Shown piece by piece: positions 1 through 64,000 of a stretch of DNA of 64,000 bases. How positions within the stretch are numbered: the first letter of the stretch is position 1; each line of letters begins with the position of its first letter. Origin of the DNA: Nitrospinia bacterium (GTDB lineage Bacteria > Nitrospinota > Nitrospinia > Nitrospinales > JAJDAT01); NCBI GenBank assembly GCA_029261715.1, contig JAJDAT010000035.1, forward strand, positions 351 to 64,350, given 5' to 3'. The translations under genes and the position numbers were made by a program. The notes beneath the pieces are model-generated. The model had not been told where the DNA came from. It worked only from the letters and a program-made list of their open reading frames with translations, and did no database searches.

Positions 1-465
1 CCTTATTGGAGCAAATGTTTGGTTGATTCTTTTTCTTATTCTAAGAATTCAAACCAATCAAAGCTTTTAGGAGATATTTTGGGGCGACGTGGATTGTCTG
101 AAAAAGAGGCGGGACGTCCGCTTTCCAGGCTTGAAAAAAACGATATGCATAACCTGTTTCTTTTTTTATCTAAAAGGAAAATTCCACCTAACGAAAAAGA
201 GGAATGTGCGGAGTTTAGAGGTTCATTGAATTATTCTGTCCCGGTAGATTTCAAAGGGGACTTTGCAAGAGCTTGTTTTTATATGTCGGTTCAATATGGT
301 ATTCCGTTACCCGACGATTGGGAAGACGACATGAGGATGTGGCACGTAATGGACCCTCCAAGTCTATCAGAGATGGATAGGAATAGTTATATTGAAGAGG
401 TTCAGAAGAATAGAAATCCTTTTATAGATTACCCAGAATTAGCGGAGAGAATTGTAAACTTTTAA
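1..465 (+). CDS. Endonuclease I family nuclease, 5'-truncated by window edge
   Basis: The frame is open from nt 1, with no stop upstream of the listed TTG at 19. The C-terminal ...VQKNRNPFIDYPELAERI matches the conserved NRNPFID tail of periplasmic endonuclease I (EndA/Vvn family). A degenerate DMHNL block lies upstream. Confidence 0.55.
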   Translation, partial: PYWSKCLVDSFSYSKNSNQSKLLGDILGRRGLSEKEAGRPLSRLEKNDMHNLFLFLSKRKIPPNEKEECAEFRGSLNYSVPVDFKGDFARACFYMSVQYGIPLPDDWEDDMRMWHVMDPPSLSEMDRNSYIEEVQKNRNPFIDYPELAERIVNF

Positions 466-469
466 ATAT

Positions 470-694
470 TTAAGGTTTTAAGGGATTAGTTTGTTGGGAT
501 TCGGGCGAAAAATACCTTTGTTCGCCTAAATCAAGAGATGCGGTCCATAAATCATACATTTTGCAAGTAACGCCAAACCCATAAAGAGTATTTTTCATCA
601 TGAAACGGTTAATATCATCGTCTATTCCCAGGACGTGAACGAACTTTTTTTTAGATAAATGTCCTGGGCTATTTGGGGCTTTTGGATAAAGCAT
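470..694 (-). CDS. Hypothetical small protein (74 aa)
   Basis: ORF only; no recognisable motif and no clear RBS. Confidence 0.25.
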   Translation of the reverse strand: MLYPKAPNSPGHLSKKKFVHVLGIDDDINRFMMKNTLYGFGVTCKMYDLWTASLDLGEQRYFSPESQQTNPLKP

Positions 695-773
695 AGATTC
701 CTCATCTTGATTAGAGGTTGCTCCATTAGTATAAAACGAAGGACCAAAAAATAAGAAAAATAAAAATTAGAGT

Positions 774-1115
774 TTAGCATTCTGGAATATTAAATATGTC
801 ATTTACGACTTGATGTGTGCCGGGTGGAAGCGGTTGAACGGTGAAGGTTTCTCCATACCGCTTTACTTGACTAGATAGCCATTCTTCGAAGTTTTCAGGG
901 TTTGCTTCCTTAATATTAATGTCTGAAAGAAAAGGAAATTGTGTGAATAGGGAAGGTCGGCATTCCTTCATGGCATTAGCGATTTCATGTGGGTCTAAAT
1001 TGTCGGCTGTCATGTAATTGAGCAAACCAAAGAATTCTTTGGGATCTCCTGAAGGACAGACCATCGCTCCTGTTGTAACGCTAAGAAGAGCTCCTATATG
1101 AAATTTTTTTGCCAT
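774..1115 (-). CDS. Hypothetical protein (113 aa)
   Basis: ATG-initiated ORF with balanced, non-low-complexity composition (MAKKFHIGALLSVTTGAMVCP...). I cannot confidently name a family. Confidence 0.5.
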   Translation of the reverse strand: MAKKFHIGALLSVTTGAMVCPSGDPKEFFGLLNYMTADNLDPHEIANAMKECRPSLFTQFPFLSDINIKEANPENFEEWLSSQVKRYGETFTVQPLPPGTHQVVNDIFNIPEC

Positions 1116-1167
1116 CCTTTATTGTAAGTTTGAAGAACATAAACCTCAAAGGTATTTTTTGCATTCA

Positions 1168-1196
1168 TTGACAATAGCCTGTGTCTCGCTTAAATT
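1168..1196 (+). promoter_or_regulatory. Sigma-70-type promoter candidate (TTGACA-N17-TAAATT)
   Basis: TTGACA at 1168-1173, a 17-nt spacer, and TAAATT at 1191-1196. It lies about 25 nt upstream of GGGAGG (1210-1215) and TTG 1222. Confidence 0.4.
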
Positions 1197-1221
1197 AATA
1201 AAAAAGTCTGGGAGGTTTATC

Positions 1222-1563
1222 TTGGAAAAAATAATTACAGAATGTTCGGTTTGTAAAAAAGTAAAAGAAGAAGGGACGTCTGAAGAGTTATGGGTCAACA
1301 GAAGAATTTTGGCTCGTGATTTAAACGATCCGAACGTTCAAGTTTCCCATGGTTATTGTCCCGGATGTAGAGACAAGCTTAAGCAAACCATTCGAAGTAA
1401 AAAAAAGGACTCTCAGCAAACTTCAGATTCTGTAGAAATGAAGTCTTCAGTATCTCTTTCCCCGGAAGTTGAAGGGCTTTTGAATGCTTTAATTAAAAAG
1501 GGATTGATCGATAGGGAAGAGGCCTTAGAAGAAATTCAGAAATTGTTGCCTTCAAATAATTAA
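1222..1563 (+). CDS. Stand-alone Cys4 zinc-ribbon protein (CxxCKK...SHGYCPGC)
   Basis: I prefer TTG 1222, six nt after GGGAGG, to the listed TTG 1159, which sits upstream of the promoter candidate. The motif is CSVCKKVKEEG...W...VSHGYCPGCRDKL, followed by a K/S-rich linker and a short helical tail. Confidence 0.55.
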   Translation: MEKIITECSVCKKVKEEGTSEELWVNRRILARDLNDPNVQVSHGYCPGCRDKLKQTIRSKKKDSQQTSDSVEMKSSVSLSPEVEGLLNALIKKGLIDREEALEEIQKLLPSNN

Positions 1564-1725
1564 GCGGCGCGTTGTTCACCAATTGTTTAAATGCCTGCCT
1601 TTTTAAAAGATATAGGAAATGTTAAAGCAAACTGAACGTTCAATGGTGTAAGGCGGTTTGATCTTGGATTTCCCTGAACTTAAGTCGTAGTTTCATACCG
1701 CAGCATTATTGAGGATATTATCAAT

Positions 1726-2100
1726 ATGGGAATAAGAACGAAAATTTTGATCGTTGATGATCATTTGACGACTCAAATGATTTTAAAGCGTCTTTTTGGG
1801 AAGTTAGGTTATAAAAATATTGTTTTAGCGGAAGATGGAGAAGCAGCTCTATACGAACTTAAAAAAAACCGATTTGACCTAATTATGTCCGATTGGAATA
1901 TGCCCAACCTAAACGGCCTTGAATTTCTGAAAAAAGTTCGAACACACAAGCCTCACAAAGACGTTCCATTTATTATGCTAACAAGCGAAGGCACTAAAGA
2001 AAAAGTATTGGAAGCCTTACAAGCTGGTGTTGGCCACTATATGGTTAAACCGGTGGGATTCGAGAATCTAGAAAAAAAGCTAAAAGAAGTGATTGGGTGA
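1726..2100 (+). CDS. Single-domain response regulator (CheY-like receiver)
   Basis: 124 aa with the receiver signature: LIVDDH acidic pair, phospho-acceptor MSDWNMP, LTSEG Thr/Ser, and conserved Lys in YMVKP. There is no output domain. Confidence 0.9.
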   Translation: MGIRTKILIVDDHLTTQMILKRLFGKLGYKNIVLAEDGEAALYELKKNRFDLIMSDWNMPNLNGLEFLKKVRTHKPHKDVPFIMLTSEGTKEKVLEALQAGVGHYMVKPVGFENLEKKLKEVIG

Positions 2101-2141
2101 ATTTAAATTTTAAGTTCCTCGAATCAGAAAGAACGCAAATT

Positions 2142-3620
2142 TTAAAACCGAAACTTTTCTAAACTTTTTATTTTAGGAGAATCTGTAAGTCCAAAGATTC
2201 CGTCAATTTTTAAATTGTTTCTACGGAGATCTAAATGCTTCAGAGATTTTAAGTTCTCTGATGTAGCGATTGAAGAAAGGCCTTTGTTGGTAATTAAATT
2301 GCCATTGGCCAAGAGTTCTTCAAGATTGGATAAGTTTTCTGATTTTGCTAAAGCTTGAATTCCAGGATCTCCCATAAAAACATCCGCAACCCAAAGGCTT
2401 CTCAACTCTGCAAAGTTCTTAGAATTGGCTAAATGCTTAATTCCTTTTTCTGTTAGATCATTATGGGTAACATTTAAGCTATTTAGATTAGTTAAAGTTT
2501 TGGATTGGGCAATAGCTAAAATTCCTGTCGAAGAAATTTTTGCTCCTTCAAGGTTTAACTTTTTCAAACTTCCAAGACAATTCGATTCTGCTAAAGCAAC
2601 AGCGCCTAAATCTCCAATTTCGTTGCTCATCAGATTTAGGTTTTTAATCCCCTTTGAGTTTTGAGACTCAGCTAAAGATAGAATCCCTCTACAACTGATG
2701 CTGTTATTCCTCAAACTTAACGTTTCTATATTATTCAGCGCTTCAGAACGAGCAAGGGATGCCATGCCTTTATCGCCTAAACCTTTGCCGTTTAGGTTCA
2801 GTGATTTCCCGTCCTCTGATAAGTTTTTTTTCAGAAGAGTTCTAATCCGGAAATCCAAAAGCGCCGTTTCCGTTTTACGTGAAAATTTATTGTCGTAAAA
2901 ATAAAAATCCTCTAAACCTTCTAAATGGGTCGAGCGGGCTAATGCGTTAGAGCCTTCGTCGCGTATGTAATTAGAATTCAGAAATAATTGCTTCAATTGA
3001 TTCATGGAAGCTGCCGACGCGAGAGCTTTGGCGCCTATGTCGCTTATCATATTCCAGCCCAGATTTAGGGAGTGTAATGGCGTGAAGGCCCCTGTCTGAA
3101 TCCAGTTTTTTAATGTGTCGTCGTTAATTTTGTTTCGTTTCAAGTTCAAACGTCTGAGATTTAAATTAGCGGTACCATCTGGATAATGGGCAATACCCTT
3201 TTTGCCGACTAAGTTTAATTCTAATTCCAAAATTTCTAATTGTTTTAGCGATGAAGATTTTATGAGTTCTAAAGCTCCTTCGTCGCTAATTATATTTTTG
3301 ACTAAACTTAGGAAATTTAAAGACGGGAAATTGTTTGAATCTGCGAAGTCCTTACATCCAGAGTTGCCGATTTTATTAGAATCCAGATTCAGCTTTTTTA
3401 AACTTGGAGCTTTTGCGTTTTTGGCGAAAGCGGATAGCCCGGCACTAGTGATATCATTCCAACCTAGATTTAAGCCAACAACATGAGATAGATCTTGCTT
3501 AGACAAAAAAGCAATTCCAGCGTCGCCTATGCGTTCGTAACTGAGATCGATAAAAGAATCTCGATCAAGCCGTTCTTTAATGACGCCAATAATGTATTCG
3601 TCTCGTTCGTTTGCATTCAT
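2142..3620 (-). CDS. Leucine-rich repeat protein, RNI/ribonuclease-inhibitor-like repeats (492 aa)
   Basis: About 28-aa repeats of the form L..L.L..N.IGD.GA.ALA.S..L..L throughout. No signal peptide. An internal segment (LLKKNLSEDGKSLNLNGKGLGDKG) resembles the N-terminus of the neighbouring paralogue. Confidence 0.85.
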   Translation of the reverse strand: MNANERDEYIIGVIKERLDRDSFIDLSYERIGDAGIAFLSKQDLSHVVGLNLGWNDITSAGLSAFAKNAKAPSLKKLNLDSNKIGNSGCKDFADSNNFPSLNFLSLVKNIISDEGALELIKSSSLKQLEILELELNLVGKKGIAHYPDGTANLNLRRLNLKRNKINDDTLKNWIQTGAFTPLHSLNLGWNMISDIGAKALASAASMNQLKQLFLNSNYIRDEGSNALARSTHLEGLEDFYFYDNKFSRKTETALLDFRIRTLLKKNLSEDGKSLNLNGKGLGDKGMASLARSEALNNIETLSLRNNSISCRGILSLAESQNSKGIKNLNLMSNEIGDLGAVALAESNCLGSLKKLNLEGAKISSTGILAIAQSKTLTNLNSLNVTHNDLTEKGIKHLANSKNFAELRSLWVADVFMGDPGIQALAKSENLSNLEELLANGNLITNKGLSSIATSENLKSLKHLDLRRNNLKIDGIFGLTDSPKIKSLEKFRF

Positions 3621-3624
3621 ATAA

Positions 3625-4302
3625 TTAATCGTTCGGAGTCTTTAAGTCGATATCTAAGGTCTCGAGTCTTTGGAGATTTTTTGAATCCTGCATCAATTCG
3701 AGGCCTTTAGGTTCAAGTTTGTTATAAGTAAGATGTAATTTTTTTAAGCTTTTTAATTGTGAAGTTTCTGCGAAAGCCTTCATTCCTGCAAATCCAATTT
3801 TATTAGAATCTAGTCGTAGATCTTTAAGTTTATTAAGGTACGGGGAATTTGCTAGAGCAATTGCTCCCTCGTCGCCAATTTTATTAAAGGATAAATCGAG
3901 AACTTCTAAATTGGAAAGGTTTTCAGAATTTGCTAAAGCTTCAGCGCCTTCAGGTCCGATTTTATTGGTGTAGAGGCTTAAATATTTTAATTTCGTCAAT
4001 TGGGACGATTCTGCTATAGCTTCTGCACCAACATTCCTAATACGGTTATCAAAAAGCCATAATTCTTTTATTGAAGAAAAAAATTCTGAATCGGCCATTT
4101 CCTCAAGGCAAATGTCTTTAATCTGGCAATTATGGAGGAAAAGGATCTCTAATCCTTCCAATTGGATATTTTCAGCAAAATCAATCGCTTCTTTTTCGCC
4201 AATTTTTTTATTAGAAAAGTCGAGCGTTTTGCCGTCTTTGCTCAAACCTTTTTTGATCCAGCGTCGTATGTAGGTGATGTCGTCAGTGGCATTCTTAGCC
4301 AT
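3625..4302 (-). CDS. Leucine-rich repeat protein, RNI-like repeats (225 aa)
   Basis: Same repeat type as the adjacent gene (LDLSFNKIGDEGAIALANSPYLNKLKDLRL...). It lies 4 nt upstream of the 492-aa paralogue, so the two are probably co-transcribed. Confidence 0.85.
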   Translation of the reverse strand: MAKNATDDITYIRRWIKKGLSKDGKTLDFSNKKIGEKEAIDFAENIQLEGLEILFLHNCQIKDICLEEMADSEFFSSIKELWLFDNRIRNVGAEAIAESSQLTKLKYLSLYTNKIGPEGAEALANSENLSNLEVLDLSFNKIGDEGAIALANSPYLNKLKDLRLDSNKIGFAGMKAFAETSQLKSLKKLHLTYNKLEPKGLELMQDSKNLQRLETLDIDLKTPND

Positions 4303-4565
4303 ATTACGTCCTAAAAAAAACTCCTTTAATCCCCATTAATTTTAAAAAGGTCGTATGACCATAAAAGGGAGCACTGTCAGGAGCTGGTTAAAACCAACCA
4401 TTGTATGGAAGAGAGCGGAAAAGTAAAGGATTAGTTTAACAGTTTACAAACTGATGAGAGAAAAAAAAGATCTTTTTGTGGTTTCCAATGGGAGTTGAAA
4501 AATTGCTAGGAAATCTATGTAGGGGAGAGAATGATAACTGTTTGGATTTTGTGGCGAAACTTGAA

Positions 4566-5567
4566 TTAATATCGGAATGAAATGCCCACGGTAGCTCCAT
4601 CTCTTTCGCTATCCAAGTCATTTAGGGGAAATACGCTTGAGCCTGTGATTCCACGGACTTCAATATCTCCATCGCTTTCAATTTTCCAGAATTGATAGCC
4701 AGCAGATAGAAAAAGATTAGGTAGAACTTCATACGTCGCGGCGAATTCAAAGTTATACCCTATTCCTGTTCCGTCCATGACAAAGCCAGGTTGGGATAAA
4801 TCTGTGCGTAAATGGTGGATATCCTCGTTGTGCATATCAGAATAGGGGATGAAGACAGCGGAGGCTTCAAGTCCTAATTTTTCCCAGAGAGTTATTTTTC
4901 CTTCCAACCCTAGTTTGATAGAACTCCATTCCACCTTGTTTGATATGACTTTTTCTCCAAGAGACAACGTAGAGCCAGCGGGTAAACAAATTCCCAATAA
5001 TGCGCCGCCCACTGTGCAGGTATCATACGTGATGCCTCTGGCGACATATTCTTCTTCCCAGCGTTGGTAACCCACGAAAGCCCGGAGCATAGACTTTCCT
5101 TTGTAAGAGTCAGTCCAAAGCGTATAACCAACATCCAGATCGAAATACCACAAACCGTCATCGTCAATGTCGCTGAAAGTCCGAGAAGCTAGAAAATCGC
5201 CAGTAGCGGTGGTGGTAAGAAAATCGTCGTCAATTAGTCTTCCATCGTTAAAACTACCAAATCCGACGTTGCCTCTAACAAAAAAACGATTTGGCATATT
5301 AAATTCGGCGGTTAATTCAACCACGTTGCTATCCACGTCCTCATAGGTTAATTCTGATGAAGGATTGCCTAAAAGCGCTGATGAGGAGGAGGCATCATGG
5401 TTCCAGTCGGTTTGTCCTGAACTGAACCAGCCAGAAATCCCGATAGAAAAATTATGTCCCTGATAAAGGTCTTGCTGAGCGTTAGCGATTGAAAAATTAA
5501 AAAGCACAAAAAGTATAGAGATCGCTAATTTTGTAAAATATTTAGAGGAAATTTGGTTACTCATCAA
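4566..5567 (-). CDS. Outer-membrane beta-barrel protein, omptin-like (peptidase A26 candidate)
   Basis: Signal peptide ending ...SIANA/QQ, alternating beta-strand pattern, and a terminal aromatic (...GISFRY). IDDDF and SDMHNEDIHH are spaced like the omptin catalytic D-x-D and D-x-H pairs (OmpT VDQDW / SDNDEHY). Confidence 0.7.
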   Translation of the reverse strand: MMSNQISSKYFTKLAISILFVLFNFSIANAQQDLYQGHNFSIGISGWFSSGQTDWNHDASSSSALLGNPSSELTYEDVDSNVVELTAEFNMPNRFFVRGNVGFGSFNDGRLIDDDFLTTTATGDFLASRTFSDIDDDGLWYFDLDVGYTLWTDSYKGKSMLRAFVGYQRWEEEYVARGITYDTCTVGGALLGICLPAGSTLSLGEKVISNKVEWSSIKLGLEGKITLWEKLGLEASAVFIPYSDMHNEDIHHLRTDLSQPGFVMDGTGIGYNFEFAATYEVLPNLFLSAGYQFWKIESDGDIEVRGITGSSVFPLNDLDSERDGATVGISFRY

Positions 5568-5906
5568 TTAGTCCTTGAAATGTTTTAGCATTTTTACCTT
5601 TTATCGGAACTTAAGCTTCTACGATAAAACATTTTTTCTTGAGATCCAAGCAAAACATTGAAAAAATTAAGCTTACTAGTTAAAGCGAGAAACTCAAGTA
5701 GGTTTGATCTTGTGGAAATAATAAGGTTTTAATAGCGGAAAGATGCTCCTGTATTTCGGTGTTTGGAACTGAAGCTTAAAAAAACTTAAAGAATCCCATA
5801 AGTTGACTTTTGTTTTTCCAATCAATCAAAAACTTTGTTTTTTGGGTTGATAAACTAGCCTTTACGTTTTTATTCAAAAACTCTTAAAAAAAATTAAATG
5901 ACCGAC

Positions 5907-5933
5907 TAAAGTTGGTTCACTTTCTGCCGATAA
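5907..5933 (+). promoter_or_regulatory. Sigma-28 (FliA) promoter, consensus match
   Basis: TAAAGTTG (5907-5914), an 11-nt spacer, and GCCGATAA (5926-5933). It lies about 80 nt upstream of ATG 6012. Confidence 0.7.
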
Positions 5934-6011
5934 CTGGGTTAAGCCCTAGTTTATTCAAAACTCTTTTGTTTTTATAGGGCCCGAAGTCCTTTAAAAAATA
6001 GGGAAAAAAGT

Positions 6012-6440
6012 ATGGCAGAAGTTTCTGGCGGAATTTCAAACAGCATTCCAGTATCTAGAGGGATTGAAGCTCTAAAACGGCAAGAGAATTTAGCTGGGGC
6101 AGGATCTCCAGGACCCTCTTCTGAGCGTAAGCTCTTAGATTCTCAGGATAGTGCAGATCGAGTGCAAATTGGCGTTGAAGCTCGCCAATTAAATGATGAT
6201 CGACAGAGAAACCAAGATCTTCAAGAATCTCAGCGTGAAGGTCAACGCATAGCGGAAAATCAACAGGAACAAACCGCTCAGACTCAAGCCGTATCAAACC
6301 CTGTTGCATTGCCAGAGCAAAACCTGAGCCCATTTCGATCTGAACCTTCCCCAAATCGAGTGACTGAAAAATTTAAACAGTCCGAGTCTAGCCAAAATAG
6401 CAGTTCTCAAAAGGGACTCAATATCGACGTCCAAATTTAA
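6012..6440 (+). CDS. Q/E/S/N-rich disordered protein of the predicted sigma-28 regulon (weak FlgM-like motif)
   Basis: 142 aa of low complexity. DRVQIGVEARQL resembles the D[KR][IV].[IL]S..A..[LM] motif of FlgM anti-sigma-28 factors, but the usual C-terminal helix pattern is not evident. A consensus FliA promoter lies upstream. Confidence 0.5.
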   Translation: MAEVSGGISNSIPVSRGIEALKRQENLAGAGSPGPSSERKLLDSQDSADRVQIGVEARQLNDDRQRNQDLQESQREGQRIAENQQEQTAQTQAVSNPVALPEQNLSPFRSEPSPNRVTEKFKQSESSQNSSSQKGLNIDVQI

Positions 6441-6603
6441 TAGCGTCTATACTTGAAGGCGTGGATTATAGGGAAAAGTAGTTGTGACAATTTTTCTTAT
6501 ATGACAATATAGCTTCAATATGTTCCTTTTTTAAAGGTTCCAGTTCATATTATTTGAACTCTCTTCCCAAAGAATTTAGTTTCCCGCACTTTCTCTATTG
6601 TCC

Positions 6604-8229
6604 ATGAATAAAAAACAGATTTTTCAATTATCTGTAGCGTTAGTTTCTTTATGGCTGTTTTTTGAGTTATTGACTCACACTTCTCCTGCCCCTCTTGTAT
6701 TTAATCGTTATTCGTTAGGATATCTTGTCCTCCTGTGTTTGGTAGTTCCTCTTATTTTGCTAGTCAATTTTTTGGTTTATCGTTATCAATTTAGGGCGAT
6801 AAGGATACTTTTAAAAAATACGATCGCGATATTAGGGATTTTGGTTGTTATAGAAATTTTAGGTCAGTTTTATGCCTGGTTTCATCCCTCATATGATGTT
6901 TTGACTTTAGAGCCGAATAACAAACTTGGTTGGACATTGCCTCCGAATTTGGAGTTTCACTACACGGGAAACGAATGGTATGCCCGGGAATACAGCGCTT
7001 TAAATCGTATTAATTCCCTAGGGTTTCGTGATTTGGAAAGAAGTGAAGAAAAAGAAGAAGGGGTTATTCGTGTGGGGGTTCTTGGAGCGTCCATGATAAC
7101 GAGTAAAGAAAACTCTTTTGAAGATACAGTGCCGCAAATTTTAGAAAAAAAATTAAACGATCATTTCGGTCGAAAAAATAGCAAACGCTTTGAAGTTTTA
7201 AACTTCGGCGGCGACGCCTATGGCATGGGGCAACCATTGATTGTTTATAGCGAGATTGCCCGAAAGTTTAATTTAGATTTTGTCGTTTTTTATGTTGCTG
7301 ATGAACTTCATTTTTGGAAAACCGTTGGATCTGGCGTCTGTTGGGCATTGAATGACGTGGTAGGAGAGGTTCTTAGTCTCGAAGGTGAAAAAAAGAAAGT
7401 TTGCTATGACGTTAGACCTGTATTTTATATTCCAGAAAATTCTTTCGCAGAATTAGACGCTATTTTTTCTTTAAAACTTTTTCAAGACTTTCTTATTCAA
7501 GTGGGAAAGATGAAAAAACAGTCTACTTCTTTTACTTGGGAAGAATATAACCGAGTTATAAAAGAACAAACCGAAGCTATTAGATTAGAAGATGTTCAAA
7601 GGATAGTTCAAAAAATGAAGAGCATAGGGCTTACCTTGTATCCTCCAAAAGACTTTGAACAATTTAAAAAAGATAGAGACGAAGTTATTAAAAACCTTTA
7701 CGCCGGGGGAAAAGTAGCGAAAAGAAAAACCAAGCTTTTCCTTCACACCAAGTTTTCAGAAATAAAAACAGCTTTTAAGGTTGCTCAAAACCAATCTCGC
7801 AAACGCGAGATGGTAACTAAAGGATTGTTGACTAAGTATGCCCCGGATAACCCCAACATGCCGGGATTAGGAAATAAAAATTATCCAAAGTTTGAACATG
7901 TTATATTTGCTAACTTAAAAATATTAAGCCTCTTAAATGACCTGGTGGAAGCCGATAATACTAAATTTGGGATTGCAGATGCCGTTCCTTTTCTGACAGA
8001 CGGGCGCCTGTTAAAATTACCCAGTTTCATTGTTTCAGACATTCTTCAAAAGTTTTCGAAGATTTATAATATTGGTTATATGCCTGTTGGAGAATCTTTG
8101 AACGAGAGAAAAAAAGTGGGGGAGGTATTGCAATGGAAATACGACCCTCACTTAAATAAGAAGGCTAATATGGTTATTGCCGAGGGGATGTTTCAATGGG
8201 TGAAAAAAGAAATTGAAGGAAAAAAATGA
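6604..8229 (+). CDS. Membrane-anchored SGNH/GDSL-like hydrolase family protein (degenerate block I: GAS)
   Basis: Two to three N-terminal TM helices. The ...INSLGFRDLER...IRVGVLGASM... layout parallels the convergent paralogue at 8386-9390. I prefer ATG 6604 to TTG 6598. Confidence 0.65.
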   Translation: MNKKQIFQLSVALVSLWLFFELLTHTSPAPLVFNRYSLGYLVLLCLVVPLILLVNFLVYRYQFRAIRILLKNTIAILGILVVIEILGQFYAWFHPSYDVLTLEPNNKLGWTLPPNLEFHYTGNEWYAREYSALNRINSLGFRDLERSEEKEEGVIRVGVLGASMITSKENSFEDTVPQILEKKLNDHFGRKNSKRFEVLNFGGDAYGMGQPLIVYSEIARKFNLDFVVFYVADELHFWKTVGSGVCWALNDVVGEVLSLEGEKKKVCYDVRPVFYIPENSFAELDAIFSLKLFQDFLIQVGKMKKQSTSFTWEEYNRVIKEQTEAIRLEDVQRIVQKMKSIGLTLYPPKDFEQFKKDRDEVIKNLYAGGKVAKRKTKLFLHTKFSEIKTAFKVAQNQSRKREMVTKGLLTKYAPDNPNMPGLGNKNYPKFEHVIFANLKILSLLNDLVEADNTKFGIADAVPFLTDGRLLKLPSFIVSDILQKFSKIYNIGYMPVGESLNERKKVGEVLQWKYDPHLNKKANMVIAEGMFQWVKKEIEGKK

Positions 8230-8381
8230 TTAAGCTTTTTAAAAAATTTAAAAACTTTTTAGATAAAAAAGAACTTTGGTTTGTGATGCCTTTTTTATTT
8301 GTATTATTGATTCTTGTTATTATCGTAGCCATCGCTCAATCAGGCGGAGATAATTTGCCCTTTATTTATGTGGGTTTTTAA
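8226..8381 (+). CDS. DUF5989-like small membrane protein (51 aa), not in ORF track
   Basis: Its ATG overlaps the upstream stop (ATGA at 8226-8229). Sequence: MIKLFKKFKNFLDKKELWFVMPFLFVLLILVIIVAIAQSGGDNLPFIYVGF. A basic N-terminus, one TM helix and a ...PFIY..F tail fit the family as I recall it. Confidence 0.6.
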   Translation: MIKLFKKFKNFLDKKELWFVMPFLFVLLILVIIVAIAQSGGDNLPFIYVGF

Positions 8382-8385
8382 TTTC

Positions 8386-9390
8386 TTAATTACCTTTGTT
8401 AGATGCTCCCTTAATTAGCTTTGTTGGGTTTTCTTTAAAAAAATTTCTAATTCCATTAGCGATAACGCGGTTCCCAAGAACGTTTGGGTGAGAATCTTCT
8501 CTAGAAACCCAAACCAACTCCTCTCTTTCTACTTCTTTTTTAAAAGTTGGCAATAGATCGATAGTATCTATATTAGATTTTTTTAGGAAACCCAGTATCT
8601 TTTGATGAACGTCTGAAAATGGATAAGTTTTTTTAAAAAAACGTAACTCTGGGCACACCGCTACAATAAAAGGGTTTTTTTGGCTTTTTGCTAGGTCCTT
8701 TATTTTGAGCAAAGAGTTTTTTGAGTTCTCCCAACTTTGGCTTCCGTCTTTATATAAATCTGAGTAATAATTTAGAAATCCCTTTTTCTTATTAAACCGT
8801 GCCCAAATCTTATTGAGTTGGGACCACATGAAGACGGCGAAAATGGATTTCTCCATTAAAACTGAATCTTTGTACTTTGGCGTTGGTTCGGCGTCGTTAA
8901 TGAAATAAAGAAGCATGACCAAATCGGATTTATATTTAATACCCTCATTCTTGTAATATGTATATTCTTGCTCTGAGTTGTAGTTGCCAACTCCCGTATT
9001 AATGACCTCTGTTTGAATCCCATCCATCTCCGCGAAGTCTTTTTCTAAGAGTTTTGAGAAAATAGACTCAAATGGGACTCCCCATCCCAATGTTAAAGAA
9101 TCTCCCAAAAATAACACTCTTCTAATTCCAGGGGTTCTTGGGTAGTCAATTTCTCGATCTCTAAGCCCTTTGGAGTTAATGGCAATATTAGCTCCATAAA
9201 GATCTGCGCTTTTTCCTGGAACATGTTCATGCGACATCCGAGGATCAGAAGCCCTTTGCTTAAGCTTTGTCCAATATCGCCACATGGCAACATCGTAATA
9301 AGGTTGTATTTTTACGAAACCATAGGTCCCGACTTCTAATAAAAGAAAAGTGACGATGAGGTATATAACGACGAATAATATTTTTTTCAC
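8386..9390 (-). CDS. SGNH/GDSL hydrolase family protein, N-terminal membrane anchor
   Basis: Block I is RVLFLGDSLTLGWG, followed by INTGVGNYN (block III-like). A C-terminal ...DSHPN carries the catalytic Asp/His (DxxH-type). Confidence 0.85.
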   Translation of the reverse strand: MKKILFVVIYLIVTFLLLEVGTYGFVKIQPYYDVAMWRYWTKLKQRASDPRMSHEHVPGKSADLYGANIAINSKGLRDREIDYPRTPGIRRVLFLGDSLTLGWGVPFESIFSKLLEKDFAEMDGIQTEVINTGVGNYNSEQEYTYYKNEGIKYKSDLVMLLYFINDAEPTPKYKDSVLMEKSIFAVFMWSQLNKIWARFNKKKGFLNYYSDLYKDGSQSWENSKNSLLKIKDLAKSQKNPFIVAVCPELRFFKKTYPFSDVHQKILGFLKKSNIDTIDLLPTFKKEVEREELVWVSREDSHPNVLGNRVIANGIRNFFKENPTKLIKGASNKGN

Positions 9391-9675
9391 GGATTTTTAT
9401 GGCAAAGATTGAAAAGTCAGGGATAAAAACGGTCTTATTATATCTTAAACCTTTGAAACTAAAAGCAGTTTTGATTGGAATTTTAATAAAGAAATAAACT
9501 CAAGGTTTTTAGAGCAATGTTAATTTAAGAAAGTTTTCCTAAATGAATATAGAAAGCTGTTGAATGGATTTTGTATGAAAAGCTCATAGCCTTTGAAATT
9601 CGCCTAATAACTTGTCGCAGAGACCCTATTTAGACCTAATTCTCTATCCACCTCTTGCCTCTGTGAATTCTTTGA

Positions 9676-9704
9676 TTGACACGCTACAGGGGGGTATTTA
9701 TAAT
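9676..9704 (+). promoter_or_regulatory. Consensus sigma-70 promoter of the nuo operon
   Basis: TTGACA (9676-9681), exactly 17 nt, then TATAAT (9699-9704). It lies about 95 nt upstream of the nuoA ATG. Confidence 0.7.
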
Positions 9705-9797
9705 CGCCCTTTCATGCATTATTGTTTAAGCATTTTTTAGGCTGTGATAGAATTAGCAAGCCGTTATTTCATAAATAAATAGGGGGATTTGCGAAAC

Positions 9798-10151
9798 ATG
9801 ACCGAGTATGTTTTCGTGGCGGTTTTTTGTATAGTCGCCATCACGATAGTTTGCGCGATTTTGCTCTTGTCTACTATTCTTGGTCCTAAAAAACCGAATG
9901 AAGCCAAGGTTTTGCCCTATGAATGTGGAATGGTTCCTTCCGAGGAAGCTAAGGGGCGATATCCCGTTCGGTTTGCTACCATAGCAATGCTTTTCATTAT
10001 ATTTGATATTGAAGTTGTGTTTATGTATCCCTGGGCAGTGGCTTTAGGAGAACTGAAATTGTTCGGTTTTTTTGAAATGCTACTCTTTATGTTTATTTTA
10101 GGAATCGCTTACGTCTACGTATGGGGACGGGGAGGTTTAGAATGGGATTAA
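9798..10151 (+). CDS. nuoA: NADH-quinone oxidoreductase subunit A
   Basis: ATG 9798 follows AGGGGGA (9781-9787). Small 3-TM protein with a PYECG motif; first gene of the nuo run. Confidence 0.9.
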
Positions 10152-10726
10152 TCGATCAAGCGGTCGACGCATTAGAAACAGAAATTGGTAATTTAAAGTT
10201 AAATGCACAAGATGCTGCACAACAATTAGATGCAGATCTTTCTGGCGCTGTTTACGACACTATTCTGACTACTAAGTTGGGGAAAGTCATTGGTTGGGCG
10301 CAGAAAAATGCATTGTGGCCCGCGACTTTTGGGTTAGCCTGTTGCGCTATTGAAATGATGGCGATGGCAAATTCTCGTTGGGATTCGGCAAGGTTTGGAG
10401 CTGAGGTTTTTAGAGCGTCTCCAAGGCAAGCTGATTTGATGATTGTTTCCGGCAGAGTTTCACAAAAAATGGCCCCTGTATTAACAAGGATTTATGACCA
10501 AATGCCTGAACCCAAATGGGTGATTGCAATGGGCGCTTGTTCTTCTTGTGGGGGGATTTTCAATAATTACGCGATCGTTCAGGGAGTGGATCGTTGGGTG
10601 CCTGTTGACGTTTATGTTCCAGGTTGTCCTCCAGGTCCTGAAGCTTTGATTTATGGTGTTATCAAACTTCAAGAAAAAATTCTCAACGATGCGGGTAGTG
10701 ATAAGGCAAGAATGCGAGCGGCATGA
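10142..10726 (+). CDS. nuoB: NADH-quinone oxidoreductase subunit B
   Basis: [15 protein letters not shown] and PGCPP cluster-N2 motifs. ATG 10142 follows GGAGG and overlaps the nuoA stop. Confidence 0.95.
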
Positions 10727-11271
10727 ACAGCGAAGAAATTATAGAAAAACTTAAATCCGCTAAAGGGGATAAGCTTAAAGATACCGAAGTAACCTTTGGC
10801 GACGCGATCGTTCATTTGGAACCTGGCTCTCTTCGTGAAGTGGCTGAGTTTTTAAAAAGCGATCCTGATTTGAATTTCGATTATTTATCTTGTATTTCCG
10901 GCGTTGATTATCTGGATTTGGAGAGGGAGCCTCGATTTGAATGTGTTTACGAGTTTCACTCTATGGATAAAAATCATTCTATTCGACTGAGAGTTGGCGT
11001 TCCCGAAGAAGAACCAACAGTTCCTACCGTTAAAGATCTTTGGCCGGCGGCCATTTACCCGGAAAGAGAAATTTACGACATGTTTGGTTTGACTATTGAG
11101 GGGCACGACGAACAAAAGCGTTTGTTGATGCCTGAAGAGTGGGAAGGCCATCCTTTGCGCAGAGATTATGATTTAACGAGAGAAAAAGTAGCGTTTTCTC
11201 ACAATATAGATTTTAAAGAAGAGCTGGTTAAGGAAAAAGTTCCTACCCGGTATAAACCGAATCAAGTTTAA
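10723..11271 (+). CDS. nuoC: NADH-quinone oxidoreductase subunit C
   Basis: EREIYDMFG motif of the 30-kDa subunit; 4-nt overlap with nuoB. Confidence 0.9.
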
Positions 11272-11280
11272 GAGAATAGT

Positions 11281-12480
11281 ATGAGTGTAGCTGAAGAGGG
11301 CCTCCTCGAACGAAATAAAGATACCATGACCCTGAACATGGGGCCGCAACATCCCAGTACCCATGGAGTTTTTCGCGTGGTGTTGGAGATGGATGGAGAG
11401 ATGGTGACATCATCCGATCCTGATATTGGTTATCTGCATACGGGTATCGAAAAAACGGGTGAAAGCAAGTTATACGCTCATTGCATTCCCATGACAGATC
11501 GCTTGGATTACTTAAATCCACCGGGCAATAATTTAGCTTTCTGCCTTTCAGTAGAAAAGTTACTACAAACCGAAATTCCTCCAAGAGCGGATTACTTGCG
11601 CGTGATCATGTGCGAATTGACCCGAGTGGCGAGTCATTTACTTTGGTTAGGGACACATGCTCTCGATATCGGCGCGATGACTGTATTTCTTTACTGTTGG
11701 CGCGAAAGGGAATTGATTCTCGATTTAAATGAGATGATTTCTGGCGTAAGGATGATGACCAGTTTCATTCGCGTTGGCGGTGTAATGAAAGACGCCACTC
11801 CAGAATGGATTGCTGGAGTTAAGCATGTAATCGATATTTTGCCCGAAAAAGTTGACGAGTATGAATCCTTGTTGACCAGAAATCCAATTTGGATGGATCG
11901 AACTGTTGGCGCCGGTGCCATGACCAAAGAAGAAGCTATTCGATGGAGTATGAGCGGCCCATGTTTAAGAGCTTCTGGAGTGGATTTCGATTTCCGTAAA
12001 AAACGCCCTTATAGCAGATATCAAGATTTTAAATTTGATGTTCCCGTATTTACAAACGGCGATGTATATGACCGTTATCGAATTCGAGTAGAAGAAATAA
12101 GGCAGAGCCGAGAAATTCTTAAGCAAGCAATTGAAAAATTGCCGGATGGGCCTTACAAGGTTGATGACAACAAGATTTCATTGCCTGACCGAGATAAATT
12201 GAAAACGAGTATGGAGGCTCTGATTCATCATTTTAAATTGGTATCGGAAGGCGTAAAGGTTCCAGCAGGCGAAACTTATGTGCCTACAGAGGGGCCGCGA
12301 GGCGAAGTGGGATTTTATATCGTCAGTGATGGTTCAAGCATACCGTATCGAATGAAATTGCGGGCCCCATCTTTTATGGCGATTCCGGGAATGTGCGCCA
12401 TGATGAAAGGTTCTTATATTGCCGATGTTGTTGCCATCATTGGTAGTGTTGATATTGTGATGGGGGAGGTTGATCGTTGA
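11281..12480 (+). CDS. nuoD: NADH-quinone oxidoreductase subunit D
   Basis: N-terminal GPQHPSTHGVFR motif of the 49-kDa subunit. Confidence 0.95.
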   Translation: MSVAEEGLLERNKDTMTLNMGPQHPSTHGVFRVVLEMDGEMVTSSDPDIGYLHTGIEKTGESKLYAHCIPMTDRLDYLNPPGNNLAFCLSVEKLLQTEIPPRADYLRVIMCELTRVASHLLWLGTHALDIGAMTVFLYCWRERELILDLNEMISGVRMMTSFIRVGGVMKDATPEWIAGVKHVIDILPEKVDEYESLLTRNPIWMDRTVGAGAMTKEEAIRWSMSGPCLRASGVDFDFRKKRPYSRYQDFKFDVPVFTNGDVYDRYRIRVEEIRQSREILKQAIEKLPDGPYKVDDNKISLPDRDKLKTSMEALIHHFKLVSEGVKVPAGETYVPTEGPRGEVGFYIVSDGSSIPYRMKLRAPSFMAIPGMCAMMKGSYIADVVAIIGSVDIVMGEVDR

Positions 12481-12956
12481 TGTTTGCGTTTACGAAAGAG
12501 TCCGAGGAAAAGATTGAAACGATATTGGCAAAATATCCTGAAGAAAGAAAAATGTCAGCTCTATTGCCTTTTTTGACTTTGACTCAACGTCAAGAAGGTT
12601 GGGTTTCGCCAGAGGCAATGGTAGAAATTGGCAAACGCTTAGACGTATCTCCGGCCTATGTTCAATCAGTTTGTTCTTTTTATACGATGTATTTCCAGTA
12701 TCCAGCGGGAAAATACATCATTCGGTTTTGCCATAATATTAGTTGTTATCTGAATGGTAGCGATTCTTTATTGGATTACTTGTCCAAAAAGTTAAACGTT
12801 GAAGTTGGCGGCACCACTGATGATAAGAAATTTAGTTTAATAAAAGAAGAATGTTTGGCCGAATGTAGCGCCGCTCCTGTGATGCGGGTCAACGACGACT
12901 ATCATGTCAATCTCACTAAAGAGTCGATAGATAAAATAATCGATTCCTTAAAATAA
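12477..12956 (+). CDS. nuoE: NADH-quinone oxidoreductase subunit E
   Basis: 24-kDa subunit with 2Fe-2S cysteines (CHNISC ... CLAECSAAP). Confidence 0.9.
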   Translation: MMFAFTKESEEKIETILAKYPEERKMSALLPFLTLTQRQEGWVSPEAMVEIGKRLDVSPAYVQSVCSFYTMYFQYPAGKYIIRFCHNISCYLNGSDSLLDYLSKKLNVEVGGTTDDKKFSLIKEECLAECSAAPVMRVNDDYHVNLTKESIDKIIDSLK

Positions 12957-12965
12957 AATACGCTT

Positions 12966-14219
12966 ATGACTCAGATTCTTTTAAAAAACTTCGAAGTGGA
13001 AGGGTTAACCACCCTTAAGGTCTATGAAAAGTTAGGCGGTTACAAGTCTTTGAAAAAAGCGTTTTCCATGAAGCCTGAGGAAGTTTTAAATGAAGTTAAA
13101 AACTCTGGGCTTAGAGGTCGAGGTGGAGCTGGCTTTCCGACTGGACTTAAATGGAGCTTTTTAGCGAAAGATTCTTTTCCTCGATATTTCGCATGTAATG
13201 CTGACGAAAGCGAACCTGGAACTTGTAAGGATAGGATTCTTTTGGAAAAAAATCCTCATCTTCTTATCGAAGGACTGATCGTCTCCTCTTATGCTTGCTT
13301 AATTGAAACGGGGTACATCTATTTTCGAGGTGAGTTTCAAGATGTTGCAGATCTTATGGATGAAGCGATAGCCGAAGCTTACAAAAAAGGATATTTAGGA
13401 AAGAATATTTTAGGGTCTGGATTTAATTTCGATTTGTACACGCATTTAGGAGCGGGAGCTTATATATGTGGAGAAGAATCAGCTTTGTTAAACTCCCTAA
13501 CTGGCATGAGAGGCGAACCACGCAGTAAACCGCCCTTTCCTGCAGTGCAAGGTTTGTATGATAAGCCAACGGTTATTAATAATGTAGAAACCGTTTGCGT
13601 AGTTCCTTGGATTGTTAATGAAGGTTCTGAGGCTTACAAAAAACTAGGCACTGAAAAGAGTACGGGTACAAAATTGGTTAGCGTGTCCGGTCATGTTAAT
13701 AAGCCGGCAAATGTTGAAATCGAAATGGGCACTCCTGTCAGCAAGATTATTGAAATGTGTGGTGGAATGCGTAATGGAAATAAATTAAAGGCTTTTATCC
13801 CAGGCGGTTCCTCGGTTCCTATGTTAGGTATTGAGCATATCGATGTTGCCTACGATTATGAGTCTTTAAAAGAAGCGGGTTCGATGTTGGGGTCCGGGGC
13901 TTTAATTGTTATGGATGAGACTACTAATATTGTAGAAGCTACCATGCGATTAGCTTATTTTTATATGCATGAATCTTGCGGGAAATGTACCCCGTGCCGC
14001 GAGGGCACCCGTTGGCTTTACCAGATGTTAGGTGAAGTGCTTAATCGAAGAGGAAGTCCTGAAACTATAAAAACTTTACAAGACGCTTGTGACAACATGG
14101 CCATGAAAACTTTTTGCCCGTTGGCGGATGCAGCAGTAGCGCCGGTTGTTAGTAGTATTGATTTGTTCCCTGAAGATTACAAATCCTTTTTCGCGGAAGC
14201 TGCCGCTACCGCTGGTTAA
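12966..14219 (+). CDS. nuoF: NADH-quinone oxidoreductase subunit F
   Basis: GRGGAGFPTGLKW (FMN/NADH site) and ESCGKCTPCREG (4Fe-4S). Confidence 0.95.
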   Translation: MTQILLKNFEVEGLTTLKVYEKLGGYKSLKKAFSMKPEEVLNEVKNSGLRGRGGAGFPTGLKWSFLAKDSFPRYFACNADESEPGTCKDRILLEKNPHLLIEGLIVSSYACLIETGYIYFRGEFQDVADLMDEAIAEAYKKGYLGKNILGSGFNFDLYTHLGAGAYICGEESALLNSLTGMRGEPRSKPPFPAVQGLYDKPTVINNVETVCVVPWIVNEGSEAYKKLGTEKSTGTKLVSVSGHVNKPANVEIEMGTPVSKIIEMCGGMRNGNKLKAFIPGGSSVPMLGIEHIDVAYDYESLKEAGSMLGSGALIVMDETTNIVEATMRLAYFYMHESCGKCTPCREGTRWLYQMLGEVLNRRGSPETIKTLQDACDNMAMKTFCPLADAAVAPVVSSIDLFPEDYKSFFAEAAATAG

Positions 14220-14225
14220 AATAAA

Positions 14226-16700
14226 ATGGAAAAAGAAACCGTTACATTAACGATAGACGGAAAGACCGCAACGGTTCCTAAAGGAACCAATGTTGTCGAC
14301 GCGGCTAAATCTGTAGGCATTGAAATACCTATATTTTGTTATCACGAAAAAATGCTCCGGTTAGGTTGTTGTCGGATGTGTTTAGTGGAAGTCGAAAAAA
14401 TGCCTAAATTGATGACGGCTTGTACTATCGACGCCACTGAGGGAATGGTGGTTAAAAACGACACTCCAAAAGTTGTAAAGGGAAGGCAAGGCGTTTTAGA
14501 GTTTACATTGCTCAACCATCCCCTCGATTGCCCTGTCTGCGATAAAGGCGGCGAATGTCCTTTGCAGGACAATACGTTTAATTATGGCGCAGGTGATACC
14601 AGGATGGAGTTTAAGCGGTTCAATAATGTTAAGAAAAAAGAGTTGAGCCCTGTAATTACTTTAGATCGCGAACGTTGCATTGCCTGTCAGCGTTGTACAA
14701 CATACAGCGAAGTGATTGAAGGCGATCAAGCCCTTGTAATGCACAATAGAGGTTTTCATAACGACATTGGGACTTTTAATGATCAACCTTACGATACTCG
14801 CTTTTCTGGTAATGTCGTTGATATCTGTCCTGTAGGCGCATTAACTAATTCTATTTTTAGATTCCAGGCTAGAACTTGGGATTTAGATAACGCCAAAACC
14901 CTCTGCGCGCATTGCGGTTGTAATTGCAATATTGAATTTGGGGCTAGAGAAAATGAATTAATGCGGGTTGTTAGTAGGCAGAACGATGCGGTAGACGATG
15001 GCTGGATTTGCGATAAAGGTCGGTTTGGTTATGAGTTTGTCTCTAGTAAAAACAGAATTTTAGAGCCTGGTATTCGTAAGGATGGCGAAATGAACGTGGC
15101 TTCTTTAGATGAAGCTTGCGATGAAACAGTTTCTAAACTCAAAACCATTATTGAAGAACATGGGCCAAAAAGTGTCGGCTTTATAGGGTCGCCTTTTGCT
15201 TCCAATGAAGAGTTGTATTTATATCAAAAATTGATGCGACTGGGAGTTGGAACAAATAATATCGACCATAAATCTTATGACGATACGCCTGGTTTGCCAG
15301 TAGCGCATTATGATTTTACCGATATTGAATCTTCCGATTTAACGGTTTTGATAGCAAGCGATCCTACGGAAGAACTTCCAATATTAGACCTAAGAATTAA
15401 AAAAGCTGTTACGCGTTTAAATAGAAACTTGATCGTCTTAAATGATCAAAAAACTTTGATGGATAAATACGCGTCGCTTTCTCTGCGATATAACGTAGGC
15501 TCCGATGGAGTGGCTTTAGCCGGTTTAGCGGGAGCTATAGCTGATAGTTTGAAACAAGGCGAAGCGCCTAAAGTCGAAAAGTTAGAAAAAACGACGGGTA
15601 TCAAGCCGAATTCGTTCAAAGATTTTGCCGAAAAAATGATAGCGGCTAAAAAAGTTTGCGTGATATATAACCCCGCTGCATTGACTGGGAACTCGGTCGC
15701 AATTGTAAAAAATCTTTTAAGCGTATTAAATCAAAAGCCTGAAGGGGAATGCGGAGCGATTCCAGCGGCTCCTGCAACGAATGCTTTAGGCGCAATGGAT
15801 ATGGGAATTCTTCCAGATTTTTACCCTGGTGGAGTTTCGTTGAGTGACGATTCTAAAATAAAAGAAGTTTGGGGAGAATCGGCTCCTACTGAAAAAGGAT
15901 TCACAACTTGTGAAATGTTTGAAAAAGCCGCTTCCGGAGACCTTAAAGCCCTAGTGGTTTTTCGCTCAAATCCTATTGTAGATTTTCCTGGCGGAGATAA
16001 AATTGAGGAAGCCTTAAAGAAAGTAGAATTTTTGGTCGCTCACGATATGCTCCATACGGAGACCACCGCTTTAGCGCATGTAGTAATTCCTTCGGTTGGT
16101 CCAGGTTTCGACGAAGGAACCACGACAAACATTGGCGGACGAGTTCAATATAGAAGGAAAGGTTTGAAAGCTGAATCATTCCCAGATTGGCGCGTCTTGG
16201 CGAAATTACTTTCTGGTTTTGAGATTGAAGCTAAATATTTGGATTCTTTTACTGTTACCGCCGAATTGGCCAAAAAAGTTTCTGGCTATGAAGAAATTCG
16301 AAGAGGATCGATTCAAAAAGAAGGCAAGACTCGACCGGCCCAAGCTTCGGTAAATGGCAAAACTCCTGAAGTTACTTCTCCAGACTCTATCGATGGTTTT
16401 AAATTGAGAGTTTCAGAGAAACTCTTCGCTAAAGATAAGATCTTGGAATCTGAGTCTGCGTTGGCTCATCACTTCAGCGAACCTAAAGCGATATTGAATT
16501 CCGTAGACGCCAAAAAATTAGGAATAAAATCTGGAGACCGGGTAAAAGTTTCCTCGGGTAACCGTGGCCTTTCCGTGGAAGCGGAAGTAGAGGATAGCTG
16601 TAACCCAGGAGCGGTTGTTGTTTCCAATGCGGGTGACGAGTATAGAGTTTTAGCGTTAATACAAGATCATAATGCTACGGTACAAGTTTCAAAAGAATAG
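14226..16700 (+). CDS. nuoG: NADH-quinone oxidoreductase subunit G
   Basis: CRMCLVEV and HPLDCPVCDKGGECPLQ Fe-S motifs, plus a molybdopterin-oxidoreductase-like body. Confidence 0.95.
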   Translation: MEKETVTLTIDGKTATVPKGTNVVDAAKSVGIEIPIFCYHEKMLRLGCCRMCLVEVEKMPKLMTACTIDATEGMVVKNDTPKVVKGRQGVLEFTLLNHPLDCPVCDKGGECPLQDNTFNYGAGDTRMEFKRFNNVKKKELSPVITLDRERCIACQRCTTYSEVIEGDQALVMHNRGFHNDIGTFNDQPYDTRFSGNVVDICPVGALTNSIFRFQARTWDLDNAKTLCAHCGCNCNIEFGARENELMRVVSRQNDAVDDGWICDKGRFGYEFVSSKNRILEPGIRKDGEMNVASLDEACDETVSKLKTIIEEHGPKSVGFIGSPFASNEELYLYQKLMRLGVGTNNIDHKSYDDTPGLPVAHYDFTDIESSDLTVLIASDPTEELPILDLRIKKAVTRLNRNLIVLNDQKTLMDKYASLSLRYNVGSDGVALAGLAGAIADSLKQGEAPKVEKLEKTTGIKPNSFKDFAEKMIAAKKVCVIYNPAALTGNSVAIVKNLLSVLNQKPEGECGAIPAAPATNALGAMDMGILPDFYPGGVSLSDDSKIKEVWGESAPTEKGFTTCEMFEKAASGDLKALVVFRSNPIVDFPGGDKIEEALKKVEFLVAHDMLHTETTALAHVVIPSVGPGFDEGTTTNIGGRVQYRRKGLKAESFPDWRVLAKLLSGFEIEAKYLDSFTVTAELAKKVSGYEEIRRGSIQKEGKTRPAQASVNGKTPEVTSPDSIDGFKLRVSEKLFAKDKILESESALAHHFSEPKAILNSVDAKKLGIKSGDRVKVSSGNRGLSVEAEVEDSCNPGAVVVSNAGDEYRVLALIQDHNATVQVSKE

Positions 16701-16739
16701 AAAAAAGATTTAGAGCAAGAATTTTATTAGGAGAACGGT

Positions 16740-17753
16740 TTGATCGATTGGGTTTTTGATTTTATTTCAGATAATGCCGGCATTATTATCGGATGTATTA
16801 AAGCCGTAGTAGTGGCGATTGTTCTTCTGCAATGCGTTCCTTTTTTGGTTTGGCTTGAAAGGCGACTAATGGGTCGCTTTCAAGTGAGATTAGGACCAAA
16901 CAGAGTAGGTCCGTTCGGATTGATTCAACCGATAGCTGATTCTATTAAGCTTCTATTCAAAGAATCAATCATTACAAATTCCGCTGATAAGTTTCTATTC
17001 CATTTAGCTCCAGCTATTGTGGTTTTCACGGCAATTGTTTCCTTTTCGGCGATTCCATTTGGGGAGCCGGTAACTATTTTTGGCCAAACATTTGGATTGT
17101 GGGTTGCTAACTTAGACATTGGTTTGTTGTTTGTTTTCGCTGTTTCCTCGATGGGTATTTACGGAATGGTTTTAGGGGGACTCGCTTCTAATAACAAATA
17201 TTCCCTTATGGGAGGGTTACGCTCCGCAGCTCAAATGATTAGCTATGAGTTGACTTTAGGGCTTTCAGCGCTTGGCGTAATTGTGATGACCGGCTCTTTA
17301 AATTTGTCAGATATGGTCAAAGCTCAAGAAACAATTCCAAATATCATTATTCAACCGCTTGGATTTCTTTTATTTTTTATTGCCGGTGTTGCTGAAACTA
17401 ATCGAGCTCCTTTTGACCTACCCGAAGCTGAGCAGGAATTAGTTGCTGGATTTCATACTGAGTACTCTGGAATGAAGTTTGCCATGTTTTTCATGGGCGA
17501 ATACATCAACATGATTACCATGAGCGCGTTAGTGACGCTTTTGTTTTTAGGTGGCTGGAATTCTTATGGGTTGCCTTTATTTCCAATTCTAGCGTTTGCT
17601 GGCAAAGTATTCTTTTTACTTTGTGTTTTCATTTGGTTGCGCTCAACGTTTCCACGCATAAGATATGACCGACTAATGACCTTTGGCTGGAAAGTTTTGT
17701 TGCCATTGTCTTTATTAAATTTGCTGTTCTATGGGTTTATTAAGGCCCTGTGA
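16740..17753 (+). CDS. nuoH: NADH-quinone oxidoreductase subunit H
   Basis: Polytopic protein with the AETNRAPFDLPEAEQELV motif. TTG start after AGGAGA. Confidence 0.95.
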   Translation: MIDWVFDFISDNAGIIIGCIKAVVVAIVLLQCVPFLVWLERRLMGRFQVRLGPNRVGPFGLIQPIADSIKLLFKESIITNSADKFLFHLAPAIVVFTAIVSFSAIPFGEPVTIFGQTFGLWVANLDIGLLFVFAVSSMGIYGMVLGGLASNNKYSLMGGLRSAAQMISYELTLGLSALGVIVMTGSLNLSDMVKAQETIPNIIIQPLGFLLFFIAGVAETNRAPFDLPEAEQELVAGFHTEYSGMKFAMFFMGEYINMITMSALVTLLFLGGWNSYGLPLFPILAFAGKVFFLLCVFIWLRSTFPRIRYDRLMTFGWKVLLPLSLLNLLFYGFIKAL

Positions 17754-17769
17754 GCTAAGGAATAGTCCT

Positions 17770-18258
17770 ATGTTTGCTTCCGCTTTTGATGGAATAAAAA
17801 ACTTGCTGATTGGCTTGGGCGTGACTTTTAAGAACATGACCACGGAGCCTGAGACTTTCCAATACCCAGAAGTTAAAAGAGACATGCCTTCTCGATATAG
17901 AGGGCGACATTTTTTGAATCGTGATGAAAATGGTTTGGAAAAGTGCGTTGGATGCAGTCTATGTTCTATTAATTGTCCTGTTGGCTGTATCCACGTTGTG
18001 GCAGCGGAAAATACTGAAGAGAATCGTGTTTCTCCGGGTGAGCGCTATGCCGCAGTTTACGAAATAAATATATTGCGATGTATTTATTGCGGTTATTGCG
18101 AAGAAGCTTGTCCCGTCGACGCTGTAGTTTTAAGAGATCATTATGAGTTAGCGGATTACGATAGGGATACTTTTGTATTGCAGAAAGACGATCTACTTAA
18201 ATATCCAGAACCAAACCAATTTCGAGTTAATTACTTAGGCAATACGTCTAAAGTTTAA
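17770..18258 (+). CDS. nuoI: NADH-quinone oxidoreductase subunit I
   Basis: Two CxxCxxCxxxCP ferredoxin motifs. I prefer ATG 17770 after AAGGA to the listed upstream start, which overlaps nuoH. Confidence 0.9.
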   Translation: MFASAFDGIKNLLIGLGVTFKNMTTEPETFQYPEVKRDMPSRYRGRHFLNRDENGLEKCVGCSLCSINCPVGCIHVVAAENTEENRVSPGERYAAVYEINILRCIYCGYCEEACPVDAVVLRDHYELADYDRDTFVLQKDDLLKYPEPNQFRVNYLGNTSKV

Positions 18259-18302
18259 AAAAAATGAACTCCCTCTATGAGAGGTTTCTAAAATATTACT
18301 GT

Positions 18303-18333
18303 GGATCGCCTTTATAAATGCGATCCGCTTTTT
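18303..18333 (+). terminator. Intrinsic-terminator-like hairpin 1 inside the nuo operon
   Basis: GGATCGC (18303-18309) pairs with GCGATCC (18320-18326) around a 10-nt loop, followed by GCTTTTT. Confidence 0.45.
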
Positions 18334-18352
18334 CAATTAAAGTTTTATTAGG

Positions 18353-18385
18353 CCGAATCGCTAAAAAATTCGGTTCTGTTTTTTT
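18353..18385 (+). terminator. Intrinsic-terminator-like hairpin 2 inside the nuo operon
   Basis: CCGAAT (18353-18358) pairs with ATTCGG (18368-18373) around a 9-nt loop, followed by TTCTGTTTTTTT. Confidence 0.45.
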
Positions 18386-18402
18386 GCGTAATTGAGGACG
18401 AC

Positions 18403-18948
18403 TTGGAAATAAACGATCTTGTATATCAATCGGCGATAATAATCATCGGTCTAACAGCGGTTTGCGCGAGTTTGGGAGTTATCTTATGCTCGTCGCCAAT
18501 ATATAGCGCGTTATATTTGATCGGTAACATGGTTTGTTTGGCCATGCTTTACCTTTTGTACCACGCAGAATTTATTGCGGCTGTTCAAATAATCGTATAC
18601 GCGGGCGCTGTAATGATTTTATTTTTATTTATCATTGCGCTATTGGGCGGCAAAAAGGAATTGCAGGAACATACGCTGCAACGAACCATAGCTTTTGGGT
18701 TTGCCGGATTGTTATTTGGTGAGTTGCTGTTGGCCGCCACTGTTGGAGTGACTAAACCGATTGAAGGAATTTTTGATCCGGTTAATTTAAAGGTTATAGG
18801 CGGCGCCAAAGCCATTGGGCTTACTTTATATTCTAAACATTTAGTTCCTTTTGAATTAGCTTCCATATTATTGCTGGTAGCTACCATTGGGGTTATTTGT
18901 TTGGCTAAGTTTCCATTGAAACAAATCAAGAAAAGTTTAAATTCTTAG
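18403..18948 (+). CDS. nuoJ: NADH-quinone oxidoreductase subunit J
   Basis: 5-TM protein in the nuoJ position. TTG start 4 nt after GAGGA; the exact start is uncertain. Confidence 0.85.
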   Translation: MEINDLVYQSAIIIIGLTAVCASLGVILCSSPIYSALYLIGNMVCLAMLYLLYHAEFIAAVQIIVYAGAVMILFLFIIALLGGKKELQEHTLQRTIAFGFAGLLFGELLLAATVGVTKPIEGIFDPVNLKVIGGAKAIGLTLYSKHLVPFELASILLLVATIGVICLAKFPLKQIKKSLNS

Positions 18949-18962
18949 ATAGAGGAAGAAGA

Positions 18963-19262
18963 ATGGGTAATGAGTTTGTTTTGATTATTAGCGCATCCAT
19001 TTTTTGTATTGGCGCAACGGGTTTTCTTATTAGAAAAAATCCTCTAGTTATGTTTATGTCACTTGAGTTGATGCTAAATGCAGTCAATTTCCTCTTAGTG
19101 GGCTATTCACATTTTTTAAAGTCTTTGGATGGTCAGATTTTTGCTCTAATTGTTATGACTGTAGCGGCAGCCGAAGTTGTTGTTGGGTTGGGAATTATTT
19201 TGACTATTTTTCGGACTAGACACGAGCTTAATGTTGACGAGATTGACGCTTTGAAAGGATGA
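18963..19262 (+). CDS. nuoK: NADH-quinone oxidoreductase subunit K
   Basis: 99-aa 3-TM protein with membrane glutamates (SLELML, AAAEVVVGL). Confidence 0.9.
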   Translation: MGNEFVLIISASIFCIGATGFLIRKNPLVMFMSLELMLNAVNFLLVGYSHFLKSLDGQIFALIVMTVAAAEVVVGLGIILTIFRTRHELNVDEIDALKG

Positions 19263-19266
19263 TCGT

Positions 19267-21144
19267 TTGTTTTATACCTGGTTAATTTTAATTCTTCCTT
19301 TATTGGGCTTTGCTGGCTTGAGCTGGTTTGGCGATCGAATTCCCAAGAAATTAGTTGGACCGGTAGGCTGTGCGACAGTTGGCGGTTCTTTCTTTTTTAC
19401 TTTGGTTGCATTAGTCCATTTACTATCAATGGAAGCAGAGGAACGCGTTGGCAATGTGCAAACGCTTTATCACTGGATTCAATCGGGAAGTTTTAAATTA
19501 GATCTCGCCATTTTGATCGATCCACTTTCGATTTTCATGTTACTCGTGATTACCGGTGTTGGTCTGTTAATCCATATTTATTCTATTGGCTATATGGAGA
19601 AAGATCCTAATATAGATACTTTCTTCGCATATTTAAATCTGTTTATCTTTTCGATGTCGCTTTTAGTTTTAGCCGCAGATTTTTTCTTTTTGATAGTTGG
19701 TTGGGCTTTTGTAGGATTGGCCTCATATTTGTTAATCGGTTTTTGGACCGAGAAAAAAAGCGCAGTGTTTGCGGCGCGCAAAGCGTTTGTTATGAACGTG
19801 ATTGGCGATGTGGGAATGGTAATCGCCGCTTTCATGATATTTGAGAATTTTGGAACTATTGCATATTTGGATGTTTTTGCTCAGGCTCCAGAAAAGTTTT
19901 TACCAAATGACGACACTATGTTGTTGATCACTTTGTTTTTGCTAGTTGGAGCTTTTGCCAAATCCGCTCAAATTCCATTACATACATGGTTGCCCGACGC
20001 TATGGAAGGTCCAACTCCAGTGAGCGCGCTTATCCATGCTGCAACGATGGTGACGGCAGGCGTTTATTTAGTAGCTCGTTGTCATGTCTTATACGATTTA
20101 GCTCCTTATACCATGATGCTGGTTGCAGCTGTTGGAGTCGTAACGGCTCTCTTTGCCGGCTCAATGGGAATGGTTCAATATGATATTAAACGTGTAATAG
20201 CCTATTCGACCATGAGTCAGTTAGGTTATATGTTTTTGGCCGTAGGTATTGGCGTTTATTCTGTTGGTATGTTTCATTTAATGACTCACGCATTTTTCAA
20301 AGCCTTATTGTTTTTGGGAGCTGGAAGCGTAATTCATTCGATGAACGACGAACAAGATATTCGCAAGATGGGTGGCTTGAAAGAATCGATGCCCATAACT
20401 TACTATACCTTTTTAATTGGCACTCTAGCTTTATGCGGTTTCCCGTTAACTGCGGGATATTTTAGTAAAGAAGCGATCATTATGAGTTCCTGGTACGCCG
20501 ATGGGAGTAACCCTGTATTTTGGGCTTTAGCTATCGCAGGCGCTGGAATGACAGGGTTCTATGCGTTTCGTATTTTTTTCTATGCCTTTTTTGGAACTTG
20601 TCGAACTGCCGAAGCGCATCCTCATGAATCGCCAACTATAATGACTTACCCATTATTGATTTTAGCTTTTTTTGCGATTTTCGCTGGTTTTGGAGCTCCT
20701 TTAGCTCATTCATTTTTAGCTCCAGTTTTTGGAAACGTCATCCCAGAGCATCACACGAATGTCGCATTAGAAATTGTAGCCGTTGGCGTCGCTTTAAGCG
20801 GAATTATTGTTGCGGCTATCTTTTATGGCGAGGGCGGCAAGTCGGAAGAAAAACCCGATGGTCTTAAGCAATTGCTTGCTCCTATTCAAGACGTTTTGTT
20901 CCGAAAATATTATATCGATGAATTGTATGATGTTTTGATAGTTCAACCGGTAAAGAAAACCGGTGAGTTTATTTGGAACACTGGCGAGAAGAAGGGAATT
21001 GATTTTGTTGTCGACCAAGTTGGTTCGCAGGTTAAAGAAGTCAGCCACCTTTTGAGTATTTGGCAATCTGGAAAAGTAAGAGTCTACGCTTTAAATATGA
21101 TAGCTGGCGCTGTGTTTGTGCTTATCTTTGTAGTGTTTCTATAA
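19267..21144 (+). CDS. nuoL: NADH-quinone oxidoreductase subunit L
   Basis: 625-aa antiporter-like subunit with HAATMVTAGVYLVAR and a long C-terminal lateral-helix region. Confidence 0.95.
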   Translation: MFYTWLILILPLLGFAGLSWFGDRIPKKLVGPVGCATVGGSFFFTLVALVHLLSMEAEERVGNVQTLYHWIQSGSFKLDLAILIDPLSIFMLLVITGVGLLIHIYSIGYMEKDPNIDTFFAYLNLFIFSMSLLVLAADFFFLIVGWAFVGLASYLLIGFWTEKKSAVFAARKAFVMNVIGDVGMVIAAFMIFENFGTIAYLDVFAQAPEKFLPNDDTMLLITLFLLVGAFAKSAQIPLHTWLPDAMEGPTPVSALIHAATMVTAGVYLVARCHVLYDLAPYTMMLVAAVGVVTALFAGSMGMVQYDIKRVIAYSTMSQLGYMFLAVGIGVYSVGMFHLMTHAFFKALLFLGAGSVIHSMNDEQDIRKMGGLKESMPITYYTFLIGTLALCGFPLTAGYFSKEAIIMSSWYADGSNPVFWALAIAGAGMTGFYAFRIFFYAFFGTCRTAEAHPHESPTIMTYPLLILAFFAIFAGFGAPLAHSFLAPVFGNVIPEHHTNVALEIVAVGVALSGIIVAAIFYGEGGKSEEKPDGLKQLLAPIQDVLFRKYYIDELYDVLIVQPVKKTGEFIWNTGEKKGIDFVVDQVGSQVKEVSHLLSIWQSGKVRVYALNMIAGAVFVLIFVVFL

Positions 21145-21182
21145 AAATCTTTTTATTTTAAAATTTTAAACGTTCCCAAAAT

Positions 21183-22703
21183 ATGCTTGCTCTAATTGTT
21201 GCCATACCACTAATAGCCGCCATTGCATTGTTTAGGATTCCTTCTGAAAGCAAAGAATGGATTCGAAATATTGCTCTTGGATCTTCCGGCTTGGTTTTTC
21301 TTTTAGCGATGGGCATTTTCCTAGGTTTTGATTCTTCAAACTCTGCGATGCAGTTTGTGCACGAATGCGATTGGGTAAGCGTTTTAAATATTCAATTTAA
21401 GCTCGGGGTAGACGGCGTTAGCGTATTGATGGTTTTATTGACAGCCATTTTATCTTGCGCTTCCATTTTTTATTACTTAAACGAAAAAAACGTTTCGACT
21501 AATTTTCTTGCCTTGATGCTGGTATTGGAGGCTGGAATCCTTGGCGTTTTTATGGCGCTCGACACAGTTTTGTTTTATGTGTTTTGGGAAGTGATGTTGA
21601 TTCCCGCATATTTCTTAATTGGTCTTTGGGGCGAAGGGGATAGGATATACGCCACCACTAAATTTGTTATATTCACGTTGGTGGGAAGTCTTTTGATGCT
21701 AGTCGCCATTATTGGCGTTACGGTAGTGCATTACGAAGCTACGCATATTTTAACGTTTGATATTCAAACTCTCATACATACCGACATTCCTAAAGATAAA
21801 CAAATATGGATGTTTTTGTGTTTCTTTTTGGCTTTTGCGATAAAAATCCCAGTTTTCCCATTTCATAGCTGGTTGCCTCACGCTTATGGAGCCTGTCCTA
21901 TTCCTGTATTGGTTCTATTAACGGGCGCAATGTCAAAAACGGGCGCTTATGGTTTAATTCGTTTCTGTCTGCCGCTATTTCCTGAAGCCGCAGAGATGAT
22001 GGGGTTTGTAATTGCGGGTATGGCTGCCACAGGTATGGTTTACGGCGCTTGGATTGCGCTTGCGCAAAAAGATATTAAATCGCTTGTAGCATATTCCAGC
22101 ATAAGTCATCTAGGTTTTATTGTATTGGGGATTTTTGCGTTAAATGATCAAGGCCTTGATGGCAGCGTTTTACAAATGTTCAACCATGGGATTATTGCGG
22201 CGGCTTTATTTTTTATTGTCGATATTATCCAGAAAAAGTTGGGTACCCGAGATTTAACGGAGATGCGCGGTTTAAAAGGAAAAATGCCGATCTTGTATGG
22301 AATTTTTATGCTGGTTACTATGGCAGGGTTAGGACTTCCAGGGTTAAACGGTTTCGTCGGTGAGTTTCTAATTTTAGCGGGAGTTTGGACCTCTGCATCG
22401 ATGGCTGGATTAGGGGCTATATACGTTTTAATGGGATGTTTAACGATTACTTTTGCCGCCATTTATATGCTGTTTTTCTTTCAAGGCGCCATGCAGGAAA
22501 CAAATGAAAAACTGCCGGCAGATTTGGGCGATATCGACAAGAAACAAATTTATATGTTGTTGCCTGCTTGCTTCTTAATTGTCTTTATTGGTTTATTTCC
22601 AAAGCCTTTTGTCGATAAAATCTCACCCTCAATAAAACAAATTTTATCAGTAGAAAAGACCGTTAAAACTTCCAAAGGTTCTGATTCTGGCGCACACCAT
22701 TGA
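21183..22703 (+). CDS. nuoM: NADH-quinone oxidoreductase subunit M
   Basis: 506-aa antiporter-like subunit with FKLGVDGVSVLMVLLT and FPFHSWLPHAYG...SKTGAYG, typical of NuoM rather than NuoN. Confidence 0.9.
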   Translation: MLALIVAIPLIAAIALFRIPSESKEWIRNIALGSSGLVFLLAMGIFLGFDSSNSAMQFVHECDWVSVLNIQFKLGVDGVSVLMVLLTAILSCASIFYYLNEKNVSTNFLALMLVLEAGILGVFMALDTVLFYVFWEVMLIPAYFLIGLWGEGDRIYATTKFVIFTLVGSLLMLVAIIGVTVVHYEATHILTFDIQTLIHTDIPKDKQIWMFLCFFLAFAIKIPVFPFHSWLPHAYGACPIPVLVLLTGAMSKTGAYGLIRFCLPLFPEAAEMMGFVIAGMAATGMVYGAWIALAQKDIKSLVAYSSISHLGFIVLGIFALNDQGLDGSVLQMFNHGIIAAALFFIVDIIQKKLGTRDLTEMRGLKGKMPILYGIFMLVTMAGLGLPGLNGFVGEFLILAGVWTSASMAGLGAIYVLMGCLTITFAAIYMLFFFQGAMQETNEKLPADLGDIDKKQIYMLLPACFLIVFIGLFPKPFVDKISPSIKQILSVEKTVKTSKGSDSGAHH

Positions 22704-22750
22704 TCCCGTCAATGTTTCCTACCGTTTCCACTTTAATTAAAGTTTAATAC

Positions 22751-23449
22751 ATGAAACTGGGCGACCGTATTGAAAGCGGAGAGTTCCTGGAAAGGCCCAA
22801 TCGCTATCTTGCTCGAGTTAAGATAAACGGGGAAGAGCTGCAAGCCCATGTTCCAGACCCCGGTAGATTGCCAGGTTTGATGATTCCTGGAAGAGAAGCG
22901 CGTCTCATTTATAACCCGGGCCCCAAGAGAAAAACTTCTTATACCTTGGCGTTAATACGTCATGGAAATATTTGGGTGAGCGTTTATCCTGTTTTTGCCA
23001 ATAAACTAGTTGGGCAAGCGTTAGCCGAAAAACGGATCGACTGCTTCGACTCCTATAAAGACTTTCGCGCCGAAGCGAAAAAAGGTAAAAGTCGCTTTGA
23101 TTTTAGATTGGAATTTGACGACGATTCGATAGGGTTTGTTGAGGTAAAGTCTGTGAGTTTAGTGGAAGAAGGTACAGGAAAATTCCCAGATGCTCCTACG
23201 GAAAGAGGTCGTAAGCATTTACGAGAATTGATCGAGTTAAAGAAAGAAGGGTATCGATCTTCTGTAATGTTTGTTTCGCAACGATCAGATACGCGTAAAA
23301 TTATACCTAATGCGGAAATCGATCCAGAGTTTGCGGAAGTTTTGAAGGAGGCAGAGCAATGTGGAGTTGAATTATACGGTTATAATTGTCGTGTAACGAA
23401 GGACTCTGTATCTCTCAACCAAAGAGTCGAAGTTTCTACCGACTATTGA
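22751..23449 (+). CDS. sfsA: Sugar fermentation stimulation protein A homologue (SfsA nuclease-fold protein)
   Basis: 232 aa with RPNRYLA at the N-terminus and FVEVKSV ... ERGRKHLREL motifs. Confidence 0.85.
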   Translation: MKLGDRIESGEFLERPNRYLARVKINGEELQAHVPDPGRLPGLMIPGREARLIYNPGPKRKTSYTLALIRHGNIWVSVYPVFANKLVGQALAEKRIDCFDSYKDFRAEAKKGKSRFDFRLEFDDDSIGFVEVKSVSLVEEGTGKFPDAPTERGRKHLRELIELKKEGYRSSVMFVSQRSDTRKIIPNAEIDPEFAEVLKEAEQCGVELYGYNCRVTKDSVSLNQRVEVSTDY

Positions 23450-23928
23450 TAGAATGGCGAAAAATTTGGGATAACATACCAGTCGCCATCGTCAAGAATC
23501 CATTTTTGTTTGACAGTAATGGATTTAACCAGATTACTAGGTTGAACGACTACTTGGTATTGATGCGTGATTTCGGCTTCGTCAAAAGCTTCTTCTGGAT
23601 TTGGAAAAGCTTGTTTAACGGGAATACCTTTGCGAAAAAAAATAGCGCCGACTAAAGCCGCATCGCTAATGGTAACTCGTTTTTTAAACTCTCCCATGTT
23701 GACGAGACAATCTCCTCTTAAAGAAGAAATTACTAGTGATGTGCAGGCGCTTCGACTTTTGCTTTCAAAATTATTGTTGAAAACTCGAATACTATCCCAC
23801 AGCTTTTTCCGCGTCGCTAGGTACATTTTATCCATTGAGGCGCAAGCTGAAAAAGAAAAACTGGCAATCAACAAACAAAAAATAGTTTGGCGAATTGGTG
23901 GAGAAGATAATTTAAGTGGATTCTTCAT
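23443..23928 (-). CDS. Putative lipoprotein, unknown function
   Basis: I prefer the internal ATG (MKNPLKLSS...). Signal peptide with lipobox ...SFSAC. The listed longer start at 24003 adds a non-signal extension. Confidence 0.5.
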   Translation of the reverse strand: MKNPLKLSSPPIRQTIFCLLIASFSFSACASMDKMYLATRKKLWDSIRVFNNNFESKSRSACTSLVISSLRGDCLVNMGEFKKRVTISDAALVGAIFFRKGIPVKQAFPNPEEAFDEAEITHQYQVVVQPSNLVKSITVKQKWILDDGDWYVIPNFSPFYQ

Positions 23929-24057
23929 TGCTAGCGTAAAATAGTCGAGAAGGAAAGTTAGACCTTCATCGCGAGTTATTTGATAGAAACACCTGATAAT
24001 CAATTATATAAGATTTATTACTAAGTCGGTAATGTTTCATTTTAACTAGGAGAATCC

Positions 24058-24891
24058 GTGAAAAAAAAGCCTGTTAGAGGAGGGTTTCCTACAAGAAAAC
24101 CGAAAGGCTCAAATCCTAGAAAAAAAACTAGCGATGGGAAAGCGGCCGTTTGGGATCAAGTAGCGGCATGGTACGACGCTTTAGTGGGCGATACGGGGAG
24201 CGACTATCACAAAGAAGTAATAATGCCGGGCGTTCATAAATTGTTGGATTTGCCTGAAAAGAGTCAAGTGCTGGACTTGGCTTGCGGGCAAGGCGTGTTT
24301 TGTCGTTATTTGTCAAAAAAAAGTTTTTCGGTTCACGGGGTTGATGTTTCGCAAGAATTAATCGAACGCGCTCGTTCTCGATCGGATAAATTAATTCAAT
24401 ACACGTTGGCAGATGCAACTGCAGACGAATTTTTAAATGAACTCTCCTTCGATGCTGTTGTGTGTTTATTAGCGTTACAAAACATAGAAAAATTGGAATC
24501 GTTTTTTATTAACGTGTCGCGTCGTCTAAAGCCTGGTGGAAAATTTGTGGCAGTTGTGACTCATCCTTGTTTTAGAATTCCAAGGCAAACCCATTGGGGG
24601 TGGGATGAAAATAAACGGATGCAATATCGACGTATTGATCATTATGGAACAGAAATGGAAATTCCAATTATCGCTCCGCCGTTTTCAGATCCAGATAGAT
24701 TCACTGTTACCTATCATCGGCCTCTCCAATCTTATATTCAAGCTTTGGCAAAGGCGAATTTGTGGATAGACGGCTTAGAAGAATGGTCTTCTAATAAAGT
24801 TAGCGAACCTGGGAAAAGGTCGCGAGCAGAAAATAGAGCGCGGAAGGAAATTCCGCTATTTATGGCTTTCCGGGCTCGTCTTGCGCCGTAA
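24058..24891 (+). CDS. Class I SAM-dependent methyltransferase
   Basis: VLDLACGQGVF motif I. GTG start after AGGAG. Basic N-terminal tail. Confidence 0.8.
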   Translation: MKKKPVRGGFPTRKPKGSNPRKKTSDGKAAVWDQVAAWYDALVGDTGSDYHKEVIMPGVHKLLDLPEKSQVLDLACGQGVFCRYLSKKSFSVHGVDVSQELIERARSRSDKLIQYTLADATADEFLNELSFDAVVCLLALQNIEKLESFFINVSRRLKPGGKFVAVVTHPCFRIPRQTHWGWDENKRMQYRRIDHYGTEMEIPIIAPPFSDPDRFTVTYHRPLQSYIQALAKANLWIDGLEEWSSNKVSEPGKRSRAENRARKEIPLFMAFRARLAP

Positions 24892-24903
24892 AGAATTTGA
24901 TAT

Positions 24904-25998
<1,095 letters not shown>

Positions 25999-26140
25999 TT
26001 AAAACTGTTTTTAGCTACGAGTGGATCTTATGAAATAAGGACCTACGAATTACCGTAAGTAAAGATATTGAATTATTAGATATATCCTTAAAGTAAACGG
26101 TATTGGGGAATAGAAAACTTAGAGAATACTAACGGATATA

Positions 26141-27037
26141 CTACTTTAAAAGCGTATCTAAGATAGCTTTTTGGACGTGGAGTCGATTTTCGGCTTGATC
26201 GAAAATAATTGATTGAGGCCCGTCTAAAACTTCAGACGTGATTTCTTCATCTCGATGCGCTGGAAGGCAATGCATAACCAGTGCGTTTGGTTTTGCCGCT
26301 TTTAGAACGTTTTGATTGATTTGATAGTTCTTTAGTCGTTCTTTTTTTTCAGCGCCATTTTCATCACCCATGCTAACCCAAACATCGGTATATATGACAT
26401 CCGCGTCTTCGGCGGCTTTTAATGGATCTTCAAATAAATCCAATCGACCTGGTCCATCTAAGGTTTTCGGAATTTCTGGTCTTAAATCAGTTGGCGAAGC
26501 GATAGTTAGATGCATGTCCATCAATGTTGCGCCTAAAATCCAGGAATAAGCCACGTTATTCCCATCTCCGATATAAGCGACTTTTACCTTCTCAATTCTG
26601 TTCAGTTTTTCTTGTATCGTAAAAATATCGGTTAAGATTTGAACGGGGTGATTTAAGTCAGTTAATCCGTTAATAACCGGAATAGTTGCGTTTTTGGCGA
26701 ATTCTTCTAAGAATTCATGTTCGTGTGTTCGAATAAGAACCCCGTGAAGATATCGTGAAAGCACTTTGGCTGAGTCTGCTGCTGTTTCTTCACGTTTAAT
26801 TTGGAGTTGATCCGAACTTAAAAAAATAGCTTGGCCCCCTAGCTCATACATTCCCACTTCAAAAGAAATCCGCGTGCGAGTCGATTCTTTAGAAAAAATC
26901 ATTCCCAGAGATTTGCCTTCTAAGCTTTTATGAGGTTCTCCCTGGTTACGTTTTTCTTTAAGGAGAGCTGCTTTTTCAAAAAGAGACAGAACTTCTTTTT
27001 GGTTTATATCGTTTAAAGTAATTAAATCTTTTTTCAT
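26141..27037 (-). CDS. argF: Ornithine carbamoyltransferase
   Basis: STRTRISFE carbamoyl-phosphate motif, DVWVSMG, and HCLPAHR. Confidence 0.9.
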   Translation of the reverse strand: MKKDLITLNDINQKEVLSLFEKAALLKEKRNQGEPHKSLEGKSLGMIFSKESTRTRISFEVGMYELGGQAIFLSSDQLQIKREETAADSAKVLSRYLHGVLIRTHEHEFLEEFAKNATIPVINGLTDLNHPVQILTDIFTIQEKLNRIEKVKVAYIGDGNNVAYSWILGATLMDMHLTIASPTDLRPEIPKTLDGPGRLDLFEDPLKAAEDADVIYTDVWVSMGDENGAEKKERLKNYQINQNVLKAAKPNALVMHCLPAHRDEEITSEVLDGPQSIIFDQAENRLHVQKAILDTLLK

Positions 27038-27076
27038 CGTGTTACATACCTTGAGCTTTTTAGCTGTATTAATTTC

Positions 27077-28288
27077 TTAAAGTTTTTTAAGACTTTGCGA
27101 AAGAGTTTTTATAAGCCCATCAATTTCTTTTTTAGTGATGATTAATGGAGGTATGAATCTTAAAGTGTTTTGCTGCACGCAATTGATTAAGTATCCTTTT
27201 TCCATACAATCCATAATAACAGGGGCGGCTGGTTTACTAAGAGTTGCGGCCAACATCATGCCTCGGGATCTGACGTTCGTTATTACAGGGAATTTGGTTT
27301 TCAATTCTTCCAAGCAAGATTTAAAATAATTGCCAGTGTCTTTTGCTTTATCAAGGAAGCCTTGGCTTGTTAGAACTTTTAACGAAGCTAATGCGGCTGC
27401 GCACGATAGTGGGTTTCCTCCAAAAGTAGCGGCATGTGTTCCTGGAACAAAATGTTTCATTACTTTATTTGAGGCTCCGATAGCTCCAATGGGAACGCCG
27501 CCGCCAAGCGCTTTTGCCAAAATGATAACGTCTGGTTTGACGTTAAAAGTCTGATAAGCAAAAAGGTTTCCAGTTCTGCCAAATCCTGTTTGCACTTCGT
27601 CGAAAATTAAAAGCAGATCGTTTTCCGTACAAATCTTTTTTAAATCCCTTAGATATTTTTTATCCGAAATATTAACGCCACCTTCGCCTTGAATGGGTTC
27701 GACTAAAATTGCGCAAGTTTTTGAAGTCACCGCTTTTCTTGCCGCTTCTGCATCGTTGAATTCTACGTGTTTGAATCCAGATGGAAGAGGAGCAAAACCA
27801 TGATGAATTTTCTTTTGTCCCGTTGCCGCCATGCTTCCCAATGTGCGTCCATGAAAAGAGTTTTTCATGGCGATGATTTCGCCCCGGTTTTTATATCCTT
27901 TGTCGAAAGATGCTCGTCGCGCTAATTTAATGGCTGCTTCGTTTGCTTCCGCTCCGCTGTTACAGAAAAAGAACTTATCGGCGAAAGAATGTTTGCAAAG
28001 CTCTTCGGCCAGCAGAGACTGAGGTTCTATATGGTAAAGGTTCGACACATGAAGCAATTTACCCGCTTGTTCTCGAATGGCTTTTACGATTTCTGGATGG
28101 CAATGTCCCAAGTTGTCGACGGCCAAGCCAGCGACAAAATCTTTATATTTGTTGCCGGAACGATCCCAAACTTGAGTTCCCTTACCTTTGGTCAAAACGA
28201 TGGGAAACCGACCATAAGTTTGAGCTACGTATTTGGTTGTCAGTTTGATAATTTCGTCGTTTGTTTGCTTTGATTTAATCTTGGACAA
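27077..28288 (-). CDS. argD: Acetylornithine aminotransferase (class III PLP aminotransferase)
   Basis: DEVQTGFGRTG and the LAKALGGG PLP-lysine region. Adjacent to argF. Confidence 0.85.
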   Translation of the reverse strand: MSKIKSKQTNDEIIKLTTKYVAQTYGRFPIVLTKGKGTQVWDRSGNKYKDFVAGLAVDNLGHCHPEIVKAIREQAGKLLHVSNLYHIEPQSLLAEELCKHSFADKFFFCNSGAEANEAAIKLARRASFDKGYKNRGEIIAMKNSFHGRTLGSMAATGQKKIHHGFAPLPSGFKHVEFNDAEAARKAVTSKTCAILVEPIQGEGGVNISDKKYLRDLKKICTENDLLLIFDEVQTGFGRTGNLFAYQTFNVKPDVIILAKALGGGVPIGAIGASNKVMKHFVPGTHAATFGGNPLSCAAALASLKVLTSQGFLDKAKDTGNYFKSCLEELKTKFPVITNVRSRGMMLAATLSKPAAPVIMDCMEKGYLINCVQQNTLRFIPPLIITKKEIDGLIKTLSQSLKKL

Positions 28289-28397
28289 GTTCGTTTCCTT
28301 AAGTTTTGTTCTGGGGATAATTTCGAGCTAAAATATTATGGATTGGGAAATGAGAAATTTACCATAAAACTAAAGGGCTGGCAATCGTGGAAAGCCA

Positions 28398-29189
28398 ATG
28401 ATTTCTATGAGAAAAGTTATTAACTTGAAGATAAGCCATAAGTTGGGTTCACAATTACAGTTTTTCAAAGAAAAGTTTTATTCAAAGGCGCTTGATTTCT
28501 TTTTTCCGCAACCTTGTGTTTATTGCGATGCAAAACGAATTTCAGGAGGACCTTATCTTTGTGGAATGTGTCAGGACGCAATCCAATTTATTTCGTCTTC
28601 GTATTGTTATTTATGTGGAATTCCCGCGAATCTTTCTTATGAGGATTCTAAAGAAAAGTTTCTTTGCGGTTCTTGCCGGACAAAACCTCCTGTGTTTGAA
28701 AAAGCCAGATCCTTAGGTATTCACCAAGGAGTTCTTAGGAAGCTGATTCACGAATTGAAATATGGAATGCGTCCTGGAGTGATGAAAGAAATTCAACCGT
28801 TACTAGAGATTTATTTTTCAAATCGTAAATTGAAAGATTTTTATGTGACGCCAATCCCACTTCACCTGAAAAAATTAGAACAAAGAGAATTTGACCAAGC
28901 GTATCTAATTGGTCAAAAGGTTGCTGAAATTCTTGACCTTGCTTTTTTACCGGAAGTATTAGAAAGGACCGTAGAAACCCAACCTCAAGCGTCTCTTAAT
29001 AAACCAAACCGCCTAAAAAATGTTCGAGGCGCTTTTCGGTCTTTAAACGAAGAGAAAGTGCAAAGCCGGAATATTTTGTTAGTAGACGATGTTTTTACTA
29101 CGGGAGCCACATTGAACGAAGGTGCAAGAATCCTTAAACAAGCCAAGGCTAATCGTGTTTACGCATTTTCGTTGGCGCGGGCGAATTAA
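28398..29189 (+). CDS. comF: ComF family protein (phosphoribosyltransferase domain)
   Basis: N-terminal Cys-rich zinc-finger region and a C-terminal PRPP-binding LLVDDVFTTGAT. Confidence 0.8.
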   Translation: MISMRKVINLKISHKLGSQLQFFKEKFYSKALDFFFPQPCVYCDAKRISGGPYLCGMCQDAIQFISSSYCYLCGIPANLSYEDSKEKFLCGSCRTKPPVFEKARSLGIHQGVLRKLIHELKYGMRPGVMKEIQPLLEIYFSNRKLKDFYVTPIPLHLKKLEQREFDQAYLIGQKVAEILDLAFLPEVLERTVETQPQASLNKPNRLKNVRGAFRSLNEEKVQSRNILLVDDVFTTGATLNEGARILKQAKANRVYAFSLARAN

Positions 29190-29226
29190 AATAAAAAAAC
29201 GGCTACCTCTATAAAGAGATAGCCGT
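29190..29226 (-). terminator. Rho-independent terminator downstream of nhaD
   Basis: ACGGCTA..TAGCCGT with an extended stem (29199-29226). On the minus strand it is followed by a T-run (the plus-strand A-run at 29190-29199). Confidence 0.6.
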
Positions 29227-29256
29227 TCAATTAAGTGAAAACAATTTGCAAGTTAT

Positions 29257-30582
29257 CTAAACCCTAAGTCCGCCTGTGACAAACCACCATGTCAATATGC
29301 TAGCGGCATAACCAAGAGCTATAACTGGAGCCCATTTTAAATGACTCATGAAAGTGTAGTTTTCGCTTTCAACCCCCATAACGGCAACTCCGGCAGCTGA
29401 ACCGATTGATAATAAGCTGCCTCCCACTCCACAAGTTAAAGTGATTAATAACCATTGGTCTAGCGCCATTGCTGGATCCATTTTTAGGACGGCAAACATG
29501 ATCGGGATATTGTCGACAATAGCGGATAGCACTCCCACCAAAATATTGGAATACGTTGGTCCTAAAGTTCCGTAAAGTCCCTCGCTGACCAGCGCTAAAT
29601 ACCCCATGTACTGCAAGGCTCCGACTGCGGTTAATATACCGAAGAAAAATAATAAGGTGTCGAATTCGACTCTTTCGATTTGTTTAAAAAGATCAAATCG
29701 CGGAGCTTTTCTTCTTTCTTCAGTAAGTCCGATTTTGGTTAGATACTTCATTTCACCCCATCGGTCTAAGTAGTAACCCTTTACCATTAAAAACCCCAAT
29801 CCAAACATCATGCCTAAAAATGGAGGCAAATGTAAGAATTGATGAAAGGATACGGCGGTTGCAACGGTACAAATACCTAGAGCGATTATAGTGTGAGCCC
29901 CCGGCTTCATTGTGACTTCTTCTTTGTCCGCAGTGGGGCGCTCATTTGGCACAAAGAAATACATAATTGTCGCTGGAATTACCCAGTTTACGATGGAAGG
30001 AATTACTAAATAAGAAAACTCCATCGTGCCAACTTTACCGGCAGTCCATACCATCAAAGTTGTGATATCCCCAAAGGGGCTCCATGCGCCGCCAGCGTTA
30101 GCGGCAACGACAATATTAACAAAGGCTGGAACAATAAACTTTCCGTTCCCAGAGCTAACCGCTAAGGCTACGGTGGACATAAGTAATGCGCTGGTTAAGT
30201 TGTCCGCTAAAGGCGATAACAGAAACGTAATTCCCCCCGTGGCCCAATATAGCTGGCGAAACCCAAGCCCTTTGTTAAGCAACCAAGACCTTAGGCAGCG
30301 GAACACGTTCCTTTCTTCTAATGTATTGATATACGTCATAGCGACTAGCAGAAAGAAAAATAGTTCTCCAATTTCCGCAATTAGATGCTTTAGAAAGTCG
30401 TGCGCGTGACTTTCATTTCCCATTTCGTAAACGCCTATGAGAAACCACATAAAGCAGCCGATAAGGACGACAGGCTTAGATTTTTTTAAGTGAATTTTTT
30501 CTTCTAATATGACAAGGGTGTATGCGCCTACAAATGCCAATAGAGATATATAACCCGCCCAAGTGTTGGTAAGCGATGCCAT
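29257..30582 (-). CDS. nhaD: Na+/H+ antiporter NhaD / ArsB-NhaD permease family
   Basis: 441-aa polytopic protein whose overall sequence pattern fits NhaD-type antiporters. The family call is from memory and is not motif-proven. Confidence 0.65.
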   Translation of the reverse strand: MASLTNTWAGYISLLAFVGAYTLVILEEKIHLKKSKPVVLIGCFMWFLIGVYEMGNESHAHDFLKHLIAEIGELFFFLLVAMTYINTLEERNVFRCLRSWLLNKGLGFRQLYWATGGITFLLSPLADNLTSALLMSTVALAVSSGNGKFIVPAFVNIVVAANAGGAWSPFGDITTLMVWTAGKVGTMEFSYLVIPSIVNWVIPATIMYFFVPNERPTADKEEVTMKPGAHTIIALGICTVATAVSFHQFLHLPPFLGMMFGLGFLMVKGYYLDRWGEMKYLTKIGLTEERRKAPRFDLFKQIERVEFDTLLFFFGILTAVGALQYMGYLALVSEGLYGTLGPTYSNILVGVLSAIVDNIPIMFAVLKMDPAMALDQWLLITLTCGVGGSLLSIGSAAGVAVMGVESENYTFMSHLKWAPVIALGYAASILTWWFVTGGLRV

Positions 30583-30978
30583 ATCAAGGCCCTTTCAAAG
30601 TTAAGGGGTTTATCGGAGAGTCGAGATGTACCAATAAGACCCGCCTAAACAAGAATAATGAGCCTTAAGACCCATTAGATTTTATTATGTTGTATAAGTT
30701 ATATGCTAATTCATAGTGATCAGAAATACAATGGCTTATTATCTCCATAGGGTATTAATTGTATGATTTTGAAAGACATTTTTTTAATTCCGAAAAAATA
30801 AACAAAAAAAGCTACTTTTTTTCCCAAAAATCATTCAAAAGATTAGACTTAGCTTTTACAGCTCAATGGGAGGAATAAAGTTGACTGTTCCCTAAATTGT
30901 GATAACATTCCAATGTTGATATTTGGTATTGATTTATCGAGTTTTATTTAATCGGCTAAACTTTAGGTCGCATAAATT

Positions 30979-31869
30979 TTGACCATAGAAAAATTTCTTT
31001 CTGACGGCAAGCAATTTGTCGATGAAGGATTGAACCGGTTATTGCCAAAAGAAGGCACGTATCCTGAAAGTATTCACCAGTCGATGCGTTATAGCGTACT
31101 TGCTGGCGGTAAAAGGTTACGTCCATTGCTTGTTATTGCGGCTGCTGAAGCTGTGGGAGGAAGTCGCGAATCTGTTCTTCCCTTTGCGGTCGCTGCGGAG
31201 TTAATTCATACCTATACGCTTATTCATGATGACCTTCCCGCGTTAGATGATGATAACCTGCGGCGGGGCAAACCGACGAACCACAAAGTATTTGGTGAAG
31301 CTATAGCGATACTCGCCGGGGACGCGCTTTTGACTCATGCGTTTTCCATAATGACGAACGCCGCTTTGATGGGATCGATACCAGAAAAAAATATTTTAAA
31401 AGCGTCCAACGAAATGGCTAAGGCCATGGGGTCTATGGGTGTTATTGGGGGGCAGGTAGTTGATATTGAGTCCGAAGGATCCCCGATAAATGCCGAAACG
31501 TTGGAATACATTCACATATACAAAACGGGGTTTTTATTTAGAGCTTGCATTCAGTGTGGCGCCGTTTTAAGCCAGGCCACTCCAGCTCAATTCAACTCAT
31601 TATCCCGTTATGGAGCTCATATAGGACTTGCCTTTCAGATTGTCGACGATATTCTTGACATTACTAGTGACAATGAAGTGTTAGGAAAGGATGTAGGAAG
31701 CGACTTAGAAAAAGGTAAGGCAACTTATCCAGCTTTGTTTGGGCTGGAGGAGTCGAAGAAAAAGGCAGAGTTGTTGGTTGATCAAGCTGTTGCCAGTTTA
31801 GATGATTTTGACGAGCGAGCAGAGCCTCTTCGAGGTATTGCTCGGTTTTTTGTAGAACGAACCTTTTAA
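30979..31869 (+). CDS. ispA: Polyprenyl (farnesyl/geranyl) diphosphate synthase
   Basis: First Asp-rich motif LIHDDLPALDDDNLRRGKPT and second motif IVDDILD. TTG start. Confidence 0.9.
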   Translation: MTIEKFLSDGKQFVDEGLNRLLPKEGTYPESIHQSMRYSVLAGGKRLRPLLVIAAAEAVGGSRESVLPFAVAAELIHTYTLIHDDLPALDDDNLRRGKPTNHKVFGEAIAILAGDALLTHAFSIMTNAALMGSIPEKNILKASNEMAKAMGSMGVIGGQVVDIESEGSPINAETLEYIHIYKTGFLFRACIQCGAVLSQATPAQFNSLSRYGAHIGLAFQIVDDILDITSDNEVLGKDVGSDLEKGKATYPALFGLEESKKKAELLVDQAVASLDDFDERAEPLRGIARFFVERTF

Positions 31870-31880
31870 TTGATATAGCC

Positions 31881-33875
31881 ATGACCAAATTTTTTGATAA
31901 CGTCAACAGCCCTAGCGATCTGAAAAAAATAAAGAGGGAGGACTTACCCGCAGTCGCAGAAGAGATTCGCCAAGTGCTGTTAGAGACGATTTCAAAGACT
32001 GGAGGACATTTAGCGTCAAACATGGGAGTCGTAGAGTTGACCATGGCTATGCATTACGTTTTTGATAACCCAACGGATAAGTTTGTATGGGATGTAGGTC
32101 ATCAGTCTTATGTGCATAAATTGTTGACGGGACGTAAAGATCGGTTTGATTCTTTGAGACAGTATGAAGGGTTGAGCGGTTTTACAAAAAGAGAAGAAAG
32201 CGAAAACGATCATTGGAATTGTGGGCATGGAGGCACCTCTATTTCGGCGGCTCTAGCGTTTGCGATGGCTCGCGATTTGAAAAAAGAAAAGAATAAGGTG
32301 TTAGCCGTTATTGGCGATGGTTCCTTGACTGCTGGAATGGCTTTGGAAGGTTTAAATCATACAGGTCATGTGAAAAACGATATGATTGTCGTTTTGAACG
32401 ATAATGAAATGGCGATAGCCCCCAATGTTGGCGGTATATCGGCGCATCTAAGTCAGATAATGACTGGCCAGGTCATGACTAAGATTAAACGACAAGTGGA
32501 TGAAATGTTGCTTTCCATTCCTGGAATCGGCAGGGACATTTCTCATTACGCCCATAAATTAGATGAAGCGATAAAAGGTGTTTTTATCCCTGGCAGGTTA
32601 TTCGAAGATTTAGGGTTTCGTTACATTGGTCCCGTAGAAGGCCACGATGTTGAAGCGTTGATTGAAGCGTTTAATTCCATTAAGGATCTGAAGGGCCCGA
32701 CGCTACTTCATGTGATTACCCAAAAAGGGAAAGGCTATAAAGTCGCCGAAGAAAACTCGTATGTTTGGCATGGAGCAAAGCCATTTGATATCGAAACGGG
32801 AGAGTTTCATAAGAAAACAGCAAATCCGGCTTACACCGCTGTTTTTGCGGAAGCGTTGATAGAGCTCGCTAGAGAAGATGAAAAAATAATTGGGATTACG
32901 GCAGCTATGCCTGATGGAACTGGAATCAATAAGTTCGAAAAAGAATTTCCAGATAGGACTGTCGATGTTGGGATGGCGGAACAACATGGAATTGGTTTTG
33001 CCGGCGGTTTATCGATTGAAGGATTTCGACCGGTTGCGGCGATTTACTCTACATTCCTTCAACGCGCTTACGATCAAGTAGTTCATGACATTTGTTTGAT
33101 GAATTTGTCAATGACCTTTGCTATGGATCGAGCGGGAGTTGTAGGAGAAGATGGCCCGACTCATCAAGGTATGTATGACATTGCCTATCTAAGGACATTG
33201 CCAAATATGGTGGTGATGGCTCCTAAGGATGAAAATGAATTAAGGCATATGTTAAAGACATGTATCTACCACGAAGGCCCCGCCGCTTTACGCTATCCGC
33301 GTGGATCTGGTTTGGGCGTGGAAATTGATAAAGAGATGAAATCCCTCGAAATTGGGAAAGCGGAAGTATTGCGCGATGGAAAAGACATCGCTCTCTTTGC
33401 ATATGGTCATATGGTTCAAACAAGTTTAGAAGCCGCTGATAACTTAGAAAAAGAAGGATTGAGTGTAGCCGTAATTAACGCACGCTTTGCCAAGCCTATC
33501 GATAAAGATATGTTGTCAAAATATGTGAAATCCGTTGGTCAAATTGTAACGGTGGAAGAACACGCGTTGGATGGAGGCTTTGGTAGCGCGGTAATGGAAG
33601 CGTTAGAAGAGTTAGACATTTTATCAAGCGTTAGAGTCAAGAGAATTGGCGTTCCCGATATTGTTGTAGAACATGGAGCTCCTAAAATAATCCGGAAAGA
33701 TCTGAAGCTGGATACCGAAGGAGTTACGGAAACCATTTTGGAATTTATTCAAAAAGGTCAAGCGGCCTCATCCCAACCAAAAAATGGGAAAAAGGGATAT
33801 TCCAGCAACGGCAAAGCTCAATCGGCAAACGGCAAAAAGAGCCCATTAGAAGTAAAGCAAATTGTCAATGGGTAG
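31881..33875 (+). CDS. dxs: 1-deoxy-D-xylulose-5-phosphate synthase
   Basis: GHQSYVHKLLTGR and IGDGSLTAGMALEGLNH (ThDP motif). It carries an unusual K/G/S-rich tail of about 35 aa. Confidence 0.95.
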   Translation: MTKFFDNVNSPSDLKKIKREDLPAVAEEIRQVLLETISKTGGHLASNMGVVELTMAMHYVFDNPTDKFVWDVGHQSYVHKLLTGRKDRFDSLRQYEGLSGFTKREESENDHWNCGHGGTSISAALAFAMARDLKKEKNKVLAVIGDGSLTAGMALEGLNHTGHVKNDMIVVLNDNEMAIAPNVGGISAHLSQIMTGQVMTKIKRQVDEMLLSIPGIGRDISHYAHKLDEAIKGVFIPGRLFEDLGFRYIGPVEGHDVEALIEAFNSIKDLKGPTLLHVITQKGKGYKVAEENSYVWHGAKPFDIETGEFHKKTANPAYTAVFAEALIELAREDEKIIGITAAMPDGTGINKFEKEFPDRTVDVGMAEQHGIGFAGGLSIEGFRPVAAIYSTFLQRAYDQVVHDICLMNLSMTFAMDRAGVVGEDGPTHQGMYDIAYLRTLPNMVVMAPKDENELRHMLKTCIYHEGPAALRYPRGSGLGVEIDKEMKSLEIGKAEVLRDGKDIALFAYGHMVQTSLEAADNLEKEGLSVAVINARFAKPIDKDMLSKYVKSVGQIVTVEEHALDGGFGSAVMEALEELDILSSVRVKRIGVPDIVVEHGAPKIIRKDLKLDTEGVTETILEFIQKGQAASSQPKNGKKGYSSNGKAQSANGKKSPLEVKQIVNG

Positions 33876-34455
33876 AACCGCTGAAGTCGAACGGTCTACA
33901 GGGGAAACCCAAATAAAAGTTTCCGTCAACCTAGACGGGACGGGCCGCTCTGAAATTAATACCCCCATTCCTTTCCTTTCCCACATGCTCGATCAAGTCT
34001 CTCGTCATGGATATTTTGACCTGAACGTTCAGGCAAAAGGCGATACTGAAATCGATGGACACCACACCGTTGAAGATGTTGGCATCACTCTGGGATTGGC
34101 ATTTCAAAAAGCGTTAGGCGATAAAAAAGGCATCAAGCGTTTTTCAGATATTCGAGTTCCGTTAAATGAAGCGTTAGCGGAATGTGTTATCGATATCAGT
34201 GGACGCGCTTTTTTTGTGTTCAACGCAGATTTACCGAAAACTAAAATCGGCGATTTTGATGTTGAGTTGGTCGCCGAATTTTTTCAGGCGTTTTCGGCCA
34301 ATAGTGGAACTACCCTCCACATTGGTTGCGCCTACTACCAAAATTTGCATCATGCGGTAGAAGCTATGTTCAAAGCTTTTGCTCGCGCTCTCGATGCGGC
34401 GGTAGCTATCGACTCCAGGTCGGATAGAGTTCCCTCGACAAAAGGAACATTGTAG
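33868..34455 (+). CDS. hisB: Imidazoleglycerol-phosphate dehydratase
   Basis: HHTVEDVGITLG and ...HHAVEAMFKAF motifs. ATG 33868 overlaps the end of dxs. Confidence 0.9.
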   Translation: MGRTAEVERSTGETQIKVSVNLDGTGRSEINTPIPFLSHMLDQVSRHGYFDLNVQAKGDTEIDGHHTVEDVGITLGLAFQKALGDKKGIKRFSDIRVPLNEALAECVIDISGRAFFVFNADLPKTKIGDFDVELVAEFFQAFSANSGTTLHIGCAYYQNLHHAVEAMFKAFARALDAAVAIDSRSDRVPSTKGTL

Positions 34456-35076
34456 GTGATTGCCATTGTCGATTATGGCATGGGCAACCTCCGATCTGTC
34501 GAAAACGGTTTAAAGGCTATCGGGGTCGAAGGCAAAGCCACCAGTAACCCCCAAGATATTCTGAACGCAAAAGCGGTCATATTACCCGGAGTTGGCGCGT
34601 TTAAAGATTGCATGGCCAACCTCGAAAAATTTGATCTAATTGATTGCGTTCAAAAAACGGCGCAAAGCGGAAAACCATTTTTGGGTATTTGTTTGGGACT
34701 ACAATTGCTTTTTTCCGAAAGCGAAGAGTTTGGCTCCCATGGTGGTTTGAATATTATTCCTGGAAAAGTTAAAAAATTTCAATTCTCGGAAGAGAATCGG
34801 GAGTTGAAAATCCCCCATATGGGATGGAACCAAGTAAAGTTTCAAACTCAATCTACTTTGTTTGAAGGCGTTCCAGACGACTCCTATTTTTATTTTGTCC
34901 ATTCCTATTATGTCGATCCAGACGACAAGAATGTCGTTGCAGCTACGACAAATTATGGCGGTGATTTTGTTTGCGGAATTCGAAAAGACAATGTTTACGC
35001 TTTTCAGTTTCATCCGGAAAAAAGTCAAAAGCTAGGTCTTACGCTCCTAAAAAACTTTTCCGACCTCTCGCAGTAA
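34456..35076 (+). CDS. hisH: Imidazole glycerol phosphate synthase, glutaminase subunit
   Basis: GVGAF, the catalytic Cys in LGICLGLQLL, and HSYY. GTG start directly after the hisB stop. Confidence 0.9.
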   Translation: MIAIVDYGMGNLRSVENGLKAIGVEGKATSNPQDILNAKAVILPGVGAFKDCMANLEKFDLIDCVQKTAQSGKPFLGICLGLQLLFSESEEFGSHGGLNIIPGKVKKFQFSEENRELKIPHMGWNQVKFQTQSTLFEGVPDDSYFYFVHSYYVDPDDKNVVAATTNYGGDFVCGIRKDNVYAFQFHPEKSQKLGLTLLKNFSDLSQ

Positions 35077-35141
35077 AAAGGAACGGCAAATAGCCTCAAT
35101 GTTCCTACTTTGCGCCAAATCTCCAATCGCCTCAAGTTAAT

Positions 35142-36035
35142 ATGAGCGAGACCAAAGCAAACTATTTAAAAGGAATTTCCTTTGGAATGGTCACTTGCTT
35201 GCTCTGGGGAATCTTGCCAGTCATGCTCAAGATAGCGTTGGAGGATTTTTCCAGTTCCACGATTATTTGGTTTCGCTTCGCTTTTTCATTTTTTGTTTTG
35301 TTGGTTTATCTTTCCTGGATAAACAAAAAACCATTTACCATAATCACTCGGCCGCCAGCGTTAGGATTGCTAGCCGGGGTATGTCTTGCGGCTAATTATT
35401 ATTACTTCATGGTAGGTTTGGAATTAAGCGGGCCTTCTAACACGGCTGTGGTTATTCAGATTGCTCCTTTATTGGTGGTCATAGCGGGAACTATTTTATT
35501 TAAGGAACGCTTTGATAAAGGAAAACAATTTGGAGTATTGCTGGCGATAATGGGATTTGTCGGGTTTTATTTTGATCAAAGAAGCCATGCAGCAAATCCA
35601 GATCAGTATTTCATCGCTAATGGAAATATAGTTTTTTCGGCAATTGTTTGGGCGATTTATGCCGTTGCTATGAAGCGGTTAACTGGTAAACATGAAGCTC
35701 AAAATTTAAATTTTTTGGTCTATGGACTTGCTGCGATTGTTTTGATGCCTGGAACGCAATGGACGGAACTGGCAAAAGCAGATGGGGTCGGTTGGCTTCT
35801 TCTCGTTTTGTTAGGTCTAAATACAGTTTTAGCGTACGGCAGTTTATTAGAAGCTTTGAAGTATATTCCCTTAAGCCATATTAGTATGATTACAGCCCTC
35901 AACCCTTTTGTCACAATGACGACCATGGCAGTCGTTAGTTGGTTTGGTTTTACAGAACCCGAACAAATTACAACATTAGGGTATGCCGGGGCCACGCTTG
36001 CTATATCAGGCGTTGCCTGGGTTGTCGGTAAATAA
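35142..36035 (+). CDS. EamA/DMT family transporter
   Basis: Ten predicted TM helices with a duplicated EamA-type architecture. Confidence 0.75.
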   Translation: MSETKANYLKGISFGMVTCLLWGILPVMLKIALEDFSSSTIIWFRFAFSFFVLLVYLSWINKKPFTIITRPPALGLLAGVCLAANYYYFMVGLELSGPSNTAVVIQIAPLLVVIAGTILFKERFDKGKQFGVLLAIMGFVGFYFDQRSHAANPDQYFIANGNIVFSAIVWAIYAVAMKRLTGKHEAQNLNFLVYGLAAIVLMPGTQWTELAKADGVGWLLLVLLGLNTVLAYGSLLEALKYIPLSHISMITALNPFVTMTTMAVVSWFGFTEPEQITTLGYAGATLAISGVAWVVGK

Positions 36036-36048
36036 AAAAAGTTTTTTT

Positions 36049-37041
36049 CTAACTAGCTTTTAGACCGGTGACCACGCCTGTTGGAATAGCGGTCACTCGA
36101 AAGTGACGGATTTCTTGAACTCCATTTTCTTCCAACCAACGGACTTTCTCGGCAACCGGGTGTGCGTTACCGCCCTCCGTAAGCAACCCAATATTTAAAC
36201 TAAAGATTACGTCTTCTAGAGGTCCCGTTAAAGCTTCATCGGCGCAAAACCCATGGATAATAATTCTTCCTCCAGGTTTTAAAACGGCGATAGCTTTTTT
36301 TAGAGTCGTTTGCGCCCAATCGGCGTCGTACATATGCAAAATATTAGCAAGCAAAACTAAGTCGTAGCCTTCTCCAAGTGAGTCTTTTCCAATATCCCCA
36401 GGCCGGGTCGCTACTCGGTCTTCCAGGCCATATTTTTTAATATATTTTTTGGTGATTTCCAAAACTTGAGGAATATCCATAACTGTCGCTTTTAAATCGG
36501 GATGTTTTTTGGCCCACTCCAGGGCATAAGTTCCTGGGCCGCCGCCAATGTCGAGCATCGAACGAGCGTTCCCCAGGGGCAACTCGTTAGCCAGCATTTC
36601 TGTCGCTTTAATGGCTTTTTCGTGCATAGAGTCCGTAAAATTTTCCATTCGTTCAGGGTCGGTTCCTAAAACATCCATGATTCGTTTAACCATTTTTCCG
36701 TTTTGGACGAAATCAGGTAACTGATTCCAAATTGGAAACAAATCAGAAGATAGCCGCATCCATTGATTCATGGAGTGTTCACCCGAGGATGTTAAATAGG
36801 ATGCCATGTTTGCAGGCAATTGATATAACGAGCCTCGTTTTTGAAGAAGTTCCAATCCGCATAGAGCGTTTAACAAGCGTTCGGCGCCTTTTAAGGATAG
36901 CTTCAAAACGTTTGAAATATCCTCAGCTGAAGAGGGATTTCCTTCCAAATGATCAAAAATCTTATGTTGATTAGCCGTCAAAATGATGAGAGATTTTTGG
37001 TATCCACTTAATAAGTCATTGATATATTTTCCCGTTTCCAT
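36049..37041 (-). CDS. O-methyltransferase family 2 (dimerisation domain + SAM-binding domain)
   Basis: LDIGGGPGTY motif I and an N-terminal winged-helix dimerisation region. I prefer ATG 37041 after AGGAAA to the listed TTG 37065. Confidence 0.8.
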   Translation of the reverse strand: METGKYINDLLSGYQKSLIILTANQHKIFDHLEGNPSSAEDISNVLKLSLKGAERLLNALCGLELLQKRGSLYQLPANMASYLTSSGEHSMNQWMRLSSDLFPIWNQLPDFVQNGKMVKRIMDVLGTDPERMENFTDSMHEKAIKATEMLANELPLGNARSMLDIGGGPGTYALEWAKKHPDLKATVMDIPQVLEITKKYIKKYGLEDRVATRPGDIGKDSLGEGYDLVLLANILHMYDADWAQTTLKKAIAVLKPGGRIIIHGFCADEALTGPLEDVIFSLNIGLLTEGGNAHPVAEKVRWLEENGVQEIRHFRVTAIPTGVVTGLKAS

Positions 37042-37199
37042 GTTTTTTTCCTGTAAAGGTTGCAAATTTAATAAATGAGCCCATATTGTAGTGAGTAGGA
37101 AAAATCCTATGATTTTTGGATAGTGCTTTTTTGGAGATTACCAGATAAGGAAAAGAAATTTTTAAAAAGATAGAGAATTAAAAAGCCAAAGAGGTCCGT

Positions 37200-37748
37200 A
37201 TGAGGACAAATCGCGTGGTTTTAGGGTTGGTTTTTGGGATCGTTTTTTTAGGATTCCAGGGGGTTGTTTTTGCGTCATCAGACGAAGTAAAGAAGCAAGT
37301 GTTGTTGGTTGCTTTTAAAGCTCCTGATTTTGACGGGCATAAAAATTGGATCAATTCGCCCGGATACAAATCGATGGATGAACTACACGGAAAAGTTGTC
37401 CTAATAAATTTATGGACCTCATCTTGTCATTCCTGTGTCCAGACTTTTTCTCATATCCAAGGTTGGCACGAGTCTTATAAGAATAAAGGACTGACTGTAA
37501 TTGGCGTTCACCCACCAGAATTTGGCGCCGCACGGGATATGGAAGATTTAGTTTGGACTGCTAGGGAGAGAGGCTTGACGTTCCCGATTGTTCAAGATAA
37601 CGGTTTCAAGCTTTGGAAAAAATACGGAAACCGAATCTGGCCAGCTCTATTTTTAATCGATAAAACTGGCCAAGTCCGGTATTCGCACATGGGCAAAGGC
37701 AATTACCAAAAAACCGAATCCATCATCGTCCAGCTATTGAACGAGTAA
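37200..37748 (+). CDS. Secreted thioredoxin-fold redoxin (CxxC thiol-disulfide oxidoreductase)
   Basis: Signal peptide, WTSSCHSC active site, and an AhpC/TSA-redoxin-like length. Confidence 0.8.
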   Translation: MRTNRVVLGLVFGIVFLGFQGVVFASSDEVKKQVLLVAFKAPDFDGHKNWINSPGYKSMDELHGKVVLINLWTSSCHSCVQTFSHIQGWHESYKNKGLTVIGVHPPEFGAARDMEDLVWTARERGLTFPIVQDNGFKLWKKYGNRIWPALFLIDKTGQVRYSHMGKGNYQKTESIIVQLLNE

Positions 37749-38013
37749 AAAGAAAAAACTGTCACACTGAAAAAAAATGTCATGGTGAGCCTGTCGAACC
37801 ACGACCACCATTTTGTTTTGAAGAGTTAAACGCGAATTAAAGTTTACTTAGTGCGAACCAGTCCCTACTGCATGCCATCCTGAAGCTAACCTTTAGGTTA
37901 GGTGAAGGATCTCGCCTCGATTCAATAAATTTTTGGTTAATGAATCGCACTTTTGTTTTTTCTGTGTTTTTCGTAGCTTGCCCTGATGCACGCGAAGGGT
38001 GTTCTGTGGCGAA

Positions 38014-39789
38014 CTAATCTTTGCTAGGTGGTGGGGTGGGTTTGAAGTCGTCCAGCTTACTGGGGATTTCATCGAGGAAGCGTTCTTTGATTTTGTAGAC
38101 AGACGGTTTACCTTCTGCTTGCGCATAGTAAAGAGCGTCTTCTGTTTTCTTACCTACCTTCACGTGGGCAAGTTGTTTTTTGTCTTTATCCCAAACGGTG
38201 ACTTCCAATTTGGGTTTATTCAATCCTGTTGTCTCTTCGGTTAGCGTCGCTTCGATAATCTCGACGAACTCCAAGTTGTTGAGAGTCCACAATACGTCTC
38301 TCGCCTTAAAGGATTTCATGTCATCCATTTTCTCAGGCTTGGTTAAGGACCAATCGTCTCCAGACGCGACCAGTTCAAAAGTTTGATCTTGGTATTTCAG
38401 TTCGATCTTTGTCGCCTCGTCCATTTTTAGAGAAACCAGGCTTTTGTTCCGTAACTCATGGAGTGTTCTAAAAATTTTATCGAGCGAATCCTTTTTAACC
38501 GTAAAAATGGATGACTCGCCGGACCGCATTGCGAAGAAAGTTCCCGTCGCTAATGTTTCTTTGCCAATAAGTAACGTTTGTTTACCTTTATCTTTTAAGC
38601 TAATGCCAAAGGATTTTTGTGGAGAATCTAGACCGTAAGTCTTTAAGTTTTCAGCTTTGCCAATTACGTATTCTACAACTTGAGCGTCGGAGAGATCGAA
38701 TAGCAAGCTATTGATAGTTGCCGTGTCGGTTGAAGTTTGGATGGGTTCTTCTAATTTCCAATCCGCGTCTTTTTCGCCTTTATTGACAACTCTAATAGTT
38801 TCGCTTTGGGTTTTAATTTCGAACCCCGTTGCGTCTTCTTTAGCAAAGTCGAAAAGTTTTTTACTTAAAAAGTCTAACGGATCTTTTGGGAACTTTACAA
38901 CTAAAGCAGTTTCTAACGCGAAGACGTTTTTGGAAGCTTCGGTTTTGGCGTAATGAGTATCGCCCTTTTTAGAACCGATCAAGAGGACATGGGATTTTGC
39001 GTCGTCTTTTTCGTTGAGCGTGATTTTTATTTCTGGATTTTCCAACCCAAACAGAGCGAGATCTTTCGGATCTTCTTCTTCGAAGGATTTGATTTTTCCG
39101 ACATCAATTGAACTGAGTAAATTACGTACTTCGGAAGTTTCAGCTTTTGAATTCAGCTCCCCACTTTTAACGGTCCAGTTATTTTCTTTCTTTTCGAATC
39201 CAATTGTTATGTTTTCGCGTTCGACATTTATTTTTGAAATGGAACCCGTGGAAAAATCTAAAATAGTTTTATCTCGTAAATCATAGAGGGATTTTGTTAA
39301 ATCCTTACGGGAGACTGATGATAACAACACCGCTGGTTTATCGCTTAGTTTTATGTAAAGGGATGAACCTATTGGAGAATTGTCGCCTACAAGTATAGAG
39401 GTGTTGCCTTTTTCTTTGAGACCAAGAGTGAGCGTGAGTTTGGGGTCTTTCAATCCAAAGGAAGATAAGTCTTTTGGAGCTTCGTCTACGACTCGGCTAT
39501 GCTTTGCGGTCTTTAACGTATTGAGGAGATTGGTCACCTCGTCTTCATCTGATTTGGCTTTGATTGGTTCTACAACTTTCCAATAATCGCCGTTTTTTTG
39601 AAGGCTAATTTTAGAACCGACCAAAGATAGAGTTAGGTTGGTTACGTTCTTCTCGTCAAATAAAACGATTTTTTCGGATCGTTCTTTACTCTCTTTTTTT
39701 TTCTTTTCAGTGGGGATGTCGACCAAAAAGTAGTATGACCCTATAGCGGCCAGGGCCAAGGTCATCCCCAGAGCGCCTTTAAATTTCAT
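38014..39789 (-). CDS. DUF4340 domain protein (accessory component of the GldG-type ABC system)
   Basis: I prefer ATG 39789, which overlaps the gldG stop (ATGA). N-terminal TM helix, repeated DUF4340-like modules, and the canonical fourth position in ABC-ATPase/ABC-2/GldG/DUF4340 clusters. Confidence 0.75.
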   Translation of the reverse strand: MKFKGALGMTLALAAIGSYYFLVDIPTEKKKKESKERSEKIVLFDEKNVTNLTLSLVGSKISLQKNGDYWKVVEPIKAKSDEDEVTNLLNTLKTAKHSRVVDEAPKDLSSFGLKDPKLTLTLGLKEKGNTSILVGDNSPIGSSLYIKLSDKPAVLLSSVSRKDLTKSLYDLRDKTILDFSTGSISKINVERENITIGFEKKENNWTVKSGELNSKAETSEVRNLLSSIDVGKIKSFEEEDPKDLALFGLENPEIKITLNEKDDAKSHVLLIGSKKGDTHYAKTEASKNVFALETALVVKFPKDPLDFLSKKLFDFAKEDATGFEIKTQSETIRVVNKGEKDADWKLEEPIQTSTDTATINSLLFDLSDAQVVEYVIGKAENLKTYGLDSPQKSFGISLKDKGKQTLLIGKETLATGTFFAMRSGESSIFTVKKDSLDKIFRTLHELRNKSLVSLKMDEATKIELKYQDQTFELVASGDDWSLTKPEKMDDMKSFKARDVLWTLNNLEFVEIIEATLTEETTGLNKPKLEVTVWDKDKKQLAHVKVGKKTEDALYYAQAEGKPSVYKIKERFLDEIPSKLDDFKPTPPPSKD

Positions 39790-41345
39790 AGACCGCGTCT
39801 TCTCCACCAAGTTCTAAACCCAGCAAACAGAGTAGCTCCAGGAACGATGATTACCGTTACTAAAAAGATAAGAGTTCCCTGGGCGCGGGTTAATTGTATA
39901 GGATTGCTTTTCTTTTCTTTTGGACGAATGGATATTCTATTTTTTTCTTCGACCATCCAGGAAGCGATATTCAAGAATAAATCGCCGTTGCCAGAAAAAC
40001 CAAAATACGAGTTGTTTGCAAAATCGGAATCGCCGATCACTATTAAACGGCCTTCTTTCTCTTTTTCTTTTGGATTTGTTTCTTTAGAAGCTTCGTCTTC
40101 GCTTTTCGAAGCAGAGTTAATTTTCTTTGTCGCTATTACTGCCGCCATTACGGGGCCTTGAGTATCTTGCCCTTTGTCAAATTGAACTTTCCCGCCTTCT
40201 ACATTTGTCTCGCCCCAACTATTTTGACCAGATTTGAATAGCTCCACAGTTCGGACGTCATTTGATTGTTTTATTGAGACGGATCTCAACAAAGGAAATA
40301 TAACGCTGAGTCCAAAGTCTTTAAAAATTTCATGACGAGCAAAGCTGTTGATGATTGGCGCGGCAAAGTCTCCGCCGAATAATTTGGAGAGGGGATCTAT
40401 GACCAAGTCGTTTCTCAACTCGACACCCCATTTGAGTAATAATGTTTTGAGTCCTGGGTCGGTTTGCGGGTCGGCCAGCAATATCACGGCTCCGCCTTTG
40501 TTTAAATAAGCTTCCAGTAATTCTTCTTCCTTATCGACCAATGGTTTTTGCGGGCCGCTTATAAGAACCAGGTCGGCGTCTTGAGGAATTTCCCCAGTTT
40601 GCAAGAGAAGTAATGTTTTGACTGTATGCCCATCTTTTTCTAGAGCGGCCTTAGCTAGAGAATAATCTTCTTTGCCGCTGGATGTCGTATCTCTTTCTCC
40701 GTGACCTTGTAGAAAATAAATCGTCTTTTTTCGATCCTGAAGGATTTTTAAAATACCGTTAGTTAGATTATCTTCTGTTGGGTTGTTGATTTTCGTTTCG
40801 TTGGAGCCACTTTCTATAGCAACAGTGCCGTAGGTTTTAATTCCATATTGTTTTGTAATAGCCGGACTTTTATCGGGATCGACAAAGTTTAATTCGAGTT
40901 TATCGGTGAGGCCTAAATATCCGTCAACTAAAGTTTGAAAGTCGGCTTTTTCCGGAGCTTCCGTTTGAAAAAACGCGGTCATTTTCACCTCTTTATCTAG
41001 AGAGGATATAACCTTTGTCGTTTGCGGCGAAAGTGTATAGATGCCGCCTTCGGTGAAATCAAAACGGTGATTATGTCTGGATAAAAGTAGGTTAACGAAA
41101 ACCAGAATTCCTAGAAAAGCGATAGTCAAAATGGCTGAATTCGCGCCATGCACCGCCGTTCGACCGGTAATAACTTTTTTAATTTTTGTTTTTTCAGAAA
41201 ATATGAAGAAGATTCCGTTAAGGAGTCCTACTATTGCCAATGAACCAGCGACTGTGGTTTCCGACGGAACAACAATATAAACGAAAAGGGCTGCTAGTAA
41301 AAAAAACAGGCTGAGCCAGCCAGATATGGAAATAAATTTCGACAT
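39786..41345 (-). CDS. gldG: ABC-type transport auxiliary component GldG family
   Basis: N- and C-terminal TM anchors flank a large periplasmic domain. It follows the ABC-2 permease. Confidence 0.8.
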   Translation of the reverse strand: MSKFISISGWLSLFFLLAALFVYIVVPSETTVAGSLAIVGLLNGIFFIFSEKTKIKKVITGRTAVHGANSAILTIAFLGILVFVNLLLSRHNHRFDFTEGGIYTLSPQTTKVISSLDKEVKMTAFFQTEAPEKADFQTLVDGYLGLTDKLELNFVDPDKSPAITKQYGIKTYGTVAIESGSNETKINNPTEDNLTNGILKILQDRKKTIYFLQGHGERDTTSSGKEDYSLAKAALEKDGHTVKTLLLLQTGEIPQDADLVLISGPQKPLVDKEEELLEAYLNKGGAVILLADPQTDPGLKTLLLKWGVELRNDLVIDPLSKLFGGDFAAPIINSFARHEIFKDFGLSVIFPLLRSVSIKQSNDVRTVELFKSGQNSWGETNVEGGKVQFDKGQDTQGPVMAAVIATKKINSASKSEDEASKETNPKEKEKEGRLIVIGDSDFANNSYFGFSGNGDLFLNIASWMVEEKNRISIRPKEKKSNPIQLTRAQGTLIFLVTVIIVPGATLFAGFRTWWRRRGL

Positions 41346-41350
41346 TTATC

Positions 41351-42124
41351 TTATCTCCATCTATTAGAATCAAGGGTTCTATGAGTCAGGAACAGTCCAA
41401 ACAAGATAACTGAAAGGTAGTAAGCAAAGTCTGCTACGTCGAACATACCTTTAAAAAACGGGTCGAGGTGATCTATCAGAGAGAGGTATTTCAGTAAGTC
41501 TCCAAAATCAGAACCGGCAGCTTGAGCGCCCCAACCAATGATCCACATAAATAAAGTAAACCCAAAACTCATAACAGCCGCGACTATTTGGTTGTCCGTT
41601 AAAGAGGAGGCCAACACTCCGACGGAGATATAGCAACTAGCCATTAGCAACATTCCAAGATAACTTGTCGCGATGGGGCCTAATTCAGGTTCGCCAACGT
41701 AAAAAAGTAAGCCAATTGAAATTAGCGTTAGTGAAATCATAGTTGCCACAACTAGAAAACAAGCCAAAAATTTACCGATAACGATTTCATGGAGTTGCAC
41801 TGGCGAAGATAATAATAAATTCACAGATTTATTCTTTTTCTCTTCTGAAAAACTTCGCATTGTGATCAATGGGATCATGAGCAAAAGAATGACGCCCATA
41901 TTGTGCAATGAAGGTTGAACAACCATATCGTTCAGATTAAGACCCATAGCTCCCATTTGACCTTGCATTTGAGCGGCCTGCATACTTTGGAAGCTGAAGA
42001 AGTTGAGTATATTGAAGAAGATATAATTGAATAAAATCAAAAATACGGCAGTCAATACGTAAAATATTGGCGATTTGAGAAAAGAGCTTAAATCTCGAAA
42101 AGCTATTATAAAAGTGGATCTCAT
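41351..42124 (-). CDS. ABC-2 type transporter permease
   Basis: Six-TM ABC-2 architecture; 4-nt overlap with the ATPase gene. Confidence 0.85.
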   Translation of the reverse strand: MRSTFIIAFRDLSSFLKSPIFYVLTAVFLILFNYIFFNILNFFSFQSMQAAQMQGQMGAMGLNLNDMVVQPSLHNMGVILLLMIPLITMRSFSEEKKNKSVNLLLSSPVQLHEIVIGKFLACFLVVATMISLTLISIGLLFYVGEPELGPIATSYLGMLLMASCYISVGVLASSLTDNQIVAAVMSFGFTLFMWIIGWGAQAAGSDFGDLLKYLSLIDHLDPFFKGMFDVADFAYYLSVILFGLFLTHRTLDSNRWR

Positions 42125-43056
42125 AATTCGACTTGGGTTTCTTCGGTAGTTAGTTGTAGGAATACATCTTCAAGGGAGACAGCATTTTGTTTCAATTCGA
42201 CAAGGCCCCATTTGTTATCGAGCGTTGTGCGTGCAATTTCATCCTGCAAGCTTGAGCCGAGTTCGCATTCGATTTGAAATTCTCCATTGTCGTTTTGACT
42301 AACTGAAGCGACACCTCTAATTTTTTCGAGAATTTCTTTAGCTTGGTTTTGTCCTTCTCGAATAGATAATTGAATTCTTTCGGTTTTTCGCAAAGAGGCG
42401 GTGAGTCCTTCAAGAGAATCAACGGCGACAATTTCTCCTTCATTTATTATGATGACTCTTTGGCATATTTGAGTAATCTCAGGAAGAATATGTGAACTCA
42501 AAATAATGGTTCGGTCTTTTGATAGTTCTTTTATTAGTTTACGGATTTCAATAATTTGTAGCGGGTCTAGTCCAATAGTTGGTTCGTCCAGAATCAAAAT
42601 TTCCGGTTCGTGAATCAGCGCTTGCGCTAACCCAACTCGTTGTTGGAAACCCTTTGACAATCGACCGGTAATTCGATGTTTAACGTCTTTGAGCCAGCAC
42701 TTTTCTAAGGCTGCCTCGACCGCTTCGTCAATTTTGTTTTTAGGAACGCATCGAATGCCAGCCGCAAAGCGAAGGTAATCGGATACGACCATATCTGGGT
42801 AGAGGGGAGGGACTTCGGGTAAGTATCCAATAATCTTTTTTATTTCAAGAGATTCTTCAAAGATATCGAACCCATTAATTTTTGCCGAGCCGCCTGAAGC
42901 GGGAATAATACACGACAAAATATTCATCGTGGTGGATTTCCCCGCGCCGTTAGGCCCTAGAAAACCTACTACTTCCCCTTCTTCTACGTCAAATGTTAGT
43001 TGTTTGATTGCTTGGCGGGGGCCGTAAAACTTGGTCAAACCATCGACCGAAATCAT
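42121..43056 (-). CDS. ABC transporter ATP-binding protein
   Basis: Walker A GPNGAGKST, signature LSKGFQQR, and Walker B ILILDEPT. Confidence 0.95.
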   Translation of the reverse strand: MISVDGLTKFYGPRQAIKQLTFDVEEGEVVGFLGPNGAGKSTTMNILSCIIPASGGSAKINGFDIFEESLEIKKIIGYLPEVPPLYPDMVVSDYLRFAAGIRCVPKNKIDEAVEAALEKCWLKDVKHRITGRLSKGFQQRVGLAQALIHEPEILILDEPTIGLDPLQIIEIRKLIKELSKDRTIILSSHILPEITQICQRVIIINEGEIVAVDSLEGLTASLRKTERIQLSIREGQNQAKEILEKIRGVASVSQNDNGEFQIECELGSSLQDEIARTTLDNKWGLVELKQNAVSLEDVFLQLTTEETQVEL

Positions 43057-43271
43057 TTTATCTCCTGCTAAGAATAGCTAATTTGAAAGTATAACAGCTC
43101 TATATTCAATTTAATATTTTTAAAAATTAGCACATCCAAAAAACTATTTTCAATTAAAAATTTTTAATGATTTTGTTGGAAGGAATATAGTCTACTCTTA
43201 AAGCTGGGTATTACGAAGGATTATGTTTAGAAATTTTTGAGGAAGAGAAGCTCTATTTATTTAGGTTTCGG

Positions 43272-44318
43272 CTAACGAATTTTGATCCGTTTGCCTTCAT
43301 TTTGCGCGGATTTGTATATAGATGTGATGACCTGAAGGGCTCTAAGTCCATCCAAACCGGAAGAAGAACTTGGCGTTTGTTTTCTCATACGTTGAACTAA
43401 ATCACGAGCTCCTCCAGTAAAAGGACTCTCGTAATTTTTAACTTTAGGGAAGGGGACTTTTTCAAGTTCTTGAAAACCAGTAAACCGTCCGCTTTTTTTT
43501 GTTACGTATAATTCTCGTCCTGAGTTTCCTATTAAGATTCTGCCTTCAGATCCCTGAATATCTAATTCAAAGTTGAAGTATTTTCTAGCTCCTCCGCCTT
43601 CGATAAAACCGATAGCTCCATTTTTAAAACGGATTGTTGCGGCGGCAGTTTCCTCAATATATTTTTTTCCGTTGGATCTTATTTCAAAACCGGAAACCCA
43701 ATCGGGAGGACCGGCGAAAAAAAGCATTAAATCGGTTAAGTGAGTGCCATCGTGAAACAGAGGGCCTCCGCCATGCTCTGAAGCCAATAGTTTTGGAGGA
43801 ATCCATGATAATGAGTTTCCAACAATGGTGCGAAGTTCTCCGATTTTACCGCTTTCTATTAATTTTTTGGCCTGACGATAATAAGAATCCCAACGTCGCT
43901 CGTGGTTAATCACCAAAGGGATATTTTTATTTTCGCATATTCGAACCATCGCTTTTGCCTGTAAAGTGTCTATGGCGATAGGTTTTTCGCAAAAAATTCC
44001 TTTAACCCCTAAACGAGCCGATGCTTTTACCATTTCGGAGTGCAAATGGGTCCAAGTGGCAATAGAAACTATATCTGGATGAATCTTGCGAATCATTTGC
44101 TTATAGTCCGAAAATAACTCGCCAACCTGCCAGCGTTTGCCAAACTTTTTTAGTCTATCTGGATTTGTATCGCAACCCGCCACAATTTTCGTTTGGGACA
44201 GCGCGTCAAAAGCTCCCGCATGTGTGCATGGTTTGCCGCGTAGGGGATCTTCTTCCAAAAGGCTTCCGATTCTTCCACATCCGATGATAGCGACTGTTAA
44301 TGGTTTCATTACGTTCAA
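43272..44318 (-). CDS. Gfo/Idh/MocA family oxidoreductase
   Basis: N-terminal Rossmann motif VAIIGCGRIG and a length typical of the family. Confidence 0.85.
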   Translation of the reverse strand: MNVMKPLTVAIIGCGRIGSLLEEDPLRGKPCTHAGAFDALSQTKIVAGCDTNPDRLKKFGKRWQVGELFSDYKQMIRKIHPDIVSIATWTHLHSEMVKASARLGVKGIFCEKPIAIDTLQAKAMVRICENKNIPLVINHERRWDSYYRQAKKLIESGKIGELRTIVGNSLSWIPPKLLASEHGGGPLFHDGTHLTDLMLFFAGPPDWVSGFEIRSNGKKYIEETAAATIRFKNGAIGFIEGGGARKYFNFELDIQGSEGRILIGNSGRELYVTKKSGRFTGFQELEKVPFPKVKNYESPFTGGARDLVQRMRKQTPSSSSGLDGLRALQVITSIYKSAQNEGKRIKIR

Positions 44319-44361
44319 TACCCTGATTATTTTTAAGATTACATTGCCCGAAAGAACTTGT

Positions 44362-44385
44362 CGGCCCCCCCAGGGTGGGGGGCCG
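44362..44385. other. G/C-only 9-bp hairpin (CGGCCCCCC-cagggt-GGGGGGCCG)
   Basis: Perfect complementarity read directly from the sequence. Neither strand has a U-tract after it. Confidence 0.6.
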
Positions 44386-44562
44386 TCAAATCAAGATTCG
44401 GACAGACTACACCTCGCTTACCCCGGACAAGGGTCGTAACGAGATTTTTGCGTTTTTAAAAAAATCTTCAGGCGGGGGGGGGTGAGCCTTTCCCGCAAAC
44501 GCTCTGAAATCAACAAATTTATAATTTATTTTATACATTAATGACCTCGGATTTTAAGTATT

Positions 44563-45423
44563 TTAAATTTGGTTGTCTAAAAGTTGAAGTACAGATTGAG
44601 GATTCAAATTAGCTTGTCCTATCATAGCTGTAGATGCCTGTACTTGAATTTGATTTTTAGTCAAATTAGCAAAACTTTCTCCGAGGTCGGCGTCAGACAA
44701 GATAGAGTCAGCTCTGGTGTTTTCTTCAACAGAACGATCTAAATTCGATACTGTGCTCGCTAATCTTTCGGCGGCTACAGAGACTCGACTTCTAGTTTCA
44801 ATAACATCATCTAGCAAAATTTCAATCGCTTCGCCAGCGGCAAGCGCTGATTCTTGAGTATTGACAGAAAGTTGATCAAGGCCTGTAGCGGCAGATCTCA
44901 AGTCAGTGACATCTAATATATCGTTGAGGTTGAACCTGTTAGAAGCGCCTCCGTCTAATCCAGTTTGGATGATGTAAGGATCGCTAGCTCCCCTTGATAA
45001 GGAACCGTCTAACAATTTTTGTCCATTGAATTCTGTCGTGTTTGCTATTCGATCCAATTCTTCTCTGAGTTGATTGAATTCCAACTGAACGCTTTCTCGT
45101 TGGGTGTCGTTGATAGTTCCGGATGCCGATTGTTGCGATAACTCTCGAAGTCGAATCAAAATGGAAGAAACTTCTCCAATTGAGCCTTCTACGGTATTTA
45201 CTAGGGCGATGGCATCGCTAGTATTTCTTGAAGCTTGGCGTAAAACAAGGTTGTCGGATCGTAGCGTTTGAGAGATAGAAAAGGACGCGGAATCGTCGCC
45301 AGCTTGTTGGAACCTTTGTCCTGAAGCAACTTGCTTGATAGAATTTTCTAGCCTATCATTATTTGCTGTTAGGTTTCTTTGCGCGTTTTGAGAAACGAGA
45401 TTGGTAAAAATCTGTAATGCCAT
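44563..45423 (-). CDS. fliC: Flagellin, divergent paralogue (286 aa)
   Basis: MALQIFTNLVSQNAQRNL... N-terminus and ...QANLNPQSVLQLL C-terminus. No sigma-28 motif in the 103-nt gap to the upstream flagellin. Confidence 0.9.
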   Translation of the reverse strand: MALQIFTNLVSQNAQRNLTANNDRLENSIKQVASGQRFQQAGDDSASFSISQTLRSDNLVLRQASRNTSDAIALVNTVEGSIGEVSSILIRLRELSQQSASGTINDTQRESVQLEFNQLREELDRIANTTEFNGQKLLDGSLSRGASDPYIIQTGLDGGASNRFNLNDILDVTDLRSAATGLDQLSVNTQESALAAGEAIEILLDDVIETRSRVSVAAERLASTVSNLDRSVEENTRADSILSDADLGESFANLTKNQIQVQASTAMIGQANLNPQSVLQLLDNQI

Positions 45424-45465
45424 TTCAATTTTCCTCCGTGAAAAGTGATTTTGTCATACTGTTAT

Positions 45466-45479
45466 TAGCTTCCTTGCTA
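45466..45479 (-). promoter_or_regulatory. Leader hairpin with AAGGAA loop (CsrA-type site candidate)
   Basis: On the mRNA it reads UAGC-AAGGAA-GCUA. It lies about 30 nt upstream of the SD CGGAGGA (45432-45438). Confidence 0.4.
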
Positions 45480-45526
45480 AAACAATGGCAATTTCAATAA
45501 ATATTTTATTCAGTTTTATTCTAGAA

Positions 45527-46384
45527 TTACTGTAGTAATTGCAATACTGACTGCGGAATCAAGTTGGCCTGTCCTACCATAGCGGTAGAAGACTGAACCA
45601 AGATTTGGTTTCGAGTTAACAAAGCGACTTCTTCTGCGATATCTGCATCTCGAATAGCTGATTCTGCAGATGTTAGGTTCTCAATAGAAATCGATATGTT
45701 GGATATTGCTCTTACTAGCCGGTTTTGCACGGCGCCGACTTTACCACGGCCCTGCGTAACGACTGTTATTGCGGAATTCATTACATCCAAAGCTGTCAAC
45801 GCGGCGTCGGAGGCAGTAACGCTTAAAACGTCTACTCCTAAACCTGATGAAGTAATTGAACCAAGGTCGATTTGTTGGTTTAAATTAATTCGACTGTCTG
45901 CTGAGGAATCAATTCCGATTTGGATCAATATATGTTGATTGGATGAAATCGAAGATGAAAGCGATCCATCAATCAAACGTTGACCATTAAAGGAAGTCGT
46001 TTGCGCAATACGATCAATCTCGTTTCTTAACGCGGTGAATTCTAATTGGATAGTTTGACGTTCGGTAGAACCAACAGTTCCGGTAGCAGCTTGGGAAGCT
46101 AGCTCTCTCAATCTGATGAGAATCCCGGCTTGTTCGTTGAGCGCTCCTTCCGTTACGTTAATGAGCGCGATTCCGTCGTTTCCGTTTCGAACAGCTTGCC
46201 TTAGAGCTCGGATATCGGATCGTAATGATTCCGAAATTGCCAACCCTGCGGCGTCATCTGCTCCCCGGTTTACCCGGATTCCGGAAGCGATTCTTTCAAC
46301 TGAAGAAGCTAACCGGTCGTTGTTGATCCCCAAAATACGCTGAGCGTTCAGCGAGGGGATATTGTTAAAAATTCTTACTGGCAT
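45527..46384 (-). CDS. fliC: Flagellin (285 aa)
   Basis: MPVRIFNNIPSLNAQR...GADDAAGLAISE... and ...QANLIPQSVLQLLQ. Confidence 0.95.
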   Translation of the reverse strand: MPVRIFNNIPSLNAQRILGINNDRLASSVERIASGIRVNRGADDAAGLAISESLRSDIRALRQAVRNGNDGIALINVTEGALNEQAGILIRLRELASQAATGTVGSTERQTIQLEFTALRNEIDRIAQTTSFNGQRLIDGSLSSSISSNQHILIQIGIDSSADSRINLNQQIDLGSITSSGLGVDVLSVTASDAALTALDVMNSAITVVTQGRGKVGAVQNRLVRAISNISISIENLTSAESAIRDADIAEEVALLTRNQILVQSSTAMVGQANLIPQSVLQLLQ

Positions 46385-46422
46385 TTTAAAAATCCTCCGT
46401 GATTTTTAATTGTTTTAATTTC

Positions 46423-46434
46423 GGCATCCTTGCC
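46423..46434 (-). promoter_or_regulatory. Leader hairpin GGCA-AGGA-UGCC (CsrA-type site candidate)
   Basis: The mRNA reads ...UUGGCAAGGAUGCC..., close to the CsrA consensus CAAGGAUG. It is nested in a TGTTTT/AAAACA outer stem (46411-40). The SD is CGGAGGA (46393-46399). Confidence 0.45.
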
Positions 46435-46554
46435 AAAACAGTAAAAAAAAAGCTTTAATTCGATGTTACGTTTTAGTCATGCTTGTTTCCTTTATATATA
46501 GAAATTAAGTAGTTAAATTCCGAATATGATAGGTATAAGTGCGTCATAGATTTC

Positions 46555-46582
46555 ATAACGGATTTTGCATTAAAATACTTTA
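46555..46582 (-). promoter_or_regulatory. Sigma-28-like promoter (weaker): TAAAGTAT-N12-TCCGTTAT
   Basis: Reverse complement of 46555-46582. It sits 171 nt upstream of the ATG, the same distance as the strong motif before flagellin 48960-49817. Confidence 0.45.
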
Positions 46583-46680
46583 TGGTTTTTTTCGCAGGGG
46601 CAAACGACCCTGCTTAAAGGGGGAGAAAAAGAAGTGGCGAGAAACTGGCTTTTGAGGTTTTGGGAAGTGTAGAATCGAAA

Positions 46681-46730
46681 CCAGCCGCCGGGTTTGACCT
46701 TATTTGAAAGGCTTTGTCAAACCCGGCTGG
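46681..46730 (-). terminator. Long GC-rich hairpin downstream of flagellin 46860-47717
   Basis: CCAG(CCG)CCGGGTTTGAC ... GTCAAACCCGGCTGG forms a 15-bp stem with a 3-nt bulge. Both flanks are T-rich. Confidence 0.4.
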
Positions 46731-46809
46731 CTTTTATTAGGAATCGATCATTGCCAGCTGTTTCCTTTAATTTAGGAAACTCATACGCTTGAAAATAATT
46801 TCAAGTTTA

Positions 46810-46843
46810 AGGAAGAATAATAAAAAACTTTATTATTCTTCCT
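46810..46843 (-). terminator. Perfect 15-bp A/T-rich hairpin 17 nt after the flagellin stop
   Basis: AGGAAGAATAATAAA-aaac-TTTATTATTCTTCCT. Confidence 0.35.
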
Positions 46844-46859
46844 AAGCTTGTTTTTGAAA

Positions 46860-47717
46860 TTATCCTAAGAGCTGTAATACTGATTGCGGGATTAAATTCG
46901 CCTGACCAACCATTGCCGTAGAAGCCTGTACCAGAATTTGGTTTCTGGTGAGTAACGCAACTTCTTCAGCGATGTCGGCGTCTCGGATAGCAGATTCCGC
47001 AGCTTGTAAGTTCTCAGTACTAACCGATATATTCGCGATTGCTCTTACGAGCCGGTTTTGTACGGCACCCACCTTACCACGGCCCTGGGTAACAACCGTT
47101 AAAGCAGCGTTGATCGAGTCGAGAGCGGTCAGCGCTCCTGCGGCTGATGTAACGCTTAGCGTGTCGATGCCAAGAGAAGATACTGTTACGGCGGTCAAAT
47201 CTATTTGTTGATTCAGGTTGATTCGACTATCAGCAGATGAATCCAATCCAATTTGGATCAGAATTTGATTGCTGGATGTTACGGTAGAAGATAGTGAACC
47301 GTCAATCAATCGCTGTCCGTTAAACTCAGTGGTGTTTGCGATACGGTCAATTTCGTTTGAAAGCGCCGTGAATTCGATTTGAATTGTTTGACGTTCTGTG
47401 GATCCAACAGTACCGGTAGAAGCTTGAGAAGAAAGTTCTCTTAGCCGAATCAAAATACCGGCTTGCTCATTCAAGGCTCCCTCCGTAACGTTGATCAATG
47501 CAATTCCGTCATTTCCGTTTCTAACAGCTTGTCTTAAGGCTCGAATGTCAGAACGTAATGATTCCGAAATAGCTAGACCAGCGGCGTCGTCGGCGCCTCT
47601 ATTGATTCTAATACCGGATGCAATTCTTTCTACTGATTGGGCGAGTCTATCGTTGTTGTTACCCAAGATTCTCTGGGCATTAAGCGAGGGAATGTTATTA
47701 AAGATTCGAACTGGCAT
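46860..47717 (-). CDS. fliC: Flagellin (285 aa)
   Basis: Canonical flagellin N- and C-termini. The first 72 aa are identical to those of the 48960-49817 copy. Confidence 0.95.
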   Translation of the reverse strand: MPVRIFNNIPSLNAQRILGNNNDRLAQSVERIASGIRINRGADDAAGLAISESLRSDIRALRQAVRNGNDGIALINVTEGALNEQAGILIRLRELSSQASTGTVGSTERQTIQIEFTALSNEIDRIANTTEFNGQRLIDGSLSSTVTSSNQILIQIGLDSSADSRINLNQQIDLTAVTVSSLGIDTLSVTSAAGALTALDSINAALTVVTQGRGKVGAVQNRLVRAIANISVSTENLQAAESAIRDADIAEEVALLTRNQILVQASTAMVGQANLIPQSVLQLLG

Positions 47718-47750
47718 GGTGATTCCTCCTTGAGTCGTGAATAACTAATG

Positions 47751-47778
47751 CTTGTTTTAACCTCCTTGCTAAAACAAG
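47751..47778 (-). promoter_or_regulatory. Leader hairpin with GCAAGGAGGU loop (CsrA-type site candidate)
   Basis: 9-bp stem CTTGTTTTA/TAAAACAAG with loop GCAAGGAGGU on the mRNA. A second CAAGGAGGA forms the SD (47724-47732). Confidence 0.5.
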
Positions 47779-47976
47779 TAACCAGGATGCTTCAAATGTA
47801 AAACTACAAATTTTTTTCTAGATAATTCTCCAAGAATTTCTTCGCCAACCAGGAAAAGGCGAAAAAAAATTGTTTTTTAGATCAAAAATCTTAAATTATT
47901 CAGTAATTTTTGCGCCAACCAGGTAAGGAGCTCAAATTACTTTCTAAATTAAAAGACTTTTTGCGTCTTGGAAGCT

Positions 47977-48003
47977 ATATCGGAATTTGGAGAATTTACT
48001 TTA
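47977..48003 (-). promoter_or_regulatory. Sigma-28 promoter: TAAAGTAA-N11-TCCGATAT
   Basis: Reverse complement of 47977-48003; about 260 nt upstream of flagellin ATG 47717. Confidence 0.65.
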
Positions 48004-48112
48004 GCGAGAAGAAAGAGTAGGGGGAGTTCTCCCCTGGGCGGAGCGGATAAAAAAACGTGGAAAACGTTAAAAATAAAGAATTTTACGCTAGATTAAATTT
48101 AATAAAAAAAAA

Positions 48113-48871
48113 TTATAAGATTGATGAATCAGATCCAAATTTAAGCAATTGGACGACTTCTTTTCGAGCTTGCAATGATATATCGAGTTTAGAATCTTGT
48201 CTATTTTGCATCAAATTCTTCCAATAGATTTGTGTCCAAAGGAATTTATCGCTTATAGGACTTAAATTTGCTCGAAATTGCTTTAAAACGTTAGTTTCTT
48301 CGGAAATCTCCTCAATTATTTTGGAAGTTGGACTGAAACTGCTGAAAATGAATCGAGAAAAATTTCTTCCACAATAGCGTTCTGCTAATAATGGATTCAG
48401 AGATAATCCAGCTTTTATATATGATTCTTTTAAATCGCCTATTATGTTTGGCGGTAAAACTACCTCAAGAGACGTTTTATCGAAAATAAACTTTTCTTTT
48501 TCAACTAAAAGGCTAGAGTTAACATCCGTTTGCCTTATCAGTCTTTGGATAGCATTTTGTAAGTGAAGCTTATCTGTTTCATCCATATTAGGGGTTTTAT
48601 GAATGAGTAAAAGTTGACCGAGCAATTGAAGGCGCTTTGATTGTTTAGATAAAATTGCCTCACATTCTTTAATTTCTCTTAGATAGATCTGAGTCGAGCA
48701 TAATTTTTGATCTATAGAAAGATCTTTTATATCCGTTTTCTCGTTTTGCAATTCGCGAAACAAGTTCCCCATCGTTTTGGAGCGAGCGTTGGCGCTCGCT
48801 CTTTGTTTCTTTTCCGGAGAAAAGGGTCTTATAGAACGATCTTCGATTTTTATATGTAATGTTTTACCCAT
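48113..48871 (-). CDS. Unknown protein embedded in the flagellin array; possible highly diverged flagellin-derived protein (252 aa)
   Basis: Intact ORF with balanced composition, 88 nt downstream of a flagellin gene. By-eye collinear matches to the flagellin D1 helix (TDKLHLQNAIQRLIRQTD vs TERQTIQLEFDSLRTEID) and to the C-terminal ..VVQLL. It lacks the flagellin N-terminus. Confidence 0.55.
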   Translation of the reverse strand: MGKTLHIKIEDRSIRPFSPEKKQRASANARSKTMGNLFRELQNEKTDIKDLSIDQKLCSTQIYLREIKECEAILSKQSKRLQLLGQLLLIHKTPNMDETDKLHLQNAIQRLIRQTDVNSSLLVEKEKFIFDKTSLEVVLPPNIIGDLKESYIKAGLSLNPLLAERYCGRNFSRFIFSSFSPTSKIIEEISEETNVLKQFRANLSPISDKFLWTQIYWKNLMQNRQDSKLDISLQARKEVVQLLKFGSDSSIL

Positions 48872-48959
48872 ACCTAGTCCGCCCTTTTTAGGAAATAATT
48901 TCCAACAAAAGTTATTCTGCTTCCACTGAGGATAAATTTCCTCAATGGAATTGAATAAA

Positions 48960-49817
48960 TTATCCCAATAATTGCAAAACAGACTGTGGTATTAAGTTTG
49001 CCTGTCCAACCATAGAAGTAGAGGCCGCAACTAGAATTTGGTTTCGCGTTAGCAAAGCGACTTCTTCAGCAATATCGGCGTCTCTAATCGATGATTCGGC
49101 GGCTTGTAAATTTTCGGTTGAAACCGAAAGGTTTGAAATCGCGCGAACTAAACGGTTTTGTACGGCGCCGACTTTTCCTCGGGCTTGGGTTACGGCGGTG
49201 ATAGCGGAGCTTATTGAATCCAAAGCGGTTAAAGCTCCAGCGGCTGATGTTACGCTTAACGACTCTACGCCAAGTCCGGATGTTGTTACCGCAGATAGAT
49301 CAATTTGTTGATTTAAATTAATTCGACTATCTGTGCTGGAATCCAATCCAATTTGAACCAAAATGTGATTTGTGGAAGTAACCGTTGACGCCAAAGATCC
49401 ATCGATTAATTTAGTTCCGTTGAACTCTGTTGTGTTGGCAATACGATCAATTTCGGTTCGTAGGGAATCGAACTCTAATTGAATGGTTTGCCGTTCTGTC
49501 GAGCCGACAGTACCTGTAGATGCTTGCGACGATAGTTCCCTTAAGCGAATAAGAATAGACGCTTGTTCGTTTAGCGCTCCTTCGGCGACATTAATTAAAG
49601 AAATTCCATCGTTACCATTTCGTACGGCTTGACGAAGAGCTCGAATGTCAGAACGTAATGATTCTGAAATTGCTAGTCCAGCGGCGTCGTCTGCGCCTCT
49701 ATTAATTCTAATACCAGAAGCTATTCTTTCAACCGATTGTGCTAACCGGTCGTTGTTGTTTCCCAAGATTCTTTGAGCGTTCAAAGATGGGATGTTGTTG
49801 AAGATTCGAACAGGCAT
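48960..49817 (-). CDS. fliC: Flagellin (285 aa)
   Basis: Canonical flagellin N- and C-termini. Confidence 0.95.
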   Translation of the reverse strand: MPVRIFNNIPSLNAQRILGNNNDRLAQSVERIASGIRINRGADDAAGLAISESLRSDIRALRQAVRNGNDGISLINVAEGALNEQASILIRLRELSSQASTGTVGSTERQTIQLEFDSLRTEIDRIANTTEFNGTKLIDGSLASTVTSTNHILVQIGLDSSTDSRINLNQQIDLSAVTTSGLGVESLSVTSAAGALTALDSISSAITAVTQARGKVGAVQNRLVRAISNLSVSTENLQAAESSIRDADIAEEVALLTRNQILVAASTSMVGQANLIPQSVLQLLG

Positions 49818-49851
49818 GACTTTTTCCTCCTCCTAAGGATGTTTTTGTTCG

Positions 49852-49872
49852 CGATGATTGTCCTTATCATCG
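49852..49872 (-). promoter_or_regulatory. Leader hairpin with AAGGACA loop (CsrA-type site candidate)
   Basis: 7-bp stem CGATGAT/ATCATCG with loop AAGGACA on the mRNA. The SD is AGGAGGAGG (49826-49834). Confidence 0.5.
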
Positions 49873-49987
49873 ATTTTTTAGCGCGCTTAAAAAAAACACT
49901 AATGGAATTTAATTTAAATTCCGTAAAGCCAGATAAGCGTTAATTATGACCGCCTTGCTACTTTGGACGGTGATGCGCTCAACAAGG

Positions 49988-50014
49988 TTATCGGAGGAAT
50001 AGTTGATAACTTTA
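49988..50014 (-). promoter_or_regulatory. Sigma-28 promoter, consensus: TAAAGTTA-N11-TCCGATAA
   Basis: Reverse complement of 49988-50014; 171 nt upstream of flagellin ATG 49817. Confidence 0.8.
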
Positions 50015-50192
50015 GTTTGGAAAGTTTTTTGAAAAGGAAGATGAGTCTAGTTTTTCTTCTGGGTTGGTTTTAGAAAGCCAATAAAAATTATTTGAGGTAG
50101 CTCTAAAGAGCTTTGTTTGAGGGAACTTCGAAGATTGGCTAAGAACTATTCTGAAAAATATTTAGAGTTAAAAAAACGGAAAATATTTTTAA

Positions 50193-50231
50193 TTTTTTTT
50201 TGGAGCGGGGGTGAACCCGCTCCAAAAAAAA
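50193..50231. repeat. 39-nt near-perfect palindrome T9-GGAGCGGG-ggtgaa-CCCGCTCC-A8
   Basis: Read directly from the sequence, immediately after the stop of flagellin 50239-51096. On both strands the T-tract precedes the stem and the A-tract follows it. Confidence 0.7.
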
Positions 50232-50238
50232 GTTCGAA

Positions 50239-51096
50239 TTAGCCCAATAATTGTAAAACCGACTGCGGAAGTAGGTTAGCTTGACCCGCAACTGCGGTAG
50301 AAGAAGCAACCAAGATTTGGTTTCGCGTCAAATTTGCCACTTCTTCAGCAATATCAGCATCCCGGATAGCAGATTCTGCGGCTTGTAAATTTTCCGTTGT
50401 GGTGGCTAAGTTGTTAATAGCTCTTACCAACCTGTTTTGTACCGCACCCACCTTACCCCGAGCCTGAGTAACTAAAGATATAGCCGAGTTTACAGAGTCT
50501 AATGCGGTCAAAGCTCCTGCCGCCGACGTAACGGAGAGAGATTCAATGCTTAAACTGGTTGAAGAAATTGCTTGTAGGCCAATTGTAGTGTTGAAATTGA
50601 TTCGACTGTTACTCGATGCATCCAATCCTATTTGAACAATAAGTTGAGAATCCGTTGTTACTGTCGAAGCAAGCGATCCATCTAAAAGCCGGGTTCCGTT
50701 AAACTCGGATGTGTTTGAGATTCTATCGATTTCGTTTCTTAGTGAATCGAATTCAATTTGAATCGTTTGTCTTTCCGTGGAACCAACCGTTCCGGTTGAA
50801 GCTTGAGACGCCAATTCTCTTAAACGAATAAGAATGGAAGATTGCTCGTTTAAGGAACCCTCTGTCGTATTTAAAAGAGAAATACCGTCATTCGCATTTC
50901 TACTAGCTTGTCGTAACGCTCGGACATCAGATCTTAATGATTCTGAAATAGCCAATCCAGCGGCATCATCCGCGGCCCGATTGATTCTAACCCCAGATGC
51001 GATTCTCTCGATGGACTGTGCTAGACGATCATTGTTGTTACCCAAAATTCTTTGCGCGTTTAATGAGGGGATGTTGTTATTAATTCGGACCGGCAT
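50239..51096 (-). CDS. fliC: Flagellin (285 aa)
   Basis: MPVRINNNIPSLNAQR... and ...QANLLPQSVLQLLG. Confidence 0.95.
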   Translation of the reverse strand: MPVRINNNIPSLNAQRILGNNNDRLAQSIERIASGVRINRAADDAAGLAISESLRSDVRALRQASRNANDGISLLNTTEGSLNEQSSILIRLRELASQASTGTVGSTERQTIQIEFDSLRNEIDRISNTSEFNGTRLLDGSLASTVTTDSQLIVQIGLDASSNSRINFNTTIGLQAISSTSLSIESLSVTSAAGALTALDSVNSAISLVTQARGKVGAVQNRLVRAINNLATTTENLQAAESAIRDADIAEEVANLTRNQILVASSTAVAGQANLLPQSVLQLLG

Positions 51097-51176
51097 GGTT
51101 TCCTCCGCCTAATAGTTAGATGGTTTAATTATTTAAAAAGACCAGGTTTTATTAAAAAAAAGCCTAATGGCTATTA

Positions 51177-51650
51177 TCAAATTTTCCGATAAAGCAGATA
51201 GGGGGTAAATACTCCAAAGTTTTGGAGAAATAAAATAAACCCTTCCACTTCGGTATTTCGGCAAAAAAACGTAAACTCTAAATAAGTTTTTCTGAAAAAA
51301 AGCGCTTTTTTATAACTAGAAGCGATTTTTTCTTTAATTTGTAAAAAAACGCTTGAGACTATTGTCATAAAAGCCGTTATGAACGATGAGGGATACTGTG
51401 CTTTATAGATCCAGCGAAACCCAAAAAGCTTCTCCTCAACGGGAATATCGGAAGAAATATCAAGTACTTTAAGATTAAATTTTTGAAGCGAGTTTTTGGT
51501 ATCTATTGAAATTAACTTTAAGAAATTAAACAAAAATTCCGTTAAGACCGATGCCCCAAGCTGTATTTTTCCTTTATAATTCAAAAAGCTAAAGGAAGCC
51601 TTATCGGGTTTTTCGGATAAAAAATTAAAATGTATTAGTTTAATTTTCAT
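51177..51650 (-). CDS. Unknown F/K/L-rich protein (157 aa) between a sigma-28 promoter and a flagellin gene
   Basis: A 157-codon open frame is improbable by chance in such AT-rich sequence. However, there is no convincing SD, the composition is skewed and no family is recognised. Confidence 0.4.
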   Translation of the reverse strand: MKIKLIHFNFLSEKPDKASFSFLNYKGKIQLGASVLTEFLFNFLKLISIDTKNSLQKFNLKVLDISSDIPVEEKLFGFRWIYKAQYPSSFITAFMTIVSSVFLQIKEKIASSYKKALFFRKTYLEFTFFCRNTEVEGFILFLQNFGVFTPYLLYRKI

Positions 51651-51777
51651 TTTTTAAATATTTCTTGGATTTTTGATTTAAAAGCTTCAAGGTACTTTAT
51701 TTATTTTCCGTTAAGTTCGATGAACCAAAGACCTTTCTTTCGTAAATTTTATTAAGCCGAAATATGTCCTATCCTGG

Positions 51778-51804
51778 TTATCGGAAAAAAAGTTAATAAC
51801 TTTA
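51778..51804 (-). promoter_or_regulatory. Sigma-28 promoter, consensus: TAAAGTTA-N11-TCCGATAA
   Basis: Reverse complement of 51778-51804; 128 nt upstream of the ORF 51177-51650 ATG and 682 nt upstream of flagellin ATG 51096. Confidence 0.65.
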
Positions 51805-52106
51805 GTTTCGAAGTTCTTTTTTTTCAAAATTTAAAAAAAACCTTTCTATAAAGGAACTCAGGTTTTTTTCCGATAAACTCGATGAGGTGTTATAGAATCT
51901 TTTTTCAAACATTAAAGTTCTATGAAGCCATATCTTATTTTTCGGGAAAAATCTTGAGGGCTTTAGAAAAAAATTCATCTTTAATGAATCCTAAAAATAA
52001 CTTTTTAAATTTCGCTTATATAAATAAGGTAAAATCCCGTAAAAAGAGATAAGCAGCCTATGGCCTTCCGAATGGAAAATGTTGGCTGCAATTAACCTTA
52101 ACTTTG

Positions 52107-52133
52107 TTATCGGGAAAAATAATTAGAACTTTA
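52107..52133 (-). promoter_or_regulatory. Orphan sigma-28-like motif: TAAAGTTC-N11-CCCGATAA
   Basis: Reverse complement of 52107-52133. No credible ORF lies within the next 300 nt on the minus strand. Confidence 0.5.
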
Positions 52134-52159
52134 GCCCGTTTGCAAAAAAGGCAATAAAA

Positions 52160-53077
52160 TTGAATAAAGCAAAGAAAATAAAAAAGGGAGACTTGATTGG
52201 AATTGTCTCTCCGGCGGGGCCTACGGATTCTGGTGAATTGCAGAATGGAATAAGCGTTCTGAAGAAAATGGGGTTCCGTAGTGTTTTAGGAAAGAATGCT
52301 TTATTACGAGATGGGTTTCTAGCGGGTTCGGATGAGGAAAGAGCCAGAGATTTCATGGATATGGTTAAAAACCCTGACGTAGCGGCTATTTTATGCGCGC
52401 GTGGAGGCTATGGGATTAATCGAATCCTTTCGTATTTAGATTTTGACCTAATTAAAAAGGTACGCAAACCTATTATTGGCTCAAGCGATATAACGATCCT
52501 ATTAAATTATATAAATAGTAGATGCTCTCTAATTTCTTTCCACGGTCCAATGGCAGCAGGAAGTTTTGGCCGAACGCCAATGACGAAATCGCGTAAACCC
52601 TTTTGCCAAGCGCTCATGGGAGATATGGATATGTATAGTTACTCGAAACGCAGCGCTTGGACTATAAATTCGGGGCAAGGGGAGGGGCGATTGGCGGGAG
52701 GATGCTTGACTCTCATGATTCGTTCTCTTGGCACACCCTTCGAGATTAAAACGCGAAACCGGATTTTAATTATTGAAGACGTTAACGAAAGACCTTACAA
52801 AATCGATGGAATGTTATGGCAATTAAAAGAAGCTGGGAAATTTAAGGGGATTCGTGGAATAGTTTTTGGAGAAATGATTAATTGTCAGCCAAACAAGAAT
52901 GAAACGTATACATTAAGGAAGACGATATCGGAATTCTTCAAAACTGACGATTTTCCTATCTTGATGAATTGTCCCGTTGGGCATGGAAAAGAAATGTGGA
53001 CTTTGCCGCTCGGGGTTCCGGCAATTTTGGATTCGGAAGCGAAAAGCTTAACAATAAAAGAAAATGGAGCGGTCTAA
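52160..53077 (+). CDS. ldcA: LD-carboxypeptidase (peptidase S66, LdcA-like)
   Basis: GIVSPAGP, the nucleophile region [27 protein letters not shown], and a C-terminal GHG. TTG start. Confidence 0.85.
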
Positions 53078-53910
53078 ACCCTGATGGGGACTCCCTTTTT
53101 CGCTAAAAAATCTTTCGTTTCGGGAATGGTGTATTCTTTGAAATGAAAAATGGAAGCCGCAAGCACTGCGGAAGCTTTTCCCTCTGTCAAACCATCGTAG
53201 AGATGTTCTGGGCTACCGGCTCCACCGGAAGCGATTACGGGAATATTTAAAGAGTCGGAGATTGCTCGGTTTAATTCGTTATCGTATCCTTTTTTGGTGC
53301 CGTCACGGTCCATACTTGTGAGAAGTATCTCTCCAGCGCCATAAGATTCCATTAAGATAGCCCATGCAAGGACGTTGATTTTTGTTTGTTTCCTGCCGCC
53401 ATGTGTAAAAACACCCCACTGCAAAGCGGTTTTAGATTCATCCAAAATAAGATTTGGACGATCTTCCGCCCATTTTTGTAAATTTAAAGGAGATGAGTCG
53501 TTAGGTATCAATCTTTTGGCGTCAATTGCAACAACGATGCATTGGCTTCCAAATTTTTCTGCGGCACTTTTTACAAAGTCGGGATCATGAACTGCGGCTG
53601 TGTTAATTGAAACTTTGTCGGCGCCTGCGTTCAGTAAAGCCCTTATATCTTCAAGAGTTCGGACTCCTCCGCCTACGGTTAAAGGCATAAATACTTTTTC
53701 AGAAGTTCGAGCGACAACATCTAAAATAGTTTTTCTTCCTTCGTGGGATGCGGCAATATCCAAAAACGTAAGCTCGTCCGCTCCTTCCGCTTCATAAGCG
53801 GCGGCTATCTCAGCAGGATCGCCGGCGTCTCTCAAATCCACAAAATTAACGCCTTTTACTACGCGGCCTCCCTTTACGTCTAAACAGGGAATGATTCTTT
53901 TAGCTAGCAT
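53074..53910 (-). CDS. hisF: Imidazole glycerol phosphate synthase, cyclase subunit
   Basis: [20 protein letters not shown]..., GGGVRT, and ASGGAG. It carries an extra loop of about 25 aa after AIDAKR. Confidence 0.95.
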
Positions 53911-54634
53911 TTTTTTCCACGAGTTCTAAGGCTTTTTTGAAATCGACTGTTTTATCGTACAATGATTTTCCCAAAATTATTCCATTTACCCCTAATGGTT
54001 TAAGGGCTAGTAGATTAGAGATATCTTCCAAACGAGAGACTCCTCCTGAGGCTATCACGGGAATTGACGTCGCTTCTGAAAACTCGCTAACGCTTTTAAT
54101 ATTAGGTCCTTCAAGCATCCCATCGCGGCTAATGTCGGTAAAAATAAAACCAGCCACTCCCATATCCTCAAACGATTTAGCAAAGTCTGTTGCCTTTTTG
54201 GACGAGACTTCTACCCATCCTTTTATAGCCACATTACCGTCTCTGGCGTCAATTCCCACAATGATTTTACCTGGATATTTTTTGGCTGCCGTTTCGACCA
54301 ATGTTGGATCTTTAAATGCGATAGTTCCCAAAACCACCCGAGCCGCTCCAAGGTCGATATAGGTATCAATACTTTCCATAGTACGAATACCTCCGCCAAC
54401 TTGGATATTAACTGAGCTGGAGTTGATGATATCTTTAACTAAATGTGAATTTGCGGGTTTTCCCGTAAATGCGCCGTCTAAATCCACTACGTGAATTATT
54501 TTGGCTCCTTGATCGTCCCAATGTTCTGCCATAGAGACAGGATCGTTTGAATAAATGGTTTCTTGGTCTGCCTTACCTTGCGAAAGCCGAACGCACTTCC
54601 CATTTTTTATATCGACAGCTGGAATTAACTGCAT
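53900..54634 (-). CDS. hisA: ProFAR isomerase
   Basis: [20 protein letters not shown]..., VGGGIRT, and ASGGVS. 11-nt overlap with hisF. Confidence 0.95.
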
Positions 54635-54882
54635 TGTGTTTTATCCTTTTCATAGCAACATTTTATCAAGGATTTGGATTATAGGTTTTCCACGATTATC
54701 AGTCAAATTTCTCTTTAAAAAATCCAAATTGTCAGAGGTTTTTTAGATCGTATATTGGTTAAACCCGCCATTTTATATAGATGGATTAAATTTCTCCAAT
54801 CATTTATATTGTCTCCGAATTTGAAATACATAGTTTGTAGCTTAGAATTTTCGATTTCTAATCTTACCAAGGTTATTTTCTA

Positions 54883-56070
54883 TTGAATTCTAAAGTTTTA
54901 CCTATAAATAGATATTTGCCAATTCTAGATAACGCCATAAAGTTTAGTTTATTAGGAGTTGCGGCATTCTCTTTATTTTCTATCAGCTTAACTCAGATTT
55001 GCGTTGTTGTAGGGGCGTTATGCTGGATTATTAAGGTTTCGGCAACGCGTGGTTGGGGGAATGCTGAAAGCCCATTAGGCTATTCTTTTCTGTTTTTCTT
55101 TGGAGCTTGTGTTTTAGCTGTTCTTTTTTCCGGCGATATTATGCATGGATTGCCGGGATTAAAAAAAATGCTTTTAGCGGTCGTTTTTTTCTGGGCTGTT
55201 AATTGTATAGATATTAAAAATCAAAATTTAATATTAAAAGTTTTATTCACAAGTTCCCTAATTGCCGCGAGTTATGGTTTTTATCAAGCTATTTCGGCGG
55301 GAATTTCAGAAGGTTCTAGAGTCGATGGGACCATGAGCATCTATATGACCTTTGCCGGGGTTTTGATGCTGGTTCTCCTCATGGCTCTTTCCAGATTACT
55401 TTTTTATTCTACAAAAGACCCATTTGCTATTGCTGTTTTGGTTTCTTTGACAGCTTGTATATTTTTCACTTTAACGCGTCAAGCTTGGTTGGGCGTTTTA
55501 ATGGGAGCAATATTTCTAATATTTGTCAGAGAAAAGAAGCTTTTACTGGCGGTTCCCTTTATTGTCGCTATTGCTATAGCCTTATCCCCGGTGGCTGTTA
55601 AAGAGCGGGTTTATAGTATGGTTAATTTAAAGGATCGAACTCTTGGAATCCGGATGCAACTGTGGGCGGGTGGATGGGAAATTATTAAAGATAATCCCTT
55701 GATTGGTTGTGGGTTTAAATGCGTAGATAGAGAATTTTCAAAATATCCAGAGCATGCCGAGATTTTAAAAAGATATAAAGGATTACACAATAATTTTATA
55801 CAATTAGCGGTTGATGTAGGTGTTTTGGGGTTAGCCGCTTGGATGAGTATTTGGGTTTTATTTTTTTTAGAAATTTATCGTCGTAAACCTCCACCAGGAG
55901 ATGAAACAAGATGGATTTACTTTGGTTCGGCTGCTGCGGCTATTGGATTTTTATCGGGAGGTTTTTTTGAGGTTAATTTTTACGATTCAGAAGTGATTAT
56001 GCTTATGTATTTTTTAATGGCGATGCCCTTTGCAATTAAAAAATTGAATCCAAAAATAAGCCCGTCTTAA
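54883..56070 (+). CDS. O-antigen ligase family (Wzy_C) membrane protein
   Basis: Polytopic protein with a periplasmic-loop ...FTLTRQAWLG... motif typical of O-antigen ligase/polymerase. Confidence 0.75.
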   Translation: MNSKVLPINRYLPILDNAIKFSLLGVAAFSLFSISLTQICVVVGALCWIIKVSATRGWGNAESPLGYSFLFFFGACVLAVLFSGDIMHGLPGLKKMLLAVVFFWAVNCIDIKNQNLILKVLFTSSLIAASYGFYQAISAGISEGSRVDGTMSIYMTFAGVLMLVLLMALSRLLFYSTKDPFAIAVLVSLTACIFFTLTRQAWLGVLMGAIFLIFVREKKLLLAVPFIVAIAIALSPVAVKERVYSMVNLKDRTLGIRMQLWAGGWEIIKDNPLIGCGFKCVDREFSKYPEHAEILKRYKGLHNNFIQLAVDVGVLGLAAWMSIWVLFFLEIYRRKPPPGDETRWIYFGSAAAAIGFLSGGFFEVNFYDSEVIMLMYFLMAMPFAIKKLNPKISPS

Positions 56071-56386
56071 GTGCGATTTTCTAAATTAATCTCGAAAGGC
56101 CAATCATTCGTATTGGTTGGAAGCTTTATAAGCTTTAAAGGGGAAAATAAAGGCGCAAATTTTTTGTTAATATTGAGATCTTTTAGAAGCTTTTGATAGT
56201 TGATCGTTTTTTTTGAAGACTTTTGAGGTTTTCTCGGTTCCATAGAGGGTTCTCTTTAGGGAAATGTTTATCTAGTTTTGTTTTATTATCGGCCTTTAAA
56301 AAAATCTCTAAAGATAATTATTTGTTTTTAGGCTTGAGGGTTTTGGACAGGTGAAAACTCCCATAAAAAATTGAGGGAAATAGAAT

Positions 56387-56929
56387 ATGTCTAACTTAGA
56401 AATATTGAAAACTTCTATTGACGGGGTTTTATTGATTAAACCTGAGGTTTTTGGAGACTCTAGAGGTTTTTTTTTCGAAAGTTATACTAAGAAGAAATAC
56501 TCGCAAGACGGAATTGATATAGAATTTGTCCAGGATAATCACTCTAAATCCAGCAAAGGAGTTTTGCGGGGACTGCATTATCAGATTTCGAAACCTCAAG
56601 ATAAGTTAGTTAGGGTAGTGCAAGGCGAGGTATTCGATGTTGCTGTGGATATCAGAAAAGACTCTCCTACTTTTGGTCGTTGGGAAGGTTTTTTATTGAG
56701 TGGCGAAAATATGCAGCAGGTATTTGTGCCTAAAGGGCTTGCCCATGGTTTTTGCGTATTAAGCGAAACAGCGGAGTTTTTGTATAAATGTTCCGATTAT
56801 TATTACCCCGAAGACGAGGGAGGAATAATTTGGAACGATCCCGATTTGAAGATTGACTGGCCAATGACCGACCCTCTTTTATCAAATAAAGATAAAAACT
56901 ACCCCCGTTTTAGAGATATTTTTGGTTAG
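56387..56929 (+). CDS. rfbC: dTDP-4-dehydrorhamnose 3,5-epimerase
   Basis: FGDSRGFFFESY, RGLHYQ, and a cupin fold of the expected length (180 aa). Confidence 0.9.
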   Translation: MSNLEILKTSIDGVLLIKPEVFGDSRGFFFESYTKKKYSQDGIDIEFVQDNHSKSSKGVLRGLHYQISKPQDKLVRVVQGEVFDVAVDIRKDSPTFGRWEGFLLSGENMQQVFVPKGLAHGFCVLSETAEFLYKCSDYYYPEDEGGIIWNDPDLKIDWPMTDPLLSNKDKNYPRFRDIFG

Positions 56930-57074
56930 TTTCCCTCCTGTAATAACTGTTCCAAATTAAATACTTAAGTAACAAAAATGCTTTAAATAGTTATTTTCCG
57001 CTCATGTTTTTTGTTAGTAGGTCGATGAATATAGTAATAAGAGATTAAACAAAAAAACATTCGAGGAAAAAATC

Positions 57075-57833
57075 ATGGAAGCCATTGGCACAAATTCGAT
57101 TAACTCAATAACCCAGAAAACGGCCGCCCAAAATAGTTATGGGCTTTCGACTTCTGCGGATTTGAATGTTAAAACCGAAGAAGGGGATTTAGTGTCGATT
57201 TCGTTTTCTAATGAATTTAACTATTCTGAATCCTCAAGCGCAACTAAATTTGCAAATGGAGATTCTGTGAAAGAGTTTTCTGTTTCTGCATCGGCTGCTT
57301 TTCAATACTCTTTGACTGTGCAAGGTGACCTTAATGAGGAAGAATTAGCCGCAATTGAAAAGTTGGCGCAAAGCGTTTCTCCTTTAGCAGAAAGTTTTTT
57401 TAGTCAATCGGGTTTTGATGCAGGACAAGCCGCTTCGGTATTAGCGGGATCTTTAGGAACTTTGACGGATATCGAGTTGAGTTTGGAAAGAACTGAAACC
57501 GCTTCGGCAGTTAGAGAATATTTTGAAAATGGAAATACTGAAGAATTGAATCAATTAGCTAATGATATAGCTGGAGAATTTCCAGAAGAACAAATTCCAA
57601 AAGTAAGAGATTTGGCTGGTTTGGTTCAATCCGTTTTGGATGCAGTCTTTAACGACAACGAAGAAGAATTTCCAGAAGACAGTTTTTTGAAAAATCTAGA
57701 AGACTTTAAAAGTCTATTAGCGAATCAATTGGTACAAGCTCTTGGAAGCCAAGTAGAAGAAACGGCTGGGACAGAAGAAACACCTGAGACGCAACCTGAA
57801 ACTGTGGGAAGACTGGAGCCGGTTGTGGCTTAA
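57075..57833 (+). CDS. Acidic protein of unknown function (252 aa)
   Basis: ATG-initiated after GAGGAAAA and followed by a strong terminator. E/D/S-rich, no TM helix, no signal peptide. Confidence 0.6.
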   Translation: MEAIGTNSINSITQKTAAQNSYGLSTSADLNVKTEEGDLVSISFSNEFNYSESSSATKFANGDSVKEFSVSASAAFQYSLTVQGDLNEEELAAIEKLAQSVSPLAESFFSQSGFDAGQAASVLAGSLGTLTDIELSLERTETASAVREYFENGNTEELNQLANDIAGEFPEEQIPKVRDLAGLVQSVLDAVFNDNEEEFPEDSFLKNLEDFKSLLANQLVQALGSQVEETAGTEETPETQPETVGRLEPVVA

Positions 57834-57850
57834 TCGAATTTGGTTTAATG

Positions 57851-57884
57851 AGCGGAAAGGGAGTAATCCCTTTCCGCTTTTTTT
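57851..57884 (+). terminator. Rho-independent terminator
   Basis: 12-bp stem AGCGGAAAGGGA/TCCCTTTCCGCT, GTAA loop, then T6. Confidence 0.85.
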
Positions 57885-58647
57885 ATGATGGCATCAATGC
57901 GCCATTATTGATATCCAAAGTTTGCCCAGTAATCGAACTCTGGTTATCGGACAGCATGAACGCTGTCATCTTCGCAATTTCATCGGGTTTCGACATTTTT
58001 CCTAAAGGCACTTGGGACATAGCCATTTTGTAAGCTTCTTCTTTGGAAATAGACATACCCGTTGCCATTCCATCAAGTCCTTCATGAGCCATATCGGTAT
58101 TTACCCAGCCAGGACACAAAGCGTTAACTAAAATATTTTCTCCGCTTAATTCCGCCGCAAACGACCGCATCAATCCCAAAATTCCAGCCTTGGAAGCGCA
58201 ATAAGCGGTGTAACCTGGAACGCCTAACCGCGCTAAAATTGAAGACATAAACAAAATTTTCTTAAAAGGGCTAGGGTCTTTTCGTAAATAAGGCAAACAT
58301 TCTTGGACTGTGTTGTAACTTCCAGTTAAATTGATTTCAATCACTTCTTGCCAGCGATCGCTTGTGCCGTAGTTATTTTCCCCGCCAACTCCAGCGTTAA
58401 CGACTAAGCTGTATAAAGATTCCACAGAACTTTTGCTCAAGGCTTCTCTAATAGACGATGAATCTCTGATATCTGAAGAAAAGATATTGGATTGGTCGGG
58501 AAATTTTAAACTTTTCTTTGTCGCTTCGAGTTTTGTTAGGTCTCTGCCCAATAAGATTAAGGAATAACCAAGTTGGGAAAGGTTTTGAGCTATAGATCTT
58601 CCAATGCCGGTTCCGGCTCCGGTTACAAGAATTGTTTTATTTTTCAT
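57883..58647 (-). CDS. Short-chain dehydrogenase/reductase (SDR)
   Basis: TGAGTGIGRS cofactor motif, NAG, and catalytic YCASKAG. Confidence 0.9.
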   Translation of the reverse strand: MKNKTILVTGAGTGIGRSIAQNLSQLGYSLILLGRDLTKLEATKKSLKFPDQSNIFSSDIRDSSSIREALSKSSVESLYSLVVNAGVGGENNYGTSDRWQEVIEINLTGSYNTVQECLPYLRKDPSPFKKILFMSSILARLGVPGYTAYCASKAGILGLMRSFAAELSGENILVNALCPGWVNTDMAHEGLDGMATGMSISKEEAYKMAMSQVPLGKMSKPDEIAKMTAFMLSDNQSSITGQTLDINNGALMPS

Positions 58648-58658
58648 TCAAAATACTC

Positions 58659-59543
58659 TTAGCGATATGTGGAAGCGTTGTTGTTAGGTTTTGAAAGTAT
58701 TTCGACGTATTGCGTTAATTGATCCATTTGCTTATCTTTGTTGCTTTGCTTGTAGACCATAATTAAATTATTGATCATCCGGATTAGAATTTCGCGGTTT
58801 CCGCTCTGAGTTAAGAAATGGTCTTCAAATTTTAATCCAAATCCTTCTACAAGTTCTACGCACTGTCGATAAGATAAAATTCTTCCTTTATTGAATGGAT
58901 CAAAGTAAACGGGTCCTGATAAAACATCGTATTTTGCAATAAAGTGACAAGGCATACCGACACCCACAATAGGCAAATCAAGACGTTTTCCAATTAGTAT
59001 ACAAAGGACCGATAGAGAAATTGGAATTCCAGTTTTATTGGATAGAACTTTATTTAAAAATGAATTGTCTCCAGAGAAATAATTTTTTTCATTTCCTGAA
59101 AATCCCTTTTCTTGAAAAAGAAATTTATTTAATTCGCGGACAATTTCAATTGGTTTAAAGTGAGGCAGCAGTCTTGGCGCTAATTCGCTCGCTAAACTAT
59201 CTAAAACAGATTTTGCATTTTCGTGTTCAAACTCTGGATATCCAAATTGTGTTAGAAGGCAAATTCCTTCTTCAAGATCCAGATTGTCTCCAAGTTTTTG
59301 GGAGAGTCTCCTGAATTTTGAGCCTAATTGAATGGGAAATATTTCTTTCAAAATAACTTGGGCTTGAGATCTTTTTAGTAGATCTTCGTCCCGTGCGGCC
59401 ATCTCTAAAAATGGAATAGAGTCTTCCCCAATTTTTACTAACTGTGCTTTAACAGAATTCCGAATAGATTCATCTCGGTCATCCATGAGTCGGATTAGTG
59501 AAGTGATTTTTGTTTTGTCAGGGGAGGAACTCATTGAGAACAA
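58659..59543 (-). CDS. SirB1-like transglutaminase-core family protein
   Basis: The central ...GIPISLSVLCILIGKRLDLPIVGVGMPCHFIAKY... matches the Transglut_core2/SirB1 pattern. HEAT-like N-terminus. Confidence 0.6.
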   Translation of the reverse strand: MFSMSSSPDKTKITSLIRLMDDRDESIRNSVKAQLVKIGEDSIPFLEMAARDEDLLKRSQAQVILKEIFPIQLGSKFRRLSQKLGDNLDLEEGICLLTQFGYPEFEHENAKSVLDSLASELAPRLLPHFKPIEIVRELNKFLFQEKGFSGNEKNYFSGDNSFLNKVLSNKTGIPISLSVLCILIGKRLDLPIVGVGMPCHFIAKYDVLSGPVYFDPFNKGRILSYRQCVELVEGFGLKFEDHFLTQSGNREILIRMINNLIMVYKQSNKDKQMDQLTQYVEILSKPNNNASTYR

Positions 59544-59557
59544 TTTTAAAAGTGGTG

Positions 59558-59604
59558 GAAAAAATAAAAATCGCCAAGCGTCTATCCCTTTAGGGATAGA
59601 CGCT
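59558..59604 (-). terminator. Terminator candidate downstream of the peroxiredoxin gene
   Basis: 12-bp stem AGCGTCTATCCC/GGGATAGACGCT (59577-59604). On the minus strand it is followed, after 6 nt, by UUUUUAUUUUUU. Confidence 0.5.
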
Positions 59605-59615
59605 AGCGAATTTTT

Positions 59616-60251
59616 TTAGATATTTGGCTGAGGTGTTGTTCTCAAATAAGGTTTGATTACCTTATGGCCTTTTGGAAATTTCTCAGGAATATCTTCGGTT
59701 TTAATTGCAGGAACAACAACGCAATCTTCTCCCCATTTCCAATCTGCAGGCGTAGCGACTTGGTGGTTCGCCGTCAATTGCAGCGAATCAATCACTCGTA
59801 AAAGCTCGTCAAAATTTCTTCCAGTTGATGCAGGATAGGTCAGCATCAATTTTACGGTTTTATCTGGACCAATAATGAAAATGGAACGAACTGTTAAATT
59901 GTTTAGAGCCTTTGGGTGGATCATGTCGTAAAGTTCGGCGACTTTTTTCTCGGGGTCGGCGATAATAGGATAACCAACGGTACAATTTTGAGTTTCGTTG
60001 ATATCTTTGACCCAACCTTTATGAGACTCGACATCGTCGACGCTCAATCCGACCACTTTTACTCCTCTTTTATCAAATTCTGGCTTCATGTTAGCTAATC
60101 GGCCTAATTCAGTTGTACACACCGGAGTGTAATCTTTTGGATGAGAAAATAATACAACCCAACTTCCATCGATCCAGTTATGAAAATCAATGCTTCCTTC
60201 TGTGGAATCCGCAGTAAAATTTGGCGCGGTATCTCCTAACCTAATAGCCAT
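59616..60251 (-). CDS. 1-Cys peroxiredoxin (Prx6 type)
   Basis: FSHPKDYTPVCTTE peroxidatic-Cys motif; 211 aa. Confidence 0.9.
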   Translation of the reverse strand: MAIRLGDTAPNFTADSTEGSIDFHNWIDGSWVVLFSHPKDYTPVCTTELGRLANMKPEFDKRGVKVVGLSVDDVESHKGWVKDINETQNCTVGYPIIADPEKKVAELYDMIHPKALNNLTVRSIFIIGPDKTVKLMLTYPASTGRNFDELLRVIDSLQLTANHQVATPADWKWGEDCVVVPAIKTEDIPEKFPKGHKVIKPYLRTTPQPNI

Positions 60252-60609
60252 GATTAAAACTCCTTTTCTAATTTCTTTTTACGTTGATATATTATTTTAA
60301 AAATAAAACGATATTTATTAAGTCCAAGAAGCCAAGGCGAAAAAGCCTAAGTAAATTAATATCGCGTGGGTTGCGAGCATACCGAGCGTACTTGGGATGG
60401 GCCTATTTTATCATAGAATTTACAAGCTTTGCCTAAATTAACGACTCAAGATTGATCTTTTAAAGAGGTAGGAATGTCAATGCCATTAATAAGCGAAAAA
60501 AGACATGCTTAGGAAGAATGGCGAAATCGAGCGGATTGAAAGAGGGAAAAGTGTAAAAGCTTAAATTCGCTAAAATTACGCCATTTTTAACTTAGAGTAG
60601 TAGAGAAAT

Positions 60610-61719
60610 TTATAGGCGCATAGGCATTACGAGACTAAGGAATCCTGGGTCTTTTTCTGTCGTAATTAAACAGGAATGATCTTTATCTTTCAGCTTAAGA
60701 ACCACATTTTCATATTCGATAACGTTTAAGATATCTAAAACATAACGACCGTTTAAGCCTATAGCGACATCGTCGCCTTTATAGTCAATGGCAATCTCTT
60801 CTTTTGCCGCGCCTTGGTCTGCTGTATCAGCGTTCAATGATAATTGGCTTGATTTCACTTCTAGACGAACCATTTTAGAATGCTCATCTGCAAGTAGAAC
60901 TACCCGTTTCATTGCGTGACTTAAATCCTCTTTATTTATTGAAATTAGGAGTTCGTTTTCTTTTGGAATGACTTGCCTGTAATTAGGGAACTTTCCATCC
61001 ACCGCACGTGAAACAATCGCCTGCTTTCCTTGAGTAAAAGCTAAAAAGTTGTCTTTTATTGAAAAAGAAATAGTTTGTTCTTCATCTTCAATAAATTTTG
61101 CCAATTCATTCACTAGTTTTCTTGGTAATAAATGTTCGGACTTTTCTTCTTCGCTATTTGTTCCTTCAGGCAAGGGTCTTTGAATCGATACAAGACGATG
61201 GCCGTCGGTACCCACCATAGAACAATTTCCTTTTTCTAATTCAAGCAATAATCCGCTAATTCCTTTCCTCGTTTCGTCGGTAGATACGGCAAAAGATGTC
61301 TTGCGAATCATTTCTTTTAAAGCGCCTGCGTTAAAATCGATGAGGCTATCTTCTCCATATTCAGGGAAAACTGGAAATTCTTCGGCGGCTAATCCTGGCA
61401 GTCGAAAAACAGACTTTTGGCATTTAATGGTGACCCAGTTATTTTCTTCTTGGGTGATGTGAATTTCACTATCGGGAAGTTCTCTTACAATGTCGTGTAG
61501 TTTTTTAGCGTTTAAGACCGCTTGACCTTCGGCAACTACATTCGCTGAATAATATCCGCGAAAAGCGACTTCCAGATCCGTCGCTTGAATAAAAACACCA
61601 TCCTGGTCTGTTGAAATTAATAAATAAGATAAAATGGGCATAGCCCCTTTAGCTTCTACAACTCCTTGTACTTTTTGGACTCCAGCCAATAAATTGGCTT
61701 TGCCGATTCTAATTTCCAT
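60610..61719 (-). CDS. dnaN: DNA polymerase III beta sliding clamp
   Basis: 369 aa of three-domain length. N-terminus MEIRIGKANLL...VQKVQGVV and C-terminus ...LVMPMRL. Confidence 0.9.
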   Translation of the reverse strand: MEIRIGKANLLAGVQKVQGVVEAKGAMPILSYLLISTDQDGVFIQATDLEVAFRGYYSANVVAEGQAVLNAKKLHDIVRELPDSEIHITQEENNWVTIKCQKSVFRLPGLAAEEFPVFPEYGEDSLIDFNAGALKEMIRKTSFAVSTDETRKGISGLLLELEKGNCSMVGTDGHRLVSIQRPLPEGTNSEEEKSEHLLPRKLVNELAKFIEDEEQTISFSIKDNFLAFTQGKQAIVSRAVDGKFPNYRQVIPKENELLISINKEDLSHAMKRVVLLADEHSKMVRLEVKSSQLSLNADTADQGAAKEEIAIDYKGDDVAIGLNGRYVLDILNVIEYENVVLKLKDKDHSCLITTEKDPGFLSLVMPMRL

Positions 61720-61977
61720 GCGGAATACGCTCCTAAGAAGGCTTTTCTATCAAGGTTTTTATTAGCACAAATAATCAAAACCTGTCAAAATTTTTATCCC
61801 GAAAACGGCATAAAAGTTGTATTTAATAAATAGTGGGAGAATCTTGTTTTATTCGTTGAAATAAAGTGAAAAATATGGAGTTTTGCTTGCAATTCTCAAA
61901 AATAAGATATATCTTTAAAAAACAATAGGTTTTGTGTTAATTTCCAGCTTCAAGCTTGGCAATGGAGATTTTTCCTC

Positions 61978-64000
61978 GTGCACAATATATATAAAACCAA
62001 TAGAACATTTTCTCAAGGTTATGTTGAAAGTATTCGGCGTAGAATTGAAGAAATAATACAGCCGGCAGATTTTGCCCCCTCCCAAGAAATAGACCCCCAA
62101 AAATTTTACTTAGAATTTAAAAATAGAATTCTAAATATCATCAATGTGGAGGTAGAGAGTTTAAAAAATGAGTTGGCTAAGTCCAATAACAGCCATCTTA
62201 TTTTACTAAAATTCACCGCCTTAGTTGACGTCTCATTAAACGCCGCTTTTAAATCTGCCGTGTGGCTAGCTAATCGTCTGAATGAAACGGACATTGCTCT
62301 AAAAGATATACCTATATCATTTGCCGCTTGTGGAGGTTATGGGCGCGAAGAAATGTATTTTCGCTCCGACGTGGATATTTTGATAATTTCCCGATCTACT
62401 TCGGATGAAAAGATTAATCAATTCGTTCCTAAAGTTCTACAAAATTTTGAATATCTTTTTATTCACCAAGAAATTTTTAGAACGAAAATTCATATTATTC
62501 AAAATGAAGAAGGCGCTGATTTTGAATTTGATTTTTCGAAACCCTCTTGGCTTTGCTCAATTATAGATTGTCGACTTGTTTGTGGTAACTTTTTAGCGTT
62601 TACCGAGTTTAAAAGCGCTGTGAAAACCGCTGTATTGCTCAATAAAAATCCTATATTGGATTATTGCAGGTCTCACGAAGGTTATTTTGAGGTCCAGAAC
62701 ACGGTTTTTTCTCAAGAGCCAGACGTTAAAGTCGAACTTACACGGTTATATTGGGCTCTTTTTCTTGAAAAGACGTTAAATAATTTAGAAAAAGTTAATC
62801 AGTTTGAATTGCTCCAAGAGTTATATGATAACGGAAAACTAGGAGAAACTGCTTATAAAAATATGCAAAATGGCCTTAATTTTTTGGCTAAAACACGACT
62901 ATTTCTTCATTCCCTTCAACAAAGCGCGTTAAGAGACGTACTGAGCTTTGAAGTGAGAGAGCAGGTTGCAAAATCCATGGGGATGGAGTTATTTCCTTTT
63001 TACAGGAGCTATTTTTATGATGCCGCATATCCTCTAAAAAAGCATAGCCGTAATTTATTTTCTGAAGCTATAAAGTTTGACCCCAAAAAAATTAAAAGGT
63101 TGAATGAAAACTTAGGAATTAATGCCGAAGGTCAAATTATTTTCACAAGAAATGGCGAAACAAAGTTAGCGGACAACCCCAATCTGGTTTTTCAAATTTT
63201 AAGTTATGTCGCTCGTGATAATTATAAAATTTCCTACCCTGTTATTCGAGCAATTGAGCAAAATACCGATCAGTTTTCACCTCTTTTTTATAAAGGTAAG
63301 ATAAAGAAACAAGCGCAAGAAGGCTTTAAAAACGTTATTCGTGGGAAGTATTTTTCTAAAGCTTTACGGTTATTCCATGAATTTGGTTTGTTACAAAACT
63401 TCTTTATTCCAGAGTTTAAAGCTCTATGCGGCCTTCTTCAAGATATCTATGTTCATAAATTCCCAACAGATATTCATGTCCTGGCGGCGTTAGATCAATT
63501 AAACGGATTAGAGTTTGGCAACGACGGCGATCCTTTCTTGTCTGATCTTTATCATTCCGTAAAAGACAAACAGACTCTTAGATTATCGGTTTTACTACAC
63601 GATATTGGTAAAGGAGCAAAAGAACCTGGGCAAAATGAGGAAATTGTGGGCGCTCGACTCATTCCGGGAATTTTAAATAATCTAGGATATTGGAATGTAA
63701 AAGCGATAGAAAATGTTGCGTTTTTAGTCGAAAGACATCTAACGATGAGGGATTTGATGTTTTTGGATCCTGAAGATGACGATACATACGAAATGGTTTG
63801 GGATTTAGTGGGTCACGATAAAGAGCGTCTGAAAATGCTGATTTTGTTAACTTTTTCGGACCGTGGTGGGACAAAGATGAAAATGTCGGCGTCTCAAATT
63901 GATCAGCTGAAAAACTTTTACCAATTTACTTTGTATCACAAGAAAAAGCGCGCTGTTTCCAATGCGGTCAAATTAGATTTTATGAAATTCATCAGTTTGC
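61978..64000 (+). CDS. glnD: GlnD-like [protein-PII] uridylyltransferase (NTase + HD domains), 3'-truncated by window edge; not in ORF track
   Basis: I translated the frame by hand from 61921 and it stays open to nt 63999. The only start after the stop at 61903-61905 is GTG 61978, following GGAGA. Motifs: NTase AACGGYGREEMYFRSDVDILIIS, then FPTDIHV and LLLHDIGKG of the HD domain. Confidence 0.75.
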   Translation, partial: MHNIYKTNRTFSQGYVESIRRRIEEIIQPADFAPSQEIDPQKFYLEFKNRILNIINVEVESLKNELAKSNNSHLILLKFTALVDVSLNAAFKSAVWLANRLNETDIALKDIPISFAACGGYGREEMYFRSDVDILIISRSTSDEKINQFVPKVLQNFEYLFIHQEIFRTKIHIIQNEEGADFEFDFSKPSWLCSIIDCRLVCGNFLAFTEFKSAVKTAVLLNKNPILDYCRSHEGYFEVQNTVFSQEPDVKVELTRLYWALFLEKTLNNLEKVNQFELLQELYDNGKLGETAYKNMQNGLNFLAKTRLFLHSLQQSALRDVLSFEVREQVAKSMGMELFPFYRSYFYDAAYPLKKHSRNLFSEAIKFDPKKIKRLNENLGINAEGQIIFTRNGETKLADNPNLVFQILSYVARDNYKISYPVIRAIEQNTDQFSPLFYKGKIKKQAQEGFKNVIRGKYFSKALRLFHEFGLLQNFFIPEFKALCGLLQDIYVHKFPTDIHVLAALDQLNGLEFGNDGDPFLSDLYHSVKDKQTLRLSVLLHDIGKGAKEPGQNEEIVGARLIPGILNNLGYWNVKAIENVAFLVERHLTMRDLMFLDPEDDDTYEMVWDLVGHDKERLKMLILLTFSDRGGTKMKMSASQIDQLKNFYQFTLYHKKKRAVSNAVKLDFMKFISL

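Follow-up and report, generated by a model that had tools for sequence, protein, structure and literature searches.

What are three sigma-28-like promoter motifs doing in a tract with no flagellin gene directly behind them? Few genes of motile bacteria are controlled as strongly and tightly as those encoding flagellin; the layers known so far comprise FliA promoters, CsrA-FliW, and a small number of UTR-derived sRNAs. Marine Nitrospinota are nitrite oxidizers without genetics. The question arises from a 64-kb stretch of DNA (here called the window) of an uncultured Nitrospinota bacterium, in which the original prediction described such motifs at 51651-52159 and offered three readings: relics of collapsed flagellin cassettes, a promoter cluster titrating FliA, or promoters for unannotated sRNAs. 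The minus-strand motifs at 51778-51804, 51939-51965, and 52107-52133 are present letter for letter, with a measured spacing of 161 and 168 nt and the core CGGGAAAAAT shared by the second and third; so is an oppositely oriented motif, TAAAGGAA-N12-TCCGATAA, at 51849-51876 on the plus strand. The boundaries of the tract do not hold. The three TAAA-N16-CCGATAA motifs are units A to C of a minus-strand tandem array of six units (52134 to 51097), and three further units, D to F, lie in the region of the neighboring open reading frame (ORF) at 51177-51650.

A six-unit promoter-leader array upstream of the first flagellin gene

Each array unit is a copy of a flagellin promoter plus 5'-leader module, about 165 nt long, and the units run through a called 157-aa ORF (ORF157) up to the start codon of fla1, the first flagellin gene. 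Two boxes recur in all six units: the first is of the sigma-28 type, and the second (ATCG-N8-CGG), which repeats the -10 core in inverted orientation, follows about 85 nt further downstream. Units A, C, and E have strong sigma-28-type boxes; those of B, D, and F are weaker, with departures from consensus in either the -10 element (CCGAAAA) or the -35. Across the array, a T-run-CCGATAA-like element recurs about every 80 nt in alternating orientation; a proper -35 stands at canonical distance from the minus-strand boxes but is missing from most plus-strand ones. The extension of the array into ORF157, the second conserved box of each unit, and the maintained reading frames described below are features beyond the original prediction.

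With a sigma-28 promoter defined as a -35 TAAA(GTTT) followed after 15 nt by the -10 element GCCGATAA, the predicted sigma-28-like character of the motifs is supported. The boxes of units A and C (P_A and P_C; the others are named likewise) match TAAA-N16-CCGATAA without mismatch, P_B and P_E have one mismatch each, and P_D and P_F are degenerate. The same element stands before real flagellin genes, namely, fla2 (no mismatch), fla3 (one mismatch), and the flagellin of the outgroup L007. It is also enriched, with nine matches at one mismatch or fewer in the window against 2.9 +/- 1.6 in shuffled sequences, none of 100 shuffles reaching nine, and seven of the nine lie in the flagellin locus. The fliA gene was not found within the 64-kb window.

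The units are paralogs of each other, with z-scores relative to dinucleotide shuffles of 7.9 for C-D, 5.7 for D-E, and 5.3 for B-C. Their suspected kinship with flagellin leaders is supported: the corresponding z-scores against the fla2 promoter-leader are 5.2 for D and 4.3 for A, and a unit profile (nhmmer) recovers exactly seven minus-strand copies in the 64 kb, with E values of 1e-17 to 1e-23. The same seven copies are found in L002, L003, L004, and L055, six in L067, whose sequence is shorter and stops before fla2, and one in the outgroup L007. Tandem Repeats Finder detected no array; the units are only about 50 to 60% alike, and anchored alignment plus a profile was required. A higher-order repeat of ~330 nt, spanning two units, was rejected as the primary period: it mirrors the alternation of strong and weak boxes, and units C and D are more alike than are A and C or B and D, which makes the 165-nt unit primary.

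Elements of the individual units

Coordinates in this section refer to the minus strand unless stated otherwise. Unit A starts with the strong box P_A (TAAAGTTC-N11-CCCGATAA, 52107..52133), an exact match present in all orthologs, even those of L005 and L067, which are distant. The P_A block and the divergent ldcA promoter must overlap, and P_A conservation may partly stem from that promoter. The second box (GCTTATC..TTTACGGGATTTTACCTTATTTATATAAGC, 52014..52054) is the most conserved block of the unit and the counterpart of a fla2-leader motif. Such a resemblance had been noted before, and the array string TCCCGTAAAAAGAGATAAGCAG is indeed present at 52035-52056, but its flagellin-leader counterpart, TCCGTAAAGCCAGATAAGCG, lies at 49920-49939, ~10 nt from the place originally given. 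In a P_A transcript, predicted pairing joins the second box to the 5' end, UAAGGUUAAUU, which is invariant; as the box side is invariant too, covariation is lacking. At the end of the unit, RNAalifold predicts a hairpin (AGGAUUCAUU/GAUGAAUUUU, 51967..51992) followed by UUUU(G/U)UU; the 5' arm of the hairpin includes an SD-like GGAG/AGGA, and its 3' arm includes the ATG of a second frame, ORF-B. The pairs are kept in six of seven sequences with one or two compensatory pairs, and the stem is weak and AU-rich.

Unit B begins with the weaker box P_B (TAAAGCCC-N11-CCCGAAAA, 51939..51965), which has one mismatch, lies inside ORF-B, and keeps TAAAG and CCCGAAAAATAAGATAAGG in 9 to 10 genomes. It is followed by hairpin B1 (AUAGAACUUU...AAAGAUUCUAU, 51892..51923), for which RNAalifold reports three compensatory pairs, all from L005, and by the second box (CATCGAGTTTATCGGAAAAAAACC, 51860..51886), the reverse complement of the P_C -10 region, whose GGA is invariant in nine of nine genomes. 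This box forms an inverted repeat with 51771-51791 (86% complementary over 21 nt). The plus-strand, sigma-28-like site at 51849..51876 points toward ldcA and has a spacer one base longer than that of the minus-strand sites; its TAAAG is kept in 9 of 10 genomes, with variable flanks, and unit B as a whole also matches the unit profile on the plus strand (E = 8e-9). The predicted end hairpin CCUUU-AUAG-AAAGG plus U8 (51833..51854) recurs as a 4- to 5-bp stem with varying loops in most close relatives and is absent in L005 and L067. In unit C, P_C (TAAAGTTA-N11-TCCGATAA, 51778..51804) is an exact match ~120 nt upstream of the ORF157 ATG. It shares 82% identity over 45 nt with the fla2 promoter, is invariant in eight close genomes and L067, and is deleted in L005. 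The second box of unit C is CATCGAACTTAACGGAAAATAAAT (51700..51724).

The remaining units largely coincide with ORF157. P_D (TAATAC..TCCGAAAA, 51610..51637) is degenerate here, with a proper TAAAGC..ACCGAAAA in L067, and the second box of unit D (GGGCATCGGTCTTAACGGAATTTTTG, 51530..51556) is invariant in eight of eight close genomes; in L005 and L067 it lacks GGA and reads CATCGACCTTTTCGGTA, and in L070 it reads CATCGGTCTTTTCGG. P_E (TAAAGTAC-N11-TCCGATAT, 51445..51471), with one mismatch, reads KVLDISSDIPV in ORF157 and is a perfect TAAAGTTC..TCCGATAA in L070; the second box of its unit is CCTCATCGTTCATAACGGC (51368..51391). Unit F was recovered by nhmmer at E = 8e-18. Its degenerate box P_F (TAGAGTTT-N11-GCCGAAAT, 51255..51280) is conserved in all lineages and is the promoter-like box nearest to fla1. 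Downstream of it, the second box (CTATCTGCTTTATCGGAAAATTT), a triple in-frame stop TGA-TAA-TAG (51179-51171), and a hairpin AGCC-AUUA-GGCU plus U8 form one block (51154..51204) that is invariant in all lineages. This block, which codes for the C-terminus of ORF157, is conserved even in L070, where ORF157 ends ~60 nt earlier and the block lies outside it, indicating a constraint on DNA or RNA rather than on protein. The seventh copy of the unit is a single one, the fla2 promoter and leader (49818..50015, E = 2e-22), and is followed by an AAGGA-loop hairpin and an SD.

Conservation and origin of the array

Comparison with the loci of relatives, as the original prediction had proposed, shows that the order and spacing of the array are shared by about ten metagenomic genomes in three lineages. 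All twelve boxes are retained in the divergent lineages L067 and L070, and the spacer between ldcA and ORF157 measures 509 to 514 nt in every six-unit genome. L005 has five units after the precise loss of one (P_C is deleted), and the outgroup L007 has a single unit. A DNA-pattern scan of metagenomes yielded eight loci, of which only two were homologous.

Divergence amounts to 0.06 to 0.10 in the boxes and 0.22 to 0.34 in the spacers, compared to 0.38 to 0.57 at the four-fold sites of fla1 and ldcA; the boxes evolve 5 to 6 times and the spacers about 2 times more slowly than these sites. The array tract is under purifying selection, without decay, and its slow divergence means that the units are not decaying relics. 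No flagellin coding remnant was detected in the tract by tblastn (best E, 0.13 to 1.7) or blastn (E of at least 0.087), each run on a 2-kb database, and hhalign gave a probability of 0.08% for flagellin coding similarity. The array originated by tandem duplication of a single promoter-leader, of which the outgroup has one copy and fla2 retains one copy, and was later maintained by selection.

Two reading frames kept open across the units

ORF157 (51177..51650, minus strand) overlies units D and E and most of F, and ORF-B (51802..51978, minus strand; 58 aa here and 75 aa in five relatives) lies over unit B. The original claim that no ORF of 60 aa or more is found in the tract is literally true, with frames of 58 and 56 aa, but it overlooked that the 58-aa ORF-B is open in nine related genomes. 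Are these frames ordinary protein genes? ORF157 has 157 aa in 11 genomes, with indels in multiples of three only, and ends early in the divergent L070; ORF-B, whose 75-aa form ends in tandem stops, is broken in the distant L067. In genomes gathered independently of gene calling, polymorphic stops occur 0 times in the own frame of the two ORFs versus 6 to 23 times in other frames (ORF157, 0 versus 15 to 16; ORF-B, 0 in frame 0 versus 12 and 6 sites elsewhere).

Among the marks of a conventional gene, a conserved frame is present in ORF157 and ORF-B, whereas an excess of third-position changes and support from homologs, domains, or fold are missing. The minimum numbers of substitutions at the three codon positions are about equal (76/89/88 in ORF157 and 35/41/43 in ORF-B), and dN/dS is 0.4 to 1.2 in ORF157 and 0.4 to 1.6 in ORF-B, compared to 0.01 to 0.05 in fla1. 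Their dS is 2 to 4 times below that of fla1, indicative of nucleotide-level constraint. The GC content is 27% in ORF-B and 31% in ORF157, with genes at 34 to 46%, and the conserved amino-acid blocks coincide with promoter and second boxes. In the invariant N-terminal block of ORF157, both of the two substitutions are synonymous. ORF157 has no Pfam match even at E <= 10, only four matches among 1.84 billion representatives, all from the clade, and no confident predicted fold (mean pLDDT, 37.6); a protein search with the fused frame of L005 gave no match, and clear SD sequences are absent from both ORFs. Two identities of ORF157 were considered and rejected, a flagellin fragment (the EKIAS/ERIAS match is due to chance according to hhalign and tblastn) and a known flagellar protein such as FliW, FlaG, FliS, or FlbT (Pfam empty, fold not confident). 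The annotation "hypothetical protein" should not be read as an ordinary protein gene.

Predicted RNA structure and GGA motifs

Could the units release short RNAs? AU-rich stems of 4 to 10 bp with U-runs follow units A, B, and F, and where a unit has both, a hairpin/U-run comes at about +100 to +135 from its promoter. With 4 to 6 AU-rich pairs, the unit-end hairpins are weak, and they are missing as conserved elements from L005 and L067, which makes the release of short RNAs doubtful. The fold z-scores of the unit RNAs are -2.6 for A, -0.9 for B, and +0.5 for C, RNAalifold reports three compensatory pairs each in units A and B, mostly from a single sequence, and Rfam returned none at the gathering threshold and only noise at E <= 5. 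A base-pairing sRNA was rejected, since duplexes of the A, B, and C RNAs with the translation-initiation regions of fla1-5, hyp252, ORF157, and ORF-B are no better than those of shuffles (z, -2.0 to +1.4). Pairing of each second box with the next -10 region in read-through RNA, attractive for B to C (14 bp), was likewise not retained: with both partners nearly invariant, covariation lends it no support.

The sense strand has 16 GGA in 1,081 nt versus 7.9 expected. One conserved (A/U)CGGA is found per unit, often starting a small hairpin loop, with unit D as the exception in L005, L067, and L070; this is about one conserved GGA per unit and not the dense series of loop GGA motifs of a sequestering RNA of the CsrB/RsmZ type. 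The leaders of fla2-fla5 have a classical AAGGA-loop hairpin and SD hairpin, and the array units correspond to the promoter-proximal part of such a leader, upstream of the AAGGA hairpin. A tblastn search of the window and related loci found no csrA, fliW was not seen in the sequence examined, and a literature search on CsrA or FliW in Nitrospinota returned nothing usable.

How the array may act on fla1

The motifs, periodicity, paralogy, purifying selection, maintained frames, and absence of coding relics, all of them directly observed, describe a region that is retained. We put at about even the chance that it is an amplified control region rather than debris, in which stacked FliA promoters feed a translated fla1 leader and may release leader-like RNAs. 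Once FliA is active, RNA polymerase would start at several of the co-oriented promoters, and transcripts would proceed toward fla1 through a 1-kb leader kept translatable; P_A would lead into ORF-B and P_C into ORF157, with P_B, P_D, P_E, and P_F embedded in those frames. Unit-end hairpin/U-tract elements might free part of these transcripts as leader-like RNAs of about 100 to 135 nt. FliA dependence, transcription starts, translation, and read-through into fla1 are what we infer from the sequence. The model offers no clear reason why six promoters should beat one strong promoter, and the proposed coupling of stop codons to hairpins is not universal, given the broken ORF-B of L067 and the early end of ORF157 in L070. 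More tentatively, and with a probability well below even, the 157-codon frame over three units may have arisen de novo and be kept as a frame only, with leader translation and/or leader-mimic RNAs gating FliA-driven transcription into fla1; the passage of ribosomes over the promoter-studded leader would then count, not the product.

Promoters driving unannotated short transcripts, one of the original readings, are possible. In its full form, each unit would be a small gene whose FliA-dependent RNA of about 100 to 135 nt copies the 5' part of a flagellin leader and sequesters a leader-binding regulator (CsrA-like or other), lifting the repression of flagellin translation once FliA is on. The promoter and hairpin/U-run at about +100 to +135, the conserved (A/U)CGGA per unit with its GGA surplus (16 versus 7.9), the AAGGA-loop and SD hairpins of fla2-fla5, and precedents in the C. 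jejuni flaA leader (PMC4894983) and E. coli sigma-28 sRNAs (PMC10578931) speak for it. We nevertheless regard it as improbable: about one conserved GGA per 165 nt is far under the density of sponge RNAs, the D box has none in L005, L067, and L070, terminator stems are weak and lost at distance, fold z-scores are modest with no Rfam match, a search of the window and related loci turned up no csrA, and the open frames are left unexplained. Those frames would be accounted for if P_A and P_C, each ~120 nt upstream of an ATG, were ordinary promoters of small orphan protein genes, ORF-B and ORF157, of flagellar role, the periodicity being a historical by-product. Open frames with indels in threes, tandem or triple stops, and the two synonymous substitutions in the invariant N-terminal block of ORF157 agree with such genes, but we think them unlikely in view of equally substituted codon positions, a dN/dS of 0.4 to 1.6 with dS 2 to 4 times below that of fla1, amino-acid blocks that are DNA boxes (one conserved outside the ORF in L070), a pLDDT of 37.6, homologs limited to the clade, a GC content of 27 to 31% versus 34 to 46%, and the broken ORF-B of L067.

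Might the DNA itself be the functional element? Twelve alternating CCGAT-type elements could bind a protein without productive transcription and set the threshold or timing of late flagellar expression, the candidate binders being FliA holoenzyme, which would be titrated or form a poised reservoir, and some other regulator recognizing the inverted boxes. A CCGATAA-like element alternating in orientation about every 80 nt, second boxes that are reverse complements of the -10 region, and a spacing that is rigid across lineages would suit this platform; yet no precedent is known to us, the minus-strand boxes carry a proper -35 that most plus-strand ones lack, and frame maintenance stays unexplained, so we give it only a slim chance. 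Very unlikely, too, is that the tract serves mainly as the promoter and long 5' leader of ldcA, with the plus-strand site at 51849-51876 driving it. In favor, TAAAG and CCGATAA of that site are conserved, and given the position of the ldcA start (TTG at 52160, GTG in L055), no other obvious place for a promoter is left. Against it, at most units A and B would be accounted for and not the units within ORF157, the site has a spacer longer by one base than it should be, and the region in front of ldcA in the outgroup L007 is only 265 nt and has a minus-strand promoter. Birth-and-death evolution, invoked in the original prediction, applies to the units, one of which was lost in L005 and of which L007 has one, but not to collapsed cassettes, of which no coding trace is left. 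Homology of the units to the flagellin promoter-leader and their variable number (five in L005) are what presently functionless, decaying relics would show; purifying selection, with four-fold sites evolving 5 to 6 times faster than boxes and about 2 times faster than spacers, identical architecture in three lineages, and the absence of residual flagellin coding similarity make such relics exceedingly improbable.

A clade of marine Nitrospinota retains a 1-kb, six-fold amplified promoter-leader module under purifying selection. If the promoters fire, the array would be a natural case of promoter stacking and/or leader mimicry. It would also be an unusually clean instance of an ORF preserved as a frame across functional promoters, relevant to how new coding sequence emerges from regulatory DNA. 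If they are silent, the rigidly spaced inverted -10-like boxes still demand an explanation. Should the frame-only reading be true, a control device would have been made from copies of a gene's own promoter and leader.

Comparison with known systems

The consensus of FliA (sigma-28/sigma-D) class-III flagellar promoters is TAAAGTTT-N11-GCCGATAA. P_A, P_C, and the fla2 promoter match it at 14 of 16 positions with canonical spacing, and P_E and fla3 end in GATAT, as does the B. subtilis sigma-D consensus. All of these lie in a flagellin locus and on the flagellin strand; unlike the usual FliA promoters, six co-oriented predicted copies precede one gene at ~165-nt intervals, four of them inside ORFs and half of them degenerate.

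Sigma-28-dependent UTR-derived sRNAs, such as UhpU, MotR, FliX, and FlgO of E. coli (PMC10578931), alongside a FliA-dependent sRNA of C. jejuni (PMC11187230), are short, come from the UTRs of flagellar genes, and feed back on flagellar synthesis (PMC10578931, PMC11187230). Units A and B resemble them in having a promoter and a hairpin/U-run about 100 to 135 nt apart. They differ in that sequence or Rfam kinship and significant complementarity to flagellin translation-initiation regions are absent, the terminators are weak, and the units are tandem leader paralogs rather than processed UTR ends. Flagellin 5' leaders are controlled by CsrA-FliW (PMC4894983, PMC6529632), and the flaA mRNA leader of C. 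jejuni titrates CsrA (PMC4894983). The AAGGA-loop and SD hairpins of fla2-fla5 and the (A/U)CGGA of the array units recall these leaders, whereas the array GGA is sparse and not universal, and csrA and fliW were not seen in the sequence examined.

The array units may also be set beside tandemly duplicated regulatory RNA genes such as Qrr1-5 and LhrC1-5. In both cases, short paralogous units follow one another head to tail under individual promoters that belong to one sigma class. The RNA genes differ in that their Hfq-type sRNAs fold well, end in strong terminators, and are not overlapped by an ORF, whereas array structure is weak and ORFs cross the units. The stops of ORF157 abut a hairpin and U-run upstream of fla1, as in leader-peptide attenuators, although ORF157 is putative as a leader peptide and the stop-hairpin geometry is lost in L070; to our knowledge, known leader peptides are all far shorter than 157 codons. 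With a frame that is kept, little amino-acid constraint, and an intergenic-like composition, ORF157 is similar to overprinted or de novo ORFs.

Six promoter-leader units between ldcA and fla1

In this window, from an uncultured Nitrospinota (Nitrospinales) bacterium, five flagellin genes lie on the minus strand, fla5 (44563-45423), fla4 (45527-46384), fla3 (46860-47717), fla2 (48960-49817) and fla1 (50239-51096), with ORF157, a called 157-aa ORF, upstream of fla1 (51177-51650, minus strand) and the divergent ldcA beginning at 52160 (plus strand). The 1.06 kb from ldcA to the fla1 ATG consists on the minus strand of six units (A to F) of 156 to 190 nt, each opened by a sigma-28-type box, strong in P_A (52133-52107), P_C (51804-51778) and P_E (51471-51445) and weaker in P_B (51965-51939), P_D (51637-51610) and P_F (51280-51255). 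The original prediction had described three such motifs here; all its quoted strings are present, and repeat finding recovered their 161/168-nt spacing and the leader-like motif noticed with them. It also gave a higher-order spacing of 333/329 nt linking 52108, 51779 and 51446, and it matched the motif at 51776-51820 to the fla2 promoter at 82% identity over 45 nt. Allowing up to one mismatch, TAAA-N16-CCGATAA has 9 matches in the window versus 2.9 ± 1.6 in shuffles (0/100 reach 9), seven of them in the flagellin locus: the three predicted motifs, the promoters of fla2 and fla3, and a further two inside ORF157.

A second box lies ~85 nt downstream in every unit (core ATC(G/T)-N7-8-(C/G)CGG, typically CATCGxxxTTAACGGAA). 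This box and the T-run-CCGATAA -10 region are reverse complements, so that one -10-like element follows another about every 80 nt in alternating orientation, and unit B fits the unit profile even on the plus strand. At the end of several units, a short AU-rich hairpin precedes a U-run.

Semi-global alignments against dinucleotide shuffles relate the units to one another (z = 7.9 for C-D, 5.7 for D-E and 5.3 for B-C) and to the fla2 promoter-leader (z = 5.2 for D, 4.6 for C, 4.3 for A and 3.1 for F); the fla3 and fla4 leaders show no relation to them in these alignments. On the minus strand of the 64-kb window, a unit profile HMM picks out exactly seven copies, A to F plus the fla2 promoter-leader (E = 1e-17 to 1e-23). 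Four related loci (L002, L003, L004 and L055) have the equivalent seven; the outgroup L007, left out when the profile was built, has a single one (E = 2e-7). In L007, the flagellin gene directly adjoins ldcA across a 265-nt spacer with one promoter, CTAAAGTTATCAATATTTCATCCGATAAC. The simplest history is tandem amplification of one flagellin promoter-leader.

The LdcA beside the tract is 85-86% identical to that of three Nitrospinota MAGs (L002 to L004), 79% to that of L005 and 53-56% to those of L006 and L007; the window's contig was also found in a Logan assembly. ldcA begins with TTG here (52160) and with GTG in L055. Directly after fla1 lies a strong, GC-rich 26-nt inverted repeat (50184-50241) with 85% complementarity and T/A runs on either side, which resembles a bidirectional intrinsic terminator parting fla1 from the fla2 unit. 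Between fla3 and fla2, a 252-aa protein of no assigned family (48113-48871, minus strand) has a counterpart of 249-253 aa at the equivalent place in all related loci, and its sole match is a sub-threshold Flagellin_N (E = 0.11, residues 67-116). Farther away, a perfect sigma-28 consensus, TAAAGTTG-N11-GCCGATAA (5907-5933, plus strand), lies ~80 nt upstream of a Q/S/E-rich 142-aa ORF without a Pfam match (6012-6440, plus strand), which may be a further late flagellar gene, FlgM-like or FlaG-like. Two neighboring leucine-rich-repeat proteins of 492 and 225 aa (2142-4302, minus strand) are unusual for a free-living nitrite oxidizer lineage.

Conservation of the array across relatives

Orthologous DNA was collected via LdcA (L002 to L005), a DNA pattern (L061, identical to L004, and L062), ORF157 homologues (L055 to L058) and an exhaustive profile search (L067 to L070). 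The ldcA-ORF157 spacer measures 509-514 nt in all six-unit genomes, and conservation peaks about every 80 nt, in alternation, coinciding with the twelve boxes. Pairwise divergence is 0.06-0.10 in the boxes; it is 0.22-0.25 in the spacers of A-C, 0.22-0.34 where ORF157 lies outside the boxes, and 0.38-0.57 at the four-fold degenerate positions of fla1 and ldcA. L067, a divergent marine lineage with an ORF157 protein that does not join the others' 50%-identity clusters, keeps all six promoters (at 476, 644, 807, 974, 1141 and 1328) together with every second box; L070 keeps units D to F; L005 has five units, one having been precisely removed when the second boxes of B and C recombined. The tract is thus under selective maintenance, and its units can come and go as whole units.

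In L005 (reverse complement, 2240-2330), a hybrid B/C second box marks the deletion, which fused the ORF-B frame, lying over unit B, to that of ORF157. At the contig end of L057 (1-80), where unit A (promoter and second box) would be expected, the sequence bears no relation to that of the other genomes; either the assembly is chimeric here or unit A has been replaced in this lineage.

Two frames kept open

ORF157 has 156-157 codons in eleven genomes, and its indels are exclusively multiples of three. Among four genomes obtained without reliance on gene calling there are at least 202 substitutions, which would be expected to create ~11 new stops but have created none; polymorphic stop sites number 0 in frame 0 versus 15 and 16 in the other two. 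ORF157 is not a gene-caller artefact in a trivial sense.

Minimum substitutions at codon positions 1/2/3 are 76/89/88, dN/dS is 0.4-1.2 with dS two to four times below that of fla1, and GC content is 31% versus 34-46% for genes. ORF157 has no match in Pfam and only four among 1.84 billion representatives, and its predicted structure has a mean pLDDT of 37.6. Its conserved amino acid blocks are the DNA boxes (KVLDISSDIPV is P_E; ASVLTEFLFN is the D second box). In L070 the homologue stops 60 nt early, at 139 codons, while the DNA encoding the C terminus that is invariant elsewhere is still conserved. By these measures ORF157 does not evolve like a protein gene. It ends in three consecutive in-frame stops overlapping the 5' arm of a hairpin (AGCC-AUUA-GGCU) plus U8; downstream of the shortened L070 homologue (420-470), the F second box, hairpin and U-run are all still conserved.

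ORF-B (51978-51802, minus strand; 58 aa here, 75 aa in five relatives) behaves the same way, its frame kept and its evolution unlike that of a protein gene. It is open in nine genomes (polymorphic stops 0 versus 12 and 6 in other frames) and broken in L067; its ATG sits in the 3' arm of the unit-A hairpin, and the 75-aa form ends in tandem stops of varying identity.

RNA features of the array and the flagellin leaders

Single-sequence fold z scores are modest (A, -2.6; B, -0.9; C, +0.5; whole array, -2.1). RNAalifold supports a 5'-end/second-box helix in unit A, both sides of which are invariant, the unit-A 3' hairpin and a unit-B hairpin that has compensatory changes from L005. Complementarity to flagellin translation-initiation regions was nowhere significant. 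GGA is ~two-fold enriched on the sense strand, at roughly one conserved copy per unit, and is absent from the D box in three genomes.

Each of the fla5 to fla2 leaders (45430-45480, 46400-46450, 47730-47790 and 49830-49880) is predicted to fold into an AAGGA-loop hairpin and a hairpin presenting the GGAGG SD. This pairing is the classical CsrA two-site arrangement. A CsrA-controlled flagellin leader system has been described (PMC4894983, PMC6529632). Neither hairpin occurs in the final 80 nt of the fla1 leader, and this leader is predicted to be unstructured (z = +1.85). A tblastn search of the window and related loci turned up no csrA, and the window contains no fliA. The fla3 leader carries a 33-nt direct repeat (47824-47856 and 47894-47926; 79% identity, 70 nt apart) containing CCTGGTTGGCG, and its CCTGGT recurs in the fla1 leader as AAAACCTGGTC, invariant in all lineages; as a sigma-54 site it is not convincing.

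Interpretation of the array

The array is real: a conserved, periodic, selectively constrained amplification of a flagellin promoter-leader, whose boxes are FliA-type, of the kind preceding actual flagellin genes, and across which two reading frames are kept open. We give roughly even chances to a composite model in which FliA holoenzyme would use the boxes, transcripts would proceed toward fla1 through a translated leader, and unit-end hairpins would release part of the output as short leader-like RNAs.

Ordinary promoters serving two orphan protein genes would suit the stop-free frames and sit poorly with how those frames evolve; we regard this reading as unlikely. Leader-mimic or decoy RNAs, close to the sRNA promoters of the original prediction, would draw on the leader ancestry and terminal hairpins of the units and are likewise rather unlikely. 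A DNA-binding or FliA-titration platform, the latter also among the earlier readings, would fit the conserved boxes more readily than the open frames and is improbable. Only ~25 nt separate the ldcA start from the opposite-strand P_A box, which means that the promoter of ldcA has to overlap unit A. That the tract is an ldcA leader is very improbable. Least probable are neutral relics: this reading of the tract, as collapsed flagellin cassettes, is alone in being clearly contradicted, and tblastn and blastn (all E > about 0.1, 2-kb database) and hhalign (probability 0.08%) found no flagellin coding remnant in it.

The array is moderately interesting as it is, and would be highly so if flagellin expression turns out to be gated by leader translation or by leader mimicry. 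The closest known systems are class-III flagellar promoters, sigma-28-dependent UTR-derived sRNAs (PMC10578931, PMC11187230), CsrA-controlled flagellin leaders and tandem sRNA gene arrays; what sets the present array apart from each is that it combines six promoters of one orientation with second boxes that are inverted -10-like elements and with a frame-only ORF lying over them.
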